Origin: Nanobdellota archaeon
Lineage (GTDB): Archaea; Nanobdellota; Nanobdellia; Woesearchaeales; GW2011-AR4
Reading direction: 5' to 3'
Assembly (NCBI GenBank): GCA_038046685.1
Contig: JBBSVT010000074.1
Location: 389 to 64,388 of the forward strand
DNA length: 64,000 nucleotides
Within the stretch, counting starts at the first letter, position 1; the number at the start of each line of letters is the position of its first letter. A model generated the notes under the pieces. It worked only from the letters and a program-made list of their open reading frames with translations, was not told the origin of the DNA and ran no database searches. Both the position numbers and the translations under genes were made by a program. Below are positions 1 to 64,000 of the stretch, piece after piece.

Positions 1-2
1 TG

Positions 3-197
3 TTATAAGCGTTTCTGCTTATCCATTTGAATTCGAACCATGAGTATCCAATTCCAAAGCCATGCAATAAAGGCAAAATCCCAATCGCCAGTAATGCTAT
101 TGCAACTCCAAAAGACCACCATCCAACAACATTGCTGTTTGTTATCTCTATAACTGAATTTATTGCGAGGTAAAATCCAGCTCCTGCAACAACCCAT
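3..197 (-). CDS. membrane protein fragment (3' part runs off window start)
   Basis: ORF track; hydrophobic/Trp-rich translation; partial only. Confidence 0.25.
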   Translation of the reverse strand: MGCCRSWILPRNKFSYRDNKQQCCWMVVFWSCNSITGDWDFAFIAWLWNWILMVRIQMDKQKRL

Positions 198-366
198 GTG
201 AGCAAAGAAACCGGAAGATTGTTTAGGAAAGTAAACTTGCCGAGCAACGGGAATAAGCCAAGAAGAAGGATTATCAAGCCAACTGCTCCAGAAATCCAGT
301 CTCTGGTTTGCATCATTTTATGGCCTCTTTTTAGTATCAATCAAAAAATGGGATTGGCAGATTTTC

Positions 367-1377
367 TCAGGTTTTCGGCGCTCTTGCCGCTAATTCTGCA
401 AAGTATGTTGCCTCAACTGCAGCTTTTTTCTCAATTTCTTCAACTGCATGAATAACTATCCTAAATCCTTGCGCCACTGGGTGGAACTGAGCCAATATTT
501 TTTCCTCTATTTCTAGAACTTTGAGCTTAAATTTGTCAGTTGGTGCCTTTGGAAGATTATCTTGCTCAACATTTTTTTCAATAATTTCCTTAACTAAGTG
601 GACATCATATAACACCCTGAGAATTAAAATCATATCCCTTTTTTTGATGTTATAACTTTGATAAAATGCGTCTTTCAAGGCAAAAGCAACTTTTTTTGTA
701 TCTAAATAAAGCTGGCCTTCACCTTCTCTTAATTCTTCCTCTGTTTTGCGTTTATGTAAACTAAAATTATGTATTAATACATCTAGATCCCTAGCAATCT
801 GTATAAGATTTTGAATATCAATTTTTTCTCTTGTAACTCCTTTCTTCATTGGAATTTTAAATAATTTGCTTACATCCCCTTCCTTTATGAACATTTGTTT
901 AATTTTAGACATAAAAGTGTCTTTACCGCCTTTCGCCAAGTTCAGTATCATCTCTACATACTTATAGTCCTCCCTTTCCAGTCTGTCTCCATATTTTTTA
1001 GTTCCTTCAAGTATAGCCAAGGTCAACTCCCGTTCCCGATTTAACAATGTTTTGTTCATACCAGTTATCTTACTTAAATCAATCAGTCTTTCCAGAATGT
1101 CCTGCATGGCCCTTACTAACTGCTTGTCTACAGTAATTGCATTAAAGATAAATTTATCAGCATATTCAGCGGATTTTTCCAGCCTTTGAAGTGCCCTTCT
1201 TAATTCTTTTAATGCGCGCGTTACTCTATGAATCTCAATGTCAGTTCTCGCCTTTTTTATATCTTCCAAACCTCTGTACAAGGCATTAACAGCCCTTGTA
1301 GCCTCTATTTTTTCTTTCCAAGAAGTAGCACCAAGTCCTCTTAAAAACGTTGAAAAATACTTTGTCCAAAATCCCAT
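367..1377 (-). CDS. hypothetical alpha-helical/coiled-coil protein
   Basis: 336-aa ORF, charged helical repeats, no recognisable motif. Confidence 0.5.
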   Translation of the reverse strand: MGFWTKYFSTFLRGLGATSWKEKIEATRAVNALYRGLEDIKKARTDIEIHRVTRALKELRRALQRLEKSAEYADKFIFNAITVDKQLVRAMQDILERLIDLSKITGMNKTLLNRERELTLAILEGTKKYGDRLEREDYKYVEMILNLAKGGKDTFMSKIKQMFIKEGDVSKLFKIPMKKGVTREKIDIQNLIQIARDLDVLIHNFSLHKRKTEEELREGEGQLYLDTKKVAFALKDAFYQSYNIKKRDMILILRVLYDVHLVKEIIEKNVEQDNLPKAPTDKFKLKVLEIEEKILAQFHPVAQGFRIVIHAVEEIEKKAAVEATYFAELAARAPKT

Positions 1378-1476
1378 CTCATCTCACCATTTTAATTATC
1401 TTTAACTCTTTTTAACTGTCTTATTTAAATCTTTCTTTTTTGTTGAGTTTTTAAGAGTAGTAAAATATAAAATGAA

Positions 1477-3426
1477 TTGGCAAGGCTGAGCGATGTGCCA
1501 AAACAAAATAAAAAAACTATTATAAACCAGGGTATCATACCTATAAAGATGCTTACTGAAGAATTAAAAAAAGGGGTATATTTTCCTTATTCTGCTGTAA
1601 GGGATGTTCAAAGTGACATGATTTCTGATGTTTACAGCGCCATTAGTGAAAAAAAGCACGCCATTATGCATGCTCCTACTGGCATTGGAAAGACAATCGC
1701 GGTATTAGCCCCTGGTTTGTCCTTAGCCCTAAAACAAAACCTAACAATATTCTTCCTTACATCAAGGCAAACCCAGCATAAAATTGTGATTGACACCTTA
1801 AAGCAAATCAAACAGAAATTTAACCTTGATTTTGATTGCGCCGACATCATTGGCAAGCAGTGGATGTGCTTGCAAAACGGAGTCGAGTCAATGCCATCGG
1901 GTCAATTTCATGAGTACTGCAAATCATTAAGAGAGGAAAGCCAATGTGAATTTTACCTTAATACGAGAAAGCAAAATTTGCAGCCAACCGTTGATGCTAA
2001 GCAGTCAATTGAAGAATTAAAGCAGGAAGGGCCTTGCCATGTTCAAGAATATATTAAGAAAGGTAAGCAAAAAAAATTGTGCCCTTATGAGTTAGCAACA
2101 TTAACAGCAAGCAATGCGCAAGTAGTCATAGCAGATTATTATTACATATTTAATCAGGGAATAAGGCAGAGTTTTTTGCTCAAAATAAAGAAAGAACTTG
2201 AAAACATCATTTTAGTTGTAGACGAGGCGCATAACTTGCCAACACGAATAAGGGAGCTTTTGACGCAAAAAACTTCAAGCTTGGCGATTGAGAGCGCGAA
2301 AAAAGAGGCAAGAAAATATAATTATGAGGAAACAGCACAAAACCTTGAAATTGTTGAGAATGCCCTTTTTGAAGTTGGCAAAAATATAGAAAACGAAGGC
2401 ACTGTCAGCAGGAATGAGTTCATTGATGCAATATGTAAATGCAAAGATTATGGAAACATTTTAACAGAGTTATTATTCATTGGCGAAGACATAAGAGACA
2501 GGCAAAAAATAAGTTATATATTAAGCGTTGGTAAATTTCTCGAGGCATGGCTTGGAACCGATAATGGGTTTGGCAGAATACTTACAAAAACAGTTGACAG
2601 TAAGCTGAAAATAAGCTTAGCTTACAGATGCTTAGACCCTTCGCTGGCTGCAAAGGAGATTATTGAGAAAAGCTATGTAACCATACTTATGTCTGGAACT
2701 TTAACGCCAACCGCAATGTATAAAGACCTGCTTGGCTTTGCCGGCGATGTCGTTGAAAAAGAATACGAAAGCCCGTTCCCAAAGAAAAATCGGCTAAATT
2801 TGGTAATTCCAAGAACCACCACAAAGTTTGTCGAGAGAAATAACAGGCAGTTTAACGAAATATCGAGGATTTGCTCTGAAATTGTCAATTTAATAAATGG
2901 AAATTCAGCTATATTCTTTCCAAGTTATGAGCTGATGTTAAATATCAATGAGCATTTTAAGGAAAATTGCAGCAAACCAATATTTATTGAAAAACAAAAA
3001 ATGACGAAAAAAGAGAAAGAGGAATTATTGGCCGTTTTCAAAAGCTATAAGGATAAAGGTGCTGTGCTTCTTGGCATATCCACGGGCTCTTTTGGAGAAG
3101 GCATAGATTTGCCTGGTGTGCTTAAGTCAGTTATTATTGTTGGACTGCCTTTAAACAAACCAGATGTTGAAGCGAAGTTGTTGATTGAATACTATGACGA
3201 TAAATTTGGCAAAGGCTTTGAATATGGGTATGTGTCTCCTGCAATCACAAAATGCCTACAGAATGCTGGAAGATGTATAAGGTCAGAGACAGACAAAGGC
3301 GCAATTATTTTTCTTGATGAAAGATTCATTTATAGAAATTACTATCAATGCTTTCCAGAGGATTGGGATATGGAGGTTAGTTTGGATTATGAAGAGATTT
3401 TGAGGGAGTTTTTTGGGCGAAAATAA
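1477..3426 (+). CDS. xpd: XPD/Rad3 (DinG-like) DEAH-box DNA helicase with Fe-S cysteine cluster
   Basis: Q-motif FPYSAVRDVQ, Walker A HAPTGIGKT, DEAH box VVDEAHNL, four Cys between helicase motifs (CADIIGKQWMC, CEFY, CPYE). Track start is TTG; an ATG at 1546 is an alternative start. Confidence 0.85.
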   Translation: MARLSDVPKQNKKTIINQGIIPIKMLTEELKKGVYFPYSAVRDVQSDMISDVYSAISEKKHAIMHAPTGIGKTIAVLAPGLSLALKQNLTIFFLTSRQTQHKIVIDTLKQIKQKFNLDFDCADIIGKQWMCLQNGVESMPSGQFHEYCKSLREESQCEFYLNTRKQNLQPTVDAKQSIEELKQEGPCHVQEYIKKGKQKKLCPYELATLTASNAQVVIADYYYIFNQGIRQSFLLKIKKELENIILVVDEAHNLPTRIRELLTQKTSSLAIESAKKEARKYNYEETAQNLEIVENALFEVGKNIENEGTVSRNEFIDAICKCKDYGNILTELLFIGEDIRDRQKISYILSVGKFLEAWLGTDNGFGRILTKTVDSKLKISLAYRCLDPSLAAKEIIEKSYVTILMSGTLTPTAMYKDLLGFAGDVVEKEYESPFPKKNRLNLVIPRTTTKFVERNNRQFNEISRICSEIVNLINGNSAIFFPSYELMLNINEHFKENCSKPIFIEKQKMTKKEKEELLAVFKSYKDKGAVLLGISTGSFGEGIDLPGVLKSVIIVGLPLNKPDVEAKLLIEYYDDKFGKGFEYGYVSPAITKCLQNAGRCIRSETDKGAIIFLDERFIYRNYYQCFPEDWDMEVSLDYEEILREFFGRK

Positions 3427-3835
3427 GAATTGTTCGCTATTAATTTTTATTACCATTTTCAGGTATTGAAGGATTCACAAAATGACGGCTTTTCAATCCC
3501 GTCCGGGAGATTTTTGGTGAAACTTCTCTTACTAAGTCCTGAGGAAATTCTGATTATCTTCTTGGGATAAGTTTTCCTCTCTGAAGCTCGTCATTTACCA
3601 TACCCACAAGCGTTCTGAGACCTTGTCCATAAACCGTTCTCGGTGAATTAATATATTGAATAAAATCCTTAGCCACACTTATCAAATGCTCGTTAATATA
3701 CACTTGCATTTCAGTCATTATCCAAGAAAGTGGACTTCATCTTAAAATTTTTAGGTTATTGTAATTAATATACATTTCCCTATACTAGTATCTAAAATAG
3801 AAATATTTATATACTTGTAATGCTTTCTGCTAAAA

Positions 3836-4246
3836 ATGGTTATCCTTTTTGACAGGTTTAACCTGCCAGAGGACGTATATGAAGTTGTTTTTGCGACAAA
3901 GCAGCAAATCATTGTGGCTAAACTGCTTATAGAGATGATGAAGGATAATGGCGGTGAGATAGGCAAAACAGAGATGTCTTTGTTTGCAACCAAGCTTCAT
4001 GAAGGTAATCTGATTACAGATCTTATAGAGGAACCCCCCTATAAAGGGAAGAAAGTGAAAGTCAGCTACAATAAAAGGCAGTTTTATGACAGAATTTTAA
4101 CTCCAATGAAAAGCATGGGTATAATTGATTACGACCTTTACAAGAAAACATACAAGGTAAGCGACAAATTCAACAAAGATTTACAGCATATTGGCTTGAT
4201 GTGGATAAGGGAATTGCGTAAACCGCCAAAATCTCTAGTAAGATAA
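3836..4246 (+). CDS. hypothetical protein
   Basis: 136-aa ORF, no motif recognised. Confidence 0.4.
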   Translation: MVILFDRFNLPEDVYEVVFATKQQIIVAKLLIEMMKDNGGEIGKTEMSLFATKLHEGNLITDLIEEPPYKGKKVKVSYNKRQFYDRILTPMKSMGIIDYDLYKKTYKVSDKFNKDLQHIGLMWIRELRKPPKSLVR

Positions 4247-4428
4247 GCACGCTAAAATTTCATAATAATCAAATTCAAAAAGTATCAATACATGAAGCGA
4301 ACCATAATGGTAGAATAAGAAAACCTTATTTTCAATTTGGCCCCCAGCTTAATTCTTTTCAACACACCCCCACGTATAAAGAATAAAGGGGGCCAAATCA
4401 TTATAAAGAAGAAGTGAAATGATGTATA

Positions 4429-4773
4429 ATGGCCCATGAGAGTTTGATAAGAGAAGGCAGAAAAGCGTTAAGGCAGAATATTGGCCCAGAGGAAGTGAGA
4501 ATATATTTCTTAAAGAAAGGGATGGATAAAAAAGAGGCAAATAAAGCAATTAAAGAGATTCAGGCGGAAAAACTAATTAAAGATTCCAGGAAAGCGGCAA
4601 TAGAAAAAAAATTGAGGATAAATGCACAGAATGCTGAAAGCTCTCGAATTCAGAAAAAACCATCTTCTTTCTGGCTGTACATGTTGATTTTGCTGATTAT
4701 AGTGTTGATAGTATACATGATATCTAGGGAAAAATTAAGTCTGGGAACCTTTATCATAAAAAATTTTAAATAA
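4429..4773 (+). CDS. small protein with C-terminal transmembrane helix
   Basis: 114-aa ORF, Lys-rich N-terminus, hydrophobic C-terminus (FWLYMLILLIIVLIVYMI). Confidence 0.35.
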   Translation: MAHESLIREGRKALRQNIGPEEVRIYFLKKGMDKKEANKAIKEIQAEKLIKDSRKAAIEKKLRINAQNAESSRIQKKPSSFWLYMLILLIIVLIVYMISREKLSLGTFIIKNFK

Positions 4774-4794
4774 TCATTTTCTAAGCCTTAGGTT

Positions 4795-5439
4795 ATGGTT
4801 GATTTCGACAAGCTAAAAGAAGAGCAGCTTAAGTTAGCCAACAACATTGTCACAAAAGATTCGTTTGACAAGATTAGATTAATTGCAGGTGTAGATTGCG
4901 CTTTTAGCCATGACAAGATTATTGCAGTAATTGTTATTTGTGATTATAAGACAATGGAGCTGAAAGAAAAGGTATTCGCTGTTGTAAGCGCAAAAGTTCC
5001 TTACCTGAAAGGGTTTCTTGCTTACAGAGAAGGTCCTGCAATATCAGAAGCCTATTCAAGGCTTGGAAATAGGCCTGACATGATGCTTTTTGACGGCAAT
5101 GGAATTTTGCACCCAAGAAGGTGTGGGTTAGCATCGCATTTAGGAGTATCGCTTGAGCAGGCTTCAATTGGAATTGCGAAACAGCTGCTTATTGGAGAAG
5201 TCAAGGGAAATATTGTATATGTTGATAAAGAAGCAAGAGCGAAATTGATTGTCACACGGGAACATTCAAGACCAGTTTATGTAAGCCCCGGGCATAAAGT
5301 AAGCCTAAAAACAAGCGTAGATATTGTGAAAAACTGCCTAAGGTTTCCGCATAAATTGCCGGAGCCTTTGCATTTGGCTCACAGGTATGCAAATGGGATA
5401 AGAGAAAAGATTGGTAAAGGAGAAATAAAAGTAAGTTAA
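4795..5439 (+). CDS. nfi: endonuclease V (deoxyinosine 3' endonuclease)
   Basis: IAGVDCAF, PYLKGFLAYREGPA, DGNGILHPRRCGLASHLGV match the Nfi signature. Confidence 0.85.
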   Translation: MVDFDKLKEEQLKLANNIVTKDSFDKIRLIAGVDCAFSHDKIIAVIVICDYKTMELKEKVFAVVSAKVPYLKGFLAYREGPAISEAYSRLGNRPDMMLFDGNGILHPRRCGLASHLGVSLEQASIGIAKQLLIGEVKGNIVYVDKEARAKLIVTREHSRPVYVSPGHKVSLKTSVDIVKNCLRFPHKLPEPLHLAHRYANGIREKIGKGEIKVS

Positions 5440-5572
5440 GTGATAATTTTTTAGTGTTTTTTATGCTCAATTTATGTGAGGTGTGTAGTAGATACCAAAA
5501 GGTTTAGACTTTTTTCCCGGCTAAATCGTTCTCGGCGTACATTTGGCAAAATCAGGCAAAAGGTTTTTATAG

Positions 5573-5842
5573 TTGTTTAGATTGAGTATTCATATGCCAA
5601 TCACTATTACATCAGACGAAAAGGGGAATATACACATCCCAAGAGAATTCGGAATAAAGCCAAGAGAGAGGCTATTAATCGACAAAATGGATGATACAAT
5701 ACTTATTAAAAAAGTTAAGCACGAAGTTAAAAATGTAAAAGAAATAGGAGATGAAATAGTTGGAATTCTAAAAGAAAATCTGAAAGATGTTAAATGGGAA
5801 GATATTGAGAAAGGTAGAGAAGATAGAGAAAGAGAATGGTAA
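5573..5842 (+). CDS. AbrB/SpoVT-domain antitoxin (VapB-like); probable true start ATG at 5593
   Basis: MPITITSDEKGNIHIPREFGI swapped-hairpin motif; 4-nt overlap with the downstream PIN gene. Confidence 0.7.
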   Translation: MFRLSIHMPITITSDEKGNIHIPREFGIKPRERLLIDKMDDTILIKKVKHEVKNVKEIGDEIVGILKENLKDVKWEDIEKGREDREREW

Positions 5843-6234
5843 TTGGTGTGGATACAGGATTTTTTATTGAATTGACTAAAGATAATTCTGAAGCAGTTAA
5901 TATCTGGAATAAAATTTTAAGTGGAGACGAAGAATTAGCTGTTTCTGTTATTTCGTTAAATGAATTATCAGTTTATTTTTATAGAACAGGCAACATACAA
6001 AAGAAAGATAAATTAATTGATTTGATTAAATCAATTCCAAATATAGAATTAGTTCCAGTATCTACTTAAATTGCAGAAGAATCAGCAAAATATAGGCATA
6101 GTTTGGGAATTCCAACTGTAGACTCCATAATTTTAACAACTTTTATTCTTCAAGGTTGCAAAGAAATTGTTGCTACAGATAGACATTTTGAGAAGGCTGA
6201 TGAGCAGAATTTAATTAAAGTAAAGATAATCTGA
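5836..6234 (+). pseudogene. VapC PIN-domain toxin interrupted by an in-frame TAA (6067-6069)
   Basis: PIN N-terminus (IGVDTGFFIEL) ends at TAA; the same frame continues ...IAEESAKYRHSLGIPTVDSIILTT...ATDRHFEKA to TGA at 6232-6234; a likely GAA>TAA lesion in 'VPVST*IAEES'. Confidence 0.65.
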
Positions 6235-6351
6235 TTTTGCCAAATGTTTGTATAAAATCTTATTTTATGCGAAGCTGGGAAGAGAAACCCCATTTTCGAG
6301 TGTAGAATCGTTAGGGCTTAGGCGAATTTTGAATATTTTTTTTTACAATAT

Positions 6352-6816
6352 TTAAAATTTCTCATTAATATATTTGGACACAGCTTTCTGGAATTTTTCG
6401 GAATGACTTAACTCGCTCACTAGATATGTTGCTGCAGCAGCAACCCAATAACAAGCTATATCCTGATAATCAAAAACTCCCTCTTCAGGATGGATTACAG
6501 GATAATATTCATGAAGTGTTAGTGCAATTGGAACTAATATTGATGATAACGCTCTTGCAACCTTATCCTTACCAGATACCAACAAACCCATTGAAGTCAA
6601 TACACCAGAGAGGCCAACATCACTTAGATGTCCAGAAAGCCATGTATTTTTTAATGGAGTTCGCTGCAATACTTCACCAACTTGCATTGCAAAGTTATAC
6701 ATGGCAAATTGCATAGAGTTTGTTATTGCTGGAGTTGGATTTAAGCGAATCTCATTTATTTTAGAGAAAGTACCTTCAACTCCTCTTTCAACGATATCAG
6801 TTAATCCCATAAACAA
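6352..6816 (-). CDS. hypothetical protein (likely ATG start at 6810)
   Basis: 154-aa ORF; TTTATAAA box 25-34 nt upstream of the ATG on the minus strand. Confidence 0.5.
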   Translation of the reverse strand: MFMGLTDIVERGVEGTFSKINEIRLNPTPAITNSMQFAMYNFAMQVGEVLQRTPLKNTWLSGHLSDVGLSGVLTSMGLLVSGKDKVARALSSILVPIALTLHEYYPVIHPEEGVFDYQDIACYWVAAAATYLVSELSHSEKFQKAVSKYINEKF

Positions 6817-6859
6817 AACTCTAAGTTATTGCTTTTATAAATCTTTCGCTTTTCGCCAC

Positions 6860-6936
6860 AATCAAGTAGTAAATCAAGTGCCACAGAAACGGGTGGTTGG
6901 CGGGGCGAGTGGTGGCGGTTCGATTGATTTTGTTTA
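6860..6936 (+). ncRNA. candidate small structured GC-rich RNA (function unknown)
   Basis: GC/G-rich island (GGGTGGTTGGCGGGGCGAGTGGTGGCGG) in otherwise AT-rich spacer; CGCCAC(6854-6859)/GTGGCG(6914-6919) can close a stem; palindromic TATA TTTATAAA (6835-6842) about 25 nt upstream; oligo-T (6926-6935) downstream. Confidence 0.2.
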
Positions 6937-7122
6937 AGTTGCATTATTGGATTATCAACCTACAAAATTCAAATTTATTAAAAAACCTCAACTTTCAATC
7001 AAAACATTTCAAATTAAAAAACTTTTATAAACAAAATAAATTAACTAAATTATATTTCATTGCGAACGAAGTGAGCACTCGGGACTTTATGTCCCGCAAA
7101 GTGTCAACTGATTTTGCAGTTG

Positions 7123-7194
7123 GGGCCCATGGTCTAGTGGCTAGGACACAACCTTCACAGGGTTGGGGCAGGAGTTCAATTCTTCTTGGGCCCA
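7123..7194 (+). tRNA. tRNA-Val (anticodon CAC), CCA not encoded
   Basis: Manual cloverleaf: acceptor GGGCCCA/TGGGCCC, D-stem GTCT/GGAC, anticodon stem CAACC/GGTTG with loop TTCACAG, T-stem AGGAG/CTTCT with loop TTCAATT, discriminator A; 72 nt. Confidence 0.75.
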
Positions 7195-7206
7195 TTAAAT
7201 TATTTT

Positions 7207-7452
7207 TTATTGAATATTCTTCCGTTCATAAATTGAGTAAAGAAAATAGATCATTGCTGGAAGTGCAATCACAAATAAGAACAAGATAAGCGGATTGTTA
7301 CAGTAGAAAGGAGTGGGACCCATTGCGATGCGAAAACATAAAAAGGGGAGGAAACTATAGACAAAAAATCCCACAACAGCGACTGATAATGTTGTTACAA
7401 CTTTCCTAATATTTGGTTTTAGGTATTTTATATCCATATTAATTAAAATCAA
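7207..7452 (-). CDS. small membrane protein
   Basis: 81-aa ORF with two hydrophobic helices. Confidence 0.3.
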   Translation of the reverse strand: MILINMDIKYLKPNIRKVVTTLSVAVVGFFVYSFLPFLCFRIAMGPTPFYCNNPLILFLFVIALPAMIYFLYSIYERKNIQ

Positions 7453-7459
7453 AATTTAA

Positions 7460-7756
7460 TCAAATCCCCAAAGCAATTTTTGCCTCTTCAGACATCTTCT
7501 CAGAATTCCAAGCTGGGCTAAAGGTCAATTCAATGACACATTCACCAACACCGTCAATTGCAGAAACCTGCCTTCTTACATCATCCATGAGCATAGGCCC
7601 ATAGGGGCACATTGGCGATGTTAAGGTCATCAGAATATTTACCTTGCTTCCTTCAATTTCAATGTTATAGATTAATCCAAGACTCCATATATCATACTGT
7701 ATTTCAGGATCATAAACCTTCTTTAAGACTTCAATAACCTTCTCTTTCTCAACCAT
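7460..7756 (-). CDS. DUF59 (MIP18/SufT-like) Fe-S cluster assembly protein
   Basis: VLKKVYDPEIQYDIWSLGLIY...LTSPMCPYGPML is characteristic of the DUF59 family. Confidence 0.75.
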   Translation of the reverse strand: MVEKEKVIEVLKKVYDPEIQYDIWSLGLIYNIEIEGSKVNILMTLTSPMCPYGPMLMDDVRRQVSAIDGVGECVIELTFSPAWNSEKMSEEAKIALGI

Positions 7757-7926
7757 GCTGGTCGAAACCTTTTTATTCTATAAAAATGTTTTCATTTGGT
7801 ATGAATTTTTTTGAGCTGTCAGATAAAAACAATCTATCCTTAGTTTTTTATTGATTGTACCAGCTCAAAAAATTAATAATAACATTTAAATTAACATCCA
7901 TAAACTTAAGTATATAGAGTTTAGTC

Positions 7927-8577
7927 ATGATTCATATGGCCCAAAAAATCGAGCTGATAAATTTTTGGAAAGAGAACTTTAGTTTTAGAGATATGGAGCT
8001 AAATGCTTTTAAAGAAATAAATAGGGAAGATTTTGTGAATGATGACCTTAAAAATATAGCGTATCAAGACACGCCTTTGCCTCTGCTTCGAGGAAAAACC
8101 ATTTCACAACCGACCACAGTTATGATTATGACGCATGCGCTAGAGCTAGAGCCTGGTGAAAAGGTATTTGAGATAGGCACTGGCTCAGGCTATCAAGCAG
8201 CTATAATAGGAAAGATTGTAGGGCATAAAGGCAAAGTTATTACCACAGAAGTTGTTCCTGAATTGGTTGGCTTTGCAAAACAAAATCTAAGGAAAGCAGG
8301 CATAAGGAACGTTTTTGTATACGAAGATGACGGCTCAAACGGCATGCATAATGAGGCGCCTTTTGACAAGGTAGTAATCACAGCAGCATGCAAGGAATTT
8401 CCAAAGCCATTGCTTAAGCAGCTCAAGCCTTACGGCATAATAATTGGTCCGGTTGGAAATGAAAACGAGCAGGAAATGGTGAGGGGAATAAAAGACAAAA
8501 ATGACCACTTGCAACTAGAGTTCCTAGGACCTTTTTTATTTACACCAATGTACGGGAAATATGGCTTTGTGGTTTGA
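7927..8577 (+). CDS. pcm: protein-L-isoaspartate O-methyltransferase
   Basis: TISQPTTV, SAM motif EIGTGSGYQAAI, VVITAA; ends with TGA. Confidence 0.85.
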   Translation: MIHMAQKIELINFWKENFSFRDMELNAFKEINREDFVNDDLKNIAYQDTPLPLLRGKTISQPTTVMIMTHALELEPGEKVFEIGTGSGYQAAIIGKIVGHKGKVITTEVVPELVGFAKQNLRKAGIRNVFVYEDDGSNGMHNEAPFDKVVITAACKEFPKPLLKQLKPYGIIIGPVGNENEQEMVRGIKDKNDHLQLEFLGPFLFTPMYGKYGFVV

Positions 8578-8621
8578 AACATTAAATTAATAAATAGCTT
8601 ATCAACACTTATTGATGGAAA

Positions 8622-10124
8622 ATGACTGTCTCAATCAGCTTGTTTGAAAATGAATTAAGCAAAGTTAAAGACACTGCTTTGTTATTGGGATTCTTCAAAG
8701 GAAACTTGAGTTTGAGTGGCGAATTGCAAGAATTAGATAGCAGCCTTGGCAATGTTATTAGCTCGTTCATGAAAGACAATCATTTTAAAGCGGAAAAAGG
8801 GGAATTAAAGAATATTTACATTAGCAAAAACATAAGGAATATTGTTCTGGTCGGTTTAGGAGAAGAAAATAAGTATAATCTGGATGTTCTATCAACAGTC
8901 ATGGCAGATGCCTCAAAACGGTTAAGGGACAACGACACCGAAAGCTTCAGTATTTTTTTAGATTCTTTTAATCCCAAGAAATTTAAAGACAATGAAATTA
9001 TTGAGAAAACAGCATTAAGCGTTGCGATTGGTTTGTATAGTTTTACGGAATATAAGACAAAAGACAGGGATAAAGCAAAAAGCATAAAAAAAATAACATT
9101 AATAAAAAATATAAAAAACTCCAGCAAGAATTTTGAGAAGGAATTAAATTATGCTTCTATAATTGCAGATGCTGTAAATAAAACCAGGCATTTGGTGAAT
9201 ACTCCCCCAAATGTTGCAACTCCGGAATATATTGCAAATTATGCAGAAGAGCTTGCAAAAAAATCAAGCCTAAAATGTACGGTTTTTGATGAAAAGCAGA
9301 TTGAAAAACTCAAAATGGGGTGCTTTATTGGTGTTTCGCAGGGCAGTGTAAATAAGCCACGCCTGGTCATTCTTGAATATCATGGCGCTGAAAAAAGTCA
9401 AAAGCCAATAGCAATTGTTGGAAAAGGTGTTACATTTGACAGTGGAGGGCTAAACCTTAAGCCCTATCCGTTTATATTGAATATGAAAGATGACAAAGCA
9501 GGAGCAATTGCATCCATGCATATTATTGAAGCCTGCTCTAAGTTGATGTTGCCAATTAATGTCGTTGTTATAACGCCTCTTTGCGAGAATATGCCAAGCG
9601 GCGCCTCTTTCAGGCCTGATGATGTACTAAAAGCCTACAACGGAATGACAGTTGAAATAAAGAACACGGATGCAGAAGGCAGATTGATACTGGCAGATGC
9701 ATTGAGCTATGCTGCTGAATTTGAGCCGCAAGCCATAATCGACATTGCTACTCTAACAGGAGCTAGTCTAGTTGCCCTAGGAACCGCAGGAACCCCTTTC
9801 TTGAGTACTAGCGAAAAGATTAGAGAAAGGATAAAAGAGGCTTCAATAAAAAGCCTCGAGAAGGTTTGGGAATTCCCGCTTTGGCCTGAATATGAAGAAA
9901 ATATCAGGAGCGAAGTCGCTGACTTAAAACACATAAGCGAAGATGGCGATGCCGGAGTTATAATGGGAGCAACTTTCCTAAAGAATTTTGTCAATGAAAT
10001 ACCATGGGCCCATATAGATATTGGCACAACAGCCTGGTCAAAGGTTGATAAGGGGATGCTCACTAAAGGAGCAACTGGCGTAACTGTAAGGCTGTTGATG
10101 GAAATGCTGAGGGAATGGGAATAG
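8622..10124 (+). CDS. pepA: leucyl aminopeptidase, M17 family
   Basis: NTPPNVATPEY, GKGVTFDSGGLNLKP, MKDDKAGA, NTDAEGRLILADAL. Confidence 0.85.
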   Translation: MTVSISLFENELSKVKDTALLLGFFKGNLSLSGELQELDSSLGNVISSFMKDNHFKAEKGELKNIYISKNIRNIVLVGLGEENKYNLDVLSTVMADASKRLRDNDTESFSIFLDSFNPKKFKDNEIIEKTALSVAIGLYSFTEYKTKDRDKAKSIKKITLIKNIKNSSKNFEKELNYASIIADAVNKTRHLVNTPPNVATPEYIANYAEELAKKSSLKCTVFDEKQIEKLKMGCFIGVSQGSVNKPRLVILEYHGAEKSQKPIAIVGKGVTFDSGGLNLKPYPFILNMKDDKAGAIASMHIIEACSKLMLPINVVVITPLCENMPSGASFRPDDVLKAYNGMTVEIKNTDAEGRLILADALSYAAEFEPQAIIDIATLTGASLVALGTAGTPFLSTSEKIRERIKEASIKSLEKVWEFPLWPEYEENIRSEVADLKHISEDGDAGVIMGATFLKNFVNEIPWAHIDIGTTAWSKVDKGMLTKGATGVTVRLLMEMLREWE

Positions 10125-10193
10125 AATAAGCTATTTCTGCCGTAAAATAAAAGTTAAATATAAATATAAGCTCATAGAAGGATATCAAAAAAG

Positions 10194-12785
10194 ATGAACA
10201 AATTAATGAAATACCTGTCTTTATTGGTAATTCTACTTTTAGTTCCTAGTAACATTGCTTTTGCGAAGTATTCTGGCTCACCTGAACCTAATTTACATGA
10301 GGGAAGATCAATAGAGGATTCCAATGAAGGCGAAGAATACCACAAAGAAGGCAATATCGTCATCTATCCAGTTCAAACTAATTCTAACGAAAAAGAAATG
10401 ATGAATCGCGTTATGAGGGGCGAGTTGAGCGAAGAAGAAATGCAACGTATTGCAATGGCAAAAATGGGCGATAAATTTTCAGAAGAGGACTTCAAACGAG
10501 GCATGATGGAATTAAAGGAAAGAATGGGCAGAAGAGAGACCTTTTCTTATGAGCATGGCGGATATGGGACAACATATTATGCAGGGCCTTCATACGAGGG
10601 CTATTCCAAAGAACACATGATATTTGGCATGATTTTCGAATATATAGGGGATGAAATTGATCCGAGGGAGATTAAGAAAAATTGCGTTGAGCCTGAAAAG
10701 ATTGCTGACGGGGTATTAATTAAGTTAAAGGAAAAAACTGGGGATTTGCAAAACATTTGCACAAAGTTTGAAGAGCAGGAATCAAAGTGTGCAGACCACT
10801 CCAAAAAGTCTTGTTCGAATATTGGGACTGCTTTTGTCAGAGAAGATGCAAATGAAATAGAGAAAATAAATGCAGTCGCATACTCATGTCCTGTAAAAGA
10901 GGATGCAATCATAGAAGCTTGCAAGAGGAGGAGCAAGTTCCATATGGAACAGCGGCTTCAAAATATGGATGAACAATGCAAAAAAAGATTTGATTTTGAA
11001 GGGGATAGGCTAACTAGGGAATGTGAGAAGTTTAAGGAATATCAAGTTTGCGATAAAGTGAAGTATGTAAAACAATGCATGGGTAATTTTGGAGTTAAAA
11101 GAGAGGATTTTGAAAAACCAATAACTTGTAGCAAAGAAGAGTGCGGACCAGCACCAGCTATGCCAAATTACCTCTGCCCAGATGGAAATACATGGGCTGG
11201 TCATGGAGGATGTGTACGCAAAAGAGATGGAAGCTGTAGTTGGGAAATTATAAGTTGTCCATCAACTATTGACTGCCCAGAGGTTAGAATGCCAACTTGC
11301 GGAGCAGGTGTTACTGCTCAAAAACATACTGGAAAAAGTGGTTGCGTATTCTATATTTGCGCTTCAGTTCCAGACTGTCCACAAATTGCAATTAAAATGT
11401 GCCCAGAAGGAGCCACTCTTGAAAAAAAGACTGATGAAAGAGGATGTCCTGATTATACAAGTTATCAATGCATAAAAAATGAAATCCAATGTCCAGAGGT
11501 ATCAAGAGTAACTTGTGCTGAAGGGCAGAGCTTGATAACAAGGTACGATGACAAAAGATGTGTTGTTGGGTACGAGTGCATTAGCGTAACTACTAAATCA
11601 ACAACACAATCAACTGAAACTACTGCTACTACTAGTGGCACTACAACAGAAACATCTGCTACAACTGGCCAAGGAGCAACAACATCAGCAAGTACAACAA
11701 TCACAGGACAAGTTGTTTTAAACACTTATGATGACTTCTTAAGGCATTGTGAAAATAATTGGAGAGAGCAAGAAAGAATATGTCAAAATACACCAAGTGT
11801 TTGTGACAAAAGCGCTTTTATTGAGAACTGCAAAGAGCACGAAAGAAAAGGATATTCAGATTTTATATCAAGGATAGAAAAAAATTGTGAAATCCAAACA
11901 ATATCTGAGGTAAAATCTGCTGAGCGAAGATGCAGCAGAACAGACGAAGACAGAAAACGCTGCTTGGAAGATAGCGCAAAACGATGCGAGCATATGAAAG
12001 GAATAGCACAACAATGCAGAGATTTAATGACAGAAGAAAAAATAAGAAATTTCATTATTGAAGAAACAAAGAAAAGATGCAAGTTTACTGAAATACTCCA
12101 GGACACTAATGATGTGAGAAATGCAGAAAAAGCAGAAATTGTACTTGCAGTCTTAAATACCGCAACCAAAGATGATTTTGAGAAATTAATCCTTTTTGTT
12201 GACAATCTTCACGAAGACTTAAAACTGCAAGACACAACAGTCTATAAAGGAACAATCGAGCCTAATAGATTCAGAGACATAAAATTACTGCCATTTGTTG
12301 TAAATGCAAAGATAAGTGCTGTTCGGAGTACTGAAAGAGCAAAGGAAGTCAAGGCAAGAATTGTGGCAGGGCAAAAAGCTGAAGAAGCCGCAAGCAAACT
12401 TGTTTCATTACGAGACTCTGATGTGCCAAGCGAGTACCTTTACATTATTGAGGACAAAGCAAGCGAAGTCCTCGATGTTTCAGATGATTTGGAGGAGATT
12501 GAGAAAAAAGATGAGCAGAAAGGTATGGGTTATAAGATAAAGTTGTTTTTAGGGCTTGCCAAGAGAGCTGAGCAGGAAGAAATCAAGCAATTAGAAGGAA
12601 GCAAGGAAAAGTTAAGAGGCTCCATTGAAGCATTGGCAAAGCTGATTGATGAAGTTCCAAACGACGTTGCAAGAGCAATCTTAAAAGAGCAAGTAGAGAG
12701 CTTAAAGAACCAACAAGGAGAAATTGAAGTTTTAATTGAAACTAAGGAGAAGAAATCAAAAGGATTCTTTGGAATGTTTGGATAG
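10194..12785 (+). CDS. secreted protein: signal peptide, repeated Cys modules, Thr-rich linker, C-terminal coiled coil
   Basis: N-terminal MNKLMKYLSLLVILLLVPSNIAFA; repeated DCP[EQ]V...C...GC modules; TTKSTTQSTETTATTSGTTTETSATTG linker; heptad-like C-terminus. Confidence 0.6.
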   Translation: MNKLMKYLSLLVILLLVPSNIAFAKYSGSPEPNLHEGRSIEDSNEGEEYHKEGNIVIYPVQTNSNEKEMMNRVMRGELSEEEMQRIAMAKMGDKFSEEDFKRGMMELKERMGRRETFSYEHGGYGTTYYAGPSYEGYSKEHMIFGMIFEYIGDEIDPREIKKNCVEPEKIADGVLIKLKEKTGDLQNICTKFEEQESKCADHSKKSCSNIGTAFVREDANEIEKINAVAYSCPVKEDAIIEACKRRSKFHMEQRLQNMDEQCKKRFDFEGDRLTRECEKFKEYQVCDKVKYVKQCMGNFGVKREDFEKPITCSKEECGPAPAMPNYLCPDGNTWAGHGGCVRKRDGSCSWEIISCPSTIDCPEVRMPTCGAGVTAQKHTGKSGCVFYICASVPDCPQIAIKMCPEGATLEKKTDERGCPDYTSYQCIKNEIQCPEVSRVTCAEGQSLITRYDDKRCVVGYECISVTTKSTTQSTETTATTSGTTTETSATTGQGATTSASTTITGQVVLNTYDDFLRHCENNWREQERICQNTPSVCDKSAFIENCKEHERKGYSDFISRIEKNCEIQTISEVKSAERRCSRTDEDRKRCLEDSAKRCEHMKGIAQQCRDLMTEEKIRNFIIEETKKRCKFTEILQDTNDVRNAEKAEIVLAVLNTATKDDFEKLILFVDNLHEDLKLQDTTVYKGTIEPNRFRDIKLLPFVVNAKISAVRSTERAKEVKARIVAGQKAEEAASKLVSLRDSDVPSEYLYIIEDKASEVLDVSDDLEEIEKKDEQKGMGYKIKLFLGLAKRAEQEEIKQLEGSKEKLRGSIEALAKLIDEVPNDVARAILKEQVESLKNQQGEIEVLIETKEKKSKGFFGMFG

Positions 12786-12893
12786 TTCTTAGATTAGAAA
12801 AAAAGAAATAAGTCCAAGGGCACAAGAATTAGAATTAATTGGGCGAACTTTTTCGAAAAATTATAGATAATTACTTAAAGTGTGTATCTAAAA

Positions 12894-13919
12894 ATGATTA
12901 ATTATGTGGAAGAAATGCTAATAAGAAAGACTTTGAGGAATAAGTACGCCCTAGAAGTTATAGGTTTGGTAATTGGTCTAATAATTGGCGGGATTCAAGG
13001 ATTTAAAATAACTCCAGATTTTATTGAATTTTTTGCAGAAACATTGATAGGAGGAATTGTCGGGTTAGTATTATTTTCTGTTATACATTTATTCATATAT
13101 GCGCATCGTAGCTCTTCAACAACTCTACAAATTGAAAAAGAACCCAGATGGCCAAAAATTTTGGTTTGGGTTTTCGGTGGCCTATTTGGTTTAGCTTTAG
13201 GAAGTGTTCACTTTCTTGGAGGAGATTATCGTGATTATGCTGCTAGACCGTATTTTGATATCCTCAATTTTTTTACTGACGGTATTTTAGTTCCTCTATC
13301 TGGAGCAAGTGGTGAAGAGGTACTAGGTGTTTTGTTAATTGCTCCGTTCGTTGGGCTTCTTGTCGGTTTAATTATTAGTGCCTTGTTACTGCTAACGAAA
13401 ATCAATAGAAAGGTTTTAGCTACAGTCCTTGCAATATTATTTTTATTGATAGTAAGTGGTGGGTGGATATTGGGTGTTTTAGCAAAAAACGCTTCAGAAT
13501 CTGAAACACAGTTAATAGAGACAAAAATCGCAAGCAAAGGACAGAATATTATGCAACTTGCACTTGACGGAAGGCTACTTCCAAACTCTTGTGATGATGA
13601 TATTCACGCATGGCTAGATGCTAATGACAGAAGGTTTTGCCGTCTTATTGCTGGAATAAAGCAGGGAGGGGGTATTGATTGTACCCACGCTGAAGTTATG
13701 AGTGAAGAGACTTGTAAACGACTCTTTTCTTTACAAAAAGAAGATAAACTACTCCAATGGACAACTTGTAACGATAACGATTGCCGCATTCTTTTAGGAA
13801 TATGGTTTCAAGACAAGACTTACTGTAATCAAATCGAAAAAAGACTTGATGAAGAAGTGAATGTACAAAGGAGTGCACAAAGAGATAAAGATACTTGCCT
13901 ACGCTATATTTTTAGATAA
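12894..13919 (+). CDS. polytopic membrane protein with Cys-rich C-terminal domain
   Basis: Multiple hydrophobic helices; C-terminal CDDDIHAWLDANDRRFC...CTHAEVMSEETCKRL; TTATAGATAA box about 30 nt upstream of ATG 12894. Confidence 0.5.
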   Translation: MINYVEEMLIRKTLRNKYALEVIGLVIGLIIGGIQGFKITPDFIEFFAETLIGGIVGLVLFSVIHLFIYAHRSSSTTLQIEKEPRWPKILVWVFGGLFGLALGSVHFLGGDYRDYAARPYFDILNFFTDGILVPLSGASGEEVLGVLLIAPFVGLLVGLIISALLLLTKINRKVLATVLAILFLLIVSGGWILGVLAKNASESETQLIETKIASKGQNIMQLALDGRLLPNSCDDDIHAWLDANDRRFCRLIAGIKQGGGIDCTHAEVMSEETCKRLFSLQKEDKLLQWTTCNDNDCRILLGIWFQDKTYCNQIEKRLDEEVNVQRSAQRDKDTCLRYIFR

Positions 13920-14065
13920 ATCAAATTGACTGTCAAAATAGAAGTTTGTTATCTTAGGAGCGTTTTTTAGGATAGGGTGGTTAGTCGGGGGACTGGAAAG
14001 TGAGCTGGATTTTTGATTTTGTTTTTATTGCGTTTTTCGTTATTGAATTATATAAAAATTTAATT

Positions 14066-15418
14066 TTACCTGAATCTTCTGCGATAAGTTCCTCTTCGTT
14101 CACCAAAATGCTGGCTAGGTCTTCTTTCACCAGAATCGTGATAGCTTTTTTCTTCTCTTGAATGATAAGGCTTTTTCTGCTCCCCATACCTATGCGTTGG
14201 ACGGCCTTCATATCCTCGTCTTGGACCGCTTCTTGAATGAAAATCATTTCTCTGGCCTAAACCATGTCCTCTTTGCGATGCAAAAAACGGAACCCTCTGG
14301 AATTGTGGCAATTGAATCTGCTGCACAACTATTGACCTGTCATCGAGAACATTTCTAAAATTGTCATAGTCCGGCTCTGAAATCAAAGATATTACCTTGC
14401 CCTCGCTTCCTGCTCTTGCAGTCCTGCCAATCCTGTGTATGTACTCCTTTGAAGTCTTGGGGCAGTCATAATTAATTATATGGCTTACGTTCTTTATATC
14501 AAGGCCTCTGGCAGCAACATCACTTGCGACAAGTATCCTTGCTTCATTCCTGTGAAACATCTCTATTGATTTTTTTCTCCTGTTTTGTGAGAGGCCGCCG
14601 TGCAAACTTAATGATCTTACCCCGTTCATGGACAGATTTCTTCCTACAATATCCACCCTGTTCCTTGTTGCGCAGAAAATAATTGCCAGCTTAGGGGCTT
14701 CGTGCTTCAAGATGTGTATCAGGAGCGAAAATTTGTCTCTTGAGGTAATCTGATAGTAATACTGCTCCATCTTTCCCTTGTCAACATAAGACTGCAACTT
14801 GACTTTTGCTGGATTTTTCATGTAGTGTTCGACAATAGTGTGAACTTGATGCGAGATTGTTGCGCTGAAGAGCAGCGTCTGTCTTTCCCTTGGAACTTGT
14901 GATATTATCTTTTTGACATCCTCAATGAATCCCATCTCAAACATCTTATCAGCTTCGTCCAAAACTAGAATCTTGACTCTACTCAGGTCAATTGTAGCTC
15001 TCTGCAGATGGTCAAGGATTCTTCCAGGAGTGCCAACAACAATGTCCGCGTATCTAAGATGCTCAATCTGCGGGTTTATAGAAACTCCGCCATAAACAGA
15101 TATTGAATTTATTCTCTTGTATTTTGAGAATTTTCTTAGTTCAATAGCTACTTGCTCGCAAAGCTCTCTAGTCGGGACAAGAATTAGAGACTGAATGCCA
15201 TGATTATGCAAAATCTTTTCGAGTATTGGAAATCCAAATGCAGCTGTCTTGCCTGAGCCTGTCTGCGACTGGCCTATCACATCTCTTCCTTCTTGGATTA
15301 AAGGAATGCACTTTTTCTGTATATCGGTCATTTCCTCAAACCCAAGCTCCAAAAAAGCTTTCTTCAGCTCCGGCTGCAGATGAATTCCTGAAATCATTGT
15401 GTATTTACCTTCTTCCAT
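14066..15418 (-). CDS. DEAD-box ATP-dependent RNA helicase with basic Arg/Gly-rich C-terminal tail
   Basis: Q-motif, GQSQTGSGKTAAF, PTRELCEQV, TPGRILD, LDEADKMFEMGF, SAT, HRIGRTARAG; TATA ATATTTAAAA at -28..-19 of the ATG. Confidence 0.9.
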   Translation of the reverse strand: MEEGKYTMISGIHLQPELKKAFLELGFEEMTDIQKKCIPLIQEGRDVIGQSQTGSGKTAAFGFPILEKILHNHGIQSLILVPTRELCEQVAIELRKFSKYKRINSISVYGGVSINPQIEHLRYADIVVGTPGRILDHLQRATIDLSRVKILVLDEADKMFEMGFIEDVKKIISQVPRERQTLLFSATISHQVHTIVEHYMKNPAKVKLQSYVDKGKMEQYYYQITSRDKFSLLIHILKHEAPKLAIIFCATRNRVDIVGRNLSMNGVRSLSLHGGLSQNRRKKSIEMFHRNEARILVASDVAARGLDIKNVSHIINYDCPKTSKEYIHRIGRTARAGSEGKVISLISEPDYDNFRNVLDDRSIVVQQIQLPQFQRVPFFASQRGHGLGQRNDFHSRSGPRRGYEGRPTHRYGEQKKPYHSREEKSYHDSGERRPSQHFGERRGTYRRRFR

Positions 15419-15604
15419 TGGATAGAACTAGCTTGTTTTAAATATGTTTGTGTTTTTAGCTGCGGTTTGGGTTTGGATTTGTCATTAATAATGGGATAGA
15501 AACTAAGTGTGGCATTTGTTATATTCAACAGTTCTGAAGCTTAAACCAAAAGTATTAAAAAGATCAAATTAAAATGAAATAATATGATTGCATGATTAAA
15601 CCTC

Positions 15605-16009
15605 GTGGTTTTTCTGGGCAAATTGCAAGAGCACTGGAAGTCAATAAGTATTTGGAGAAAAGCATTTTATATTTCATTAGTCGGAACTGTTCTATGGTTT
15701 TTATATGGGGCAATAAAATCAACCATCGTAATTTTAAGAAATAAAACTGGAATTTATCAATGTGCTATTTTAGTTGATGTACCATGCGAACTTTCAAAAT
15801 TTATTCTCAAAAGTGATTATTCCATATTGTTTTATATTTCCGTTGTTCTTGTATTTATTCTATTGATGATTAGAACCAATACAATATCTGTTTTGTTTAA
15901 TTTATACAGAAAGGAGAATAAGAAATCATTTTGGATTACTTTTGTTATAGTAATTGTTATTTTAATCAGTTTGCCGTTCCTTATTCAACATTTGCAAGAT
16001 ATTTGGTAG
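15605..16009 (+). CDS. small membrane protein (start codon unclear)
   Basis: Hydrophobic ORF; GTG start in track and no early in-frame ATG. Confidence 0.3.
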   Translation: MVFLGKLQEHWKSISIWRKAFYISLVGTVLWFLYGAIKSTIVILRNKTGIYQCAILVDVPCELSKFILKSDYSILFYISVVLVFILLMIRTNTISVLFNLYRKENKKSFWITFVIVIVILISLPFLIQHLQDIW

Positions 16010-16058
16010 ATTACGTAACCCTTAGAAAACTACTCTTTGCCATTCAATAAAAAATAAA

Positions 16059-17534
16059 TCACCCCAAAAACCCTCTAACAAAACCAGCTCTTGTTATGTT
16101 CTCTGTCAGTTGTCTGTAATCCTTTCTTTTGAAATCCTGCATGATTATTGACGTTATTTTCTTGTGCTTTTGGTCAGTTTCGTAATCAATTAATTTGCTT
16201 GACGCTTTCACTTTATCAATAATCTCTTTAGGAAAAATTTGTAAGTTAGCTTCATTCAAATGTTTCAATGAATCCTCTAAATCGTTATCAAAATTCCTGT
16301 AAATATCCCTGATAAAATCAATCTCTTTGCCGGTTAAAGCGTTTAATCCAAGAATTTCAGGCGGCAAGCCATAAGAATATAATGCAGCACAAAATGTTAT
16401 TGCCCTTGGCAGCTTAATAGTACTGACATTTCTCGAATAGCCAAACAAGCCGATATGCAGCTTTCTTTTTCTCCTGGAAGGAATATACTGCGCCATGTCG
16501 TTGATGTGCTTTGCCAGCAATCTAACCTGTTTTTGATATTCTATTATCAATTTTTCAATAATTGGAATGCATCTTTTCTCATCAACAAAAATGGGTTTTG
16601 AGGGTTTTGTATTATTAAGGAAATCAACCGCTTTGTTCACTTCTTGGATATTATAGTCATATTTAAAAGCAGATTGCAGCGTGTATGTGAAAACACTTGG
16701 ATAGCCTTGAATGCAATTCTTAATATTTGTCGGCTTGAAATTGCCTCTGAAAGGCGCAGAGCCGCATCCAAGTATTGGCAGAATATCCACAGATATCTTT
16801 TCCTCCAGCTCTTTTAATTTCTGAAACGAAATCTTAAGCATAAGAATTGTTGCCAAATTGCCATAATTCAAAGCAGGATCGCTTCTTGCCAGCCAAACCC
16901 GCTGATAGTCTTTGATTTTTTCTTGAGTCAAGAACCCTTCGACAATTTTGTCAGCATTTAAAATTGGATTTTTTTCTTCAATCAATGGAATTACTCTTAA
17001 AAAATCCGGCTGGAAATTTCCAATCCATTCTGCGATTGTAATGTCACCGCTCAGCTTGTGGTGCTGTTTTCCGATTACATGCTTCTTGTAGTATTCAGCT
17101 ATTCTGACAAGCTCGTTGGAGTTAGTTGTCATTGGCAAAGCAATCTCAAAAATTGGAGCTACATCTTCGCCATAAAATAATCTTGCAGCATCAAAATTTC
17201 TTGGAATGCTTTCCAAAGTCTCGAGCAAAATCTTTGCCTCACTTTTCTCAACATTTGGATTTGGAACCCTTAGAGTTAGAAAAACGTCTTTTCCAAGAAC
17301 GTGCTTGCTGAAATATGGCTCATATTTGCTAAGCAGCTTTTTAACAACAAAATTATCAACTTCCTTGCCTTCACAATCCCATAGCTGCTCTTTGCAGTGT
17401 ATGTGGGAAAAAGAGTAGAAAACCTCCTTTATCTCGTCTTCGCCGCCAAGCTCTGAAGCGTCCGAAAAAAATGGATTGTGAACATTATCAGGATGCTGAG
17501 TGGACATTGTACGAGAAACATTGTAAGCTGGCAT
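16059..17534 (-). CDS. archaeal-type phosphoenolpyruvate carboxylase (PepcA)
   Basis: N-terminal ...RTMSTQHPDN... signature and a length of ~490 aa typical of the PepcA family. Confidence 0.8.
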   Translation of the reverse strand: MPAYNVSRTMSTQHPDNVHNPFFSDASELGGEDEIKEVFYSFSHIHCKEQLWDCEGKEVDNFVVKKLLSKYEPYFSKHVLGKDVFLTLRVPNPNVEKSEAKILLETLESIPRNFDAARLFYGEDVAPIFEIALPMTTNSNELVRIAEYYKKHVIGKQHHKLSGDITIAEWIGNFQPDFLRVIPLIEEKNPILNADKIVEGFLTQEKIKDYQRVWLARSDPALNYGNLATILMLKISFQKLKELEEKISVDILPILGCGSAPFRGNFKPTNIKNCIQGYPSVFTYTLQSAFKYDYNIQEVNKAVDFLNNTKPSKPIFVDEKRCIPIIEKLIIEYQKQVRLLAKHINDMAQYIPSRRKRKLHIGLFGYSRNVSTIKLPRAITFCAALYSYGLPPEILGLNALTGKEIDFIRDIYRNFDNDLEDSLKHLNEANLQIFPKEIIDKVKASSKLIDYETDQKHKKITSIIMQDFKRKDYRQLTENITRAGFVRGFLG

Positions 17535-17812
17535 GAATTCTAGAATTCAGCAACTATTTAAATAGATTGCGAGGTTGTGAAGTGAATTACATTTACAAAA
17601 TCAACAAAAAGTTTATATGCATAAAACCGAATTGAACGAGTATATCATTCAATATTTACATAAATACCGAGGGATGGCAATTTAGCTTAATCTTTGTTAG
17701 GTTCAATAATTTTTAGTGGCTAAACGGTGAATATGGGAACATTTCGACGGATAACGAAATGAATAAGGGGGTAGTTCTTAACGATGTAAACTAAATGAGA
17801 TGAGAAAACCTA

Positions 17813-18310
17813 TTACTTTGACGCTTTTTCTTCAATTGCTAGTTTTAGCATACCTCTACCATCATAATTCCAATATGTAATATCTTGCTCAATAAAAAGC
17901 CACTTTAAGATTTTAAGTAATAGTTCAACTTCAAGACCTTTTTTAAAAACCATCCTTCTTTTTTGTAAAATTTCGTCAGGTTCTTGGCAATTCCAAACTT
18001 CTTCAATTGCTTTCAATAAAATTGGAAAATCATTTGGATTATCTATTTTCTTTATCTCTAAATCCTTAAAAACAGTCTGGTGACTCGGCCTTTTATCAAT
18101 AACCTCTTCCATCTTTTCTACCCATACTTGAAAATCAATTCCTTTGTTAAGAAAGGTGGGTCTCAAAAGATAAATTTTTCTACCATCTTTTAGAGTTTCA
18201 ACATAGTATCTATACCTTGTTACATGTTTTTTACCTTCTTTCCAATAACCTCCTTTTTCAGATAGAAATTTATTTACAGTTTGCTTTCGTAATTCATCTC
18301 TAAACAACAT
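17813..18310 (-). CDS. hypothetical protein
   Basis: 165-aa ORF, no motif. Confidence 0.4.
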   Translation of the reverse strand: MLFRDELRKQTVNKFLSEKGGYWKEGKKHVTRYRYYVETLKDGRKIYLLRPTFLNKGIDFQVWVEKMEEVIDKRPSHQTVFKDLEIKKIDNPNDFPILLKAIEEVWNCQEPDEILQKRRMVFKKGLEVELLLKILKWLFIEQDITYWNYDGRGMLKLAIEEKASK

Positions 18311-18503
18311 TATTTATAAAAATAAATTTGATAAATTTTCTTAACATTTTTTTGTTATGACTATTTAATGGGATTATTGTATTTATCTCTATATTGCAAT
18401 CAGTTTTATTGAAAGCGTCTTCAATACTTTTTGCATTGATTAGTTCAATATTTTTTATAACATTTTCACCATTATAAAAACAGTAGATTACACCATACTT
18501 CAT
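18300..18503 (-). CDS. hypothetical small protein
   Basis: 67-aa ORF overlapping the previous stop; very AT-rich. Confidence 0.25.
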   Translation of the reverse strand: MKYGVIYCFYNGENVIKNIELINAKSIEDAFNKTDCNIEINTIIPLNSHNKKMLRKFIKFIFINNVV

Positions 18504-18586
18504 TTTAGTTAAAATTAAATAAAAACAATGTTTATATAGTTTATGTAGATTTATGTATAGAAATCAATAGAAATAAAGAATTAAAG

Positions 18587-19357
18587 ATGAACCTATCTAT
18601 ATACCAAAAAGAAGTTTTTGAAAAATACCATAGCAATTCACAAATAGCTAGAGTTCTTACAGAAAGTTGGTTCAAAGAAGAGATGTACTGTCCAGCTTGT
18701 TTACACGAAGAATTGATAAAAAATCCTAATAATACGAAAGTTATAGATTTTTTATGTAGTAATTGTGACAATTCTTTTCAATTAAAGAGCCAATCCTCAT
18801 CATTTCACTCTAGAGTTTTGGATGGAGCATTCAATCCAATGATTGAAACAATAATAGAAAGGACAAATCCGAACTTCTTTTTTATGCACTATTCAAATGA
18901 AGATTGGGAAATAAATAATTTATTACTCATTCCAAAATTCTTTTTTTCAGAATCCATTATAGAAAAACGAAAACCCCTTTCTGAATCAGCAAGGCGTTCT
19001 GGATGGATTGGATGCAATATATTGCTATCAAAACTGCCTATTTCTGGAAAAATTGGTATAATAGAAGATAAAAAGATAATGCCAAAAAATCAAGTTCAAA
19101 GAAATTGGGAAAAATTATATTTCTTAAATAATCAAAAACCAGAAAAAAGGGCATGGACTGCTGATGTATTGTACTGCATTGAAAAGTTAAATAAGAAAGG
19201 ATTTACTCTAAATGATATTTACAATTGTGAAGGTTATCTATCCAAGCTTCATCCAAATAATCAACACATACAAGCAAAAATTCGACAACAATTACAAATT
19301 TTGAGAGATAAAGGAATTCTTGAGTTCAAAAATAAAGGGAATTACACAATAAAATAA
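18587..19357 (+). CDS. DpnI-like (Dam-replacing/DRP family) methyl-directed type IIM restriction endonuclease
   Basis: Blocks recalled from S. pneumoniae DpnI: YCPxC...DFxCxxC, NPNFFF, ARRSGWIGCNI, KIRQQLQILRDKGILEF at the C-terminal winged helix. Confidence 0.75.
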   Translation: MNLSIYQKEVFEKYHSNSQIARVLTESWFKEEMYCPACLHEELIKNPNNTKVIDFLCSNCDNSFQLKSQSSSFHSRVLDGAFNPMIETIIERTNPNFFFMHYSNEDWEINNLLLIPKFFFSESIIEKRKPLSESARRSGWIGCNILLSKLPISGKIGIIEDKKIMPKNQVQRNWEKLYFLNNQKPEKRAWTADVLYCIEKLNKKGFTLNDIYNCEGYLSKLHPNNQHIQAKIRQQLQILRDKGILEFKNKGNYTIK

Positions 19358-20139
19358 TTGTTGGAGATTCTTTAGAAGAATTAAAAAAGATTCTTTCTGA
19401 ATCAGTAGATCTAGTATTTGCTGATCCGCCATATAACATGTCTAAGAAAAAAGGGTTGGGATGGAAATACAGCAACCACATAACTATGCAAGAAGAATGG
19501 GATATATTCTCTAAAGATGATTATCTTCAATTTAATCAAAAATGGATAAAAGAATGTTTAAGAACTTTAAAGCACGGTGGCAGTTTATGGATATGTGGTT
19601 CTTTTCACAATATTTACCAAGTTGGATTTATCTTACAACACATAGAAGATGTAAAAATCAACAATAGTATAGTATGGTTTAAGCCAAATGCTCAGCCAAA
19701 CATAACTTGCAGAATGTTTACAGAAAGCACAGAACATTTAATCTGGGCATCTAAAAATGGGAATGGGCAGAAATGGAAATTCAATTATGAAGAAACCAAA
19801 AAATTAATTCAAGATCCTCTAAATCCTGAAGGTAAACAAACTAGAAATGTTTGGTGGATTCCATTAACCCCAAGAAAGGAAAAATGGGCAGGATCCCATC
19901 CAACTCAGAAACCTTTAGAGTTACTCAGAAGAGTGATCTTATCCTGCACCAATGAAGGAGATACTGTTTTAGATCCATTTTTAGGTTCTGGGACTACTTC
20001 TGTGGCATCAAAAATGCTTGGAAGAAATTCCATCGGTATTGAGAAGGACAAAAGATATTATGATATTATAAAAAAAAGGTTAAATGAGCCGCAAAAGAAA
20101 ATAGAAGAATATGTCGAAGTTGGTCATTTAAATGGCTAA
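19354..20139 (+). CDS. beta-class N6-adenine/N4-cytosine DNA methyltransferase (motif IV DPPY N-terminal, motif I FxGxG C-terminal); non-ATG start inferred
   Basis: Frame open from 19336: KIIVGDSLEELKKILSESVDLVFADPPYN precedes the first ATG (19438); C-terminal VLDPFLGSGTTSVASKMLGR. Only ATA/ATT candidates lie upstream of DPPY. Confidence 0.75.
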   Translation: MIVGDSLEELKKILSESVDLVFADPPYNMSKKKGLGWKYSNHITMQEEWDIFSKDDYLQFNQKWIKECLRTLKHGGSLWICGSFHNIYQVGFILQHIEDVKINNSIVWFKPNAQPNITCRMFTESTEHLIWASKNGNGQKWKFNYEETKKLIQDPLNPEGKQTRNVWWIPLTPRKEKWAGSHPTQKPLELLRRVILSCTNEGDTVLDPFLGSGTTSVASKMLGRNSIGIEKDKRYYDIIKKRLNEPQKKIEEYVEVGHLNG

Positions 20140-21100
20140 TGAGATCGTTAGAGAAATACCTGTAAACCTGTTTGAGATTAATCCTGAAAATCCAAGACTA
20201 ATTTTTGACCAGGAAAAACTCGATAGACTTCTAGAGTCAGTTAAAGAACGAGGAATTCTTGTTCCGTTAAATGTATTTATCAATGATAATAAAAAGTATA
20301 CAATAATAGACGGAGAAAGAAGGTATAAAGTAGCATTGCAACTTGGTTTGACAAAATTACCAGTTATAATAAATGAAAGGCCACGATCTGAAGATTATGT
20401 ACAAGATATGTTCCATATACACAACTTACGTGAACCATGGGAATTAGTTCCAACGGCCATTAAACTCAATCAGGTTATAGAAAATTTTTCAAAAAAACAA
20501 GGACACAAACCTACGGAAAGAGAATTAAACAAATTAACTGGGTTAACTATATCGGAGATTAGACGATGTCGTCTTATTCTTACATTTCCTGAAAAAATCC
20601 AAGACCTAATGTTACAAGATGAAGCTAAAACTAGCAAAGAAAAAAGCATTATTGGAAAGGATAAACTTCTAACAGAAGATTTTTTTATAGAAATGGCTAA
20701 AAATATAATTTCCCCTTTAGAAAAAAATAATCCAAGAGCCTTTAAAGAAATTGGAGGGAGTAAAAAGATATTTGAAGCGGTTATAGAAAAAAGAAAAAGT
20801 GGGCTAATAAAAAACATCGTATCATTGAGACCCTTATCAAAGTGTATAAGAGATCGTCCAATAAAAGGTGGTCAAGCCATTAGAAGTTTTGTTCAAAATC
20901 AAAATTTATCCTCTGAAGATTTGATATCCAAGGTGGGATTGGTATTCGATTTATATAAATTTGAAAGGAATATGAATGTTTTTTATGGTGCCCTCGATAA
21001 TATTCCAAAAGATTTAGTTGCAAAAGATAAAGAGAATATAGTTAAAATTTTAAGAAAAATGAAAAATTCTATCGAACAAAAATTGAAAGAGTTAAGGTAA
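20132..21100 (+). CDS. ParB-like nuclease (ParB/Srx) domain protein
   Basis: ILVPLNVF...YTIIDGERRYKVALQLG (GERR box); ATG overlaps the MTase stop, implying translational coupling. Confidence 0.7.
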   Translation: MANEIVREIPVNLFEINPENPRLIFDQEKLDRLLESVKERGILVPLNVFINDNKKYTIIDGERRYKVALQLGLTKLPVIINERPRSEDYVQDMFHIHNLREPWELVPTAIKLNQVIENFSKKQGHKPTERELNKLTGLTISEIRRCRLILTFPEKIQDLMLQDEAKTSKEKSIIGKDKLLTEDFFIEMAKNIISPLEKNNPRAFKEIGGSKKIFEAVIEKRKSGLIKNIVSLRPLSKCIRDRPIKGGQAIRSFVQNQNLSSEDLISKVGLVFDLYKFERNMNVFYGALDNIPKDLVAKDKENIVKILRKMKNSIEQKLKELR

Positions 21101-21104
21101 TGGT

Positions 21105-21932
21105 ATGGCACTTCTCAAACCAAACGAGCTAGATAGTAAGATTCGTAATAAGCTATTCTCATTCTTAAAGAAAAAATACAAAGTTTATGTACATAAAAAT
21201 TATAGTGTTTATAATAATTTTGCCCCAGATTACTATTTAAAACAAAAAAATGGTAAGAAAACAATTGTTATATATAGAAATCCTCCAGAATTTCCAAATG
21301 TTCAGAGCGAGGATATTAGGACAGCTTTAAAAGAAGGTATAAGTGTTTATATTGCTATATTCAATCATGATTATAATCCATTATTAGACGAGTTAATAAA
21401 TAAGTGCGATACTATTTATGGTGCAGGGGTACTACAAATATCAAATTCTTTCGATTGTGTAGTTCTACAACCTGCTCTTCTTGATGTACCAAAATCAGAT
21501 AATATTATTGAAAATAGAATAAAGATTTTTATAAGTTCAAAGTTATGGATTCCCGAGAGAGATATAACTAGAAATGTTTTAAAAAAAGTTAAATATCAGC
21601 CAATATGTGTAGAAAGGATTCCTGGAGAAAAAACAATTCAAGAAAATTGTTTCAAATGGATAGAAAAAAGTCAATTTTTTATAGCGATCGTAACACGTCA
21701 ATATAGGCAGATGGTAGATAAAGAAATAAAACATGCACTTAAAAAGAAAAAAAAAGAAAAATGCTTATTCTATATTAAAAATGATTGTTTTCAAGAGAAA
21801 AAACTAAAACTTAAAAATTTAATTAAATTTATTCAGAAAGAAGCAACTTTTCACAAATTTGTTAATGAAACCGAGCTTAGAAAAATGCAACCAAAGCAAA
21901 TTGCTGAATTGATTGGTAAAAATACAAAATAA
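21105..21932 (+). CDS. hypothetical protein, C-terminal half weakly TIR-like
   Basis: KIFISS...GEKTIQENCFKWIEKSQFFIAIVTRQY resembles TIR betaA and the alphaC/betaD pattern; no further support. Confidence 0.35.
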   Translation: MALLKPNELDSKIRNKLFSFLKKKYKVYVHKNYSVYNNFAPDYYLKQKNGKKTIVIYRNPPEFPNVQSEDIRTALKEGISVYIAIFNHDYNPLLDELINKCDTIYGAGVLQISNSFDCVVLQPALLDVPKSDNIIENRIKIFISSKLWIPERDITRNVLKKVKYQPICVERIPGEKTIQENCFKWIEKSQFFIAIVTRQYRQMVDKEIKHALKKKKKEKCLFYIKNDCFQEKKLKLKNLIKFIQKEATFHKFVNETELRKMQPKQIAELIGKNTK

Positions 21933-22072
21933 TTTTTTCTGAACTAAAAACGGAACTCCCATAACAAACGAAACGACTAAAACTAAATGTCCCCCTTAAT
22001 ACTTGTTCTTGATTGCTCACTTTGTTCGCCTGATAGAACTACGAGCCACTAAAAATTACTTTGCGGACGCAG

Positions 22073-22098
22073 GTTTTCGGAACTTCGTAACCGAAAAC
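22073..22098. terminator. 8-bp perfect hairpin between convergent genes
   Basis: GGTTTTCGG-aacttcgtaa-CCGAAAAC lies between the 3' ends of 21105..21932(+) and copA(-). Confidence 0.3.
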
Positions 22099-22112
22099 GA
22101 TCTTAACAAAGA

Positions 22113-24749
22113 TTAACCTTTCCATCTTCTCATTACCAAACTATTGCTTACAACACTTACCGAGCTGAAAGCCATTGCTGCCCCTGCTATGATTGGATTT
22201 AAAAGGAATCCAAAGAACGGGTATAAAATTCCTGCAGCTATTGGGATTCCTGCTGTATTGTAAAAGAAAGCCCAGAACAAGTTCTGCTTTATTTTTTTTA
22301 TAGTATATGAACTTAATTTGATAGCCTTGGTTACATCCCTTAAGTCATTTTTTATCAAGACTATTGAGCCAGTTTCGATTGCAACATCAGTACCAGCGCC
22401 TATTGCAATGCCAACATCTGCTGCTGCCAATGCAGGCGCGTCATTTATGCCATCTCCGACCATGGCAACAACCCTGCCTTCTTTTTGCAGCTGTTTTATT
22501 TCGTTTTCTTTGTCTTGCGGCAGAACTTCTGCCAGAACCCTATCAATTCCCGCCTGAGAAGCTATTTCCTTTGCGACTCTTTCATTGTCGCCTGTAATCA
22601 TAATCACTTCTTTGCCTATTTTATGAAGCTCTTCAATCGCTTCTTTGGAATTTTCTTTTAAAGTGTCAGTGATTGCAATCAGCCCAATTGCTGATTTATT
22701 AACAGACACTATTACTGTTGTTTTTCCCTGTTCCTCAAGCACGCTTATTTTTTGCCCTATTTCATCATCAATTTTTATTTTGTGCTGCTGCAATAATTTT
22801 TTATTCCCGACAAGAATGTTATATTTCTTATATCTTGCAATAACTCCTTTGCCGCTTACCGCCTCAAATTCAGATGCCTCGCTAACTGCAATATTTTTGC
22901 TTTTTGCAGAATTAATTATAGCCTCTGCTAAAGGGTGCTCTGAGCCCTTTTCGGCAATTGCAGCAAACCTTATAACATCATTTTCAGCATATTTATCGTC
23001 TAAAACAACTATGTCCGTTGCCTCAGGTTTGCCTTTTGTCAATGTGCCTGTTTTGTCAAAAACTATTGTTGTCAGCTTATGGGCTGTTTCAAGAGCCTCT
23101 GCATTTTTTATCAGAATTCCATTTTCAGCGCCTTTTCCGGTGCCAACCATAATGGCAGTGGGAGTTGCCAAGCCAAGAGCGCAGGGGCATGCAATTATCA
23201 GGACAGCCACAAAAACTTCAAATGAGAAAATAAATGGGTTGGTTGGTTGCATAAAATTCGGCGCTATGAAATACCAAAAGGAGAATGCAAGAATGGCAAT
23301 TAAAATTACGACAGGCACAAAAATACCTGAAACTTTATCTGCAAGCCTTTGGATTGGGGCTTTTGAAGCCTGGGCTTCTTCAACAAGTTTGATGATTTGG
23401 GAAAGCGTTGTCTCAGAGCCAACCTTTATCGCTTTAATCTTAAGCAGGCCGTTTTTGTTTAATGTTGAGCCTATTACAATGTCATCTTTGTTCTTTGAAA
23501 CTGGAACGCTCTCTCCTGTGATCATTGACTCATCTACATAAGAAGAGCCGAAAATTACAATGCCGTCAGTTGCTATTTTTCCACCTGGTTTTGCAATGAA
23601 GGCATCGCCAACCTGCAATTCCTCAACTGGAACTTCAAGTTCTTTGTCGTTTCTGATTACAATTGCGGTTTTTGGCTGCAATCCAATTAGCTTCCTTATC
23701 GCTTCAGAGGCTTTGCCTTTCGTTAAAGCTTCTAGATATTTGCCCAGCAATATGAAAGATATTATTATTGCAGAAGTATCATAATAAATTCCTCCGGTAA
23801 AGGAGTTTGGGAATAATGTTGCTAACATGCTATATACATATGCCGCAGAAGTCCCAAGTGCAATCAAAGTATCCATATTTGCTGATTTGTTCATTAAGCC
23901 AATGTAGGTTCCTACATAAAACCGGTAACCCAAGAGAATTTGGATAGGAGTTGCCAGCAACAGCAATGCATAGTTTTGATAAGGGAAAGATACCTTGAAC
24001 CATTCTGGAAAAGAAAGAATAAAAATAGGGATGCTTAACAAAAATCCAATAATTACTTCAATTTTTAGCTTTTTTATTTCTTTTTCCCTTGCTGCCTTTT
24101 CCGTGTCAGCCAACGCGCCAGAAGCTTCAACTGGCTCATAGCCGGCTTTCTTAATCGCATTTTTGATTTCCTCTGGATTCGTCAATTCAGGGTCATATTT
24201 TATAAAAGCATTTTCATTGGCATACAGCTCTTTTGAAGTTATTCCCTTCAGCAAATTTAGGGAACCACTGACAGTTCCTACGCAATGAGGGTTGTCCATT
24301 CCAATTATTTTTAATTTGATGCTGGCAGCATTTCCAGCTGTGTTATTCTCCTCAATAACTTTATAGCCTGCCTTCCTGACTGCATTTTTCAATGAATCCT
24401 CATTTGTTTTTGTCCTGTCAAATTCTACATTAGCTTTTTCAGACGCGAAATTCACGTTTGCTTTCACTACACCTTCTGTCCCGGAAAGTGCCTTTTCAAT
24501 AGTTTGGGCGCATGTTGCGCAATGCATTCCTAAAATGGAAATTGATGTTTTTTTGACATCGCTTTCATACAAATTCTTTGGCTTTTCATTCAATGAAATT
24601 TTTTTAAATGATTTTTTGTCAGGTGTTTTTTTGTTAAACTTATCGCAGCAGCTTTTGCTGCAGAAATAGTATTTTTTTCCACTTCTAGTTAATTTAAACT
24701 TCGCTGTTCCCTCAGCAATTTCCATTCCGCATACAGGGTCTTGTGGCAT
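22113..24749 (-). CDS. copA: copper-translocating P1B-type ATPase with N-terminal TRASH/YHS-like domain and two HMA domains
   Basis: N-terminal PVCGMEI...YYFCSKSCC; two GMxCxxC HMA motifs; [18 protein letters not shown]. Confidence 0.9.
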
Positions 24750-24772
24750 TTTTGTCGTATTAATCCAAATGG

Positions 24773-24973
24773 TTACTGGCTTTTATTGTCTACGCCTAAT
24801 GCCTTATGCACCCAGCACCAGCCTATAAAGCTTTCAATTAATGCAATCCAGCCAACAAATGCTACAGCCCAATTAACCAATTCAATATTAAACTTTGGAG
24901 CAAAAGGCCCAAGCCACCAAAAAGCAAGAGCAAATCTCAAAATTCTGTCCAGTTTTCCCAAATTATGTTTCAT
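24773..24973 (-). CDS. DUF2892 (YgaP-like) small membrane protein
   Basis: [22 protein letters not shown] pattern. Confidence 0.45.
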
Positions 24974-25163
24974 CTTTACCTCGCCATATCTTTTTTATTC
25001 TAACTCAGGAATCGATTGAATGCTTTACTATTTCAAAATTGCAGCTATGATATTTCCTGCAATGCTGCTCGCATTTTTCAGCCCAATTTTTGTCTTTGTA
25101 ATTGAATCTGCACTCTTTACATTGAAAATACAATTTTTTATTATCCTTTACCTTTTTTACCAT

Positions 25164-26009
25164 CTAATCTAAATTCCATTTAAACTCCCTTTTAGTGCTG
25201 TCCCTTATTTCAAGCTTAATTGATTTTGTAATACTATTTATCTCTGGAAATTTCAAAATTCCGCTTCTGTGATGTCCGCCAGGCTCAGAGCCTTCCCATT
25301 TTAACGGCTTATAAATGTTGCCTAAACCATCATTTAACGTTGAAATTTGAGTTAAATCAAAATCCAAATCAACAGAATGGGTGCTTATCACAATCTGGAA
25401 TTCTGAAGGGCTAACCGGAGTGACTTGGAATTCCACATTATTTTCGTTGCTGATTAAAGTTTGGAAAGCATTTCGAGTTGGTTCAACGTTTTGACTTTTT
25501 AATGTAAAGTAGTATGATGAAGATAGGGATATAACTGATACTGCAAGGAGAGAATAAAAAACTAGCTTAATTTTTTGCTTTTGGACTCCTGCGTACATCA
25601 AACTTGCCATATAGGCTATGCCAAGCACATTGGAGAAAATCCCCATCAAAAGGAATGTCGATTGATATTTTGTTAGAAACAAGCCTAAAGCCGAAATTCC
25701 AAGAAAAGGGGCAATGTCTGCAACATGGTGGGCACAGCAGGCAACCATAGAAGTTGCCGAGATTCCAGCAGATGCTGCAGCCTCGGCTGATGCTTTCCTG
25801 TGCATCTCACCCTTAATGTAGAAAAACATAGCCATCTGTATCCCAAAACCGACAATCAGTGGAATCATCCAGTACCATAGCTTAACAAAATTATCAACTG
25901 CAAAAGAAACTCCACCAAGTAATGAAGCTACCGTAAAATAAAATATCAAAAGAACCGTACCTGCCAATAAACCTACTACAGTGTATTTATCATAATTCTT
26001 TTCCAACAC
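25164..26009 (-). CDS. polytopic membrane protein with CCAHH motif and His-containing extracytoplasmic C-terminal domain; possibly metal-handling
   Basis: About six hydrophobic helices; MVACCAHHVADIAPF; C-terminal soluble domain with GGHHRSG; adjacent to copA. Confidence 0.45.
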   Translation of the reverse strand: MLEKNYDKYTVVGLLAGTVLLIFYFTVASLLGGVSFAVDNFVKLWYWMIPLIVGFGIQMAMFFYIKGEMHRKASAEAAASAGISATSMVACCAHHVADIAPFLGISALGLFLTKYQSTFLLMGIFSNVLGIAYMASLMYAGVQKQKIKLVFYSLLAVSVISLSSSYYFTLKSQNVEPTRNAFQTLISNENNVEFQVTPVSPSEFQIVISTHSVDLDFDLTQISTLNDGLGNIYKPLKWEGSEPGGHHRSGILKFPEINSITKSIKLEIRDSTKREFKWNLD

Positions 26010-26144
26010 GAAACACCTTTTCTTAAACCGATATATCTATTTTCGATATATTACACAGTAAGTATATAAACCTTTCTATTTATATCTAAATCCGATATGT
26101 CAAAAATAGAAAATTATTTATAGACGGGCAGTTATTGCCATGTC

Positions 26145-26552
26145 ATGACTCGTGTAAAAGTAACAAATATGCTGAAATTCTATACTATATGCCTTTTGAC
26201 CAGCGGGCCAAAGCATGGCTATGACTTGATTAAGGAGCTGGAGGAAAAATTTGGACGAAGGATAAGTGCGAGCAGTGTGTATCCGTTCCTAGATACCTTG
26301 CGAAAAAACAAATTAATCAAATTTAACAGGATTGATAAGAGAGACAAAAAGGTATATCACATGACGGCAGATGGCAAAAATTTTGCAAAGCAAATGTTCG
26401 GCAAGTTTGGACATCTCATCAACATTGCGATCGAGCCAAATATATATAAATGCCCTTGCGGATGCAGGATTTACGCTGGCGGCCATATTGAAAGGGTTAA
26501 AGGCAAAATAATGAAGTTTTGTTGCCAGCATTGTGCAAAGACTTACAGATAA
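26145..26552 (+). CDS. PadR-family transcriptional regulator fused to a C-terminal TRASH-like Cys cluster (putative copper-responsive regulator)
   Basis: GPKHGYDLIKELEE...SVYPFLDTLRKNKLI...KVYHMTADG is a PadR wHTH; C-terminal CPCGCRIY...FCCQHCAKTY; divergent from copA; TATA ATTATTTATAGA about 30 nt upstream. Confidence 0.7.
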   Translation: MTRVKVTNMLKFYTICLLTSGPKHGYDLIKELEEKFGRRISASSVYPFLDTLRKNKLIKFNRIDKRDKKVYHMTADGKNFAKQMFGKFGHLINIAIEPNIYKCPCGCRIYAGGHIERVKGKIMKFCCQHCAKTYR

Positions 26553-26567
26553 GGCATTAATCATTCA

Positions 26568-27071
26568 TTATTCTTTGCAGCAATCTACAATCTTTTTTAT
26601 AATAAGGGAGAATTTGCCCATGATTCCGTCTTCTTTAGCATCCAGTTTCGCTGGATATTTCATTTCCTCAATCTCAAAGGCTTTTAAATTAATCCCAAAA
26701 AATAATGAATATAGCTGAAATGCTGAAGTAAAGTAGAGATTTGCCTCTTCCTTGTTTTTATTGCCTAATTCCTTTGTGCCAACTTCGATTAAGCGCATGC
26801 TCGCAGCCAGCAGATGCTTGCTGATGCACCACTCTTCTCCTTGCGGATTTGTTACAATCTTTGCAAGAAGGATTTTTCTTAAATTTCTTACGGAATTCAG
26901 CATTTCCAGATATTTTTGGTTGTCGGTTTTCATCGCTGTGAAATAGAAGTGCTCCTCAAGACTAATAAGGTTCATTAATGCTATGCTTAAATCCTCATCT
27001 CTGGACAAATCAGAATTTCCTTTTTTTACTTCCTCTACTTTTGCCAGCCATTTATTAATTTTGTTTTCCAT
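26568..27071 (-). CDS. hypothetical protein
   Basis: 167-aa ORF, no motif. Confidence 0.4.
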   Translation of the reverse strand: MENKINKWLAKVEEVKKGNSDLSRDEDLSIALMNLISLEEHFYFTAMKTDNQKYLEMLNSVRNLRKILLAKIVTNPQGEEWCISKHLLAASMRLIEVGTKELGNKNKEEANLYFTSAFQLYSLFFGINLKAFEIEEMKYPAKLDAKEDGIMGKFSLIIKKIVDCCKE

Positions 27072-27072
27072 T

Positions 27073-27606
27073 TTATTTGAAAATAAAAATTAATCCTGAA
27101 CTAGCCACAATAAGCAAAAGTAATGTAAGAGCAATTCCTTGGAACGGGAATAAAACCTTGCCATTAAGTTTTTTGAGGTGGATATGCAGAAAATACGAAA
27201 TAAGCGTAATAAAAAAGCCGACAATGCTGCCAAAAAACAGCTTGTTTACCCAATAAACCTTGTTTAGGAAGGAGCCTGCTGCGCCAAACCATAATATTGG
27301 CAAATAAATTGCTTCGCTGCTGACGTACATCAAAGGCATAATTGTCAATATGTAAGATAGCAATACAATTACCGGCAATTGAAATGTAAAATATTGTTTT
27401 TTTATTCTTAATCCAATCCACAGGCCTGTTGAAACCCCAAATGCGCCTATGAGCAAGCCAATTGCGCTTTCGTCCAACCCATAATATTTTGCAGAGATAG
27501 CCGCTGTGCCAACAGCAGCAGTGCACAATGGGCAATGCGCATGGGTTGCTGGGATAATTACCAGTGACAGCATTAAAATTAATGACACTAGGATTATTTT
27601 TTTCAT
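27073..27606 (-). CDS. membrane protein with signal peptide and HAHCPLC motif
   Basis: Signal-like N-terminus; HAHCPLCTAAVG; four or more TM helices. Confidence 0.45.
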   Translation of the reverse strand: MKKIILVSLILMLSLVIIPATHAHCPLCTAAVGTAAISAKYYGLDESAIGLLIGAFGVSTGLWIGLRIKKQYFTFQLPVIVLLSYILTIMPLMYVSSEAIYLPILWFGAAGSFLNKVYWVNKLFFGSIVGFFITLISYFLHIHLKKLNGKVLFPFQGIALTLLLLIVASSGLIFIFK

Positions 27607-27637
27607 TGATGCTCACCTGCTATGTTTGGCTCATCTG

Positions 27638-28411
27638 TTATTGGGATTTTTGCTGCAGTCTCGCAGGAAGGGTCCCATGATGCTCATACATCATCTTCTC
27701 ATCTTCAGTCCAGCCCGTCATGTCCACTTGTGTTTTGGCTTGTTTTGTTTGAGATTGGCTTTCAATTCTCCTGTATTTATTCGAGGCAAGATTTATGTAA
27801 TTTAATTCAATGCTCTTCTCTCTAAGCACTTTTGCTTTTTGAGACATTTGAGATGGAAAAAACAAAGTTTTCCACTTGCCTAATTCCTCCAGTATTTCAT
27901 CATTTGAGAGTTCGTTTCCATGATTCTTGATCAAATATTTGGCTAAGCCCCTCATTGCGAAGCTATGGGCGCATCCGCATGCTGGCTCCCCATTTCCAAA
28001 AATAATCGCTTCAACTCCGCAGCAATACTCGCAGCTTATTTGGCTCCCAACCTTGATATACCTGTCTAAGTCGTTCCCGCTTAATTTTATTTGCCGGTCG
28101 AGGATACCTAGCTTGTTTATAGTTAAATCAGATTTCTGCTGATTATTTGCCGAGATATCATCAAAGCTTAAACCCAATTCGCTGCCGTAAACATTTGGAA
28201 TGCCTCTTGGTAAAACATCAAATGAGGCAGTTTTCATTTGAATATTGCTTCCAATATTCCCAATTGGATTTGTGCCTGCAATAGCATTTCCAGTTATTGG
28301 AGGTTTCTTTAATTGGTTTAGTTGAACTAAATTAAAAACCACCACAAGCAAGGCTGCTATTGCTAATACAGTGAGCAGCATTCCCATGGCTTTGTTTTTT
28401 TCAAAATCCAT
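27638..28411 (-). CDS. membrane-anchored protein with Cys-rich extracytoplasmic domain
   Basis: N-terminal TM; CEYCCGVEAIIFGNGEPACGCAHSF. Confidence 0.45.
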   Translation of the reverse strand: MDFEKNKAMGMLLTVLAIAALLVVVFNLVQLNQLKKPPITGNAIAGTNPIGNIGSNIQMKTASFDVLPRGIPNVYGSELGLSFDDISANNQQKSDLTINKLGILDRQIKLSGNDLDRYIKVGSQISCEYCCGVEAIIFGNGEPACGCAHSFAMRGLAKYLIKNHGNELSNDEILEELGKWKTLFFPSQMSQKAKVLREKSIELNYINLASNKYRRIESQSQTKQAKTQVDMTGWTEDEKMMYEHHGTLPARLQQKSQ

Positions 28412-28510
28412 ATTTTTCTCCTTTAATTTGGATTTAATACCTATAGCAAGAAAGAGTTATGAAACACCTTTTTAAAGTAATGATGAAACCAGTTTCAAAA
28501 TATTATTTGA

Positions 28511-28996
28511 TTATTTTAATACTATTATATTAGTCATCCCTCTTCTTTTCCTCTCAAGGACCACTTTTGACTCTAACTTATCCAGCAATCTTGTCACTTT
28601 TACCTTGCTAAAACCAGTTTCTTTCATTAAATCGCTCTGGTATGCAGAACCGGATTTATTTCTTATGATGCCATAAATATTTTTCTCTTCATCAGTAAGC
28701 TTAGTTATGTCTATTTCCTTGAAATCCTTTACGTCTTTAGCAGCTGGTTTATGGAAAAATGATAAATATACTCCAACCCCCAAAATCAAAAATCCAATCC
28801 CAAAAGCAGATACAAGAAGCCAGGAAATATTGCTTTTGTGGGCTGGGCATTGCTGCATGTCTAATTGGTTTTCATGAAATTTCTCGCACAAGAATGCAGA
28901 CTGCTCATCGGAGTCAATTTTAACAAAAGTCAGTATAAAAACTAATATTATTGAGAATCCAGCTAAAAAATACCCGATAGTCTTATTCTGAAACAT
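28511..28996 (-). CDS. membrane-anchored winged-helix transcriptional regulator (two TM helices plus C-terminal wHTH)
   Basis: Two hydrophobic segments; C-terminal YQSDLMKETGFSKVKVTRLLDKLESKVVLER. Confidence 0.5.
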   Translation of the reverse strand: MFQNKTIGYFLAGFSIILVFILTFVKIDSDEQSAFLCEKFHENQLDMQQCPAHKSNISWLLVSAFGIGFLILGVGVYLSFFHKPAAKDVKDFKEIDITKLTDEEKNIYGIIRNKSGSAYQSDLMKETGFSKVKVTRLLDKLESKVVLERKRRGMTNIIVLK

Positions 28997-29168
28997 TTTG
29001 ATTCATAGATGCAACTGGCTGCAATTTAAATATATTGCTATAATCGCAGAACTCAAATCTTATAAATAATAGTGGTTAAATGCAACTGAGTTTGGGTTTC
29101 AATTTGAATAGTCACCTCGCTATTAAAACCGAAACATTTAAATAACAAGTGTAATAATATTATTACAT

Positions 29169-29708
29169 ATGTTACAAAAAGATAACAGGTATAAAATATT
29201 AAGATTGTTCTTTGAAGATCCATCACCGAAAGGCATAGGCTTTCAACTTAGGGAAATAAGCAGAAAAGTAGCTATTGCACCTCCATCTGTAAAAAAGTAT
29301 CTAACGGAAATTGAAAAAGAAGGGCTCATAACCAAAGTAAAGCATAGGATTCACGGATATCCTGTTTACTATGCTAATAGGAACAATGATAACTTTAAAT
29401 TTCTTAAGAGATTGGATACGTTAATGAAAATAAAGGAATCCGGGTTAGTAGACTATCTATCAGAAAGTTGTATGCCTGACGTCATCATACTTTTTGGCTC
29501 GTCTGCAAGTGGAGAAGACTTAAAAGATAGTGATATTGACTTATTTATTGCGTCAAAAGATGAAAAACTTAGCTTGGACAAGTTTGAAAGATATCTTAAC
29601 AGGAAAATTAATATATTGTTTAGTGACAGTTTTGGCAAAATGAGCAAAGAACTAAAAAATAACATAATTAATGGTATAATATTAAAGGGCTATTTGAAGG
29701 TTTTTTAA
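29169..29708 (+). CDS. minimal nucleotidyltransferase (MNT-type antitoxin) with N-terminal HTH
   Basis: IILFGSSASGEDLKDSDIDLFI is the NTase GS...DxD motif. Confidence 0.7.
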   Translation: MLQKDNRYKILRLFFEDPSPKGIGFQLREISRKVAIAPPSVKKYLTEIEKEGLITKVKHRIHGYPVYYANRNNDNFKFLKRLDTLMKIKESGLVDYLSESCMPDVIILFGSSASGEDLKDSDIDLFIASKDEKLSLDKFERYLNRKINILFSDSFGKMSKELKNNIINGIILKGYLKVF

Positions 29709-29709
29709 A

Positions 29710-30114
29710 ATGGAAGAAGACTTAATAAAAATAACGCCGAATAAGGAAAAAGCGCACTCTATTTTTAAAATGGTAGAGATAACTCTTGAAATGATAAAGC
29801 AAATAGACAAAAGCAAATTCCCATCAAATATCACAAAAGAATATTATGAAGTAGTAAGGGAGTTGATAAGTATAATTCTGTTGCTGGATGGATACAAAAC
29901 AATGGGTGAAGGAGCACACAAAAGGCAGATAGAGTATTTGGAGGCAAACTATAAAGACTTTAGTAAACATGAGACTGCTTTCATAGATGATTTGAGAGTG
30001 ACAAGGAATTAAATAGCATATGACGGCTTCTTTGTTAAAGAAAGTTATATTGAAAGAAAACTGGTAGATATTCAAAGTATTATAAAAAAAATTGAAAGAG
30101 ATTGTAAAAAATAA
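29710..30114 (+). pseudogene. HEPN-like partner of the MNT, interrupted by an in-frame TAA (30010-30012)
   Basis: Starts 2 nt after the MNT stop; ...DDLRVTRN*IAYDGFF...ERDCKK continues in frame to 30114; total ~134 aa fits a HEPN domain. Confidence 0.45.
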
Positions 30115-30157
30115 GTTGAATTAATTTTTCGCACCAAGAGATTATCGGAACAGCGTT

Positions 30158-31159
30158 TTACTGTAAACTTAATATTTTTTCAAGAAGAGGAAATTCCCTA
30201 TAGGCTTGGTTGTAAGTGCCAGAACCAAAATGACCTTGGGCGTGAAGGATAGTAAGTACTCCACCTATCTTATCAAACATATATTTTCCCTCTTCAGCAT
30301 TACAACCCCAAGGGTCATCATCGGAATTGATGAAAATTATTTGCCCCACGTGATACCTGATTTTAACCCAGTCATATTCCTCTTGTAATAAATTTAGTAG
30401 TGGGCTACCTTCGTAACGTCTTGCAATACCTGCAACTAAAACTGCCATGTGGATTTTAACATTAATATTTTGTAAAATGCTCAATGTCAAGGGGCAACCT
30501 GCAGAATGGGCAATAATTGTTGTATGTTCGCTAAATCTTCCATTTTGGAGCACAAACGGTAATTGTATGTTTAAATAAGGCGGTTGATTAAGGTCTGGAA
30601 GTTGTGGTGCCCATACTACATACTTATTACTTTCAAGAAATCTTTTAATGCTTGGAAACCAATAAGAGTCAGGTGTTTCAAAACTTCCATGAAGCATTAT
30701 AGCATTTTTCTTTCCTAATGCTTGAAAAAGATGCCACTTGTTTTCTCGGTAGATAGAGGTTATTCCCAAAAAAACTTCCTGGGTAATTGTAAACACATAG
30801 TTGATAAAAAATTCTGATGCACTGATAAATTGGCTAAAAATTTGCAAAAATGGTAACAGATATTGGTAAGAGCTCAATTTAAGATGTATCTGCTTGTCTC
30901 TTTTAATTTTTAGAATAGACTCGTCAAAGCGATATAAAACATAGTCAATTCCTTTATTATCCTCTTCACTAAGTAGCTTTAAAAGTTTATGAAATCTGGA
31001 ATAATGAGATTCATAATACAAGAAAGTTCGTAACAGGATTCTTGTGGGCAAGTCATTTTGCGCTAATTGAGCCAGTTTCTTTAGTTCACCTAGTGACTCC
31101 AATAACCTTTGGTAAGCATCGCTAAAATCTCTAATGACCGTAAATTTTTCCTCATTCAT
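30158..31159 (-). CDS. predicted alpha/beta hydrolase (YdeN/Ser_hydrolase-like C-terminal domain)
   Basis: IIAHSAGCPL nucleophile-elbow-like motif and a downstream His. Confidence 0.45.
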   Translation of the reverse strand: MNEEKFTVIRDFSDAYQRLLESLGELKKLAQLAQNDLPTRILLRTFLYYESHYSRFHKLLKLLSEEDNKGIDYVLYRFDESILKIKRDKQIHLKLSSYQYLLPFLQIFSQFISASEFFINYVFTITQEVFLGITSIYRENKWHLFQALGKKNAIMLHGSFETPDSYWFPSIKRFLESNKYVVWAPQLPDLNQPPYLNIQLPFVLQNGRFSEHTTIIAHSAGCPLTLSILQNINVKIHMAVLVAGIARRYEGSPLLNLLQEEYDWVKIRYHVGQIIFINSDDDPWGCNAEEGKYMFDKIGGVLTILHAQGHFGSGTYNQAYREFPLLEKILSLQ

Positions 31160-31238
31160 TTATCTCACTCTAAGATTAGCGACAGTACCTGTTTTCATAT
31201 TTTTTGTGTTTCTACTTACAACAAAAACCAAAATCATC

Positions 31239-32030
31239 TTATTCTGTTGTTTTGCTTAATCTAAAAATCATGTACGAGCCTAAAAGGAAAAGTGGAATGC
31301 TCAGAAGCTGCCCCATTGTGAAATAATGAAATATTAATCCAATCTGCTCATCCGGTTGCCTGAAGAACTCTACCATAGTCCTAAACAATCCATACAAGGC
31401 TACAAAACTCCAGAACATAAAGCCCCTAGGCAATTTCTTGTCCTTGATAAGCCACAAGGCAGCAAAAACTGCAAGATTCTTAATGGATTCATAAATCTGG
31501 GAAGGATGTCTGCAGCCACTGGGCAAATTTTGCACAAATTGATTTTTTGAGTAGTCTATGCACCAGCTTAAATCAGTTACTCTTCCATAAAGCTCAGCAT
31601 TCATGAAATTGCCGAGCCTTCCCAGAGCCAATGCCAGAGCGACAGGAACAACTGCTATGTCTGCCAAATCATAAAATTCTATTTTCTTTCTCCTGCAAAA
31701 CAAAAAACCAGAGGCTATTGCGCCTATCAAACCCCCATGAAAGCTTAAGCCGCCATGCCAGACTGCAAATATTTCCAGAGGATTTTGAAGATAATAGAGC
31801 GGGTTGTAAAAAATAACATAAATAAGTCTTGCGCCCAAAACAATTCCAAAAATCTCATAAACCAATAAATCTGAAGCATCATCTTTTGTTATGCCTAATC
31901 CCTTTCTTTTTGCAAGATAAGCAATTAAAAAATAGGCGATTATGAAACCGAAAGCATAAAATAAGCCATAGTACCTAATTTGAAAAGGGCCGAGTTCAAG
32001 CAATACCGGATTTAGATTGTGATAAAACAT
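31239..32030 (-). CDS. lgt: prolipoprotein diacylglyceryl transferase (bacterial type)
   Basis: GGLSFHGGLIG, GRLGNFMNAELYG, HPSQIYES, EFFRQPD match the Lgt signature; length and TM pattern fit. Confidence 0.85.
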   Translation of the reverse strand: MFYHNLNPVLLELGPFQIRYYGLFYAFGFIIAYFLIAYLAKRKGLGITKDDASDLLVYEIFGIVLGARLIYVIFYNPLYYLQNPLEIFAVWHGGLSFHGGLIGAIASGFLFCRRKKIEFYDLADIAVVPVALALALGRLGNFMNAELYGRVTDLSWCIDYSKNQFVQNLPSGCRHPSQIYESIKNLAVFAALWLIKDKKLPRGFMFWSFVALYGLFRTMVEFFRQPDEQIGLIFHYFTMGQLLSIPLFLLGSYMIFRLSKTTE

Positions 32031-32046
32031 TTTATTGATTAATAGG

Positions 32047-32880
32047 CTAATGAATCTTTTGCATATCCTCTCTTATCAATTCATAAAATGAAATCCTGTT
32101 GATTAAGATTATCCAATATAAGACGAAATCAAAAGCAATAATAGCTATTTGTTTGAAATAAGCATAGGCAATTAGATAATTGCCATAATTTTTGGAAGTA
32201 GCCATTCGTAATAAATACCCGCTGCCAAAGAATAAAAGCAGCAAGAGCAAAGCCGACAAAATCATTACAAGAATTGTTTCTCTGTATAACCTTATTCCTG
32301 TAAATGCCAGCTTAAAACTATCCTTGACGGATTGTTTTATTGAAGCCCCTTCATAAAATAGCGAATGTGATGCGTTAGTAATGATATAAAGAAGCAATAA
32401 GTATGGAATTGCCAAAAAAATAAAAGTGTATGGGGCATATTCCTGCTTTATGCTTTCCAATATAAAGCTAGCCATCAGCAATATTCCAAGGAATATGCCA
32501 CCTATTATGATGTTTAATATATAAAACTGCCCAAGCCGTCTAAATGTAAATTCTGTTTTATGGAATAGTGATTTTATAAAATCCAGCAGGCAATATTTAA
32601 AGAAAGAGTAGGAAAATAGGATTAGCAAATAATAAGCCAAGACAAATATAAGCATTATAATGACCCAAGCCCGCGTACTTGGCTGCCCAGGAATTGTCCC
32701 TAAATAACTTCCTAAAGTCTTGAAACCAAAAAGAGAAAGGATAAACATTGCATCAAACAAAATCATCAAGCCAGTTTTACCGGGGTTTGATTTTGCAAGC
32801 TTAAGGCTTTTAATGAACAACCATTCTTTATTTGGATCCGCTTTGTGAACTATATTTTTTGGCTTCATCCGGGAAAACAA
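32047..32880 (-). CDS. polytopic membrane protein
   Basis: 277-aa hydrophobic ORF. Confidence 0.45.
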   Translation of the reverse strand: MFSRMKPKNIVHKADPNKEWLFIKSLKLAKSNPGKTGLMILFDAMFILSLFGFKTLGSYLGTIPGQPSTRAWVIIMLIFVLAYYLLILFSYSFFKYCLLDFIKSLFHKTEFTFRRLGQFYILNIIIGGIFLGILLMASFILESIKQEYAPYTFIFLAIPYLLLLYIITNASHSLFYEGASIKQSVKDSFKLAFTGIRLYRETILVMILSALLLLLLFFGSGYLLRMATSKNYGNYLIAYAYFKQIAIIAFDFVLYWIILINRISFYELIREDMQKIH

Positions 32881-32902
32881 AGCAGAGTAGTATATAAAGG
32901 TT

Positions 32903-33595
32903 TTATTTTTTGTATTTTGTGGTTTTTATTAGCTGGTCTTTTTTCTTGAGCTCTGCCATTCGTTTTTCTGCAATTTTAAGCAATTCTTTTGTCACTTTTT
33001 TAGGAATATCAATCCTGTAATTTTCCATTAATTCAGTAAAAAAATCGTAAAGTAGTAGTGGAAAAGCTGCGATACCAATCTTAATTTGCATAGAAGTTTC
33101 ATTTAAGATAATGCCCCAATTGACATTAAATTTTTTAATTAGTTCAGCAGCATCATCCCTGTCTTTTTCTCTTTCAGTGCATGATTTCATCATCAAAATA
33201 TCTTCGGGACTTGCTGTTTTTACCAAGAAATTTCCAAATTCGTGGATTTCTTTTATTCTTTTAAGAGTTTCTAAATGGATTTTAAACCCTATAACTTCGT
33301 TCAAAAAAAGATCAAACCTCGTATCCATTCCGTCCATAATAGTTGGCTTGACTTCCGCATCTTCCCTGAATATATTTCTTATATTCCTTCTTTCATCGAA
33401 TCCTGCATTAACAAGAACTTTTTTAACATCCTCTAAATCTTCTTTTTTTAAAAAAACCAAGTCAACATCTTTTGTTGTTATTTTAGCTCCGTAAAACATC
33501 ATTGCAGAGCCACCTATTGCCACACATTCCACTTTATTTTTTAACTGGCTGCCAATTATCTTAAAAAGTCCTATTTGTTCTTCAAGGTTTATCAT
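32903..33595 (-). CDS. AbiEii-like nucleotidyltransferase (putative type IV TA/Abi toxin)
   Basis: VAIGGSAMMFYGAKITTKDVDLVF NTase motif; 4-nt overlap with the upstream HTH gene. Confidence 0.5.
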   Translation of the reverse strand: MINLEEQIGLFKIIGSQLKNKVECVAIGGSAMMFYGAKITTKDVDLVFLKKEDLEDVKKVLVNAGFDERRNIRNIFREDAEVKPTIMDGMDTRFDLFLNEVIGFKIHLETLKRIKEIHEFGNFLVKTASPEDILMMKSCTEREKDRDDAAELIKKFNVNWGIILNETSMQIKIGIAAFPLLLYDFFTELMENYRIDIPKKVTKELLKIAEKRMAELKKKDQLIKTTKYKK

Positions 33596-34218
33596 TCTTT
33601 ATAAGCCTTTAAGTCTGCTTTGTTGAAAGGCAAGTGCACTTTCCATTCTTTTTCTATGTGTTTTAAGTCTTTTGTTTTTATATGTTTCACTATCTCTTTA
33701 TCTTTTACTTGGCTGTTCAGCAGAGCCTTTCTTGTTCTTTCATCCATGTGTTTGACTCTTATGATGCTTCTTGCAGTATCATATAATGCGCCTACTTTTC
33801 TGCCGACTAACTCTTGCGTTGCAAGTTGGCTCAGCCTTTGCCAATTTGTTACCCTGTTAAACAATGCTAATGATGACAGTATTGTCCTTAAGTCGCCTGT
33901 TTTAACCGATTTAACAATCATCTCTTCTGCAGTTGGCTTATGGTCATAAATTCTTTCAGCATATGGCGGATAAATTTTTATCTTGGAATGCTGGTTCAAA
34001 TATTCATAAAGTCCATTGTATCCAAGCTTTTTCACAATTAATGGAGCTATCTTGTACATTCTTATCTTTCTTTTTCCATACTTTGTTTCTACAAAGCCCT
34101 CTTTTCTTAGATTCCAAATGCGGTTAATGGCGGTTCTTCTATTTATGTTGAGGACCCTTGATACGCTATTAACCGTTTGCAATCCTTCAAGTTTCTTGGC
34201 AAGTTCAATTGAATCCAT
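33592..34218 (-). CDS. AbiEi-like HTH transcriptional regulator / antitoxin
   Basis: N-terminal wHTH (SVSRVLNINRRTAINRIWNLRKEG); operonic with the NTase. Confidence 0.45.
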   Translation of the reverse strand: MDSIELAKKLEGLQTVNSVSRVLNINRRTAINRIWNLRKEGFVETKYGKRKIRMYKIAPLIVKKLGYNGLYEYLNQHSKIKIYPPYAERIYDHKPTAEEMIVKSVKTGDLRTILSSLALFNRVTNWQRLSQLATQELVGRKVGALYDTARSIIRVKHMDERTRKALLNSQVKDKEIVKHIKTKDLKHIEKEWKVHLPFNKADLKAYKE

Positions 34219-34365
34219 CTTACATCACTTAATTCAGTAAATTTTAATGATGTGAAAGAACTAATATTTAAAGTTTTCTATACTTAATCTCAAAAATAGG
34301 CAAAAACAAATTGCTGATAGAGATTATAACATGAAAATTTTCCAAACGTAATGATTTTAATCTAT

Positions 34366-36552
34366 TCAGCGAAAGCAATCAGCTATTCCATCTTTTAAAT
34401 TGTCTATGGTTATGGACTCATTTCTAAAATACTCTTGAAGTTTAGCAAAAATTCTTGTGTATAACTGCTGTAGATGTTTGTCACCAACTCTATCAGGATG
34501 AAATATTTTTGCTAATAGCCTGTAACTGAGAATGCTAATCCCATATTCTCTTTGCGTTTGTAATCTTTCTCGCTTTTCCTTATTCGCACTTGCCATCTCC
34601 AAAAATCTTTGCCTTATTGAAGGATGAGCATTCAAAGTTTCTAAAATAGGTTGCAAAATATCATGAATTAGAAGAAAAAAATTCTCGCTACCTCCAACAC
34701 AACCACTACTTGAAATTTCCCTTAGAAAATGCGCAAATTCATTAATACTTACGCTGTGGTTTCTGACATAGCGGCTTTTTATTTCTTCCCATTGTTGTTG
34801 TTTTTGCCTTAGTTCTGCAGAAGGTTGTACTGGTTCTGCCCCATCTGTTGCCTCTCTGTCTTCAGCCCCAGCTCCTGGCTGTGCTCTTCCTCTTGTACCC
34901 CCTTCACCAGCTCTTGACTTAGCTCTTTCGCTTGCTATTCTATGTTTCTCTTCGGCAATTTTTGTAAGTTCTAGAAGAATACGTAAACGAGGTTTAAAAG
35001 ATTCAAAATGTTCTATAACCGAATCGTTTTGCAAGAAATAATCCAACTCAGTCCAGTTGAAATCGATTAACAATTGAGCATACACCGATAATTCATTTCC
35101 TTGATCTACATTCAAAATATTTTGCCCTTCTCCCTGAACTAGATGTTTATTTACTTCATCAAATGGCAATGGTTCGCTCCTTAACATTGTAAACAAACTA
35201 TCAAAAAAAGAGACTATGCTCCGAGATTCTGCACTTTCTTCACCACCAACTCCTGCACCTCTTGTTTTTCTGATCAATTGTTCAGCTAATCTTCCCAATA
35301 GCGCAATTTGCTTTTCAATCTTTTCGGTTAGAGCTTTAATAATCAAATTTTCTATTTTATGATAGTAACTTAATTTTCTTGTATCTTCTATCTCTTTCTT
35401 ATATTTGCCCTTCACAAGCTCCCCTATATATTTTATCTCCAATAATGCTTCTATTTCTTTGGCTAAAATTTCTTCATGCTTTAATGCGTCAAAGCAAATA
35501 AAAATCAGATGAATTATACCGATTTTTCTTAGATCGTTTATTGTTGCACGGTCGATTCTTCTTATCTCATCTACAACTATTGATGTATACATTAAATTAT
35601 TATATTCCTCTTCATGCTGGCTTGTATTCTTATGTTGTTTGCAAAGCTTAAATATTATTAAGAAATCTCGCTCTATTTCTCTTAATTCCACAAGATACTT
35701 ATTTAAAGTTCTTTCTAATTTAACAAATCTTTCAAAAAGGTCGTGTTCACTTCTAATATCGTCAATAGCCGGATCTGTATAGAGATTAGGTGGCGATTTG
35801 CTGAACTCCTCAAAAATAGCCTGTTCTACATCTCCGGCCTCGAGTATTGCCTTTTTTTCCTTGTTGGTGGCATTTATTTCATCTATTGCTCTTTTTTTTT
35901 CCGCTTTTAACTTATCTATGTGGCCAATAATCTCCTCAACTTTCATTGGCTCCTTTTTTTTCCTTTTTTTCAATCTTCTACGCACAAAAAATCCGCCGGC
36001 AATTAATATTAAAATGCCAATGGCAATCAAAATTTTAACCCATGGCAAGCCTTCTGTTGTCCTGGAAATCCATGAAGGAGCAGGTGCTGAAGAGGGCGTA
36101 GTTGGTTGTGTTATTTCAGGAGAAGGGGCTGTAGGAAATCCTTCAGGAGAAATTCCCCCAGGAGTCGAAGATGGTGTTGCTTTAGGGGAGGGAGTTGTTA
36201 CAGAAGGTTTTGGTTCAGCTGGTGTTGGCGGAGTGACTTGCTTAGCTTCGATATCAATGGGGGATTTGACTGATATAGGGGCAAACAAGTCTTGGGCGTA
36301 AGAAGATACATCTGGAGGGCTTTTAACTTCAGGAAACTGAATGCCTTTAAATGTTTCTGTGATTGAGCTCAAGAACCCAGTGGCGGGAGCTTTCACATCT
36401 GGAAGCGTAAGACTATCAAAAAGGATTTTGAATATGATTATGGTCAGCACAGTCAATACCAAAGCCAATGTGAAGCGCCAAAATTTGTTTTTGATTCCTA
36501 TCATCCTAATAACCACCACCAAAACCAAAATATCAGGAAGTAAAATACCCAA
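34366..36552 (-). CDS. membrane protein with Pro/Thr-rich linker and C-terminal J-domain-like (HPD) region
   Basis: TM helices; linker PTPAEPKPSVTTPSPKATPSSTPGG...; C-terminal YGISILSYRLLAKIFHPDRVGDKHLQQLYTRIFAKLQEYF resembles a DnaJ J-domain. Confidence 0.5.
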   Translation of the reverse strand: MGILLPDILVLVVVIRMIGIKNKFWRFTLALVLTVLTIIIFKILFDSLTLPDVKAPATGFLSSITETFKGIQFPEVKSPPDVSSYAQDLFAPISVKSPIDIEAKQVTPPTPAEPKPSVTTPSPKATPSSTPGGISPEGFPTAPSPEITQPTTPSSAPAPSWISRTTEGLPWVKILIAIGILILIAGGFFVRRRLKKRKKKEPMKVEEIIGHIDKLKAEKKRAIDEINATNKEKKAILEAGDVEQAIFEEFSKSPPNLYTDPAIDDIRSEHDLFERFVKLERTLNKYLVELREIERDFLIIFKLCKQHKNTSQHEEEYNNLMYTSIVVDEIRRIDRATINDLRKIGIIHLIFICFDALKHEEILAKEIEALLEIKYIGELVKGKYKKEIEDTRKLSYYHKIENLIIKALTEKIEKQIALLGRLAEQLIRKTRGAGVGGEESAESRSIVSFFDSLFTMLRSEPLPFDEVNKHLVQGEGQNILNVDQGNELSVYAQLLIDFNWTELDYFLQNDSVIEHFESFKPRLRILLELTKIAEEKHRIASERAKSRAGEGGTRGRAQPGAGAEDREATDGAEPVQPSAELRQKQQQWEEIKSRYVRNHSVSINEFAHFLREISSSGCVGGSENFFLLIHDILQPILETLNAHPSIRQRFLEMASANKEKRERLQTQREYGISILSYRLLAKIFHPDRVGDKHLQQLYTRIFAKLQEYFRNESITIDNLKDGIADCFR

Positions 36553-36890
36553 TGGATGAAAGGTAAGAATATAGTAACAGAAAAACCAGCTGCAACAAGC
36601 AGGAATGCTGTCATTGAACCGAGAGAAATAGCCATAATGCGTTCTGGCCTGTGCACTTCCTTGAATGAGTATCTGACTCCAATCATATAAATTATTATGA
36701 AAATCAATGCAAAGAAGAAAAAGTCTATGGTCTTTGAATAGGCCACATACTCCTCATTTTCAAAGAAATCGTTTATCTGGATTAAACCACCTAGGAAGGC
36801 ATCTGTCAAAGGTTTGGCATGCGCAATACCAGAAAGCAAAGCGAATACTAAAATTGTTGCAAATATTATTTTTATATTTGTTGTTTTCAT
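36501..36890 (-). CDS. secreted/membrane protein, tandem paralog 1
   Basis: Signal peptide; conserved block INDFFENEEYVAYSKTIDFFFFALIFIIIYMIGVRYSFKE shared with the neighbour. Confidence 0.5.
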   Translation of the reverse strand: MKTTNIKIIFATILVFALLSGIAHAKPLTDAFLGGLIQINDFFENEEYVAYSKTIDFFFFALIFIIIYMIGVRYSFKEVHRPERIMAISLGSMTAFLLVAAGFSVTIFLPFIHWVFYFLIFWFWWWLLG

Positions 36891-36892
36891 GT

Positions 36893-37399
36893 TTATCCAA
36901 AATCTTCGGGAGCTAAACTTTCAAACAGCCCTTCAATCAAAAAAATCGCTATAAATGTAAAAAACAACGCTAAGACAAAGCGCAGGAATTTGCTTTCCAC
37001 ACCTTTAAACATAAGCCAAAACAAAAGAAAGATTAAGAGGTAGAGCAGAAGCGGGACATAAGGTATAAGAGATAGTAATGAGTAATCTTTCGACACCATC
37101 AAGAAAGCGCTCATTATTCCGAGCACAACTGCAATAGCCTTCTCAGGCTTATTAGCTTCTTTGAAAGCATACCTGACGCCTATAAGATAAATTGATATAA
37201 ACAGCAATGCAAAGAAGAAAAAGTCAATAGTTTTTGCATATGCCCCATATTGCTCTTTTTCAAAGAAATCATTGATTTGCATCAAGCCATTAGCGAAAGT
37301 ATCCGAAAAAGCATCCGAATGGGCCGCTGTTGAAAGCAATGATATTAGTGTAACTATCAAAATTCCCGCTTTAGTTAATTTTTTGTTTATCAGTTTCAT
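36893..37399 (-). CDS. secreted/membrane protein, tandem paralog 2
   Basis: INDFFEKEQYGAYAKTIDFFFFALLFISIYLIGVRYAFKE. Confidence 0.5.
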   Translation of the reverse strand: MKLINKKLTKAGILIVTLISLLSTAAHSDAFSDTFANGLMQINDFFEKEQYGAYAKTIDFFFFALLFISIYLIGVRYAFKEANKPEKAIAVVLGIMSAFLMVSKDYSLLSLIPYVPLLLYLLIFLLFWLMFKGVESKFLRFVLALFFTFIAIFLIEGLFESLAPEDFG

Positions 37400-37633
37400 C
37401 TTGAGATATTTAAATATAAAAGGAACAATTTAAGTTTTCTGATGAAGAGTGTTTTCTATCTGGTACATACAGCGAAAGATATTGGTTATGGAAAAAAAAC
37501 GAAAACCTTTTATAATCAAGATTGTTAGCCCTTATTGTGATGGGTGCTACGCTGATTGTGAGAAAGCATATGCTAGGCTCGCTGTAGGTGTATATTACGT
37601 TGCTGTGCAACGTCCCTTGATTATTACTTTTTT

Positions 37634-38071
37634 TCATAGCAAACTTTCAACCTCCTTTTTAGTTACGATTTTATTTGGAGCTAACTTTCCAGTAAAGGTT
37701 TGATATGCAATTCTATGGGCATTTGAATTCTTGCCAATTCTGGAAAATATAATTAAATTTTTGTCAAAATCAAAATATTCTTTCCTTATGAATCCTAGAA
37801 GATGTTTCTTAATGTCTGCTTCCCTTCTTTCATATTCTACATCTATAACTATCAATTGTATCCTATGAAGGTGATTTCTTATACAGTAAAAAATCAAAAT
37901 GGCAAATAATCTGTAATGGATATCTACGTGCTTGTTTCTGTATTCTGTTAAAATTTCCACTTTTATTTTTTTCTTCAGCAAAACTGAGTATTGCTCATCG
38001 TTCCTAAAAGCTACAACTGAATCTATATCAGTTTGTTCTATTTTTCCACTTTGGTCAACTTCAATTTTCAA
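37634..38071 (-). CDS. hypothetical protein
   Basis: 145-aa ORF. Confidence 0.35.
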   Translation of the reverse strand: MKIEVDQSGKIEQTDIDSVVAFRNDEQYSVLLKKKIKVEILTEYRNKHVDIHYRLFAILIFYCIRNHLHRIQLIVIDVEYERREADIKKHLLGFIRKEYFDFDKNLIIFSRIGKNSNAHRIAYQTFTGKLAPNKIVTKKEVESLL

Positions 38072-38072
38072 C

Positions 38073-38594
38073 TTAAAACCTCGAAATGCAGTTTTTTATT
38101 ATTTCAACCAGCTTTTCCTCTCCGAACAAAACAGCGCCATTTTTCAGAATCTGAATAGCTTGAGAATCCTTTTTTCTCAACAAATCAATAATTTCATCTT
38201 CTGATTTAAGGATGACATCAATATTTGGGGTTATTGCATCAGGAAATGCCCCATTGTCAGTTATCAGAAGCAAACTTTTTTTATCAAGAATGGCAGCTTT
38301 GGCTTGTTTTAAATTCCCAATATTTGCTGTTTCAGTTTTTTCTTCAGAGTAAAGCAGGACAATTTTAGCCAAATGCTCAGCTATTCTGTTTTCAAAATTG
38401 ATTGAATAAAACAGGCCGGTTCCAAGTTTTTGTCCGGCAACGATGTTCTGTTTTTCCAGCTTTTTAAGAATGTTGAAAACTCCCGCCGGGCTAAAGCTAA
38501 GCCTATGCGCAATATTCCTAATAGTAAGCTTTTCAGTGAAATTCCTGACTAAAAAATTCAATACGCTAAATTCGTTGTCCGATAAAGAGAGCAT
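38073..38594 (-). CDS. winged-helix transcriptional regulator
   Basis: FSVLNFLVRNFTEKLTIRNIAHRLSFSPAGVFNILKKLEKQNIV is a wHTH. Confidence 0.5.
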   Translation of the reverse strand: MLSLSDNEFSVLNFLVRNFTEKLTIRNIAHRLSFSPAGVFNILKKLEKQNIVAGQKLGTGLFYSINFENRIAEHLAKIVLLYSEEKTETANIGNLKQAKAAILDKKSLLLITDNGAFPDAITPNIDVILKSEDEIIDLLRKKDSQAIQILKNGAVLFGEEKLVEIIKNCISRF

Positions 38595-38791
38595 TGTTTG
38601 TTTTTTATAAATAATTATTTATTATTTAAATATAATTAATTATTTTTTATAATTTATTAATTGTTTTTTACTAATAATTACTTTTTTTTTATATATTATT
38701 ATATATTTATTAAGAACTAATATTCATTATTTTTAAATGTTTTGGTTTTTGAGAAAGGAAAAGTTTTATGCCTTAATGAGTCCATTAATTA

Positions 38792-39034
38792 ATGGATATG
38801 ATAAAGAAAATATCCAAAGGGTACCGCATAACGATTCCCGCAGAAATAAGGAAGCAATTTGATTTAACCATAGGCACACCCATAGATATAGAAGTTAAAA
38901 AAGAAGAAATAATAATAAAACCATTTAATGCCAAAAAAGAAATGGAGAGGCTTTTCGAAGAAGCAGATAAACTGCCTATGCATAATTTGAGTCCAGAAGA
39001 TTTAGAAAAAATGGAAGAGGAAATATATGAATAA
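38792..39034 (+). CDS. AbrB/SpoVT-domain protein (orphan antitoxin-like)
   Basis: KGYRITIPAEIRKQFDLTIGTPIDIEV. Confidence 0.6.
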   Translation: MDMIKKISKGYRITIPAEIRKQFDLTIGTPIDIEVKKEEIIIKPFNAKKEMERLFEEADKLPMHNLSPEDLEKMEEEIYE

Positions 39035-39212
39035 ATTTATTGACTCAAATGATATAATATTTACGTTCACTAACAGCAGTCAAAAGCACAGATGCAGAAA
39101 AATTTTAATTGAAGAAAATATTACTATGACAAGCATTTTGATAAGCTTGAAATAAAAAGGGTTGAGCCGTAGAGATGCTCTACTTTTTGTTTAAGGTCTT
39201 TTTTGTTTCAGA

Positions 39213-41000
39213 TTAACTTCTTGGCTTGAAGGGATTTCTCGGCAAGTCGTGTCCCCAGTATTTTGTACCACTAAATTTACCTCCCTCAGTTACAAGCCCT
39301 ATATTAGGTCCGATATCATAGCCGCCTATGGCATCACCTATCGCCTCCAACACTTCCATAACTCCTGCTTTATTTGGGTCGCCGGTGCCGCCCCAATACT
39401 TGGTTTCTTCAATAACACGGTGCAAAATGTATAACGCCGCTCCTCTGGTAGTTATTGTTGGCTTTTCAGACTGATGGCTTAATATATTCTCCTGCAAGTC
39501 GTAATAGTACTTTCTACCAATATGCTTATCTTTGTCTTCTGCTCTCGGGTCAAAAGCAGGATTAAGATGGCTTGGCCTTATTGTCATTTCAACATATTCC
39601 GGATCTGAAGGTGGCCTTAAAGATGTCTCTGTTGTTTTCCCGGAAAGCTTATTTAATATCATCCTAACCTTAGCGTGTCTTCCGTGGTCAATATCTCTTT
39701 TTGTCTGTGGATGCACATTGTACTTCTCAGCCAAAGATTTTGGTTTTCTTGGGTCAATAGATTTTAATTCAGTCATTATTCTTTCCATTACTGTAATTGC
39801 ATTCTTGTGATACCTTCCGTCTCTCAAATCATCCCTGTACGCATCATAACTGACATAAACCCAATATGCTATATCTAACAAATCACAATCTTCTATGAAA
39901 TGTGAAGGTACTGTTCGTACTTCACTTCGAGGGCGTCCTTCATAAATGTCAATGAGCACTTTTCCTTTTTCCAATGGTTTTCCCTCAAACAGAGTTTCAC
40001 CATCACCAACTTCAAGAGGATATCCATTCTTGTCAAGCCCAGGCGCAACTTCTTCAGGTCTTTTAAAGTTTGCAGGAAGTGTGTTAATGTTATCATTTGT
40101 TGGATTTTCAGCATCATCCAAGAGACGCCCATCACTGTCCAAAGGCTTGATGACTTTGTAGGTGTGTGCATAATGCACCTTTTGATATCCCAATCGTTTT
40201 TTCATCACATTCTGTCTTAGCTTTCTTAGTTCTGCATGCCTGCCTAATACGCCGCCTTCACCCTTGCTTCCTCCAAGTGCCTTTCTATGCTCTTCTTCAA
40301 AATTCACCATCTTTTGTTGCAAATACTTTTTCAAGTCCATTATTTTGCTGTGGATAATTTTTATGTTATCCCCAACACGTTGATTATTAGGCAACGCTGC
40401 CTTAACGTCTGCACATATCTTTTCAATATCCCTATCTAATTGATTCCAGTATTCACTATTCCGGGCCCCAAAGTAAGCAACTTGGTATCTTAAATTTTTA
40501 TGGACTATCCACTTTTCAGGGGGAAGATTAAATCTCACATTAATGATTCCACCCCCACTTGCTGTTAAGTCAATAGGAAGTTCAACGGGAGGTTGTTCTG
40601 TAGGGCTAGAGAAAGTTCCAGAATCGGACAATTTATACTCCTGTAATAGCGATTTTTCATTAATAAAAGGCCCTATGCTTGAGCCTATTTCATGCTTGTC
40701 AGACACAAATTCAGAATATAATTCTCTAAGTCTATTTCTATAAAATTGCGCACTCGGTTCTTGTCCTTTACCCTCAAGGCCGTCCCAACTCAGTTCCGCT
40801 TCCACCATCTCCTTATTCAATTTTTGTATTGTGTCAAATTCTATCTCCTTCTTCAATTTTTGGTAAATGCCAATATTTTTAATATCTTCTTCAGGACCAA
40901 AATGTACCGGAAAACCTATAAACCTTAAACCTCTCCAAAGGTTGGTTCTCCAATTAAGAAATCTTCTGGGTAAAGGTTTTTGCTCAGCCATAGCGCTCAC
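39213..41000 (-). CDS. large uncharacterised protein (operon gene 5)
   Basis: 595-aa ORF, no recognisable motif; 17-nt overlap with the upstream gene. Confidence 0.5.
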   Translation of the reverse strand: MSAMAEQKPLPRRFLNWRTNLWRGLRFIGFPVHFGPEEDIKNIGIYQKLKKEIEFDTIQKLNKEMVEAELSWDGLEGKGQEPSAQFYRNRLRELYSEFVSDKHEIGSSIGPFINEKSLLQEYKLSDSGTFSSPTEQPPVELPIDLTASGGGIINVRFNLPPEKWIVHKNLRYQVAYFGARNSEYWNQLDRDIEKICADVKAALPNNQRVGDNIKIIHSKIMDLKKYLQQKMVNFEEEHRKALGGSKGEGGVLGRHAELRKLRQNVMKKRLGYQKVHYAHTYKVIKPLDSDGRLLDDAENPTNDNINTLPANFKRPEEVAPGLDKNGYPLEVGDGETLFEGKPLEKGKVLIDIYEGRPRSEVRTVPSHFIEDCDLLDIAYWVYVSYDAYRDDLRDGRYHKNAITVMERIMTELKSIDPRKPKSLAEKYNVHPQTKRDIDHGRHAKVRMILNKLSGKTTETSLRPPSDPEYVEMTIRPSHLNPAFDPRAEDKDKHIGRKYYYDLQENILSHQSEKPTITTRGAALYILHRVIEETKYWGGTGDPNKAGVMEVLEAIGDAIGGYDIGPNIGLVTEGGKFSGTKYWGHDLPRNPFKPRS

Positions 41001-42732
41001 TCATAAATTTGCTGGTTCTTTCGGTTACATACCCAACATCTTCTAAAAGTATTCTTTGTTTAGACCAATTCACTAAAGTTAGATAGGCATTAATCATTCT
41101 TTGAACTCCTTTCCTTATTAGCGTTAAATCATAGTTGCTCAAAGCATTATCCTTTTGCTTGATTTGTTCTATAAAGTCGCCGAATTGATTGTGGAACTCA
41201 CCAAGCCGAGCAAAATCAAAGTCTAGCATAAGCAGATATGAAAACTTTGCTGGGTCTAAAATGTTTACAGCTTCCAATACTTTCTCTTTGTGCTCTGAAA
41301 ATTTCACAATGCTTCCTCCTTGAGTAGCCAATTGTTCAGCTTCAGCTTCTATATCAAACATCTCTTCCAATTTTTCAAAATGCTCAGCAATGTCCATATA
41401 CATCACGTCAACCCTGTCATAAGTATATATAAATCTTTTTTTTCTGTTTTTCCAGAGCCTATCGACGTCTCTTTTGAGCGCGTCAATGCCCTTTTGGACT
41501 GCTGATACTAGATTGATTTCACCGCTTTCAGCCATAATTGCCCGGTTAATTTGCAGGATAAGCCTTGCAATTGCATCTCTTAATAGTCCACTTCTCTTTT
41601 CAAATACGGCAGCGAGATATTTTCCTGCATCACCAATCACAGCATTCTTTCTTCTCATTAACTCCTCTAAGCGGCCTCTCCATCCGTTTAATATGGTTAT
41701 CCACTTAAGTGGTTGCTGTCCTATTCTTTCTTTATTTTTCAGTAAGTAGCTTGCAAAGGGATTATCAGCATATTCTGTTCTGAAAGTGGCAGCATACTCC
41801 TCTATATGTTTACAAAATTCCTCAGTAGCCTCAGCCCTCATCCATTTAGACTTGCCAAATTTGTCAGTTTGTATATCCCTCTGCAGCATTGAAATCAATC
41901 GTGAGATAAATCCTATTTGCTCAGCAACCTTGTGTGTGAATCGAGCTACGTAATAAAGCATTTGAACCTCTCTGCTGCCAAACACGGCTTTTCTTAAGAT
42001 CTGGTCTTTGTTGAATGTATCAAGTCCCTTGAGCAGTTTCCCATCTGGTGTTTTTACATCTTCTTCAAAATAAGAACGCGTTCTGTCAGTGAAAAAAAGA
42101 ACATCAAAATGCACATGCTGGCTCCAATCATTGACATCTCTTAAGGCATAATTTAAAGACTCAATTTCACCCATATACCTTTTTATTAAAGTTAGCCTAT
42201 TGCGAATGTTCGCTTTTAATTTCTCATCTTCCAACAATTCAACAATATGCAACAGCGAAGCAATATCTTTCTCCAATTTTCCTAAGTCATTAATATCACC
42301 AGAAATTTTTTGAAGCACGCCAATTCCCCTCTCTCTTGCCAACCCGTGTTTTCTTATTAACTGCATCAGCTCTTTGTCTATCAATCGCGCAAATTCTGGG
42401 TTATTTGTCTTGAATTCTTCCAGTCTTCGCTCCAGAATCTCATCTAAAGCCCCTAAACTTAATGTTCCGCTTCTAACTTGTGCCATCAACTTTTGTAAGT
42501 GGAAAATGAACATGTAATCAAATGCCTTTTTCTCCAATTCTTCTTTATTGCCAATAATAGAATTTGCATTATCCACAACAAGCCTTAGATTTTCAATTGT
42601 GTTCAGCGCTTCTTCCAAAAATCTTGAAACTTCATTGTCAAATAATCTTTGAGGCGTATCAATTCCAGGTTTGTCTAAGTCAGTTCTTGTCATTAGGTTA
42701 TCTGAAGTTGGATTATTTGGCAACTGTTTCAC
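40984..42732 (-). CDS. large uncharacterised alpha-helical protein (operon gene 4)
   Basis: 582-aa ORF; 20-nt overlap upstream. Confidence 0.5.
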   Translation of the reverse strand: MKQLPNNPTSDNLMTRTDLDKPGIDTPQRLFDNEVSRFLEEALNTIENLRLVVDNANSIIGNKEELEKKAFDYMFIFHLQKLMAQVRSGTLSLGALDEILERRLEEFKTNNPEFARLIDKELMQLIRKHGLARERGIGVLQKISGDINDLGKLEKDIASLLHIVELLEDEKLKANIRNRLTLIKRYMGEIESLNYALRDVNDWSQHVHFDVLFFTDRTRSYFEEDVKTPDGKLLKGLDTFNKDQILRKAVFGSREVQMLYYVARFTHKVAEQIGFISRLISMLQRDIQTDKFGKSKWMRAEATEEFCKHIEEYAATFRTEYADNPFASYLLKNKERIGQQPLKWITILNGWRGRLEELMRRKNAVIGDAGKYLAAVFEKRSGLLRDAIARLILQINRAIMAESGEINLVSAVQKGIDALKRDVDRLWKNRKKRFIYTYDRVDVMYMDIAEHFEKLEEMFDIEAEAEQLATQGGSIVKFSEHKEKVLEAVNILDPAKFSYLLMLDFDFARLGEFHNQFGDFIEQIKQKDNALSNYDLTLIRKGVQRMINAYLTLVNWSKQRILLEDVGYVTERTSKFMSERYG

Positions 42733-44374
42733 CTGCTGTTTGCTCTAAAAATTCCGATTGCATCCTAAAATAATCATTTAAATATTTTCTTATTTGCTCA
42801 GCTTCCTTTGAATGCTGTTTGGCAACCGTGCTAATGAAGTTCCACAATCCTTCCAACGATACTGTTGGATAAGGATTTGCAGGGTTAAATCTTGGACTGT
42901 CTACACTCTCATCATAATAATGTTTTCTGCCCCAATATACAAATTTATCAGGCTGTTTTAACGCTTCTCTATCAAATGCAGTTTGATTTTCCTTCAATAA
43001 GCTGCTAAAGCGTGCATTTTCAAAATCGAGCCTACCTTTTTTTTCCATTATAGCCGCATAGTCCTCTGTTGTTCTACTATACGGGTGATAGACTCCTTTT
43101 TGCATATCCTGAACATTGAAATCCCAGTCACTTTCAGAAAAAGTAAGTATTTGGGAAAATTTACCTCTGGTATCTAAATGGAAAAGTGTAAGATCTTCTT
43201 TTTTAAATCTCCTTACCCTAAATTTGCCATTTACCTCAGGGTTTTTTCTTTCAGTCTGAATGGCATTAATATCACTTACAGCATAACCAAATAAATTCAC
43301 TTCTACAAGACATTCTGCTGTGCCTTCTTCATACTCAGCAGGACTTCCATTTTTAATAGCCCTTGCAGTTTCCCATTTTATATCCCTTGTTACCTTATTG
43401 TCATCTGTTTCAACTTCGTATATCTTAGGAATAGCTCCTTTTTTTGCAAAGCCATAGCCTCTAACGTATTGACCATACATATTATACATATCTTGGAAAT
43501 AAAGTCTGGTAGCTTTGATATAATTTAATACCTTAATTCTTGATATGGTTGCCTTATATCGGTCATAAGCATCATCGAGTTGTGTTACGTTAACATCAAC
43601 AATTGAACCCATTTTGTTTTCCACATATTTGTCTGATTTTATAATTTCGGGTGTTTCACCAGCTAAATTCAACTCCAATATTTCCTTTAGCTCTTTCATG
43701 AGCTTGTAAATAACTATGTCCTTTCTTGCAATTCCCCAAGTATTTGCATGTTTTTTTGTTGTTTCATTCTTTCCAAGTACCCAGTCAACTATTCTTCCAT
43801 TGCTCACTACAGGCTCTACTTTGCCACCCTCCACATCCCTTATCATGCTCTTGCGTAGTTCTTCCTCATCTAATTCAACAGATTGCATTGGTCCTTCTTT
43901 CTTCAAAACTTTTTCTATAGTGTCTGCAAATGCCAAACGCTTTGTCTTGTATATTTCATGCCTCAATAAGTAATTCATCAAAACATAGAGTTCAATCCTA
44001 AGCTCTTTCAGCAGAGGGTGCAGTTCATCAGGTGGGCCTCTTAGCCTGTAACCAAGCCAATTGGAAAGCAATGACCCAATCACCCTCTGTTTCTTAAGCC
44101 GCTTTAGTATCTTAAATCCAACTCTTATTCTCCCTTCCCTTATCCATCTAGCTCTTTTTTCACCATTTGCCCACGCCATAAATATAAAGAAGAGTATCAT
44201 TAAAACAGCTAATGCACCCAAAGAAATTTTTAGATTTCCATATGTAAGTTTTGGATAGAAATAGCTATTACCAAAAATCAAGTACCAAACATAATCTGCT
44301 ATACCTGCGAATATAAAGGCCACTACCCATCTCACAAGCCACGACATATTGCGCATAAAGTCTATGACTGTCAT
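42713..44374 (-). CDS. membrane-anchored uncharacterised protein (operon gene 3)
   Basis: Two N-terminal TM helices then a ~480-aa soluble domain; ATGA overlap upstream. Confidence 0.5.
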   Translation of the reverse strand: MTVIDFMRNMSWLVRWVVAFIFAGIADYVWYLIFGNSYFYPKLTYGNLKISLGALAVLMILFFIFMAWANGEKRARWIREGRIRVGFKILKRLKKQRVIGSLLSNWLGYRLRGPPDELHPLLKELRIELYVLMNYLLRHEIYKTKRLAFADTIEKVLKKEGPMQSVELDEEELRKSMIRDVEGGKVEPVVSNGRIVDWVLGKNETTKKHANTWGIARKDIVIYKLMKELKEILELNLAGETPEIIKSDKYVENKMGSIVDVNVTQLDDAYDRYKATISRIKVLNYIKATRLYFQDMYNMYGQYVRGYGFAKKGAIPKIYEVETDDNKVTRDIKWETARAIKNGSPAEYEEGTAECLVEVNLFGYAVSDINAIQTERKNPEVNGKFRVRRFKKEDLTLFHLDTRGKFSQILTFSESDWDFNVQDMQKGVYHPYSRTTEDYAAIMEKKGRLDFENARFSSLLKENQTAFDREALKQPDKFVYWGRKHYYDESVDSPRFNPANPYPTVSLEGLWNFISTVAKQHSKEAEQIRKYLNDYFRMQSEFLEQTAGETVAK

Positions 44375-45357
44375 TTAGGTGTACCTCCTGTTGTGCCTGT
44401 AGTTCCGCCAGGTGATCCTTTCCACCACCTACTGAATGCTTTCCAGCCGATTGTTCCAAAAATAAATGAAACTATAAGCGAACCATATTGGCGCCAATCA
44501 TCTCCCCTCCATGGATAAGGGAAAGCATTTTGCCAAAACCAAGTTATGACTCCTCTTCCTGGAAATACAATGTAGGATATCCACAAAACAAGTCCTACGG
44601 CAACAAAGTAGTTGTACCATTTGCCTCCAAGCTGCTTTCCTAAAACTATAATTGAAAGGAGTTCTCCCAACTTGATTATTGTATCAGTTGTGGTGCCACT
44701 TTTGGCAATATCAGCAGCAATGATTAGCGCCATTGCATACGAAAGCTTGTTGTACCCTTCTCCCATCTTGAGGAAACCAACAAAGAACCACGATAGTAAT
44801 ACTGCAGAACCTATAAAAACGTACAACCTGTTGTCTTCTGGACTTAAGATGCCTTTTTCGCCTAAAAGGTAATTATAAAATTGTTGCAAAGTTTGTGTAT
44901 TCCATACATAACTTTCCAGCCTTAATGAAATTATTGCAGCAATAAAAGTTATCAACAATAATGCCCCAACCTTTCCCTGTTTTGATTCAAGAGGTACTCC
45001 AAGCAATCCCAAACTGAAATAAACAACTCCCGAAATTAATATTGTGTTGACTATGACGACTGGGTTAAACATACCAGCAAAAGCTCCGACTTCCCAAATA
45101 AAGCCGCTAGAGCCAATAAATACCCACGCTATAATAAACGATAATCCAAAAGTTGCAATCCACAATATTGCTTTTTCTTTGTCTGACTTTTCCGGCATTA
45201 GTATGTATTGCAGCAAAAATAAAATAACCCATATTATTGCCGTATTTATTGCTAAAACAACCCATGGATTTCTTGGCGACACTTCCTGAGCAAAAACTGA
45301 GGGAATTCCAATTACCAAGATTAATGCGCTAATCCAAAGCATTTTGCCTATTTTCAT
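44371..45357 (-). CDS. polytopic membrane protein with Gly/Thr-rich C-terminal tail (operon gene 2)
   Basis: About eight hydrophobic helices; ...WKGSPGGTTGTTGGTPK; ATGA overlap with the ATPase gene. Confidence 0.5.
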   Translation of the reverse strand: MKIGKMLWISALILVIGIPSVFAQEVSPRNPWVVLAINTAIIWVILFLLQYILMPEKSDKEKAILWIATFGLSFIIAWVFIGSSGFIWEVGAFAGMFNPVVIVNTILISGVVYFSLGLLGVPLESKQGKVGALLLITFIAAIISLRLESYVWNTQTLQQFYNYLLGEKGILSPEDNRLYVFIGSAVLLSWFFVGFLKMGEGYNKLSYAMALIIAADIAKSGTTTDTIIKLGELLSIIVLGKQLGGKWYNYFVAVGLVLWISYIVFPGRGVITWFWQNAFPYPWRGDDWRQYGSLIVSFIFGTIGWKAFSRWWKGSPGGTTGTTGGTPK

Positions 45358-46499
45358 AATTCTTTTGCTACCTCTTCCAAAATTTTATCGTCAGGAGCAT
45401 CATCAAACTCATAACCATGAGAAGTTAACTTAACCCAAAGGCGGAGCACATTGTCAGCAAAGTAGAACATGTTGTTTTTCTTGTAAATGATGTCAACTTC
45501 CATCAATCTTTCAATAATGCTTTTTGCCACAGGAGCACTTCTGTAAATTTTCCTTGCAATATCGCTCAGGCGAAGCTCTTCGTTTGCGATAACTTTCAAA
45601 ATCGATTTAAGCAGTGTTTGTCCTCTTGCCCTGCTGTAATAGTAATTCAAAGACTCTTTGCAGTAATTGTGAAGTGAACTGTTTTTTTGAAGAAGCTCAA
45701 TCAAGAATGCCTTTTTAGCTTCCTTAATTTCATTGCATTTCTTAGAAATTAATGAAGCAACAAATGGATGGCCATTGCTTAATGCAAAGATTTCTTCGCC
45801 TAAATTTATATCTCTTTTGCCGACAATGCTTTCCACAAGCTCAATTGTTTCATTCTTGTCAAGATTTTTTATTTCATAGCACTCAAATTTTCTTAATATG
45901 GACAAAGACTCCTTGATAGCGGAGCTTGTTGCTATGTAGCTTATGCTTTCGGAATCAAAATCAATAAGTGAGATAATGTCCCTAATTTGAGAGAAATTGT
46001 TTAAGTCAAGCAGATTTTCAAAATTGTCAAGCGCAATCAGGAATTTTTTGCTGTTTTCCTTTCCTAGGATTCCAGCAAAATCAAAGGCGCTCTGAGCAAG
46101 AAGCTTTTGGTCGGGCTTTATTTTAAGCAATTCATTGTGAACTGATTTTATCACAGAAAAAGCGTTTTTGCTTTTTAGCTCCTGCTCACATTCCAGCAAA
46201 TTTTCAATCAATAAAAACTTTTTATATTCATATAGCGGCTTTCTTAAGAAATGAAATATAATATTGCCGATAAACTCGATTGAGAAATTTTCAGGATTAA
46301 GGCTTATTTTTTCCAAATCAATGTAAACTGGAACAAGATCCTTGACATGCTTAAGATGCACCTTGACAATTGATGTTTTGCCTGATTTTCTGGAGCCGAG
46401 CAATGCAATGTTCTTCTTGATTCCGTTCCGGAAGGAATTTGTATTTTCATCTAATAGCTTTAAGTAATAGCTTCTTCCGATAACCGAATCATCTGTCAA
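45354..46499 (-). CDS. Arch_ATPase-family (AAA+-like) ATPase with C-terminal wHTH/DUF234-like region (operon gene 1)
   Basis: Walker A IALLGSRKSGKTSIV, Walker B LIALDNFE, and architecture typical of the PF01637 family. Confidence 0.7.
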   Translation of the reverse strand: MTDDSVIGRSYYLKLLDENTNSFRNGIKKNIALLGSRKSGKTSIVKVHLKHVKDLVPVYIDLEKISLNPENFSIEFIGNIIFHFLRKPLYEYKKFLLIENLLECEQELKSKNAFSVIKSVHNELLKIKPDQKLLAQSAFDFAGILGKENSKKFLIALDNFENLLDLNNFSQIRDIISLIDFDSESISYIATSSAIKESLSILRKFECYEIKNLDKNETIELVESIVGKRDINLGEEIFALSNGHPFVASLISKKCNEIKEAKKAFLIELLQKNSSLHNYCKESLNYYYSRARGQTLLKSILKVIANEELRLSDIARKIYRSAPVAKSIIERLMEVDIIYKKNNMFYFADNVLRLWVKLTSHGYEFDDAPDDKILEEVAKEL

Positions 46500-46733
46500 T
46501 TTATTCTCGATTTATTCTAAGTCCAAAATTCTCTCAACAAATTTCTATTCCATTTGGTATATATACTATTAATATAAAAATGTTGCTATTTTAAAAAGTT
46601 ATACTAAATGGTATATTTTTTTAAGATTTATAATCCAATCTGTAAAGAACTGATATATAAAACTTGTCTTTTTAATTATTATATTAATTGGTATATATAT
46701 TTTTTGGTATAAAAATTACAACTTTTTTATTTT

Positions 46734-47045
46734 TTGAACAAAAACTATCTAAAATTTTTGAGTCAAAACATTTATATACATAGATATCCACGTATCTACA
46801 TAATGAGTGATATTTACTTTCAAGGTAAGCAAATTATCATCAAAGTCCATGCAATAAAAAGAGCAAGGGAAAGAGAAATTGCATTTCCGGACCAAGTTTA
46901 TGATGTTTTGCAAACAGGCAAAGTAAAAAGATTTGGGAAACATGGAATTAAGTTTGTCAAAAGGAGCAAAGACGGCTCAATAATCTGTGTCGGAGAGGAT
47001 TTAGGTTATTGTATAATTATTAAAACGATAGAGCGAGGTAACTAA
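46734..47045 (+). CDS. BrnT/RelE-fold (DUF4258-like) toxin; likely start at the internal ATG (~46802)
   Basis: IKVHAIKRAREREI...DGSIICVGEDLGYCIIIKTIER. Confidence 0.45.
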   Translation: MNKNYLKFLSQNIYIHRYPRIYIMSDIYFQGKQIIIKVHAIKRAREREIAFPDQVYDVLQTGKVKRFGKHGIKFVKRSKDGSIICVGEDLGYCIIIKTIERGN

Positions 47046-47046
47046 C

Positions 47047-47355
47047 ATGAAATGTCCAACATGCCAAAAAGGAAAGATGGAAAAGAAGAAAGAGATTATG
47101 GAACAGGATGGGATAGAGTTTGAGGCTTACAAATGTTCAGAATGCGGAGAAGAGATAATGAATATGGAGCAATTGAAAGTTTTAGCAGGCAAATACAGAA
47201 AATTAAGGCACGCAAAAGATATAACTTTCGCGAAATGGGGGAACAGCATTGCAGTCAGAATTCCACGCGACATTGCAGACGAATACAATATTTTTGCTGG
47301 AAAGCATGGAACATTAACTAAAGTTAAAGAAGGAATTAAAATAATTCCAACGTAA
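47047..47355 (+). CDS. zinc-ribbon plus AbrB/SpoVT-like antitoxin (BrnA-like)
   Basis: CPTCQKG...CSECGEE zinc ribbon; ITFAKWGNSIAVRIPRDIADEYN swapped hairpin; immediately follows the toxin. Confidence 0.5.
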   Translation: MKCPTCQKGKMEKKKEIMEQDGIEFEAYKCSECGEEIMNMEQLKVLAGKYRKLRHAKDITFAKWGNSIAVRIPRDIADEYNIFAGKHGTLTKVKEGIKIIPT

Positions 47356-47533
47356 TAAAAACTACTTCTTGTCCTTTTGACTGGGTTAAAATTAGGCAGC
47401 CCTTTACCCTTTATGCTATTTTTACATAAATGGTGTAACTATTCTAAAGTAATAACAATTAAGAAAGATTTAAATAGGGAAATGAAATACTGTGAACGAT
47501 TAAAAACTTGAATAAACAAACAATATCACTAAA

Positions 47534-48358
47534 ATGGCCGAAACACTAGAACAAAAAGTTGGAGCGCCTCCAACCGCAAAAAACCCAGTAGAAAACCCAG
47601 AAGAAAAAAAGCCAAAGTTTTTTGAAAATATGCGAAAAGAGTTTTCAGAATTACCTAAATGGATTGGAAATTCTGCGCTCAGCGCAACTATGCTTGGAAC
47701 ATCATATGCATTAGGCGGCTTAGACGCTTTGGCGCTTGTAGGCTCTTATCCAATAAGCGGAATGGTAAAAAAAAGCATTAAGAAAAAGCCATTTGACTCA
47801 TCTGAATTAAGAGACCAAACCGGAAAAGGTCTTGTAGGCGGATTACTCACATTTGGCGCGATAAAATCAATACAAAATTTATCTGATTCTTATGGATTGG
47901 ATGGTTTGGCGAATGGCTTTAATGCTGCTGTGCCAATAGCTTTTGGCTTAACATTAGCTGCTATGCCAGCGATAAATTTTGGATACGAATTTTTTAAGTA
48001 TATAATTGACAACAAAAAGATTAAAGGAGTAATCAAGCATTATAAGGACAATTTTTTAGGCGATACAAAAAAATATATGCTTCGCTTATTGCCGGTTGCC
48101 GGAATGGTTGCAGCGTCAGTAGCAATACCCGCTTATTCTTATTTATTATTTCCCGCTGTTGCAGCCTACAACGTTCTCAATAGAGCCACATATAATCTAT
48201 CTGCTTATGTTTCATCTGCATACAAAACAGTGAAGGACATAACAGTAACAACATTTAAATTATGTGACGGGTTTATGAATTCATTTTATAGAATGGGGCA
48301 GTCAATTAGTAAATTCATGGAAGGCAGACCAAAAGCACCGGAGAAACAACCAGCCTAG
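47534..48358 (+). CDS. hypothetical protein with hydrophobic patches
   Basis: 274-aa ORF. Confidence 0.4.
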   Translation: MAETLEQKVGAPPTAKNPVENPEEKKPKFFENMRKEFSELPKWIGNSALSATMLGTSYALGGLDALALVGSYPISGMVKKSIKKKPFDSSELRDQTGKGLVGGLLTFGAIKSIQNLSDSYGLDGLANGFNAAVPIAFGLTLAAMPAINFGYEFFKYIIDNKKIKGVIKHYKDNFLGDTKKYMLRLLPVAGMVAASVAIPAYSYLLFPAVAAYNVLNRATYNLSAYVSSAYKTVKDITVTTFKLCDGFMNSFYRMGQSISKFMEGRPKAPEKQPA

Positions 48359-48400
48359 ATTGAGAATTGGAATATCTCCATTTAAACGTATAGGTGAGTT

Positions 48401-48997
48401 ATGACTATCTTACTATTTGATGTTGGGAATGTAATTGTAAAAGCAGATCATGAGATAACTTATAGAAAGCTTCAGGATTATGGAGTTCCAGGAGATATTT
48501 CTCGATTATTCTTCAAAAATGCAGAATATTATGACTTTGGAAGAGGTAAAATAGACGGCATGGGGTTTTATAGAGCCGTAATTGAAAAGTATCTTGGAAT
48601 TCCGTTAGAATACCAACAGGTTAAAGATGCTCACGACAGTCATCTTCATGAAATTGACAGAGCTGTTGTCTCCATTTTGGAGAGAATACCTAAAAGTCAG
48701 TTGGCATTTGCTACAAACACAAATGACTGGCAAACAGAAAAGGAGAGAAGATTGATAGATTTAACATTGTATTCTGATAAAATTTTCAGATCAAATGAGA
48801 CTCATATGTTAAAAACCGATAATGCTTGTTTTCCACATATCGTAAGTCAATTGCATGTTGAAAGTGGGCAAATAATTTTGGTTGATGATAATCTGGAGAA
48901 TATATTGAAAGCTCGAGAACACGGTCTGAAAACTATACAATTTTCAAATGCTGGGCAATTGTTAAGAGAATTAGAAAGAAGAGGAATTATTTCTTGA
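48401..48997 (+). CDS. HAD-superfamily hydrolase
   Basis: Motif I LLFDVGNVI; C-terminal VDDNLENILKAREHGLKTIQF. Confidence 0.6.
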   Translation: MTILLFDVGNVIVKADHEITYRKLQDYGVPGDISRLFFKNAEYYDFGRGKIDGMGFYRAVIEKYLGIPLEYQQVKDAHDSHLHEIDRAVVSILERIPKSQLAFATNTNDWQTEKERRLIDLTLYSDKIFRSNETHMLKTDNACFPHIVSQLHVESGQIILVDDNLENILKAREHGLKTIQFSNAGQLLRELERRGIIS

Positions 48998-49029
48998 CTA
49001 TTGCATATGATTTTCTGTGTCTTTCCTGC

Positions 49030-49569
49030 TTATTTGCCCAATGCATTTATAATCTCCCTGCAGAATGCTGGCAAATCACTTGGCATTCTTGATGTTATAA
49101 TGTTATTGTCAACAACAACTTCTTTGTCAAAATATTTTGCGCCTGCATTTATCACATCATCTTTAATTGCGCTTACGCAAGTTAATTTTTTTCCTTTTAG
49201 TATTCCGGCACTTACAAGTACCCATGGACCATGGCATATCGCTGCAATCACCTTATTATTTTTGTGCATTTCCCTCACAAAATCCAGAACTTCCTTGTAC
49301 CTCCTTAATCTGTCAGGCGCATAGCCGCCAGGAATAACAACAGCATCAAAATCTTTTGCTTTATAATCCTTAATATTGCCATCAACTTCAATTGGATAGC
49401 CATTTTTGCCTTTGTAAGTTTCTTCTCCTGTTCCTGCGACAATTACTTTTGCGCCTTCCTCAGCCAACCTCAATTTTGGGTACCATAATTCCAAATCTTC
49501 ATAATATGATTCTGCAAAAATCATTATTTTTTTGTTGTTTATCATCATTAATTTCCCTAATGTGTCCAA
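49030..49569 (-). CDS. DJ-1/PfpI family protein
   Basis: VIAAICHGPWVL nucleophile elbow. Confidence 0.8.
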   Translation of the reverse strand: MDTLGKLMMINNKKIMIFAESYYEDLELWYPKLRLAEEGAKVIVAGTGEETYKGKNGYPIEVDGNIKDYKAKDFDAVVIPGGYAPDRLRRYKEVLDFVREMHKNNKVIAAICHGPWVLVSAGILKGKKLTCVSAIKDDVINAGAKYFDKEVVVDNNIITSRMPSDLPAFCREIINALGK

Positions 49570-50492
49570 TCCAATACAGCCCCTTTACCGCCTGTTAGCC
49601 ATCTGTAGCATTCAAGAGCAGCCTTTGCCCCCTCGCCTGCCGCAATTACGGTCTGCTTGAACGGAACAGGAGTTACATCGCCTGCAGCAAATATTCCAGG
49701 GCATGAAGTGTTGCACCTTTCGTCTACAACTATCTCCTTTTTCTCATTGACTTTCACAAGATGCTGGACAAATGATGTATCCACCACATACCCGATCTCA
49801 ATAAAAATACCATCAACATTCATTGTCTTTCTTTCTTTGGAGTTGATGTTCTCAACTTCAATTCCATCAACATTTTTGTCACCAATTACTTTTATTGGTA
49901 TTGAATTCAATACAAGCTCAATAACATTGGCGGTTTTCAGCTTTTGCATTGTAACTTCGTCAGCTCTAAAAGAGTCCCTCCTATGTATCAAATAAACTTT
50001 TTTTGCTATTGTCGCAAGCTCTAAAGCGCCTTCAACAGCTGAATTGCCTCCGCCTATTACCGCTACATTCCTGTTTTTGTATAAAGGCGCATCGCATGTT
50101 ACGCAAGTGCTAACCCCCCTTCCCATAAATTTTTCCTCTCCTTCAATGCCCATGCTCTTCGGGACTTTTCCATAGGCAAGAATCAATGCCTTGCTTTCGT
50201 AAGCCTCGCCGTTTACCAGGCCAATCCTAAAATGATTCTCAATTTTATCAACCTTGTTTGATTTTCCCATCACCAATTCTGCTCCAAAGCCGAGAGCCTC
50301 ATCTTGAAATTTTCGCATTAACTCTATGCCACTCATTGGCCCTGTCCCGGGATAATTCTCAATATGGCTTGTCAAATTTGTTTGCCCTCCTATGTCTATG
50401 CTCAATATCAAAGTCCTAAGTTTCTTTCTGCAGGTGTAAATTGCAGCAGTCAATCCTGCAGCGCCTGCTCCGACAATAATCACATCATACAT
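49557..50492 (-). CDS. trxB: thioredoxin-disulfide reductase
   Basis: YDVIIVGAGAAGLTAAIY, redox CVTCDA, GGGNSAVEGA, FAAGDV. Confidence 0.85.
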   Translation of the reverse strand: MYDVIIVGAGAAGLTAAIYTCRKKLRTLILSIDIGGQTNLTSHIENYPGTGPMSGIELMRKFQDEALGFGAELVMGKSNKVDKIENHFRIGLVNGEAYESKALILAYGKVPKSMGIEGEEKFMGRGVSTCVTCDAPLYKNRNVAVIGGGNSAVEGALELATIAKKVYLIHRRDSFRADEVTMQKLKTANVIELVLNSIPIKVIGDKNVDGIEVENINSKERKTMNVDGIFIEIGYVVDTSFVQHLVKVNEKKEIVVDERCNTSCPGIFAAGDVTPVPFKQTVIAAGEGAKAALECYRWLTGGKGAVLDWTH

Positions 50493-50567
50493 GGATTTTA
50501 GGAATTTTGCTGGTTTTAAAAATGTTTTTGAATAAGTTTATAAATTAAAAGATTAAAGATAATAAAA

Positions 50568-51569
50568 ATGCAAAAAAAAGGGCAAGTGACTTTGTTTTTA
50601 ATCTTAGGATTATCTTTAATTGCAGTATTTGGTGCAGTCTATTATTTTGGAGGCTATAAAACTGCCACAACTGCAAAAACTCAAGCTCAAGCTGCAGGAA
50701 GCTCAGACGCCAAAGACATTGTTAAGTCATACGCAGAAAATTGCTTGAAAAAGGTAACAGAAGAGGTATTGTTTAATAAGATTGGAGTGCAGGGTGGGTA
50801 TATAAATCCAAGTGAGATTAGTCCTGCTCCAACATTTTTTGATGGGTATAATGTGCCTGTTTATTTGGAAGTCAGATGCAATATGCAATGTAGGGACAAA
50901 ACTATACCACAATGTGGTCCTTGTCCTCCGCCTTCTACTGAACAATGTTGTGAAGATGTTCGAGTATGTGATTATTGCTGGTGTGATTGCCCTTACACCA
51001 GAATTATTGATAGAAGTTTAACCCTAGGTTCAATTAACAACAAATTAAAGAGGTACGTTGAAGACGAGTTTGAGAACTGTTTTGATAGAAATGTCTTTAA
51101 AAATGTCGGTATAGAGGTTATACAGTCTGGAACAAGCATAACCGCTGATGTAAGTTTAGATGCAGAAGATGTTTCTGTAAATTTATATTATCCTTTAACA
51201 ATTAGAAAAGATGGAACTGAGTCAAAGTTGGATTCATTTGTAGTTACTCTGCCAATTAGGCTAGAAAAATTATATAAAGGTGCAAAAGATTTTGTAGATC
51301 AAGTAATACGTAAACTTCCAGATTCCTCGCCCAAACCTTGTTATCCCATATGCACAGTCCAATACGACATAAGACAAGATTGTCAGAGTGGTGTGATATA
51401 CAACAAAAACCGCCTAACAAACGTTTATGCAAAAACTGCTGACTCAAACACAAAAGTTATCCAATTCTTTGATTTCAGCACTTATTTAGAAAAATACTTC
51501 AAATCTTTCATTTTCCAATTTGCTGTTAGGCTTAATGGTGTGAATATCGAAGGTGCTTGTACTGGATGA
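50568..51569 (+). CDS. membrane-anchored/secreted Cys-rich protein
   Basis: N-terminal TM; CRDKTIPQCGPCPPPSTEQCCEDVRVCDYCWCDCPY. Confidence 0.5.
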   Translation: MQKKGQVTLFLILGLSLIAVFGAVYYFGGYKTATTAKTQAQAAGSSDAKDIVKSYAENCLKKVTEEVLFNKIGVQGGYINPSEISPAPTFFDGYNVPVYLEVRCNMQCRDKTIPQCGPCPPPSTEQCCEDVRVCDYCWCDCPYTRIIDRSLTLGSINNKLKRYVEDEFENCFDRNVFKNVGIEVIQSGTSITADVSLDAEDVSVNLYYPLTIRKDGTESKLDSFVVTLPIRLEKLYKGAKDFVDQVIRKLPDSSPKPCYPICTVQYDIRQDCQSGVIYNKNRLTNVYAKTADSNTKVIQFFDFSTYLEKYFKSFIFQFAVRLNGVNIEGACTG

Positions 51570-51635
51570 AGAAATAGATTGAATTAACTCAATTTTTTTC
51601 AAATTCCTAATCATCTCTTCTTTTTTTAGTTTGAA

Positions 51636-51683
51636 TTTTCTTGGGTTTTTGTTAGTGGTGGGAATGGGTTTGGTTGTTTAATC
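51636..51683 (+). other. orphan 5' gene fragment encoding only the signal-peptide core (FLGFLLVVGMGLVV*) shared with the two giant secreted-protein genes
   Basis: ttcttgggtttttgttagtggtgggaatgggtttggttgtt matches 52474-52520 and 55160-55195 at 21-33 nt stretches; followed immediately by a stop. Confidence 0.4.
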
Positions 51684-51762
51684 AAATCGAAAACGATAAT
51701 TATTTATATTTTGTAAGTTAAGGATTTCTGCGACATATAAAAACCATAAATTAATATAAAGA

Positions 51763-52120
51763 TGAAAGAAGAAGTAAAGAGATGGTGAGCAAAAGCAAAA
51801 GACGACTTAGATAAAGCTGTAATCTTATTCAATAATGGGAAAATGATGGTACTGCATTTTTTTGTCAACAATCTGTTGAGAAGGGGTTAAAAGCATTAGC
51901 TCTTAAAGAAAAGAGTTTTATAAACAAAATTCATGACCTTGTTGAATTAGGAAAAGATGTCAACTTGCCACAACATTTGATTGTTTACTGCAGTGAATTA
52001 ACTTTATCCTATATCTATTCAAGGTACCCTGACGTTGAGGATAAAGACATAAAATCTGTGTCAGATAATTTCTTAAAATATACCAAAGAAATACTAAAAT
52101 GGATAGAAAAGAAGCTATAG
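51763..52120 (+). pseudogene. HEPN-domain toxin paralog with in-frame TGA at codon 9 and a homopolymer frameshift
   Basis: MKEEVKRW-TGA-AKAKDDL...; after a T8 run the reading continues in another frame (FCQQSVEKGLKALALKEKSF...KEILKWIEKKL*) matching the intact paralog at 57769..58161. Confidence 0.6.
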
Positions 52121-52416
52121 CTAAGCTGAAAAGTTTTAAAAAATTGGTAAGTAAGGATTTAACAATTAGTGATATGTATTTTTTTGGTTCCATAGCAACT
52201 GGTAAACCGCATAAATACAGTGATATAGATTTAGTCATAGTGAGTCCTAAATTTAGAGAGTTAAATTTTTTTAAAAGAGGCGCACTTATGTATAATTATT
52301 GGAATTTAAGATACCCAGTTGACTTCCTTTGCTACACTCCAGAAGAATTTAACAAATTGAAGAAACAAATAACAATTGTAAAGGAAGCTGTTGAGAATGG
52401 AATAGAAATTCGATAG
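52099..52416 (+). CDS. minimal nucleotidyltransferase (MNT antitoxin), paralog of 58137..58454
   Basis: MYFFGSIATGKPHKYSDIDLVIV; C-terminus identical to its paralog (YPVDFLCYTPEEF...IVKEAVENGIEI). Confidence 0.7.
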   Translation: MDRKEAIAKLKSFKKLVSKDLTISDMYFFGSIATGKPHKYSDIDLVIVSPKFRELNFFKRGALMYNYWNLRYPVDFLCYTPEEFNKLKKQITIVKEAVENGIEIR

Positions 52417-52452
52417 CTTTATATACAACTTCTTTCAGTTACAAAAGCGAGA

Positions 52453-55074
52453 ATGAAAAGAGGTAAATTAGCTTATTTTCTTGGGTTTTTGTTAGTAATG
52501 GGTATGTCTTTGGTGGTGAGTGGGGTTGGGTATGCTCAACCAGCCTGTGAGCAAGTGGCTGGACAAATCCGAGATTCTGACTCCGATGGTGCGTGTGATC
52601 GCACTACTGATGGGGGCACACCTGATAAATGTATTGCGGCTGCTGGTTCTCCTGATTTTGGAAGCCATAATGTTGATTCAAACGGATGCACGTGCAGACA
52701 AAAAGTTTCATCAGCTTGCTCGTCAACATATTCAGGGGCTGCATGTTGCTCTGCCAATCAATGCTGTGGTAGATTCGGTGCAGCTAGTTATTCATGTTTG
52801 GATGATTGTGTGGGTAATGTTGCTTCAACAGGCGCCGGTGCTCCAAGTGGCACTGGTTCTTCTACTGGCACAACTGCAACTGGCTGCAGCCCAGGCTCTG
52901 GTCCAACATCACAAGATCCAGTTTTAAGAATAAATGCAAATAGATACACACCGGTCGACAGAGGGCGTTTAATAGCCGAACAGGACATAGCAATAGGTGG
53001 TGGTCCGTCTGGAACTCCAATATACAGCAATAATGCTAATAGCCCTGTTGAGTTGCCAGCTGGAACAAATCCTGTTTTGATTGTTAGAAGATTAAGGATT
53101 GCGCCTGAAAATGGAGCTGCACAGCCAATAAGGATTTATCTCAGCAAGAAACCGTGTCAGGCAGGTGGATATTGGTATGATGTTATATGGGGAACTGTTA
53201 TAGGTAATATAAGGTTTGGTGAAGAAGATTTTAGATTTAATCTTGGCTCATCATTAGAACAAGGAGTTATACATTCTGTTTATGTTGTGATTGGCAACGA
53301 AGGCAGCAATGACTTGTCATCATCAACAGAGCTTTTCTTTAGAGTTGGACCTGCGAATACCGTAATTGTAAGTCCGCCCTCAGGCTCTTCTCCAACCCCG
53401 ACAACTTGCACTCCAAGAATAGAAGCTTTTGATTATAATTTTGTAGTTGGCAAAGTAGGAAGACTTAAGGTAATATCCAATAAACGAGGAAAGATAATAA
53501 TCTTAGCAAAAGGAGTGTCATCCCCTTCTAATGATTATAGAATAATGAAAGAATGCGGTTCAATTAACGATCCAAAGACTGAATGTGAATATAAATTTTT
53601 AGAGGATTCTAGTCATCAAGATGGACAAGTAATAACATCTATGTGGAGTGGATCTTTAATTAATTATTACGCTGAGTTGCAAACACCTTCTGGTGAATGT
53701 GTTCAATCCACACCAGAACGAGCATGCAGATGGCCAGATGTCAATGCTAAGATTATGCAGATAAAACAAGCAGGTGCGTTAGGTTACTGCACTGATGAAA
53801 CTCATATTTATAATGGAGGAGCTGATCCTTTAGGAAGTCTTTGTACCTCAAGTCCACCTAACACATGTAATCCTGGTTATTGTGGCAGAGATAGTGGTAA
53901 TCCAGTATGTATTTACCCAACAAATTGTGTAAGCAATCCTGATAATTCAATGAAAGCATTAAGGACATTTTTGCCATTGTGTGATAGTGTGACGGGAACG
54001 GCTGGACCTAGTGCTCCTGGTGGAACTGGTGCATGGGATTTGTGCGCAACTCTCACAGGAGGTATTCCAACAGCCATGCAGCCATTGCAAGGACCGTATA
54101 CACCAGCCTCAAGTTTGAATATGCCATTGCGTCCATATCTGAGAATTAATGGGCTTCCTGGCAGTGGTGATGCTAATAGCGAAAGCAGTCCTATAGTTAT
54201 CACAAAAGGCGAGCAAGTTACTGTAACTGTTGCAAGCTATAATGGCAATTTACCTGTTAATCTACCAATTAGAATATATATAGAGCAGAAGTCACAGGAT
54301 GGGAGTTGGAGTGTAATAAGTCCAGGTAGTTTAGGATACACTCAACCAGGATGCTGGTATTCCAATACTATTCCAGGTTCTGCTACGGCTGGTTGGCCCG
54401 CTGGCACATATAGAACATATTTGGTTGTTGGCGAAGATGTAAATCAACGCTCTTCTTCATCTTATGTGTATTTTAAGATTCAAACTCCTCCAGGAACTTC
54501 GGCATGTACACCTGTTCTTGGAGGCAACCAATATGCTGTGGATTTAAGCAGGTCAAAATATACAGGATGCAATGTCCAAGCAATTCAAGATTTATCTAAC
54601 ACTATTACATGCGATCAATTAGCACCGACATGGTCTCATAATAATCCAACTGGTACCATGACGTTTTGGTGGCCAATAATTCCAGGCGCTACCTCATATA
54701 ACATAAGGCTTGAGGAATTTGACGCCACAACAAATACAGCTACAGGAGCAAGAATAAGGGATTCTGGAACTGCTCCTCCAATTGCAAGTAACTGTGGTGG
54801 TGATCCTCATTATTATTGTGTTAATGGTATTACTGCTGCTACACCAGGAATAATAGTAATTGGTGGACAGCTAAGCATTGATAATATTAGACTTGACAGA
54901 AATAAAAAATATGCTTTTTGGGTTGACCCTGTAAGTGTCCCAGGATGCGGCACTAATTATGTTCAGGGAAGTGTGACTTTTAGAACTACAAACCTTGTCG
55001 TTCCTCGACCTATTAATCCAAGCACTGCCACATCAACATGCCCAGCTGCAAGCATTTCAGCTGAATTAACATAA
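52453..55074 (+). CDS. giant secreted Cys/Gly/Thr-rich surface protein carrying a novel ~100-aa repeat module
   Basis: Signal peptide MKRGKLAYFLGFLLVMGMSLVVSGVGYA; Cys-rich N-terminal region; C-terminal module TSYNIRLEEFD...DPHYYCVNG...NKKYAFWVDPVSVPGC. Confidence 0.6.
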   Translation: MKRGKLAYFLGFLLVMGMSLVVSGVGYAQPACEQVAGQIRDSDSDGACDRTTDGGTPDKCIAAAGSPDFGSHNVDSNGCTCRQKVSSACSSTYSGAACCSANQCCGRFGAASYSCLDDCVGNVASTGAGAPSGTGSSTGTTATGCSPGSGPTSQDPVLRINANRYTPVDRGRLIAEQDIAIGGGPSGTPIYSNNANSPVELPAGTNPVLIVRRLRIAPENGAAQPIRIYLSKKPCQAGGYWYDVIWGTVIGNIRFGEEDFRFNLGSSLEQGVIHSVYVVIGNEGSNDLSSSTELFFRVGPANTVIVSPPSGSSPTPTTCTPRIEAFDYNFVVGKVGRLKVISNKRGKIIILAKGVSSPSNDYRIMKECGSINDPKTECEYKFLEDSSHQDGQVITSMWSGSLINYYAELQTPSGECVQSTPERACRWPDVNAKIMQIKQAGALGYCTDETHIYNGGADPLGSLCTSSPPNTCNPGYCGRDSGNPVCIYPTNCVSNPDNSMKALRTFLPLCDSVTGTAGPSAPGGTGAWDLCATLTGGIPTAMQPLQGPYTPASSLNMPLRPYLRINGLPGSGDANSESSPIVITKGEQVTVTVASYNGNLPVNLPIRIYIEQKSQDGSWSVISPGSLGYTQPGCWYSNTIPGSATAGWPAGTYRTYLVVGEDVNQRSSSSYVYFKIQTPPGTSACTPVLGGNQYAVDLSRSKYTGCNVQAIQDLSNTITCDQLAPTWSHNNPTGTMTFWWPIIPGATSYNIRLEEFDATTNTATGARIRDSGTAPPIASNCGGDPHYYCVNGITAATPGIIVIGGQLSIDNIRLDRNKKYAFWVDPVSVPGCGTNYVQGSVTFRTTNLVVPRPINPSTATSTCPAASISAELT

Positions 55075-55116
55075 ATCATAAAACACATTATTAAATTACA
55101 ACTAAAAAACATTAAA

Positions 55117-56547
55117 ATGTTACAAGAACAAATGAAAAAAGGTGTTAAGTTTTTTCCTGTATTTTTGTTAGTGATGGGAATGGGTTTGGTTGTCTTGGAT
55201 GTTTATGCAACAGATCCGGAACCTACACCAATTCCACAAGTTGTTAGTTGCAGTCAATTTCAGTCAGCTAATTCTTTTTATGCTAGTTGGACGTGCACTC
55301 TATCCTTTTCTACCAATTGTGATGGTGGTGTGATTAATAATGATATTCATTACTGGCGGCGGGATAATGGTGAGGGTGGTTGCTTGATTCTTACAAGACC
55401 AGGCGGTCCAGCACCCCCTCCTGTTTCTTCACAGCGACTAATGCGAATTAGCTGGACAGCAATACAAAATGCGATCTCTTATAATCTGCGAGTGGAAGAT
55501 ATGACCGATAATACATATAATACAGTACGTACAAATCGTCAGGAAGATTTCCCCGCTTCTGATACTTGCGATCCAAGTCCCCATTATGTTTGTGAAAACA
55601 ATGTAAATACATTGTTCTTGGCTGGTATTCGGGTTGTCCCAGGACATACTTATAGGTATTGGTTTGATACAAATCCTGCAATTGCTGGATGTGCTCCGAC
55701 TGGAATAATTAGTGTGCCATCAAGTCCTGCTTCAGGTGCTCCAAGTGGTGGCGCTCCAACCCAACCGACAGGCGCTGCGCCTTGCCCAATAACTATATCT
55801 CCACCACAGGTTTCTGGCGGTGCTTTTGATGGAGGCCGTACCTTTGTTACTATATCTTGGAACAATGTTAATAACGCCAACAGCTACAAGTTATACGCAA
55901 CACCATCTGGTTCTGAGGATCAACCAGCAGACCAACCACAAGGTTTCTCTGCATGCACCGACATACCGGGATTTGTTATTTGCAAGTCCGTAAATACCAA
56001 TTCAATACCTTATTTCCCAATTTTCCCTGGAAGACCTTACAAATTCATGGTACAAGCTTCAGTTCCCAATTGCGGTGCAGTAAATTCCCCAGAAACAGAC
56101 TATCGTTATGGTCAAGGAGTTACTTTTACTGCCAACCCTACTAGTCCGGAACAACGTTGTGGTAGAGTTGGCGTTTTTGACCCTCAACTAATAGGTACAA
56201 TTAGTGGAAGTGGCGATTCCTCCGCAGAATTGAGATGGCAATATTTTCCTCCTGCTGGCGTAAGCCCTGTTCCTACTCCAACATCATATAATGTAAGATT
56301 AGATGATAGATCAGGCGAAAGGTCTGGTCTTAATAATTGCCCAGATAATCCTCCTTACTACTTATGCGTAAATGGTGTGAGAGTCAATGCATTGCGAGAT
56401 GTGCTCATTAGAGCTGGAAGAAATTATCTTCTCTGGGTTGAGCCTGTTATTCCTGGATGCACAGACCAACCTGGTGGCTACATAAAAGGAGAAAGAACAA
56501 TATATCTGCCTGTACCTCCACCGTCGGAAGGGGGGGGTAATCGATAA
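55117..56547 (+). CDS. secreted protein made of three copies of the same ~100-aa module
   Basis: Signal peptide shares FLLVMGMGLVV; repeats ISYNLRVED...PHYVCENN...YRYWFDTNPAIAGC, NSYKLYATP...FVICKSV...YKFMVQASVPNC, TSYNVRLDD...PYYLCVNG...YLLWVEPVIPGC. Confidence 0.6.
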   Translation: MLQEQMKKGVKFFPVFLLVMGMGLVVLDVYATDPEPTPIPQVVSCSQFQSANSFYASWTCTLSFSTNCDGGVINNDIHYWRRDNGEGGCLILTRPGGPAPPPVSSQRLMRISWTAIQNAISYNLRVEDMTDNTYNTVRTNRQEDFPASDTCDPSPHYVCENNVNTLFLAGIRVVPGHTYRYWFDTNPAIAGCAPTGIISVPSSPASGAPSGGAPTQPTGAAPCPITISPPQVSGGAFDGGRTFVTISWNNVNNANSYKLYATPSGSEDQPADQPQGFSACTDIPGFVICKSVNTNSIPYFPIFPGRPYKFMVQASVPNCGAVNSPETDYRYGQGVTFTANPTSPEQRCGRVGVFDPQLIGTISGSGDSSAELRWQYFPPAGVSPVPTPTSYNVRLDDRSGERSGLNNCPDNPPYYLCVNGVRVNALRDVLIRAGRNYLLWVEPVIPGCTDQPGGYIKGERTIYLPVPPPSEGGGNR

Positions 56548-56606
56548 AATAACAAACCAAATCCCCATCAAAAAAACTTTAAAATCAAAAACTTTAACAA
56601 TTTATT

Positions 56607-56680
56607 AAAAAAATCAATGTCAAAATAAAATATTCAAATAACAGAAAAATAAACACAAAAAATCAATGTCAAAATAAATT
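56607..56680. repeat. tandem copies of the AT-rich motif AAAAAATCAATGTCAAAATAAA in an intergenic region
   Basis: Copies at about 56607-56630 and 56656-56678; related copies at 57651-57674 and 57701-57720 in a paralogous spacer. Confidence 0.6.
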
Positions 56681-56750
56681 AATGTGGCAAAAATATTTAC
56701 AGGAAAATCAAAACATTTAAATATTTAACATTGTTTAACTATGTTTAACA

Positions 56751-57254
56751 ATGAAGATTGCCATAGACTCGTGCAGCGTTATATTGCTGGCTAAAGCGAC
56801 TGTTTTAGAGGCAGTGGCTAGCAACTATGACTTGTTAATATCAGATAATGTTTATAAAGAAATTTTGCAGGGTAAAGATAAGAAATTCATTGATGCTTTA
56901 GTGACAGAAAAACTTGTAAAAGACGGCAAGTTAAAAATAAGTAAAGTTAAGGAAGCTAAAATAATCAAAAAATTAATTAGAGATTTTAGCTTAGGAATTG
57001 GAGAAGCAGAGACCTTAGCATTTGTGTTAGGTAGCCAGTGTGAAGCCATAAGTACTGATAACAAACAAGGCAGAAAAGTGGCAAAGATATATAACTTAAA
57101 TTTGATAGGAAGTATCGATTTAATAATCAGCCTATTTAAGTTGAAGATTATAGATAATTACAAAGCGATTAGCGCTTTGAAGATGTTAAAAGAATTTGGA
57201 TGGTTTCAGGATTATTTAATTGACAGTGCTTTAGAGGAAGTTAAAAATGTATAA
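56751..57254 (+). CDS. DUF3368-like (PIN-like) putative toxin
   Basis: IAIDSCSVILLAK...; paired with a UPF0175-like gene at a 8-nt overlap. Confidence 0.45.
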   Translation: MKIAIDSCSVILLAKATVLEAVASNYDLLISDNVYKEILQGKDKKFIDALVTEKLVKDGKLKISKVKEAKIIKKLIRDFSLGIGEAETLAFVLGSQCEAISTDNKQGRKVAKIYNLNLIGSIDLIISLFKLKIIDNYKAISALKMLKEFGWFQDYLIDSALEEVKNV

Positions 57255-57567
57255 GACAAAATTTTTGGGTTTGAGGATGGAAAAGGAAATTTATGATATT
57301 ATAGATAAAGTTACTCACGAAGAAAAGTTAGATAAAACATCAGCCATAAAAATATTAATTCAGGAAGGATGGAAAGAATTGAGATTAAAAAAAGCTTTGA
57401 ACGAGTATCAAAATGGATTGGTGTCTGTAGATAGAGCATCAAAAATAGCAGGGCTAACAATAAGCGAGATGATGAAAGAAATTGCTTCGCATGGCATAAA
57501 ATCAGATGAGACTTTAGAGGAATATAGAAAAGGCATAAAAATATTACAAAAATTGGAGGCAAGATAA
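57247..57567 (+). CDS. UPF0175-like putative antitoxin
   Basis: ALNEYQNGLVSVDRASKIAGLTISEMMKEIASHGI. Confidence 0.45.
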   Translation: MYKTKFLGLRMEKEIYDIIDKVTHEEKLDKTSAIKILIQEGWKELRLKKALNEYQNGLVSVDRASKIAGLTISEMMKEIASHGIKSDETLEEYRKGIKILQKLEAR

Positions 57568-57650
57568 GTGTAAGGTGCTATGAAGAATCAGTTGTGATTT
57601 TGTGATGGGAACTAACAAAAGCACAAATTAAAAAAATTCAACAATTTTTT

Positions 57651-57720
57651 AAAAAATCAATATCAAAATAAAATTATGTGTTAAAACAGAAAAATAAATC
57701 AAAAAATCAATGGAAAAATT
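57651..57720. repeat. second locus of AAAAAATCAAT(A/G)TCAAAATAAA-type intergenic repeats
   Basis: See the 56607-56680 repeat; also shares ACAGAAAAATAAA with that spacer. Confidence 0.55.
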
Positions 57721-57768
57721 TTTAATCGCAAAGATTGAAAATTTTTATAGTTAATTATTTAAATCAAA

Positions 57769-58161
57769 ATGTATCAAGAATTATTGGTAATAACAATGAA
57801 AGAGGAAATTAAGAGATGGATGGAATTTGCAAAAGATGATTTGAAGAAGGCGCATGATAATTTTAATATTGAAAATTATAATCTAAGTTCTTTTTTATGC
57901 CAGCAAGCAGTTGAAAAGGCTTTAAAAGCCATGTTAATTAAAAAAATGAATAAGTATCCAAAAATACATGATTTAGTAATGTTGGGAAATTTGGCTGGTT
58001 TGGATAAAAACTTATTAAAATATTGCGAAAAATTGACTTTTGTGTACACTGAAACAAGGTACCCAGATACAAGTTATCGAAAATACTCAAAAGAAGAGTC
58101 AGAAGAGGATATTAAAAATACTGAAGAAATCTTGAAATGGATAGGAAAAAAACTATTATAA
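57769..58161 (+). CDS. HEPN-domain protein (toxin of a HEPN-MNT pair), intact
   Basis: 130 aa; C-terminal ...ETRYPD...; pairs with the downstream MNT at a 25-nt overlap. Confidence 0.65.
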   Translation: MYQELLVITMKEEIKRWMEFAKDDLKKAHDNFNIENYNLSSFLCQQAVEKALKAMLIKKMNKYPKIHDLVMLGNLAGLDKNLLKYCEKLTFVYTETRYPDTSYRKYSKEESEEDIKNTEEILKWIGKKLL

Positions 58162-58454
58162 AAAAACTTGAAAGGTTTAAAGGTCAAATACAAAACAATA
58201 TTGATGTAGATAAAATTATATTCTTCGGTTCTAGAGTTCATGGAAAACCGTATAAGGATAGCGATATAGATTTAATAATAGTCTCAAAAGATTTTAGAGA
58301 AAAAAAATTCAGATATAGGCCAATAGGATTTTATGATTATTGGGACTTAGATTACCCAGTTGACTTCCTTTGCTACACTCCAGAGGAATTCAACAAATTC
58401 AAAAAACAAGTAACAATAGTCAAGGAAGCAGTAGAGAATGGAATTGAGATTTAG
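58137..58454 (+). CDS. minimal nucleotidyltransferase (MNT antitoxin)
   Basis: IIFFGSRVHGKPYKDSDIDLIIV. Confidence 0.7.
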   Translation: MDRKKTIIKKLERFKGQIQNNIDVDKIIFFGSRVHGKPYKDSDIDLIIVSKDFREKKFRYRPIGFYDYWDLDYPVDFLCYTPEEFNKFKKQVTIVKEAVENGIEI

Positions 58455-58505
58455 TGTCTAAAAATTCACATAAAACAAAAAACTTTAATTTTCAACAATT
58501 TTTGA

Positions 58506-59252
58506 ATGAATAATCCAAAGACAATAAAAAAACAAAAAATGAAACACCATAAGCCGTATTTGACAAGAATCCTGATTTTGCCTGCACTAATTTTATTGCT
58601 CTCAGCGCTTTTGGTAAATGCCCAAGTATCAGCCAAAATCTACGCTATTACGCTTAATTACAAAAGTTCAGTGCTATTGGAAAGACTATCTTTGGTAGAC
58701 ATTCGCGAAGCTCAGGGAACTCCGCAGGATTTTAGCGCGATAACAAAAGGCTACAGATTGGACATCCTTTCAGCCGATAACAAATTATTAAAGAGCATAA
58801 GGTTTAATATACCTATTCCGGAATTACAGGAAGGTGACCTAAATTTGGACTTTACAATGGGTTTGCCTTATCACAACAATGCTAAACAAATAAACATTTA
58901 TGATGCGGGCAATAACAAAGTACTGGAAATTCCATTGCAGTCTTCAAGTCCAACAAGCGCAAAGCCGCTGCAGGAATTATCCCAAATTGATAAGAAACAA
59001 AACATAGTATGGCTTGTTGTTGCTTTGCCGCTGTTTGCTGTGATTTTATTTTTGGCCTACATCGAGCTGAATCGCAAAAAAAGCCATGCAGAGCTAATGC
59101 AGCATCTGAGCAAGCAAAATGCGCTTGCACTGAGAAATTATATTATGGCAAATTCAAGAAAAGGTTATGGCAAGGATCAATTAAGAAATGTTCTGCTTAA
59201 AAACAATTATACTAAAGACGAAATTAACGAGGCTTTTAAGGGGCTGAAGTGA
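58506..59252 (+). CDS. type I membrane/secreted protein (signal peptide, extracellular domain, single TM, cytoplasmic tail)
   Basis: LTRILILPALILLLSALLVNAQVSA; later IVWLVVALPLFAVILFLAYI. Confidence 0.45.
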   Translation: MNNPKTIKKQKMKHHKPYLTRILILPALILLLSALLVNAQVSAKIYAITLNYKSSVLLERLSLVDIREAQGTPQDFSAITKGYRLDILSADNKLLKSIRFNIPIPELQEGDLNLDFTMGLPYHNNAKQINIYDAGNNKVLEIPLQSSSPTSAKPLQELSQIDKKQNIVWLVVALPLFAVILFLAYIELNRKKSHAELMQHLSKQNALALRNYIMANSRKGYGKDQLRNVLLKNNYTKDEINEAFKGLK

Positions 59253-59334
59253 AGCTTAAAAATTTGCAATTTAGCAACGAAATACTCCATTAGGGATTAA
59301 ACAGCGGAGCATAATTGATTTTTCCTCCTATTCC

Positions 59335-60972
59335 CTATTTCATTTCGTTGTTCAACAGCATATCTACGGCAATAGCATATGCCGATGCGAAATAGCCAAA
59401 ATTTGAATAGTTGTCAGAAAAAAATAATAAAGTTTTTTCAGCAACTTTTTTATATTCCTCTTCTTTAAGCAAAAAATACAGCTTTAAAAATACAATTGCA
59501 CAGAATGTATTTTCCAAGAAGCTTTTTTCTTGATGTTTTAGCTTGCCTAAGTCATCTTTGTCTAGTACCTTGTCAAAAAAACCATACTTTTTGCTATCAT
59601 AAAAACTTTTTAAAATAAATCCTGAAATTTTTTTTGATGCCTCCAGATACCCTTGTTCATGGGTAATAGAATATGCGTCAATCAAGCAGTTTAAAAAATA
59701 AATATTGTCGCTTAACAATCCCTTAACATTTGGTTTTCCATCAAAAAAATGACACAAGCCGTATTTCGGGTCATAGCAATTTTTTAGAATAAAATTAATT
59801 GTTTTAACCGCAAAATTAATCATTTCTTTGTCGTTGAGTATTATTCCAGATTTTAAATAGGAAGAAGTCATCATTGCGTTCAAATCAGTATAGATTGTTT
59901 TGTCGACGTAAGGAGGCTGCATATTCTTCCTTTCCTCTGGTCTTAAGCGGTAAAATTCCTCATCAGCGTCCTGTGAGCCATAGAAACCGGCGTTGTTCTG
60001 GTCCGACAAAGATTTGCTTATGTAAATTGTTATTTCTTCTGTTACTTTCCTGTATCTTTCGTCTTTAGTTATGCTAAAGGCATCGGCATAATTTCTCAGC
60101 GCACCGGCATTGGTGTCAAGCATTTTTTCATAGTGTGGCATTTTCCAGTCTTGAGTTACAGAGTACCTAAAAAAACCAAAGTCAGTTTTATCATAAATTC
60201 CTTCATACATTCCATCCAGGGTTTTTAATGCCACCTCAAGATATTTTTTATTATGTGTTTTTTTGTATTGAAGAAAAAGTAAATCCAGAACGTCTGGAAA
60301 GGGGAATTTTGGCTGAGCCCCAAAACCGCCATAAAACCTGTCAAAATTGTCTTCTACCGCTAACAAAACTTCATTTACAATATCCGGCCTTATACCGGAT
60401 TTTGAAAATATCTTTTCTTTTTGTATTTTTGCAGGTTGCTCGATAACATTTTTGTTGATTTCACCTTTACTCTTTTTCCAGGCTTCCTTAACTTTTTCCA
60501 ACATAAGTTTGAGTCTTGCAGGCGGAACATATGTGTCGCCTGCTATTATGTCGCCTTTGGGACTAAGAAAAACTGTTGACGGAAATCCGCCCATGTTGTA
60601 CCTTTCCCTAATGTCGGGCCTTTTGTCAATGTATACCTTAATCGGTATAAAACCGTTCTTAATAATGTTTGCGATCTCATCATCCGAATATGAAATCGAG
60701 TCCATAACGTGGCACCAGTGGCACCAAATAGCAGTTAAATCCAGCAGAATAGGTTTGTCCTCTTTATTTGCCTTTTCAAATGATTCTTTGTTCCAGTCGA
60801 GCCAATTTATTTTTGTTTTCAATTTTTGAAAAAATAAGCTAAACTTACAAACCCAATAACTGGTATACAAGTCCCAACCAAAAAGTTTAATATCTTCGGA
60901 AACTTTAAAATTTAGTGTTCCAAATATAATGGATGCTATTGTTCCGGAAAGTGCAACATATAATTGATGCAA
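59335..60972 (-). CDS. thioredoxin-domain protein of the DUF255/YyaL family (thioredoxin-like plus six-hairpin glycosidase-like domains)
   Basis: LLDLTAIWCHWCHVMDSISYSD... redox-like CxxC in a thioredoxin fold; length ~545 aa. Confidence 0.7.
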   Translation of the reverse strand: MHQLYVALSGTIASIIFGTLNFKVSEDIKLFGWDLYTSYWVCKFSLFFQKLKTKINWLDWNKESFEKANKEDKPILLDLTAIWCHWCHVMDSISYSDDEIANIIKNGFIPIKVYIDKRPDIRERYNMGGFPSTVFLSPKGDIIAGDTYVPPARLKLMLEKVKEAWKKSKGEINKNVIEQPAKIQKEKIFSKSGIRPDIVNEVLLAVEDNFDRFYGGFGAQPKFPFPDVLDLLFLQYKKTHNKKYLEVALKTLDGMYEGIYDKTDFGFFRYSVTQDWKMPHYEKMLDTNAGALRNYADAFSITKDERYRKVTEEITIYISKSLSDQNNAGFYGSQDADEEFYRLRPEERKNMQPPYVDKTIYTDLNAMMTSSYLKSGIILNDKEMINFAVKTINFILKNCYDPKYGLCHFFDGKPNVKGLLSDNIYFLNCLIDAYSITHEQGYLEASKKISGFILKSFYDSKKYGFFDKVLDKDDLGKLKHQEKSFLENTFCAIVFLKLYFLLKEEEYKKVAEKTLLFFSDNYSNFGYFASAYAIAVDMLLNNEMK

Positions 60973-61024
60973 AGTCTCGCCATTATTGAATTGTTATTTT
61001 CGACATATATAAAATTATCTTAAT

Positions 61025-61693
61025 TTACCTACTTCTTGTTACACCGATTTTAGGGCAGTAACTATTTATAGCACAACGACTGCAAAATGGAGAAATAGGC
61101 AGGCATACATTCTGCCCAAAAGTCACAAAAATGTCATTAAAATCTTTCCAATATCCCTTAGGCAATATTTTCCTAAGTTCCCCTTCAGTCTGCAGTGGCG
61201 TTTTGGTGCTAATCCAGCCTAACCTATTGGGAATGCGGTGGCAGTGCGTATCTATGGCCAAATAACCCAACTTGAAAAATCCATAACACATGGTTATCGA
61301 CATGCACTTCCTTCCAATTCCCGGCAATTTCAAAAGCTCATCTTCTTTATCTGGCACTTTCCCATTATACTTTTCAACCAAAATTTTACAGGTTTTTTTT
61401 ATATATTTCGCTTTCGTTGGATAAAAGCCCACTGGAAAGATTGCCCTTTCAATTTGTTTTTTAGTTAGTTTTACCATATCATAAGGATTGTCTGCAAGCT
61501 CAAATAATCTTTTTGAGGCTGGCCCAGTTGTCGTGTCTTTAGTTCTTAAGCTTAGAATGCAGGAAATGAGCACGAGAAAAGGGTCTTTCGTTTTTTCTCC
61601 GATTTCTGTTGCAACGGGGTTTTCAAATGGTTTTATCTCTTCTTTTAAGAGCTTCATGATTTTGTCGATGTTTTTAATTGATGATTTGGGCAT
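61025..61693 (-). CDS. nth: endonuclease III (HhH-GPD, 4Fe-4S)
   Basis: LRTKDTTT, HhH LPGIGRKCMSIT, C-terminal CLPISPFCSRCAINSYC. Confidence 0.85.
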   Translation of the reverse strand: MPKSSIKNIDKIMKLLKEEIKPFENPVATEIGEKTKDPFLVLISCILSLRTKDTTTGPASKRLFELADNPYDMVKLTKKQIERAIFPVGFYPTKAKYIKKTCKILVEKYNGKVPDKEDELLKLPGIGRKCMSITMCYGFFKLGYLAIDTHCHRIPNRLGWISTKTPLQTEGELRKILPKGYWKDFNDIFVTFGQNVCLPISPFCSRCAINSYCPKIGVTRSR

Positions 61694-61722
61694 TGTGAGA
61701 GCAATAATAACTTTGTAAATTA

Positions 61723-62312
<590 letters not shown>

Positions 62313-62503
62313 TTAATTGATTAATTTATAAATTTATCGTTGCAGTCGGATTTTCAAATTTTTGGACTTCTTCTTTTAACAAATTTATTATTCCCTTGAT
62401 GTTCTTGATTTTATTTTCAGCCATTTTTGGTCATTTAAGGATTCTTATTATACGCCGGTTTTTCTACCATATACTGCCTGATTACCGAATAATATTTAAA
62501 TTT

Positions 62504-63202
62504 TCACTTCAAAATCCTTCCGTTTTTTCTGCTCCACAACAGCAAATCCATTTCGTCTATGTCAATTCCCATCTGCCCTGAGAAATCTATAAACTTTTTT
62601 TCAATTTCTAAATATTCTTTATTGTTTTTCGGCTTTTCATTTGTCTTTAAAACTCCAAACTCGTGCAAAGAATTTATTATATGCTTATCCAATATTGCGT
62701 AGCCTTTAAACCCGATGTTTCTCAAAAAATGCGATGACTCTTTCATGCCCAGCCCCTTGATGTCCTTGTTCAGGGCAAAAAAGTTCCTGAGGTCATCTTT
62801 ATTTTTAAATGAGCTTATTTTATCTTTAAGCCTAAAATTCAATGTATTTTTTAGGTAAGCTCTAGTGTGGGCGATATGCGCAGGCCTTACATTGTTAAAT
62901 CTATAGACACCTTCCAGCCTTCTTGACATTTCTTCAGCAGTCCCGCTTATCAAAATATTTCTGACAGCGTCAACTGCTTTTCCGCTCATCTCAGCGCTTG
63001 TATTTGCCGTAAAAATACAAAAAGCAAGCTCTTCAAAAATTCTGTAGTCGTCTTTTGTTTCAACGGGTAGCAAAATCAAATTTCCATCTCTATAAAACCA
63101 AGAATATGCTTCGTTGAAGAATTGTTCAAATTGTCTCAGCCTTTCCCTTATTTTTTGTTTTTTGTTTGCATAGTCAATTCTAAGCAGCTCTGTTTTATCC
63201 AT
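62504..63202 (-). CDS. ogg: Ogg2-type 8-oxoguanine DNA glycosylase (HhH-GPD)
   Basis: HhH DIKGLGMKESSHFLRNIG with catalytic Lys, and ILDKHI Asp. Confidence 0.65.
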   Translation of the reverse strand: MDKTELLRIDYANKKQKIRERLRQFEQFFNEAYSWFYRDGNLILLPVETKDDYRIFEELAFCIFTANTSAEMSGKAVDAVRNILISGTAEEMSRRLEGVYRFNNVRPAHIAHTRAYLKNTLNFRLKDKISSFKNKDDLRNFFALNKDIKGLGMKESSHFLRNIGFKGYAILDKHIINSLHEFGVLKTNEKPKNNKEYLEIEKKFIDFSGQMGIDIDEMDLLLWSRKNGRILK

Positions 63203-63226
63203 AGTATGTGAATTCCTTGGAGTTAT

Positions 63227-63562
63227 TTAAAGTTTATTGGAATCAGGGTTTGATATTAGGCTGTCGATGTAGCCTTCATAAACCACGTCGCGCAGAAATC
63301 TATCTGCTTCCTGCTCTTTCAAACCATACCCAAGAAGTCTTTTTTTGATGCAGTATTCATGACTGGATATTGCTGAGTAAACTATCTCTTTAAGCCTTGA
63401 GTAATCATTCTTTGATGTATCTCCTCGTTGATTCTTGCCGGATGCATATACAGCACTCAACACAGCAGCTGCCACAGCCAGTGTTGGTGATACAAGGGTT
63501 GCAGCTATTGTGCCGAAAATCAGATCGGCATTACTCCCGGACCTCGTGATAAAGTCATCCAA
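63227..63562 (-). CDS. hypothetical protein
   Basis: 111-aa ORF. Confidence 0.3.
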   Translation of the reverse strand: MDDFITRSGSNADLIFGTIAATLVSPTLAVAAAVLSAVYASGKNQRGDTSKNDYSRLKEIVYSAISSHEYCIKKRLLGYGLKEQEADRFLRDVVYEGYIDSLISNPDSNKL

Positions 63563-63671
63563 AGTCTTTTTGTTTTCATCGTATCTTGTTTTTGCATTTA
63601 ATCACCTCATTACAAATATTATTATTCATATATAAATATTTTATTGATATTAATATTCCTATCAGAATAAA

Positions 63672-63992
63672 TTAATGAATCTTTCTTATTTTTAGTCTTG
63701 GATTGAAATATGCAATTAAAACAAAAACTATCAAAAGAGACGAATAATTAATAACCATAAACCAAGGCGTTGCCCAGCTAATTCCATCAAATTTGTAGTC
63801 CAGCAGAGGCCACAAAAATGGGGTTGGAAAAAATCTGAATGAATGAGTCGGTATGTCTATCAATACATGAATGCCCCATGCAGTCAAAGGCCAGAACCAT
63901 TTTTTTGTTGCTAAATAGATCAATACAAAAGCAGTAATAAAAACTACTAAACTATGAGTCATGTTGTATGCGGCAAAAAGCCACTTTGGCAA
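63672..63992 (-). CDS. small membrane protein
   Basis: Hydrophobic 106-aa ORF. Confidence 0.3.
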   Translation of the reverse strand: MPKWLFAAYNMTHSLVVFITAFVLIYLATKKWFWPLTAWGIHVLIDIPTHSFRFFPTPFLWPLLDYKFDGISWATPWFMVINYSSLLIVFVLIAYFNPRLKIRKIH

Positions 63993-64000
63993 TGAGCTTA

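Follow-up and report, generated by a model that had tools for sequence, protein, structure and literature searches.

A divergent fibronectin type III module with a cysteine-bearing loop in two adjacent secreted proteins of a DPANN archaeon, probably remains of one gene

The cells of DPANN archaea are tiny and mostly depend on a host, and their large secreted orphan proteins are obvious candidates for making contact with it. N-glycosylation sequons are usually abundant in archaeal S-layer proteins. Among fibronectin type III (FN3) domains of solved structure, the nearest by sequence to the module described here are the bacterial 3mpc and the consensus design FN3con (5j7k, 4u3h). The module belongs to two adjacent genes, pA (AABX33_05275) and pB (AABX33_05280), in a stretch of 64,000 nucleotides, hereafter the window. 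The module has relatives both among DPANN archaea and among bacteria, and its closest subfamily comes from Nanoarchaeota/Woesearchaeota MAGs and groundwater metagenomes. P0151 (MBI2652783.1, 'DUF4214 domain-containing protein', Candidatus Woesearchaeota archaeon, 1350 aa) shares with pA and pB an N-terminal Cys-rich region, a second type of repeat (type-2), FN3 modules with a Cys loop and zero sequons, and aligns with pA at 40% identity across 312 aa and with pB at 37% across 243 aa (BLASTP E 1.3e-53 for pA, with further segments across residues 1-838, and 2.3e-31 for pB). P0088 (MEK6984584.1, 'PKD domain-containing protein', Nanoarchaeota archaeon, 1099 aa) and its relatives P0094, P0100 and P0144 carry a type-2 repeat followed directly by one Cys-loop FN3 module, and like pA and pB they are secreted, Cys-rich and sequon-depleted. 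We regard pA and pB as two secreted, multidomain, beta-rich proteins of a Nanoarchaeota/Woesearchaeota-type DPANN archaeon, and put the explanation as a whole (FN3 variant, gene split and binding role jointly) at a probability of roughly 70%.

Two adjacent secreted proteins

Both ORFs were found exactly where the earlier note had placed them; its word 'giant' is too strong, these proteins being large only.

52418..52425, +: possible archaeal TATA box TTTATATA, ~28 nt before the start codon of pA
52453..55074, +: pA, 873 aa, secreted multidomain protein of a Nanoarchaeota (DPANN) MAG
52453..52536, +: pA signal peptide MKRGKLAYFLGFLLVMGMSLVVSGVGYA, the only hydrophobic 19-mer in pA
52537..52902, +: N-terminal Cys-rich region of pA, 13 Cys, DSDSDGACD motif, 33-40% identical to the P0151 N-terminus
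52918..53382, +: type-2 repeat (~150 aa) of pA, copy 1, from self-alignment (z 7.3)
53383..54072, +: central Cys-rich region of pA, weakly similar to P0151 residues 123-338
54073..54522, +: type-2 repeat of pA, copy 2, 60% identical to the matching P0151 repeat
55117..56547, +: pB, 476 aa, secreted
55117..55209, +: pB signal peptide (..KKGVKFFPVFLLVMGMGLVVLDVYA), the only hydrophobic segment in pB

The putative TATA box was so named on what we take to be its resemblance to the archaeal consensus. The GC3 of pA (0.24) is as low as that of the neighbouring genes, indicating that the gene is native. Each protein has a Sec-type signal peptide, and a hydrophobicity scan of both detected no second hydrophobic 19-mer beyond the N-terminus. 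Cleavage is predicted after G-Y-A in pA, from the -3/-1 rule (G, A) applied to the sequence, and after V-Y-A in pB. Translation of pB may begin at Met6 (55132), which aligns with the pA start codon in a duplicated 5' segment described below, instead of at 55117. A class III (type IV pilin-like) signal peptide was also considered. The FlaFind-type motif for this class is [KR]-G followed at once by a hydrophobic stretch, whereas in pA (KRG-KLAY) and pB (KKG-VKFF) a charged residue falls where the motif demands hydrophobic ones, and an A-x-A-like site follows the h-region of each; this type was therefore rejected. A neighbouring ORF at 50568..51569 (MQKKGQVTLFLIL) does fit the archaeal class III motif. 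Elsewhere in the window, at 10194..12785, lies another Cys-rich secreted orphan of matching size (863 aa, 38 Cys), beside which pA and pB may or may not be the major surface proteins of the region that the earlier note had thought them probably to be.

The earlier note had described pA as a long Cys/Gly/Ser/Thr-rich region ending in one module. The single module stands, but the region is not featureless, since it holds the type-2 repeat at residues 156-310 and 541-690. Local HMM matches of this repeat were obtained in P0151 (two copies), P0088 and P0094, and no sequence match in Pfam or PDB. Neither the N-terminal nor the central Cys-rich region has a Pfam match; the central one aligns with P0151 at 23% identity (E 0.004), and we assume that the DSDSDGACD motif resembles the thrombospondin type 3 Ca-binding motif. 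Similarly, pB does contain three tandem modules, but its first ~100 residues, consisting of the signal peptide and a unique Cys-containing stretch, lie outside any of them.

The repeated module is a divergent FN3 domain

Four copies of the module were delimited.

54610..55002, +: FN3-type module of pA (residues 720-850), with Cys720, Cys781, Cys789 and Cys832 and an additional hairpin inserted between C' and E
55414..55731, +: FN3-type module B1 (pB residues 100-205), ~55% identical to the first module of P0151
55783..56151, +: FN3-type module B2 (pB residues 223-345), from repeat alignment
56158..56526, +: FN3-type module B3 (pB residues 348-470), from repeat alignment

The repetition reported earlier is real. 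Pairwise identities are 25-32%, and in local alignment five of the six copy pairs score 7.7-16 SD above 300 shuffles, none of which reaches their scores; the sixth pair, B2 with the pA copy, is weak (z 2.5, equalled by 6/300 shuffles). BLASTP of pA against pB recovers the module at E 6e-9 and 2e-8. An HMM of the four copies, as the earlier note had proposed, could be built and detected no additional copy when the window was translated in all six frames. Counting the N-terminal Cys, each module has four conserved Cys positions, not three as first read. Among 32 family modules W21 and C62 are invariant, and Y30, R33, Y68, C70 and Y101 are at least 90% conserved. The FN3 core is retained as the Trp of strand B, Tyr-x-[VL]-R in strand C and the strand-F Tyr in Y-x-F-W-V, and the C-C' loop, expanded by some 15-25 residues, bears the conserved motif N-C-x(2-9)-P-H-Y-x-C. 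Most likely the loop is clasped onto strand C' by a disulfide between the two Cys of the motif, and the Cys just before strand A most likely pairs with that of the F-G loop (P-G-C) to staple the other pole. DPANN members that have the N-terminal Cys also have one within or following the F-G loop, and in the bacterial subfamily an A-C-N-x-x-G-C pair takes the place of these two.

The module had been described as not assignable to a known family, with a confident FN3 alignment named beforehand as evidence to the contrary, and at the level of the family profile such an alignment was obtained. Searched against PDB, the 32-module profile matched FN3 domains almost exclusively, including titin (2.8e-7), the 'Fn3-like protein' 3mpc (3.4e-5, profile positions 9-90 of 103) and FN3con (9.5e-5, positions 10-99). 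In hhalign against 21 canonical FN3 domains it aligned over 72 columns (94.4% probability, E 8.5e-8), with strands E, F and G included, the Cys loop as an insertion, and W21, Y30 and Y101 of the module placed on W22, Y32 and Y68 of the canonical set. Pfam fn3 matches 6/32 family members (E<0.01), and a homologous module with the same Cys loop in P0046 reaches 37.4 bits against the 25-bit gathering score. Furthermore, an exhaustive profile search of 1.8 billion proteins returned 2850 proteins at E<=1e-3, of which the top multi-match proteins are canonical arrays of 24, 11 and 6 fn3 domains. The window copies themselves fall below every Pfam and NCBIfam threshold, as the earlier note had led one to expect; pA, pB and each of the four modules taken singly gave zero Pfam matches even at E<=10. 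A PKD identity was rejected, with no PKD match in the window modules or the 32 family members. The PKD match of P0088 lies at residues 498-577, apart from its module at 185-292.

The proposed extracellular beta-sandwich was borne out by the Sec-type signal peptides and by an all-beta AF2 model of the pA module from the 32-row alignment (pLDDT 86.2, pTM 0.80), with the strand order A, B, C, long loop, C', hairpin, E, F, G. Foldseek returned only Ig/FN3 sandwiches, and alignment-free folding of pB was moderately confident for B2 alone (pLDDT 62-83). The Foldseek TM-scores of merely 0.4-0.55, the window copies without Pfam or NCBIfam match and the many exhaustive-search matches that cover only profile positions ~5-45 could also be read as a new beta-sandwich family, its FN3 likeness convergent and limited to the 'W ... 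A-x-S-Y-x-V' pattern of strands B and C. We consider this extremely unlikely: the matches to 3mpc and FN3con span strands B to G, the hhalign alignment extends through strands E, F and G, homologous Cys-loop modules exceed the Pfam fn3 gathering score, and the family conserves the core residues of FN3. The repeated module of ~100-130 aa is thus a divergent FN3 domain with an extra cysteine-clasped loop, an unusual variant of an ordinary kind of domain, distinguished by its C-C' insertion and second Cys pair. This assignment takes away a false novelty, and the 32-sequence profile is a usable handle that recognises a probably disulfide-clasped FN3 subfamily of DPANN archaea and bacteria missed by Pfam.

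A probably split gene and its duplicated signal-peptide segment

P0151 covers both pA and pB in one ORF at a syntenic locus (L018), whose flanks are conserved in the same order (neighbours 42% and 51% identical, together with a HEPN/NTase pair). On sequence and gene order, P0151 is the positional ortholog of pA plus pB. The segments that bear on the relationship are as follows.

51635..51677, +: third, truncated relic copy of the signal-peptide segment (..FLGFLLVVGMGLVV, then a stop), directly after the gene at 50568..51569
52475..52517, +: repeated signal-peptide DNA core, pA copy, from three-way alignment
55033..55071, +: C-terminal tail of pA, STCPAASISAELT, equivalent to the N-terminal Cys and strand A of pB module 1
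55151..55193, +: repeated signal-peptide DNA core, pB copy, from three-way alignment

The last 13 residues of pA are strand A of the first module of pB. The single chain of P0151 reads STCPSGASISAELT-DIGPQPRMRIRW..., joining the counterparts of the pA tail and pB module 1, and attaching the pA tail to pB from residue 101 onwards lifts the alignment score from 288 to 326. With P0151 being one ORF, this makes the pair look like the product of gene fission. The pA protein is present in identical form in NCBI, Logan and ENA assemblies, and an identical protein was also found in the database for pB; identity in three independent assemblies indicates that the split is not an assembly error. In addition, the shared signal sequence FLLVMGM(S/G)LVV noticed earlier holds and extends to the DNA, where 52438-52517 and 55119-55193 align with a score of 58 against 17.8 +/- 2.4 (maximum 28) in 500 shuffles. 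The signal-segment pattern has three matches against 0.05 expected, and the position of the relic copy corresponds to the start of P0151 in the syntenic locus.

These observations suggest that pA and pB descend from a single ancestral gene and point to fission rather than fusion. The ancestral single gene would have broken inside a module, leaving strand A in pA and the remainder as module 1 of pB, and pB would have gained export competence through a duplicate of the 5' end of pA encoding the signal peptide. The direction is judged from a single orthologous locus, and fusion in the other lineage or a more complex shuffling is possible. That the two-gene arrangement is ancestral, with the 1350-aa Woesearchaeota ORF made by fusion, is compatible with the different domain order of the two lineages and with there being one locus to judge from, but we find it unlikely, because a 13-residue strand-A fragment without its own module is expected after a break and not before a fusion, because the signal-peptide segment of pB duplicates that of pA at the level of DNA, and because the third, decayed copy marks local rearrangement in the pA/pB lineage. 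With fission as the favoured direction, the locus would be a clear small-scale example of a secreted gene split in two, both halves being exported by way of a duplicated signal-peptide segment.

Possible surface role and comparison with known systems

Sec export followed by signal-peptide cleavage would place pA and pB outside the cell, where they would serve as rigid arrays of binding or spacer domains, stabilised by disulfides, probably in attachment to a host cell, matrix or polysaccharide, with the conserved loop and its His/Tyr/Asn/Arg as a candidate ligand site. Since FN3 carries no specific function, the 'adhesin-type' reading of the earlier note can only be inferred, and we accordingly describe pA and pB as probable secreted, disulfide-stabilised binding or adhesion proteins. 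The modules might instead serve a secreted enzyme only as linkers or as aids to carbohydrate binding, with catalysis residing in the central Cys-rich region or type-2 repeats of pA. The nearest solved FN3 relatives do come from bacterial carbohydrate-active enzymes (3mpc; 5g56, a CBM6 protein; 9vsf, a beta-1,3-glucanase), and bacterial-type relatives of the module are joined to trypsin, beta-helix (NosD-like) and DUF642 as well as TIG, PKD and FG-GAP domains. However, domain searches detected no catalytic family in pA, pB or P0151, pB is little besides three modules, and the partners in DPANN relatives (FG-GAP, PKD, somatomedin-B, DUF4214) are of adhesion or binding type, so that an enzymatic context appears quite improbable.

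The glycosylation sequons that the earlier note had thought worth checking proved to be absent: N-X-S/T occurs 0 times in pA and pB, where 8.8 and 4.3 are expected. Those ORFs of the window whose sole hydrophobic segment is N-terminal have 0 against 22 expected, and orthologs from other DPANN genomes have 0/11.5, 0/18.4 and 2/19.6 (observed/expected); sequons are not depleted in bacterial relatives of the module. The absence bears on whether pA and pB, as large, secreted, beta-rich products of adjacent genes with a plausible strong (putative) TATA box, form the S-layer or are the main proteins of the cell envelope. This is very unlikely, given zero sequons, no C-terminal transmembrane or sorting segment (nor was any membrane or cell-wall anchor found in either protein), orthologs that are variable mosaics instead of a conserved lattice protein, and a second protein of equal size and type within the same window. 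A bolder reading, tentative and in our judgement somewhat more doubtful than credible, is that pA and pB belong to a DPANN secretome under strong selection against any N-glycosylation sequons, with paired cysteines providing extracellular stability, and that the N-C-x-P-H-Y-x-C loop is a dedicated ligand- or host-recognition site; if true, the Cys-loop module would be a functional class of its own and not a spacer. Sequon absence from the secreted proteins, if genome-wide, would amount to a testable statement on the surface biology and glycan economy of reduced archaea.

Three comparisons can be drawn. With FN3 (PF00041) the module shares, as predicted by AF2, the strand order of a seven-strand beta-sandwich, and also the Trp of strand B, Tyr of strand C and Tyr of strand F, with bacterial FN3 also the A-x-S-Y-N-V motif, and extracellular tandem arrays are common to both. 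Unlike canonical FN3, its C-C' loop is expanded into N-C-x(2-9)-P-H-Y-x-C, a second Cys pair is present (N-terminus/F-G loop or A-C-N-x-x-G-C), some copies have an extra hairpin, and the window copies lie below the Pfam threshold. Among DPANN relatives, P0151 differs from pA and pB in being one ORF with an unrelated signal peptide, another module order and a DUF4214 domain, which a domain search found in neither pA nor pB, and P0088, P0094, P0100 and P0144 differ in having a single module each plus PKD, FG-GAP or somatomedin-B domains. Archaeal S-layer glycoproteins resemble pA and pB as large, Sec-exported, beta-rich extracellular proteins, whereas pA and pB are without anchor segment, sequons or membership of a conserved lattice-protein family, and seem to owe their stability to disulfides, not to glycans.

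Two adjacent proteins, predicted to be secreted, and their repeats

The features of the two genes are as follows.
52453..55074, plus strand: pA, 873 aa, identical to hypothetical protein AABX33_05275 of a Nanoarchaeota MAG
55117..56547, plus strand: pB, 476 aa, identical to hypothetical protein AABX33_05280 of a Nanoarchaeota MAG
pB residues 100-205, 223-345 and 348-470: three module copies (B1, B2 and B3)
pA residues 720-850: one module copy
52918-53382 (pA residues 156-310) and 54073-54522 (residues 541-690): two copies of a second, type-2 repeat of ~150 aa (z 7.3)

The reading frames lie exactly where the earlier note had placed them, and the proteins, which it called giant, are large rather than giant. 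NCBI, Logan and ENA assemblies all contain both sequences, so that an assembly artefact does not explain the gene structure. The repeated Cys-containing module was confirmed: the four copies share 25-32% identity, and five of the six pairs scored 7.7-16 SD above shuffled controls, the weak pair being B2 and the pA copy (z 2.5). No additional copy was found when an HMM of the four was run against the six-frame translation of the window. pB had been described as essentially three modules; all three are present, but its first ~100 residues are a signal peptide and a unique stretch, and residues 29-105 had no detectable relative and were also ruled out as a degenerate module. Single-sequence AlphaFold2 modelled whole pB poorly (pLDDT 41.7). 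In pA, the single module copy was as described, but the preceding region, characterized until now only as rich in Cys, Gly, Ser and Thr, harbours the two type-2 repeats (..KGEQVTVTVAS..LPIRIYI..YxVVGEDVN.RSSS.VYF..). This repeat also occurs in the homologous proteins P0151 (two copies), P0088 and P0094, usually beside the module. Because neither Pfam nor the PDB gave a sequence match to it, even for a profile of 6 rows, the type-2 repeat is the domain of pA truly without family assignment.

A divergent FN3 domain with a Cys loop

The module had been proposed as a possible new family. Pfam and NCBIfam gave zero matches to the window copies even at E<=10, and the pattern ..[IL]SW..[VI]..A.SY.[VL]R ... 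Y.FWV.. points to FN3. The four-copy profile matched the 'Fn3-like protein' 3mpc best among solved structures (E 0.007). A word-index homology search with pB, pA or an alignment of 32 modules was uninformative, returning the query proteins alone or nothing, and an exhaustive HMM search was therefore needed for relatives. Among 1.84 billion representatives it recovered 2850 proteins at E<=1e-3, of which the top multi-hit proteins were ordinary fn3 arrays (24, 11 and 6 fn3 domains). The 32 modules were drawn from the matches bearing the full module, and in the PDB their profile hit hardly anything but FN3 domains: titin best (2.8e-7), then 3mpc (3.4e-5, positions 9-90 of 103) and FN3con (9.5e-5, positions 10-99), with RPTP and tissue factor next. 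Profile-profile comparison with 21 canonical FN3 domains gave 94.4% probability (E 8.5e-8, 72 columns) and showed the Cys-containing stretch to be inserted between strands C and C'. Among the 32 modules of the family, six matched Pfam fn3, and a homologous module with the same Cys loop, in P0046, scored 37.4 bits against a threshold of 25 bits. With the family alignment, AlphaFold2 modelled the pA module confidently (pLDDT 86.2, pTM 0.80). In this model the strands follow one another as A, B, C, C', E, F and G, with a ~30-residue loop between C and C' and a hairpin between C' and E; Foldseek matched it exclusively to Ig/FN3-type sandwiches, the TM-scores (0.4-0.55) being modest. The sandwich suggested earlier is thus a known fold. 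Since the structure-profile, profile-profile, Pfam and structure-prediction tests agree, the module is not a new family but a Pfam-invisible, probably disulfide-clasped FN3 variant. The refutation that the earlier note had named, a confident alignment to a known family, has thus occurred at the level of the family profile.

Across the 32 modules, the FN3 core positions W21, Y30, R33 and Y101 are invariant or nearly so. In the added C-C' loop (N-C-x(2-9)-P-H-Y-x-C), C62 is invariant and Y68 and C70 reach at least 90%; such strong conservation suggests that the loop may have a role beyond that of a spacer. A second Cys pair takes two mutually exclusive forms. The window copies belong to the DPANN-type subfamily, where a Cys just before strand A co-occurs with another that lies within the F-G loop or beyond it (P-G-C, or Y-C), whereas the bacterial-type subfamily lacks the N-terminal Cys and has a local A-C-N-x-x-G-C pair instead. 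This co-occurrence is the pattern expected from paired disulfides, which the modules probably form. Members of the closest subfamily (…SPHYYCENGI…PGCGYF…) come from MAGs of Nanoarchaeota and Woesearchaeota and from groundwater metagenomes. DPANN relatives of the module adjoin FG-GAP, PKD, somatomedin-B and DUF4214 domains, and distant bacterial relatives adjoin trypsin, beta-helix, DUF642 and TIG domains; the module is a mobile extracellular unit. The same Cys-loop variant also occurs at the presumably bacterial loci L013, L014/L015 (encoding P0149), L016 and L017, with locus GC of 0.37 to 0.69 and normal sequon counts; in P0149, six repeats with many N-A-T-S sequons come after the module.

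A probably split ortholog with duplicated signal-peptide segments

At the N-terminus, pA and pB each have one hydrophobic segment and, after it, a small-x-small site; the candidate cleavage sites, read directly, are G-Y-A|Q and V-Y-A|T, respectively. Neither protein has a further hydrophobic stretch, C-terminal anchor or lipobox. Both would be exported by Sec and cleaved; a class III (pilin-type) signal peptide was rejected on motif. Local GC is 0.42-0.43, above the surroundings, which hinted at horizontal acquisition. However, the excess comes from codon position 2 alone and GC3 (0.24-0.27) is like that of neighbouring genes, so that the excess reflects amino-acid composition and the genes are native.

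The 1350-aa Woesearchaeota secreted protein MBI2652783.1 (P0151) shares homology with pA that starts in the N-terminal Cys-rich region (40% identity, 312 aa); further along the same chain, it carries pB-like modules (37% over 243 aa). Its locus, L018, is syntenic with the window: the gene upstream is 42% identical to 50568..51569, so that the latter is conserved next to the big secreted gene, a downstream HEPN/NTase pair matches that of the window, and a 259-aa gene is 51% identical to 58506..59252. A search of JGI metagenomes with the pA-P0151 alignment brought up no relative. Across the junction, P0151 runs as an uninterrupted chain, STCPSGASISAELT-DIGPQPRMRIRW, whereas pA ends in STCPAASISAELT-stop and module 1 of pB starts with ..QRLMRISW. 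This comparison identifies the pA end as an orphaned Cys and strand A of a module continued in pB. pA and pB are probably the split ortholog of the Woesearchaeota protein.

The shared signal sequence, already noticed earlier, proved to be a DNA-level duplication: the 5' end of pB duplicates that of pA over a stretch that begins 15 nt before the start codon of pA and takes in the hydrophobic core (score 58, where shuffles reached 28 at most), which makes Met6 (55132) the likely start of pB. The core pattern has three matches against 0.05 expected. These features surround the genes in the window and in L018.
50568..51569, plus strand: conserved neighbour, 333 aa, 16 Cys
51635-51677: third, truncated signal-peptide segment, ..FLGFLLVVGMGLVV-stop
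~51763-52099: decayed HEPN gene, MKEEVKRW*AKAKDDL.., in another frame ..QQSVEKGLKALALKEK..IHDLVELGK..YPD
57769..58161 and 58137..58454: HEPN/nucleotidyltransferase pair
L018 5887-6557 and 13741-14408: HEPN/nucleotidyltransferase pairs

The third copy directly follows 50568..51569, where the start of the syntenic ortholog would fall. Next come the decayed HEPN gene and an intact NTase gene (52099..52416); the toxin-antitoxin-like pair is one partner short because HEPN has decayed. Such pairs flank the big secreted gene at both loci, and the NTase 52099..52416 is closest to the downstream L018 copy (64% identity), suggesting that the cassettes may move locally. In the simplest reading, a toxin-antitoxin cassette would have been inserted at the 5' end of a single ancestral gene, and an internal break would then have left two exported proteins, with the signal-peptide segment duplicated on both occasions. 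One ortholog and the vestigial strand argue for fission rather than fusion; since domain order also differs between the two lineages, we put the probability of this direction at about 0.6. On this evidence, pA and pB would offer a clean case of fission with signal-peptide duplication.

The N-terminus of 50568..51569 (MQKKGQVTLFLILGL..) resembles an archaeal class III (pilin-type) signal peptide. Downstream of pB, a ~22-nt direct repeat, AAAAATCAATGTCAAAATAAA, occurs twice (56608-56629 and 56657-56678) within the A-rich spacer.

Sequon depletion and possible function

Glycosylation sequons, N-X(not P)-S/T, which the earlier note had suggested checking, are absent from both pA and pB, where 8.8 and 4.3, respectively, would be expected from composition. 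All 64 ORFs of the window were classed by hydrophobic segments.

Table. Sequons by ORF class in the window
N-terminal hydrophobic segment only (10194..12785, 27638..28411, 50568..51569, 52453..55074, 55117..56547, 63227..63562): 6 ORFs, 0 observed, 22.1 expected, Poisson P 2.5e-10
Cytoplasmic: 41 ORFs, 40 observed, 51.9 expected
Membrane: 17 ORFs, 25 observed, 22.0 expected

One of the six (10194..12785, plus strand; 863 aa, 38 Cys) is a secreted orphan with a signal peptide and no Pfam match, unrelated in sequence to pA and pB. DPANN-type homologs are likewise depleted (observed/expected: P0151 0/11.5, P0138 0/18.4, P0088 2/10.9, L008 2/19.6, L005 1/10.7), whereas bacterial-type homologs of the same module are not. 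AglB has been reported in DPANN members (PMC8993221). A 728-aa membrane ORF (34366..36552) considered as AglB/STT3 had no Pfam match and was rejected. We found no paper on the module or on sequon avoidance in DPANN. This apparent avoidance, counted in the 64-kb window and the homologs, is the most interesting by-product of the analysis.

The neighbouring genes (thioredoxin reductase, a DUF255 thioredoxin-like protein, HEPN/NTase pairs, UPF0175, Cu-ATPase, M17 peptidase) gave no functional link. S-layer proteins are disfavoured, as pA and pB lack both an anchor and sequons. A secreted enzyme with FN3 helpers would have room in the ~500 pA residues without family assignment, but zero catalytic family was detected, and this reading too is disfavoured. 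Our best guess, a tentative one, is that the proteins may serve extracellular binding or attachment, in view of anchorless export, tandem Ig-like/FN3 domains, probable disulfide stapling, the binding- or adhesion-type partner domains of DPANN relatives, and the dependence on hosts that is commonly ascribed to DPANN archaea.
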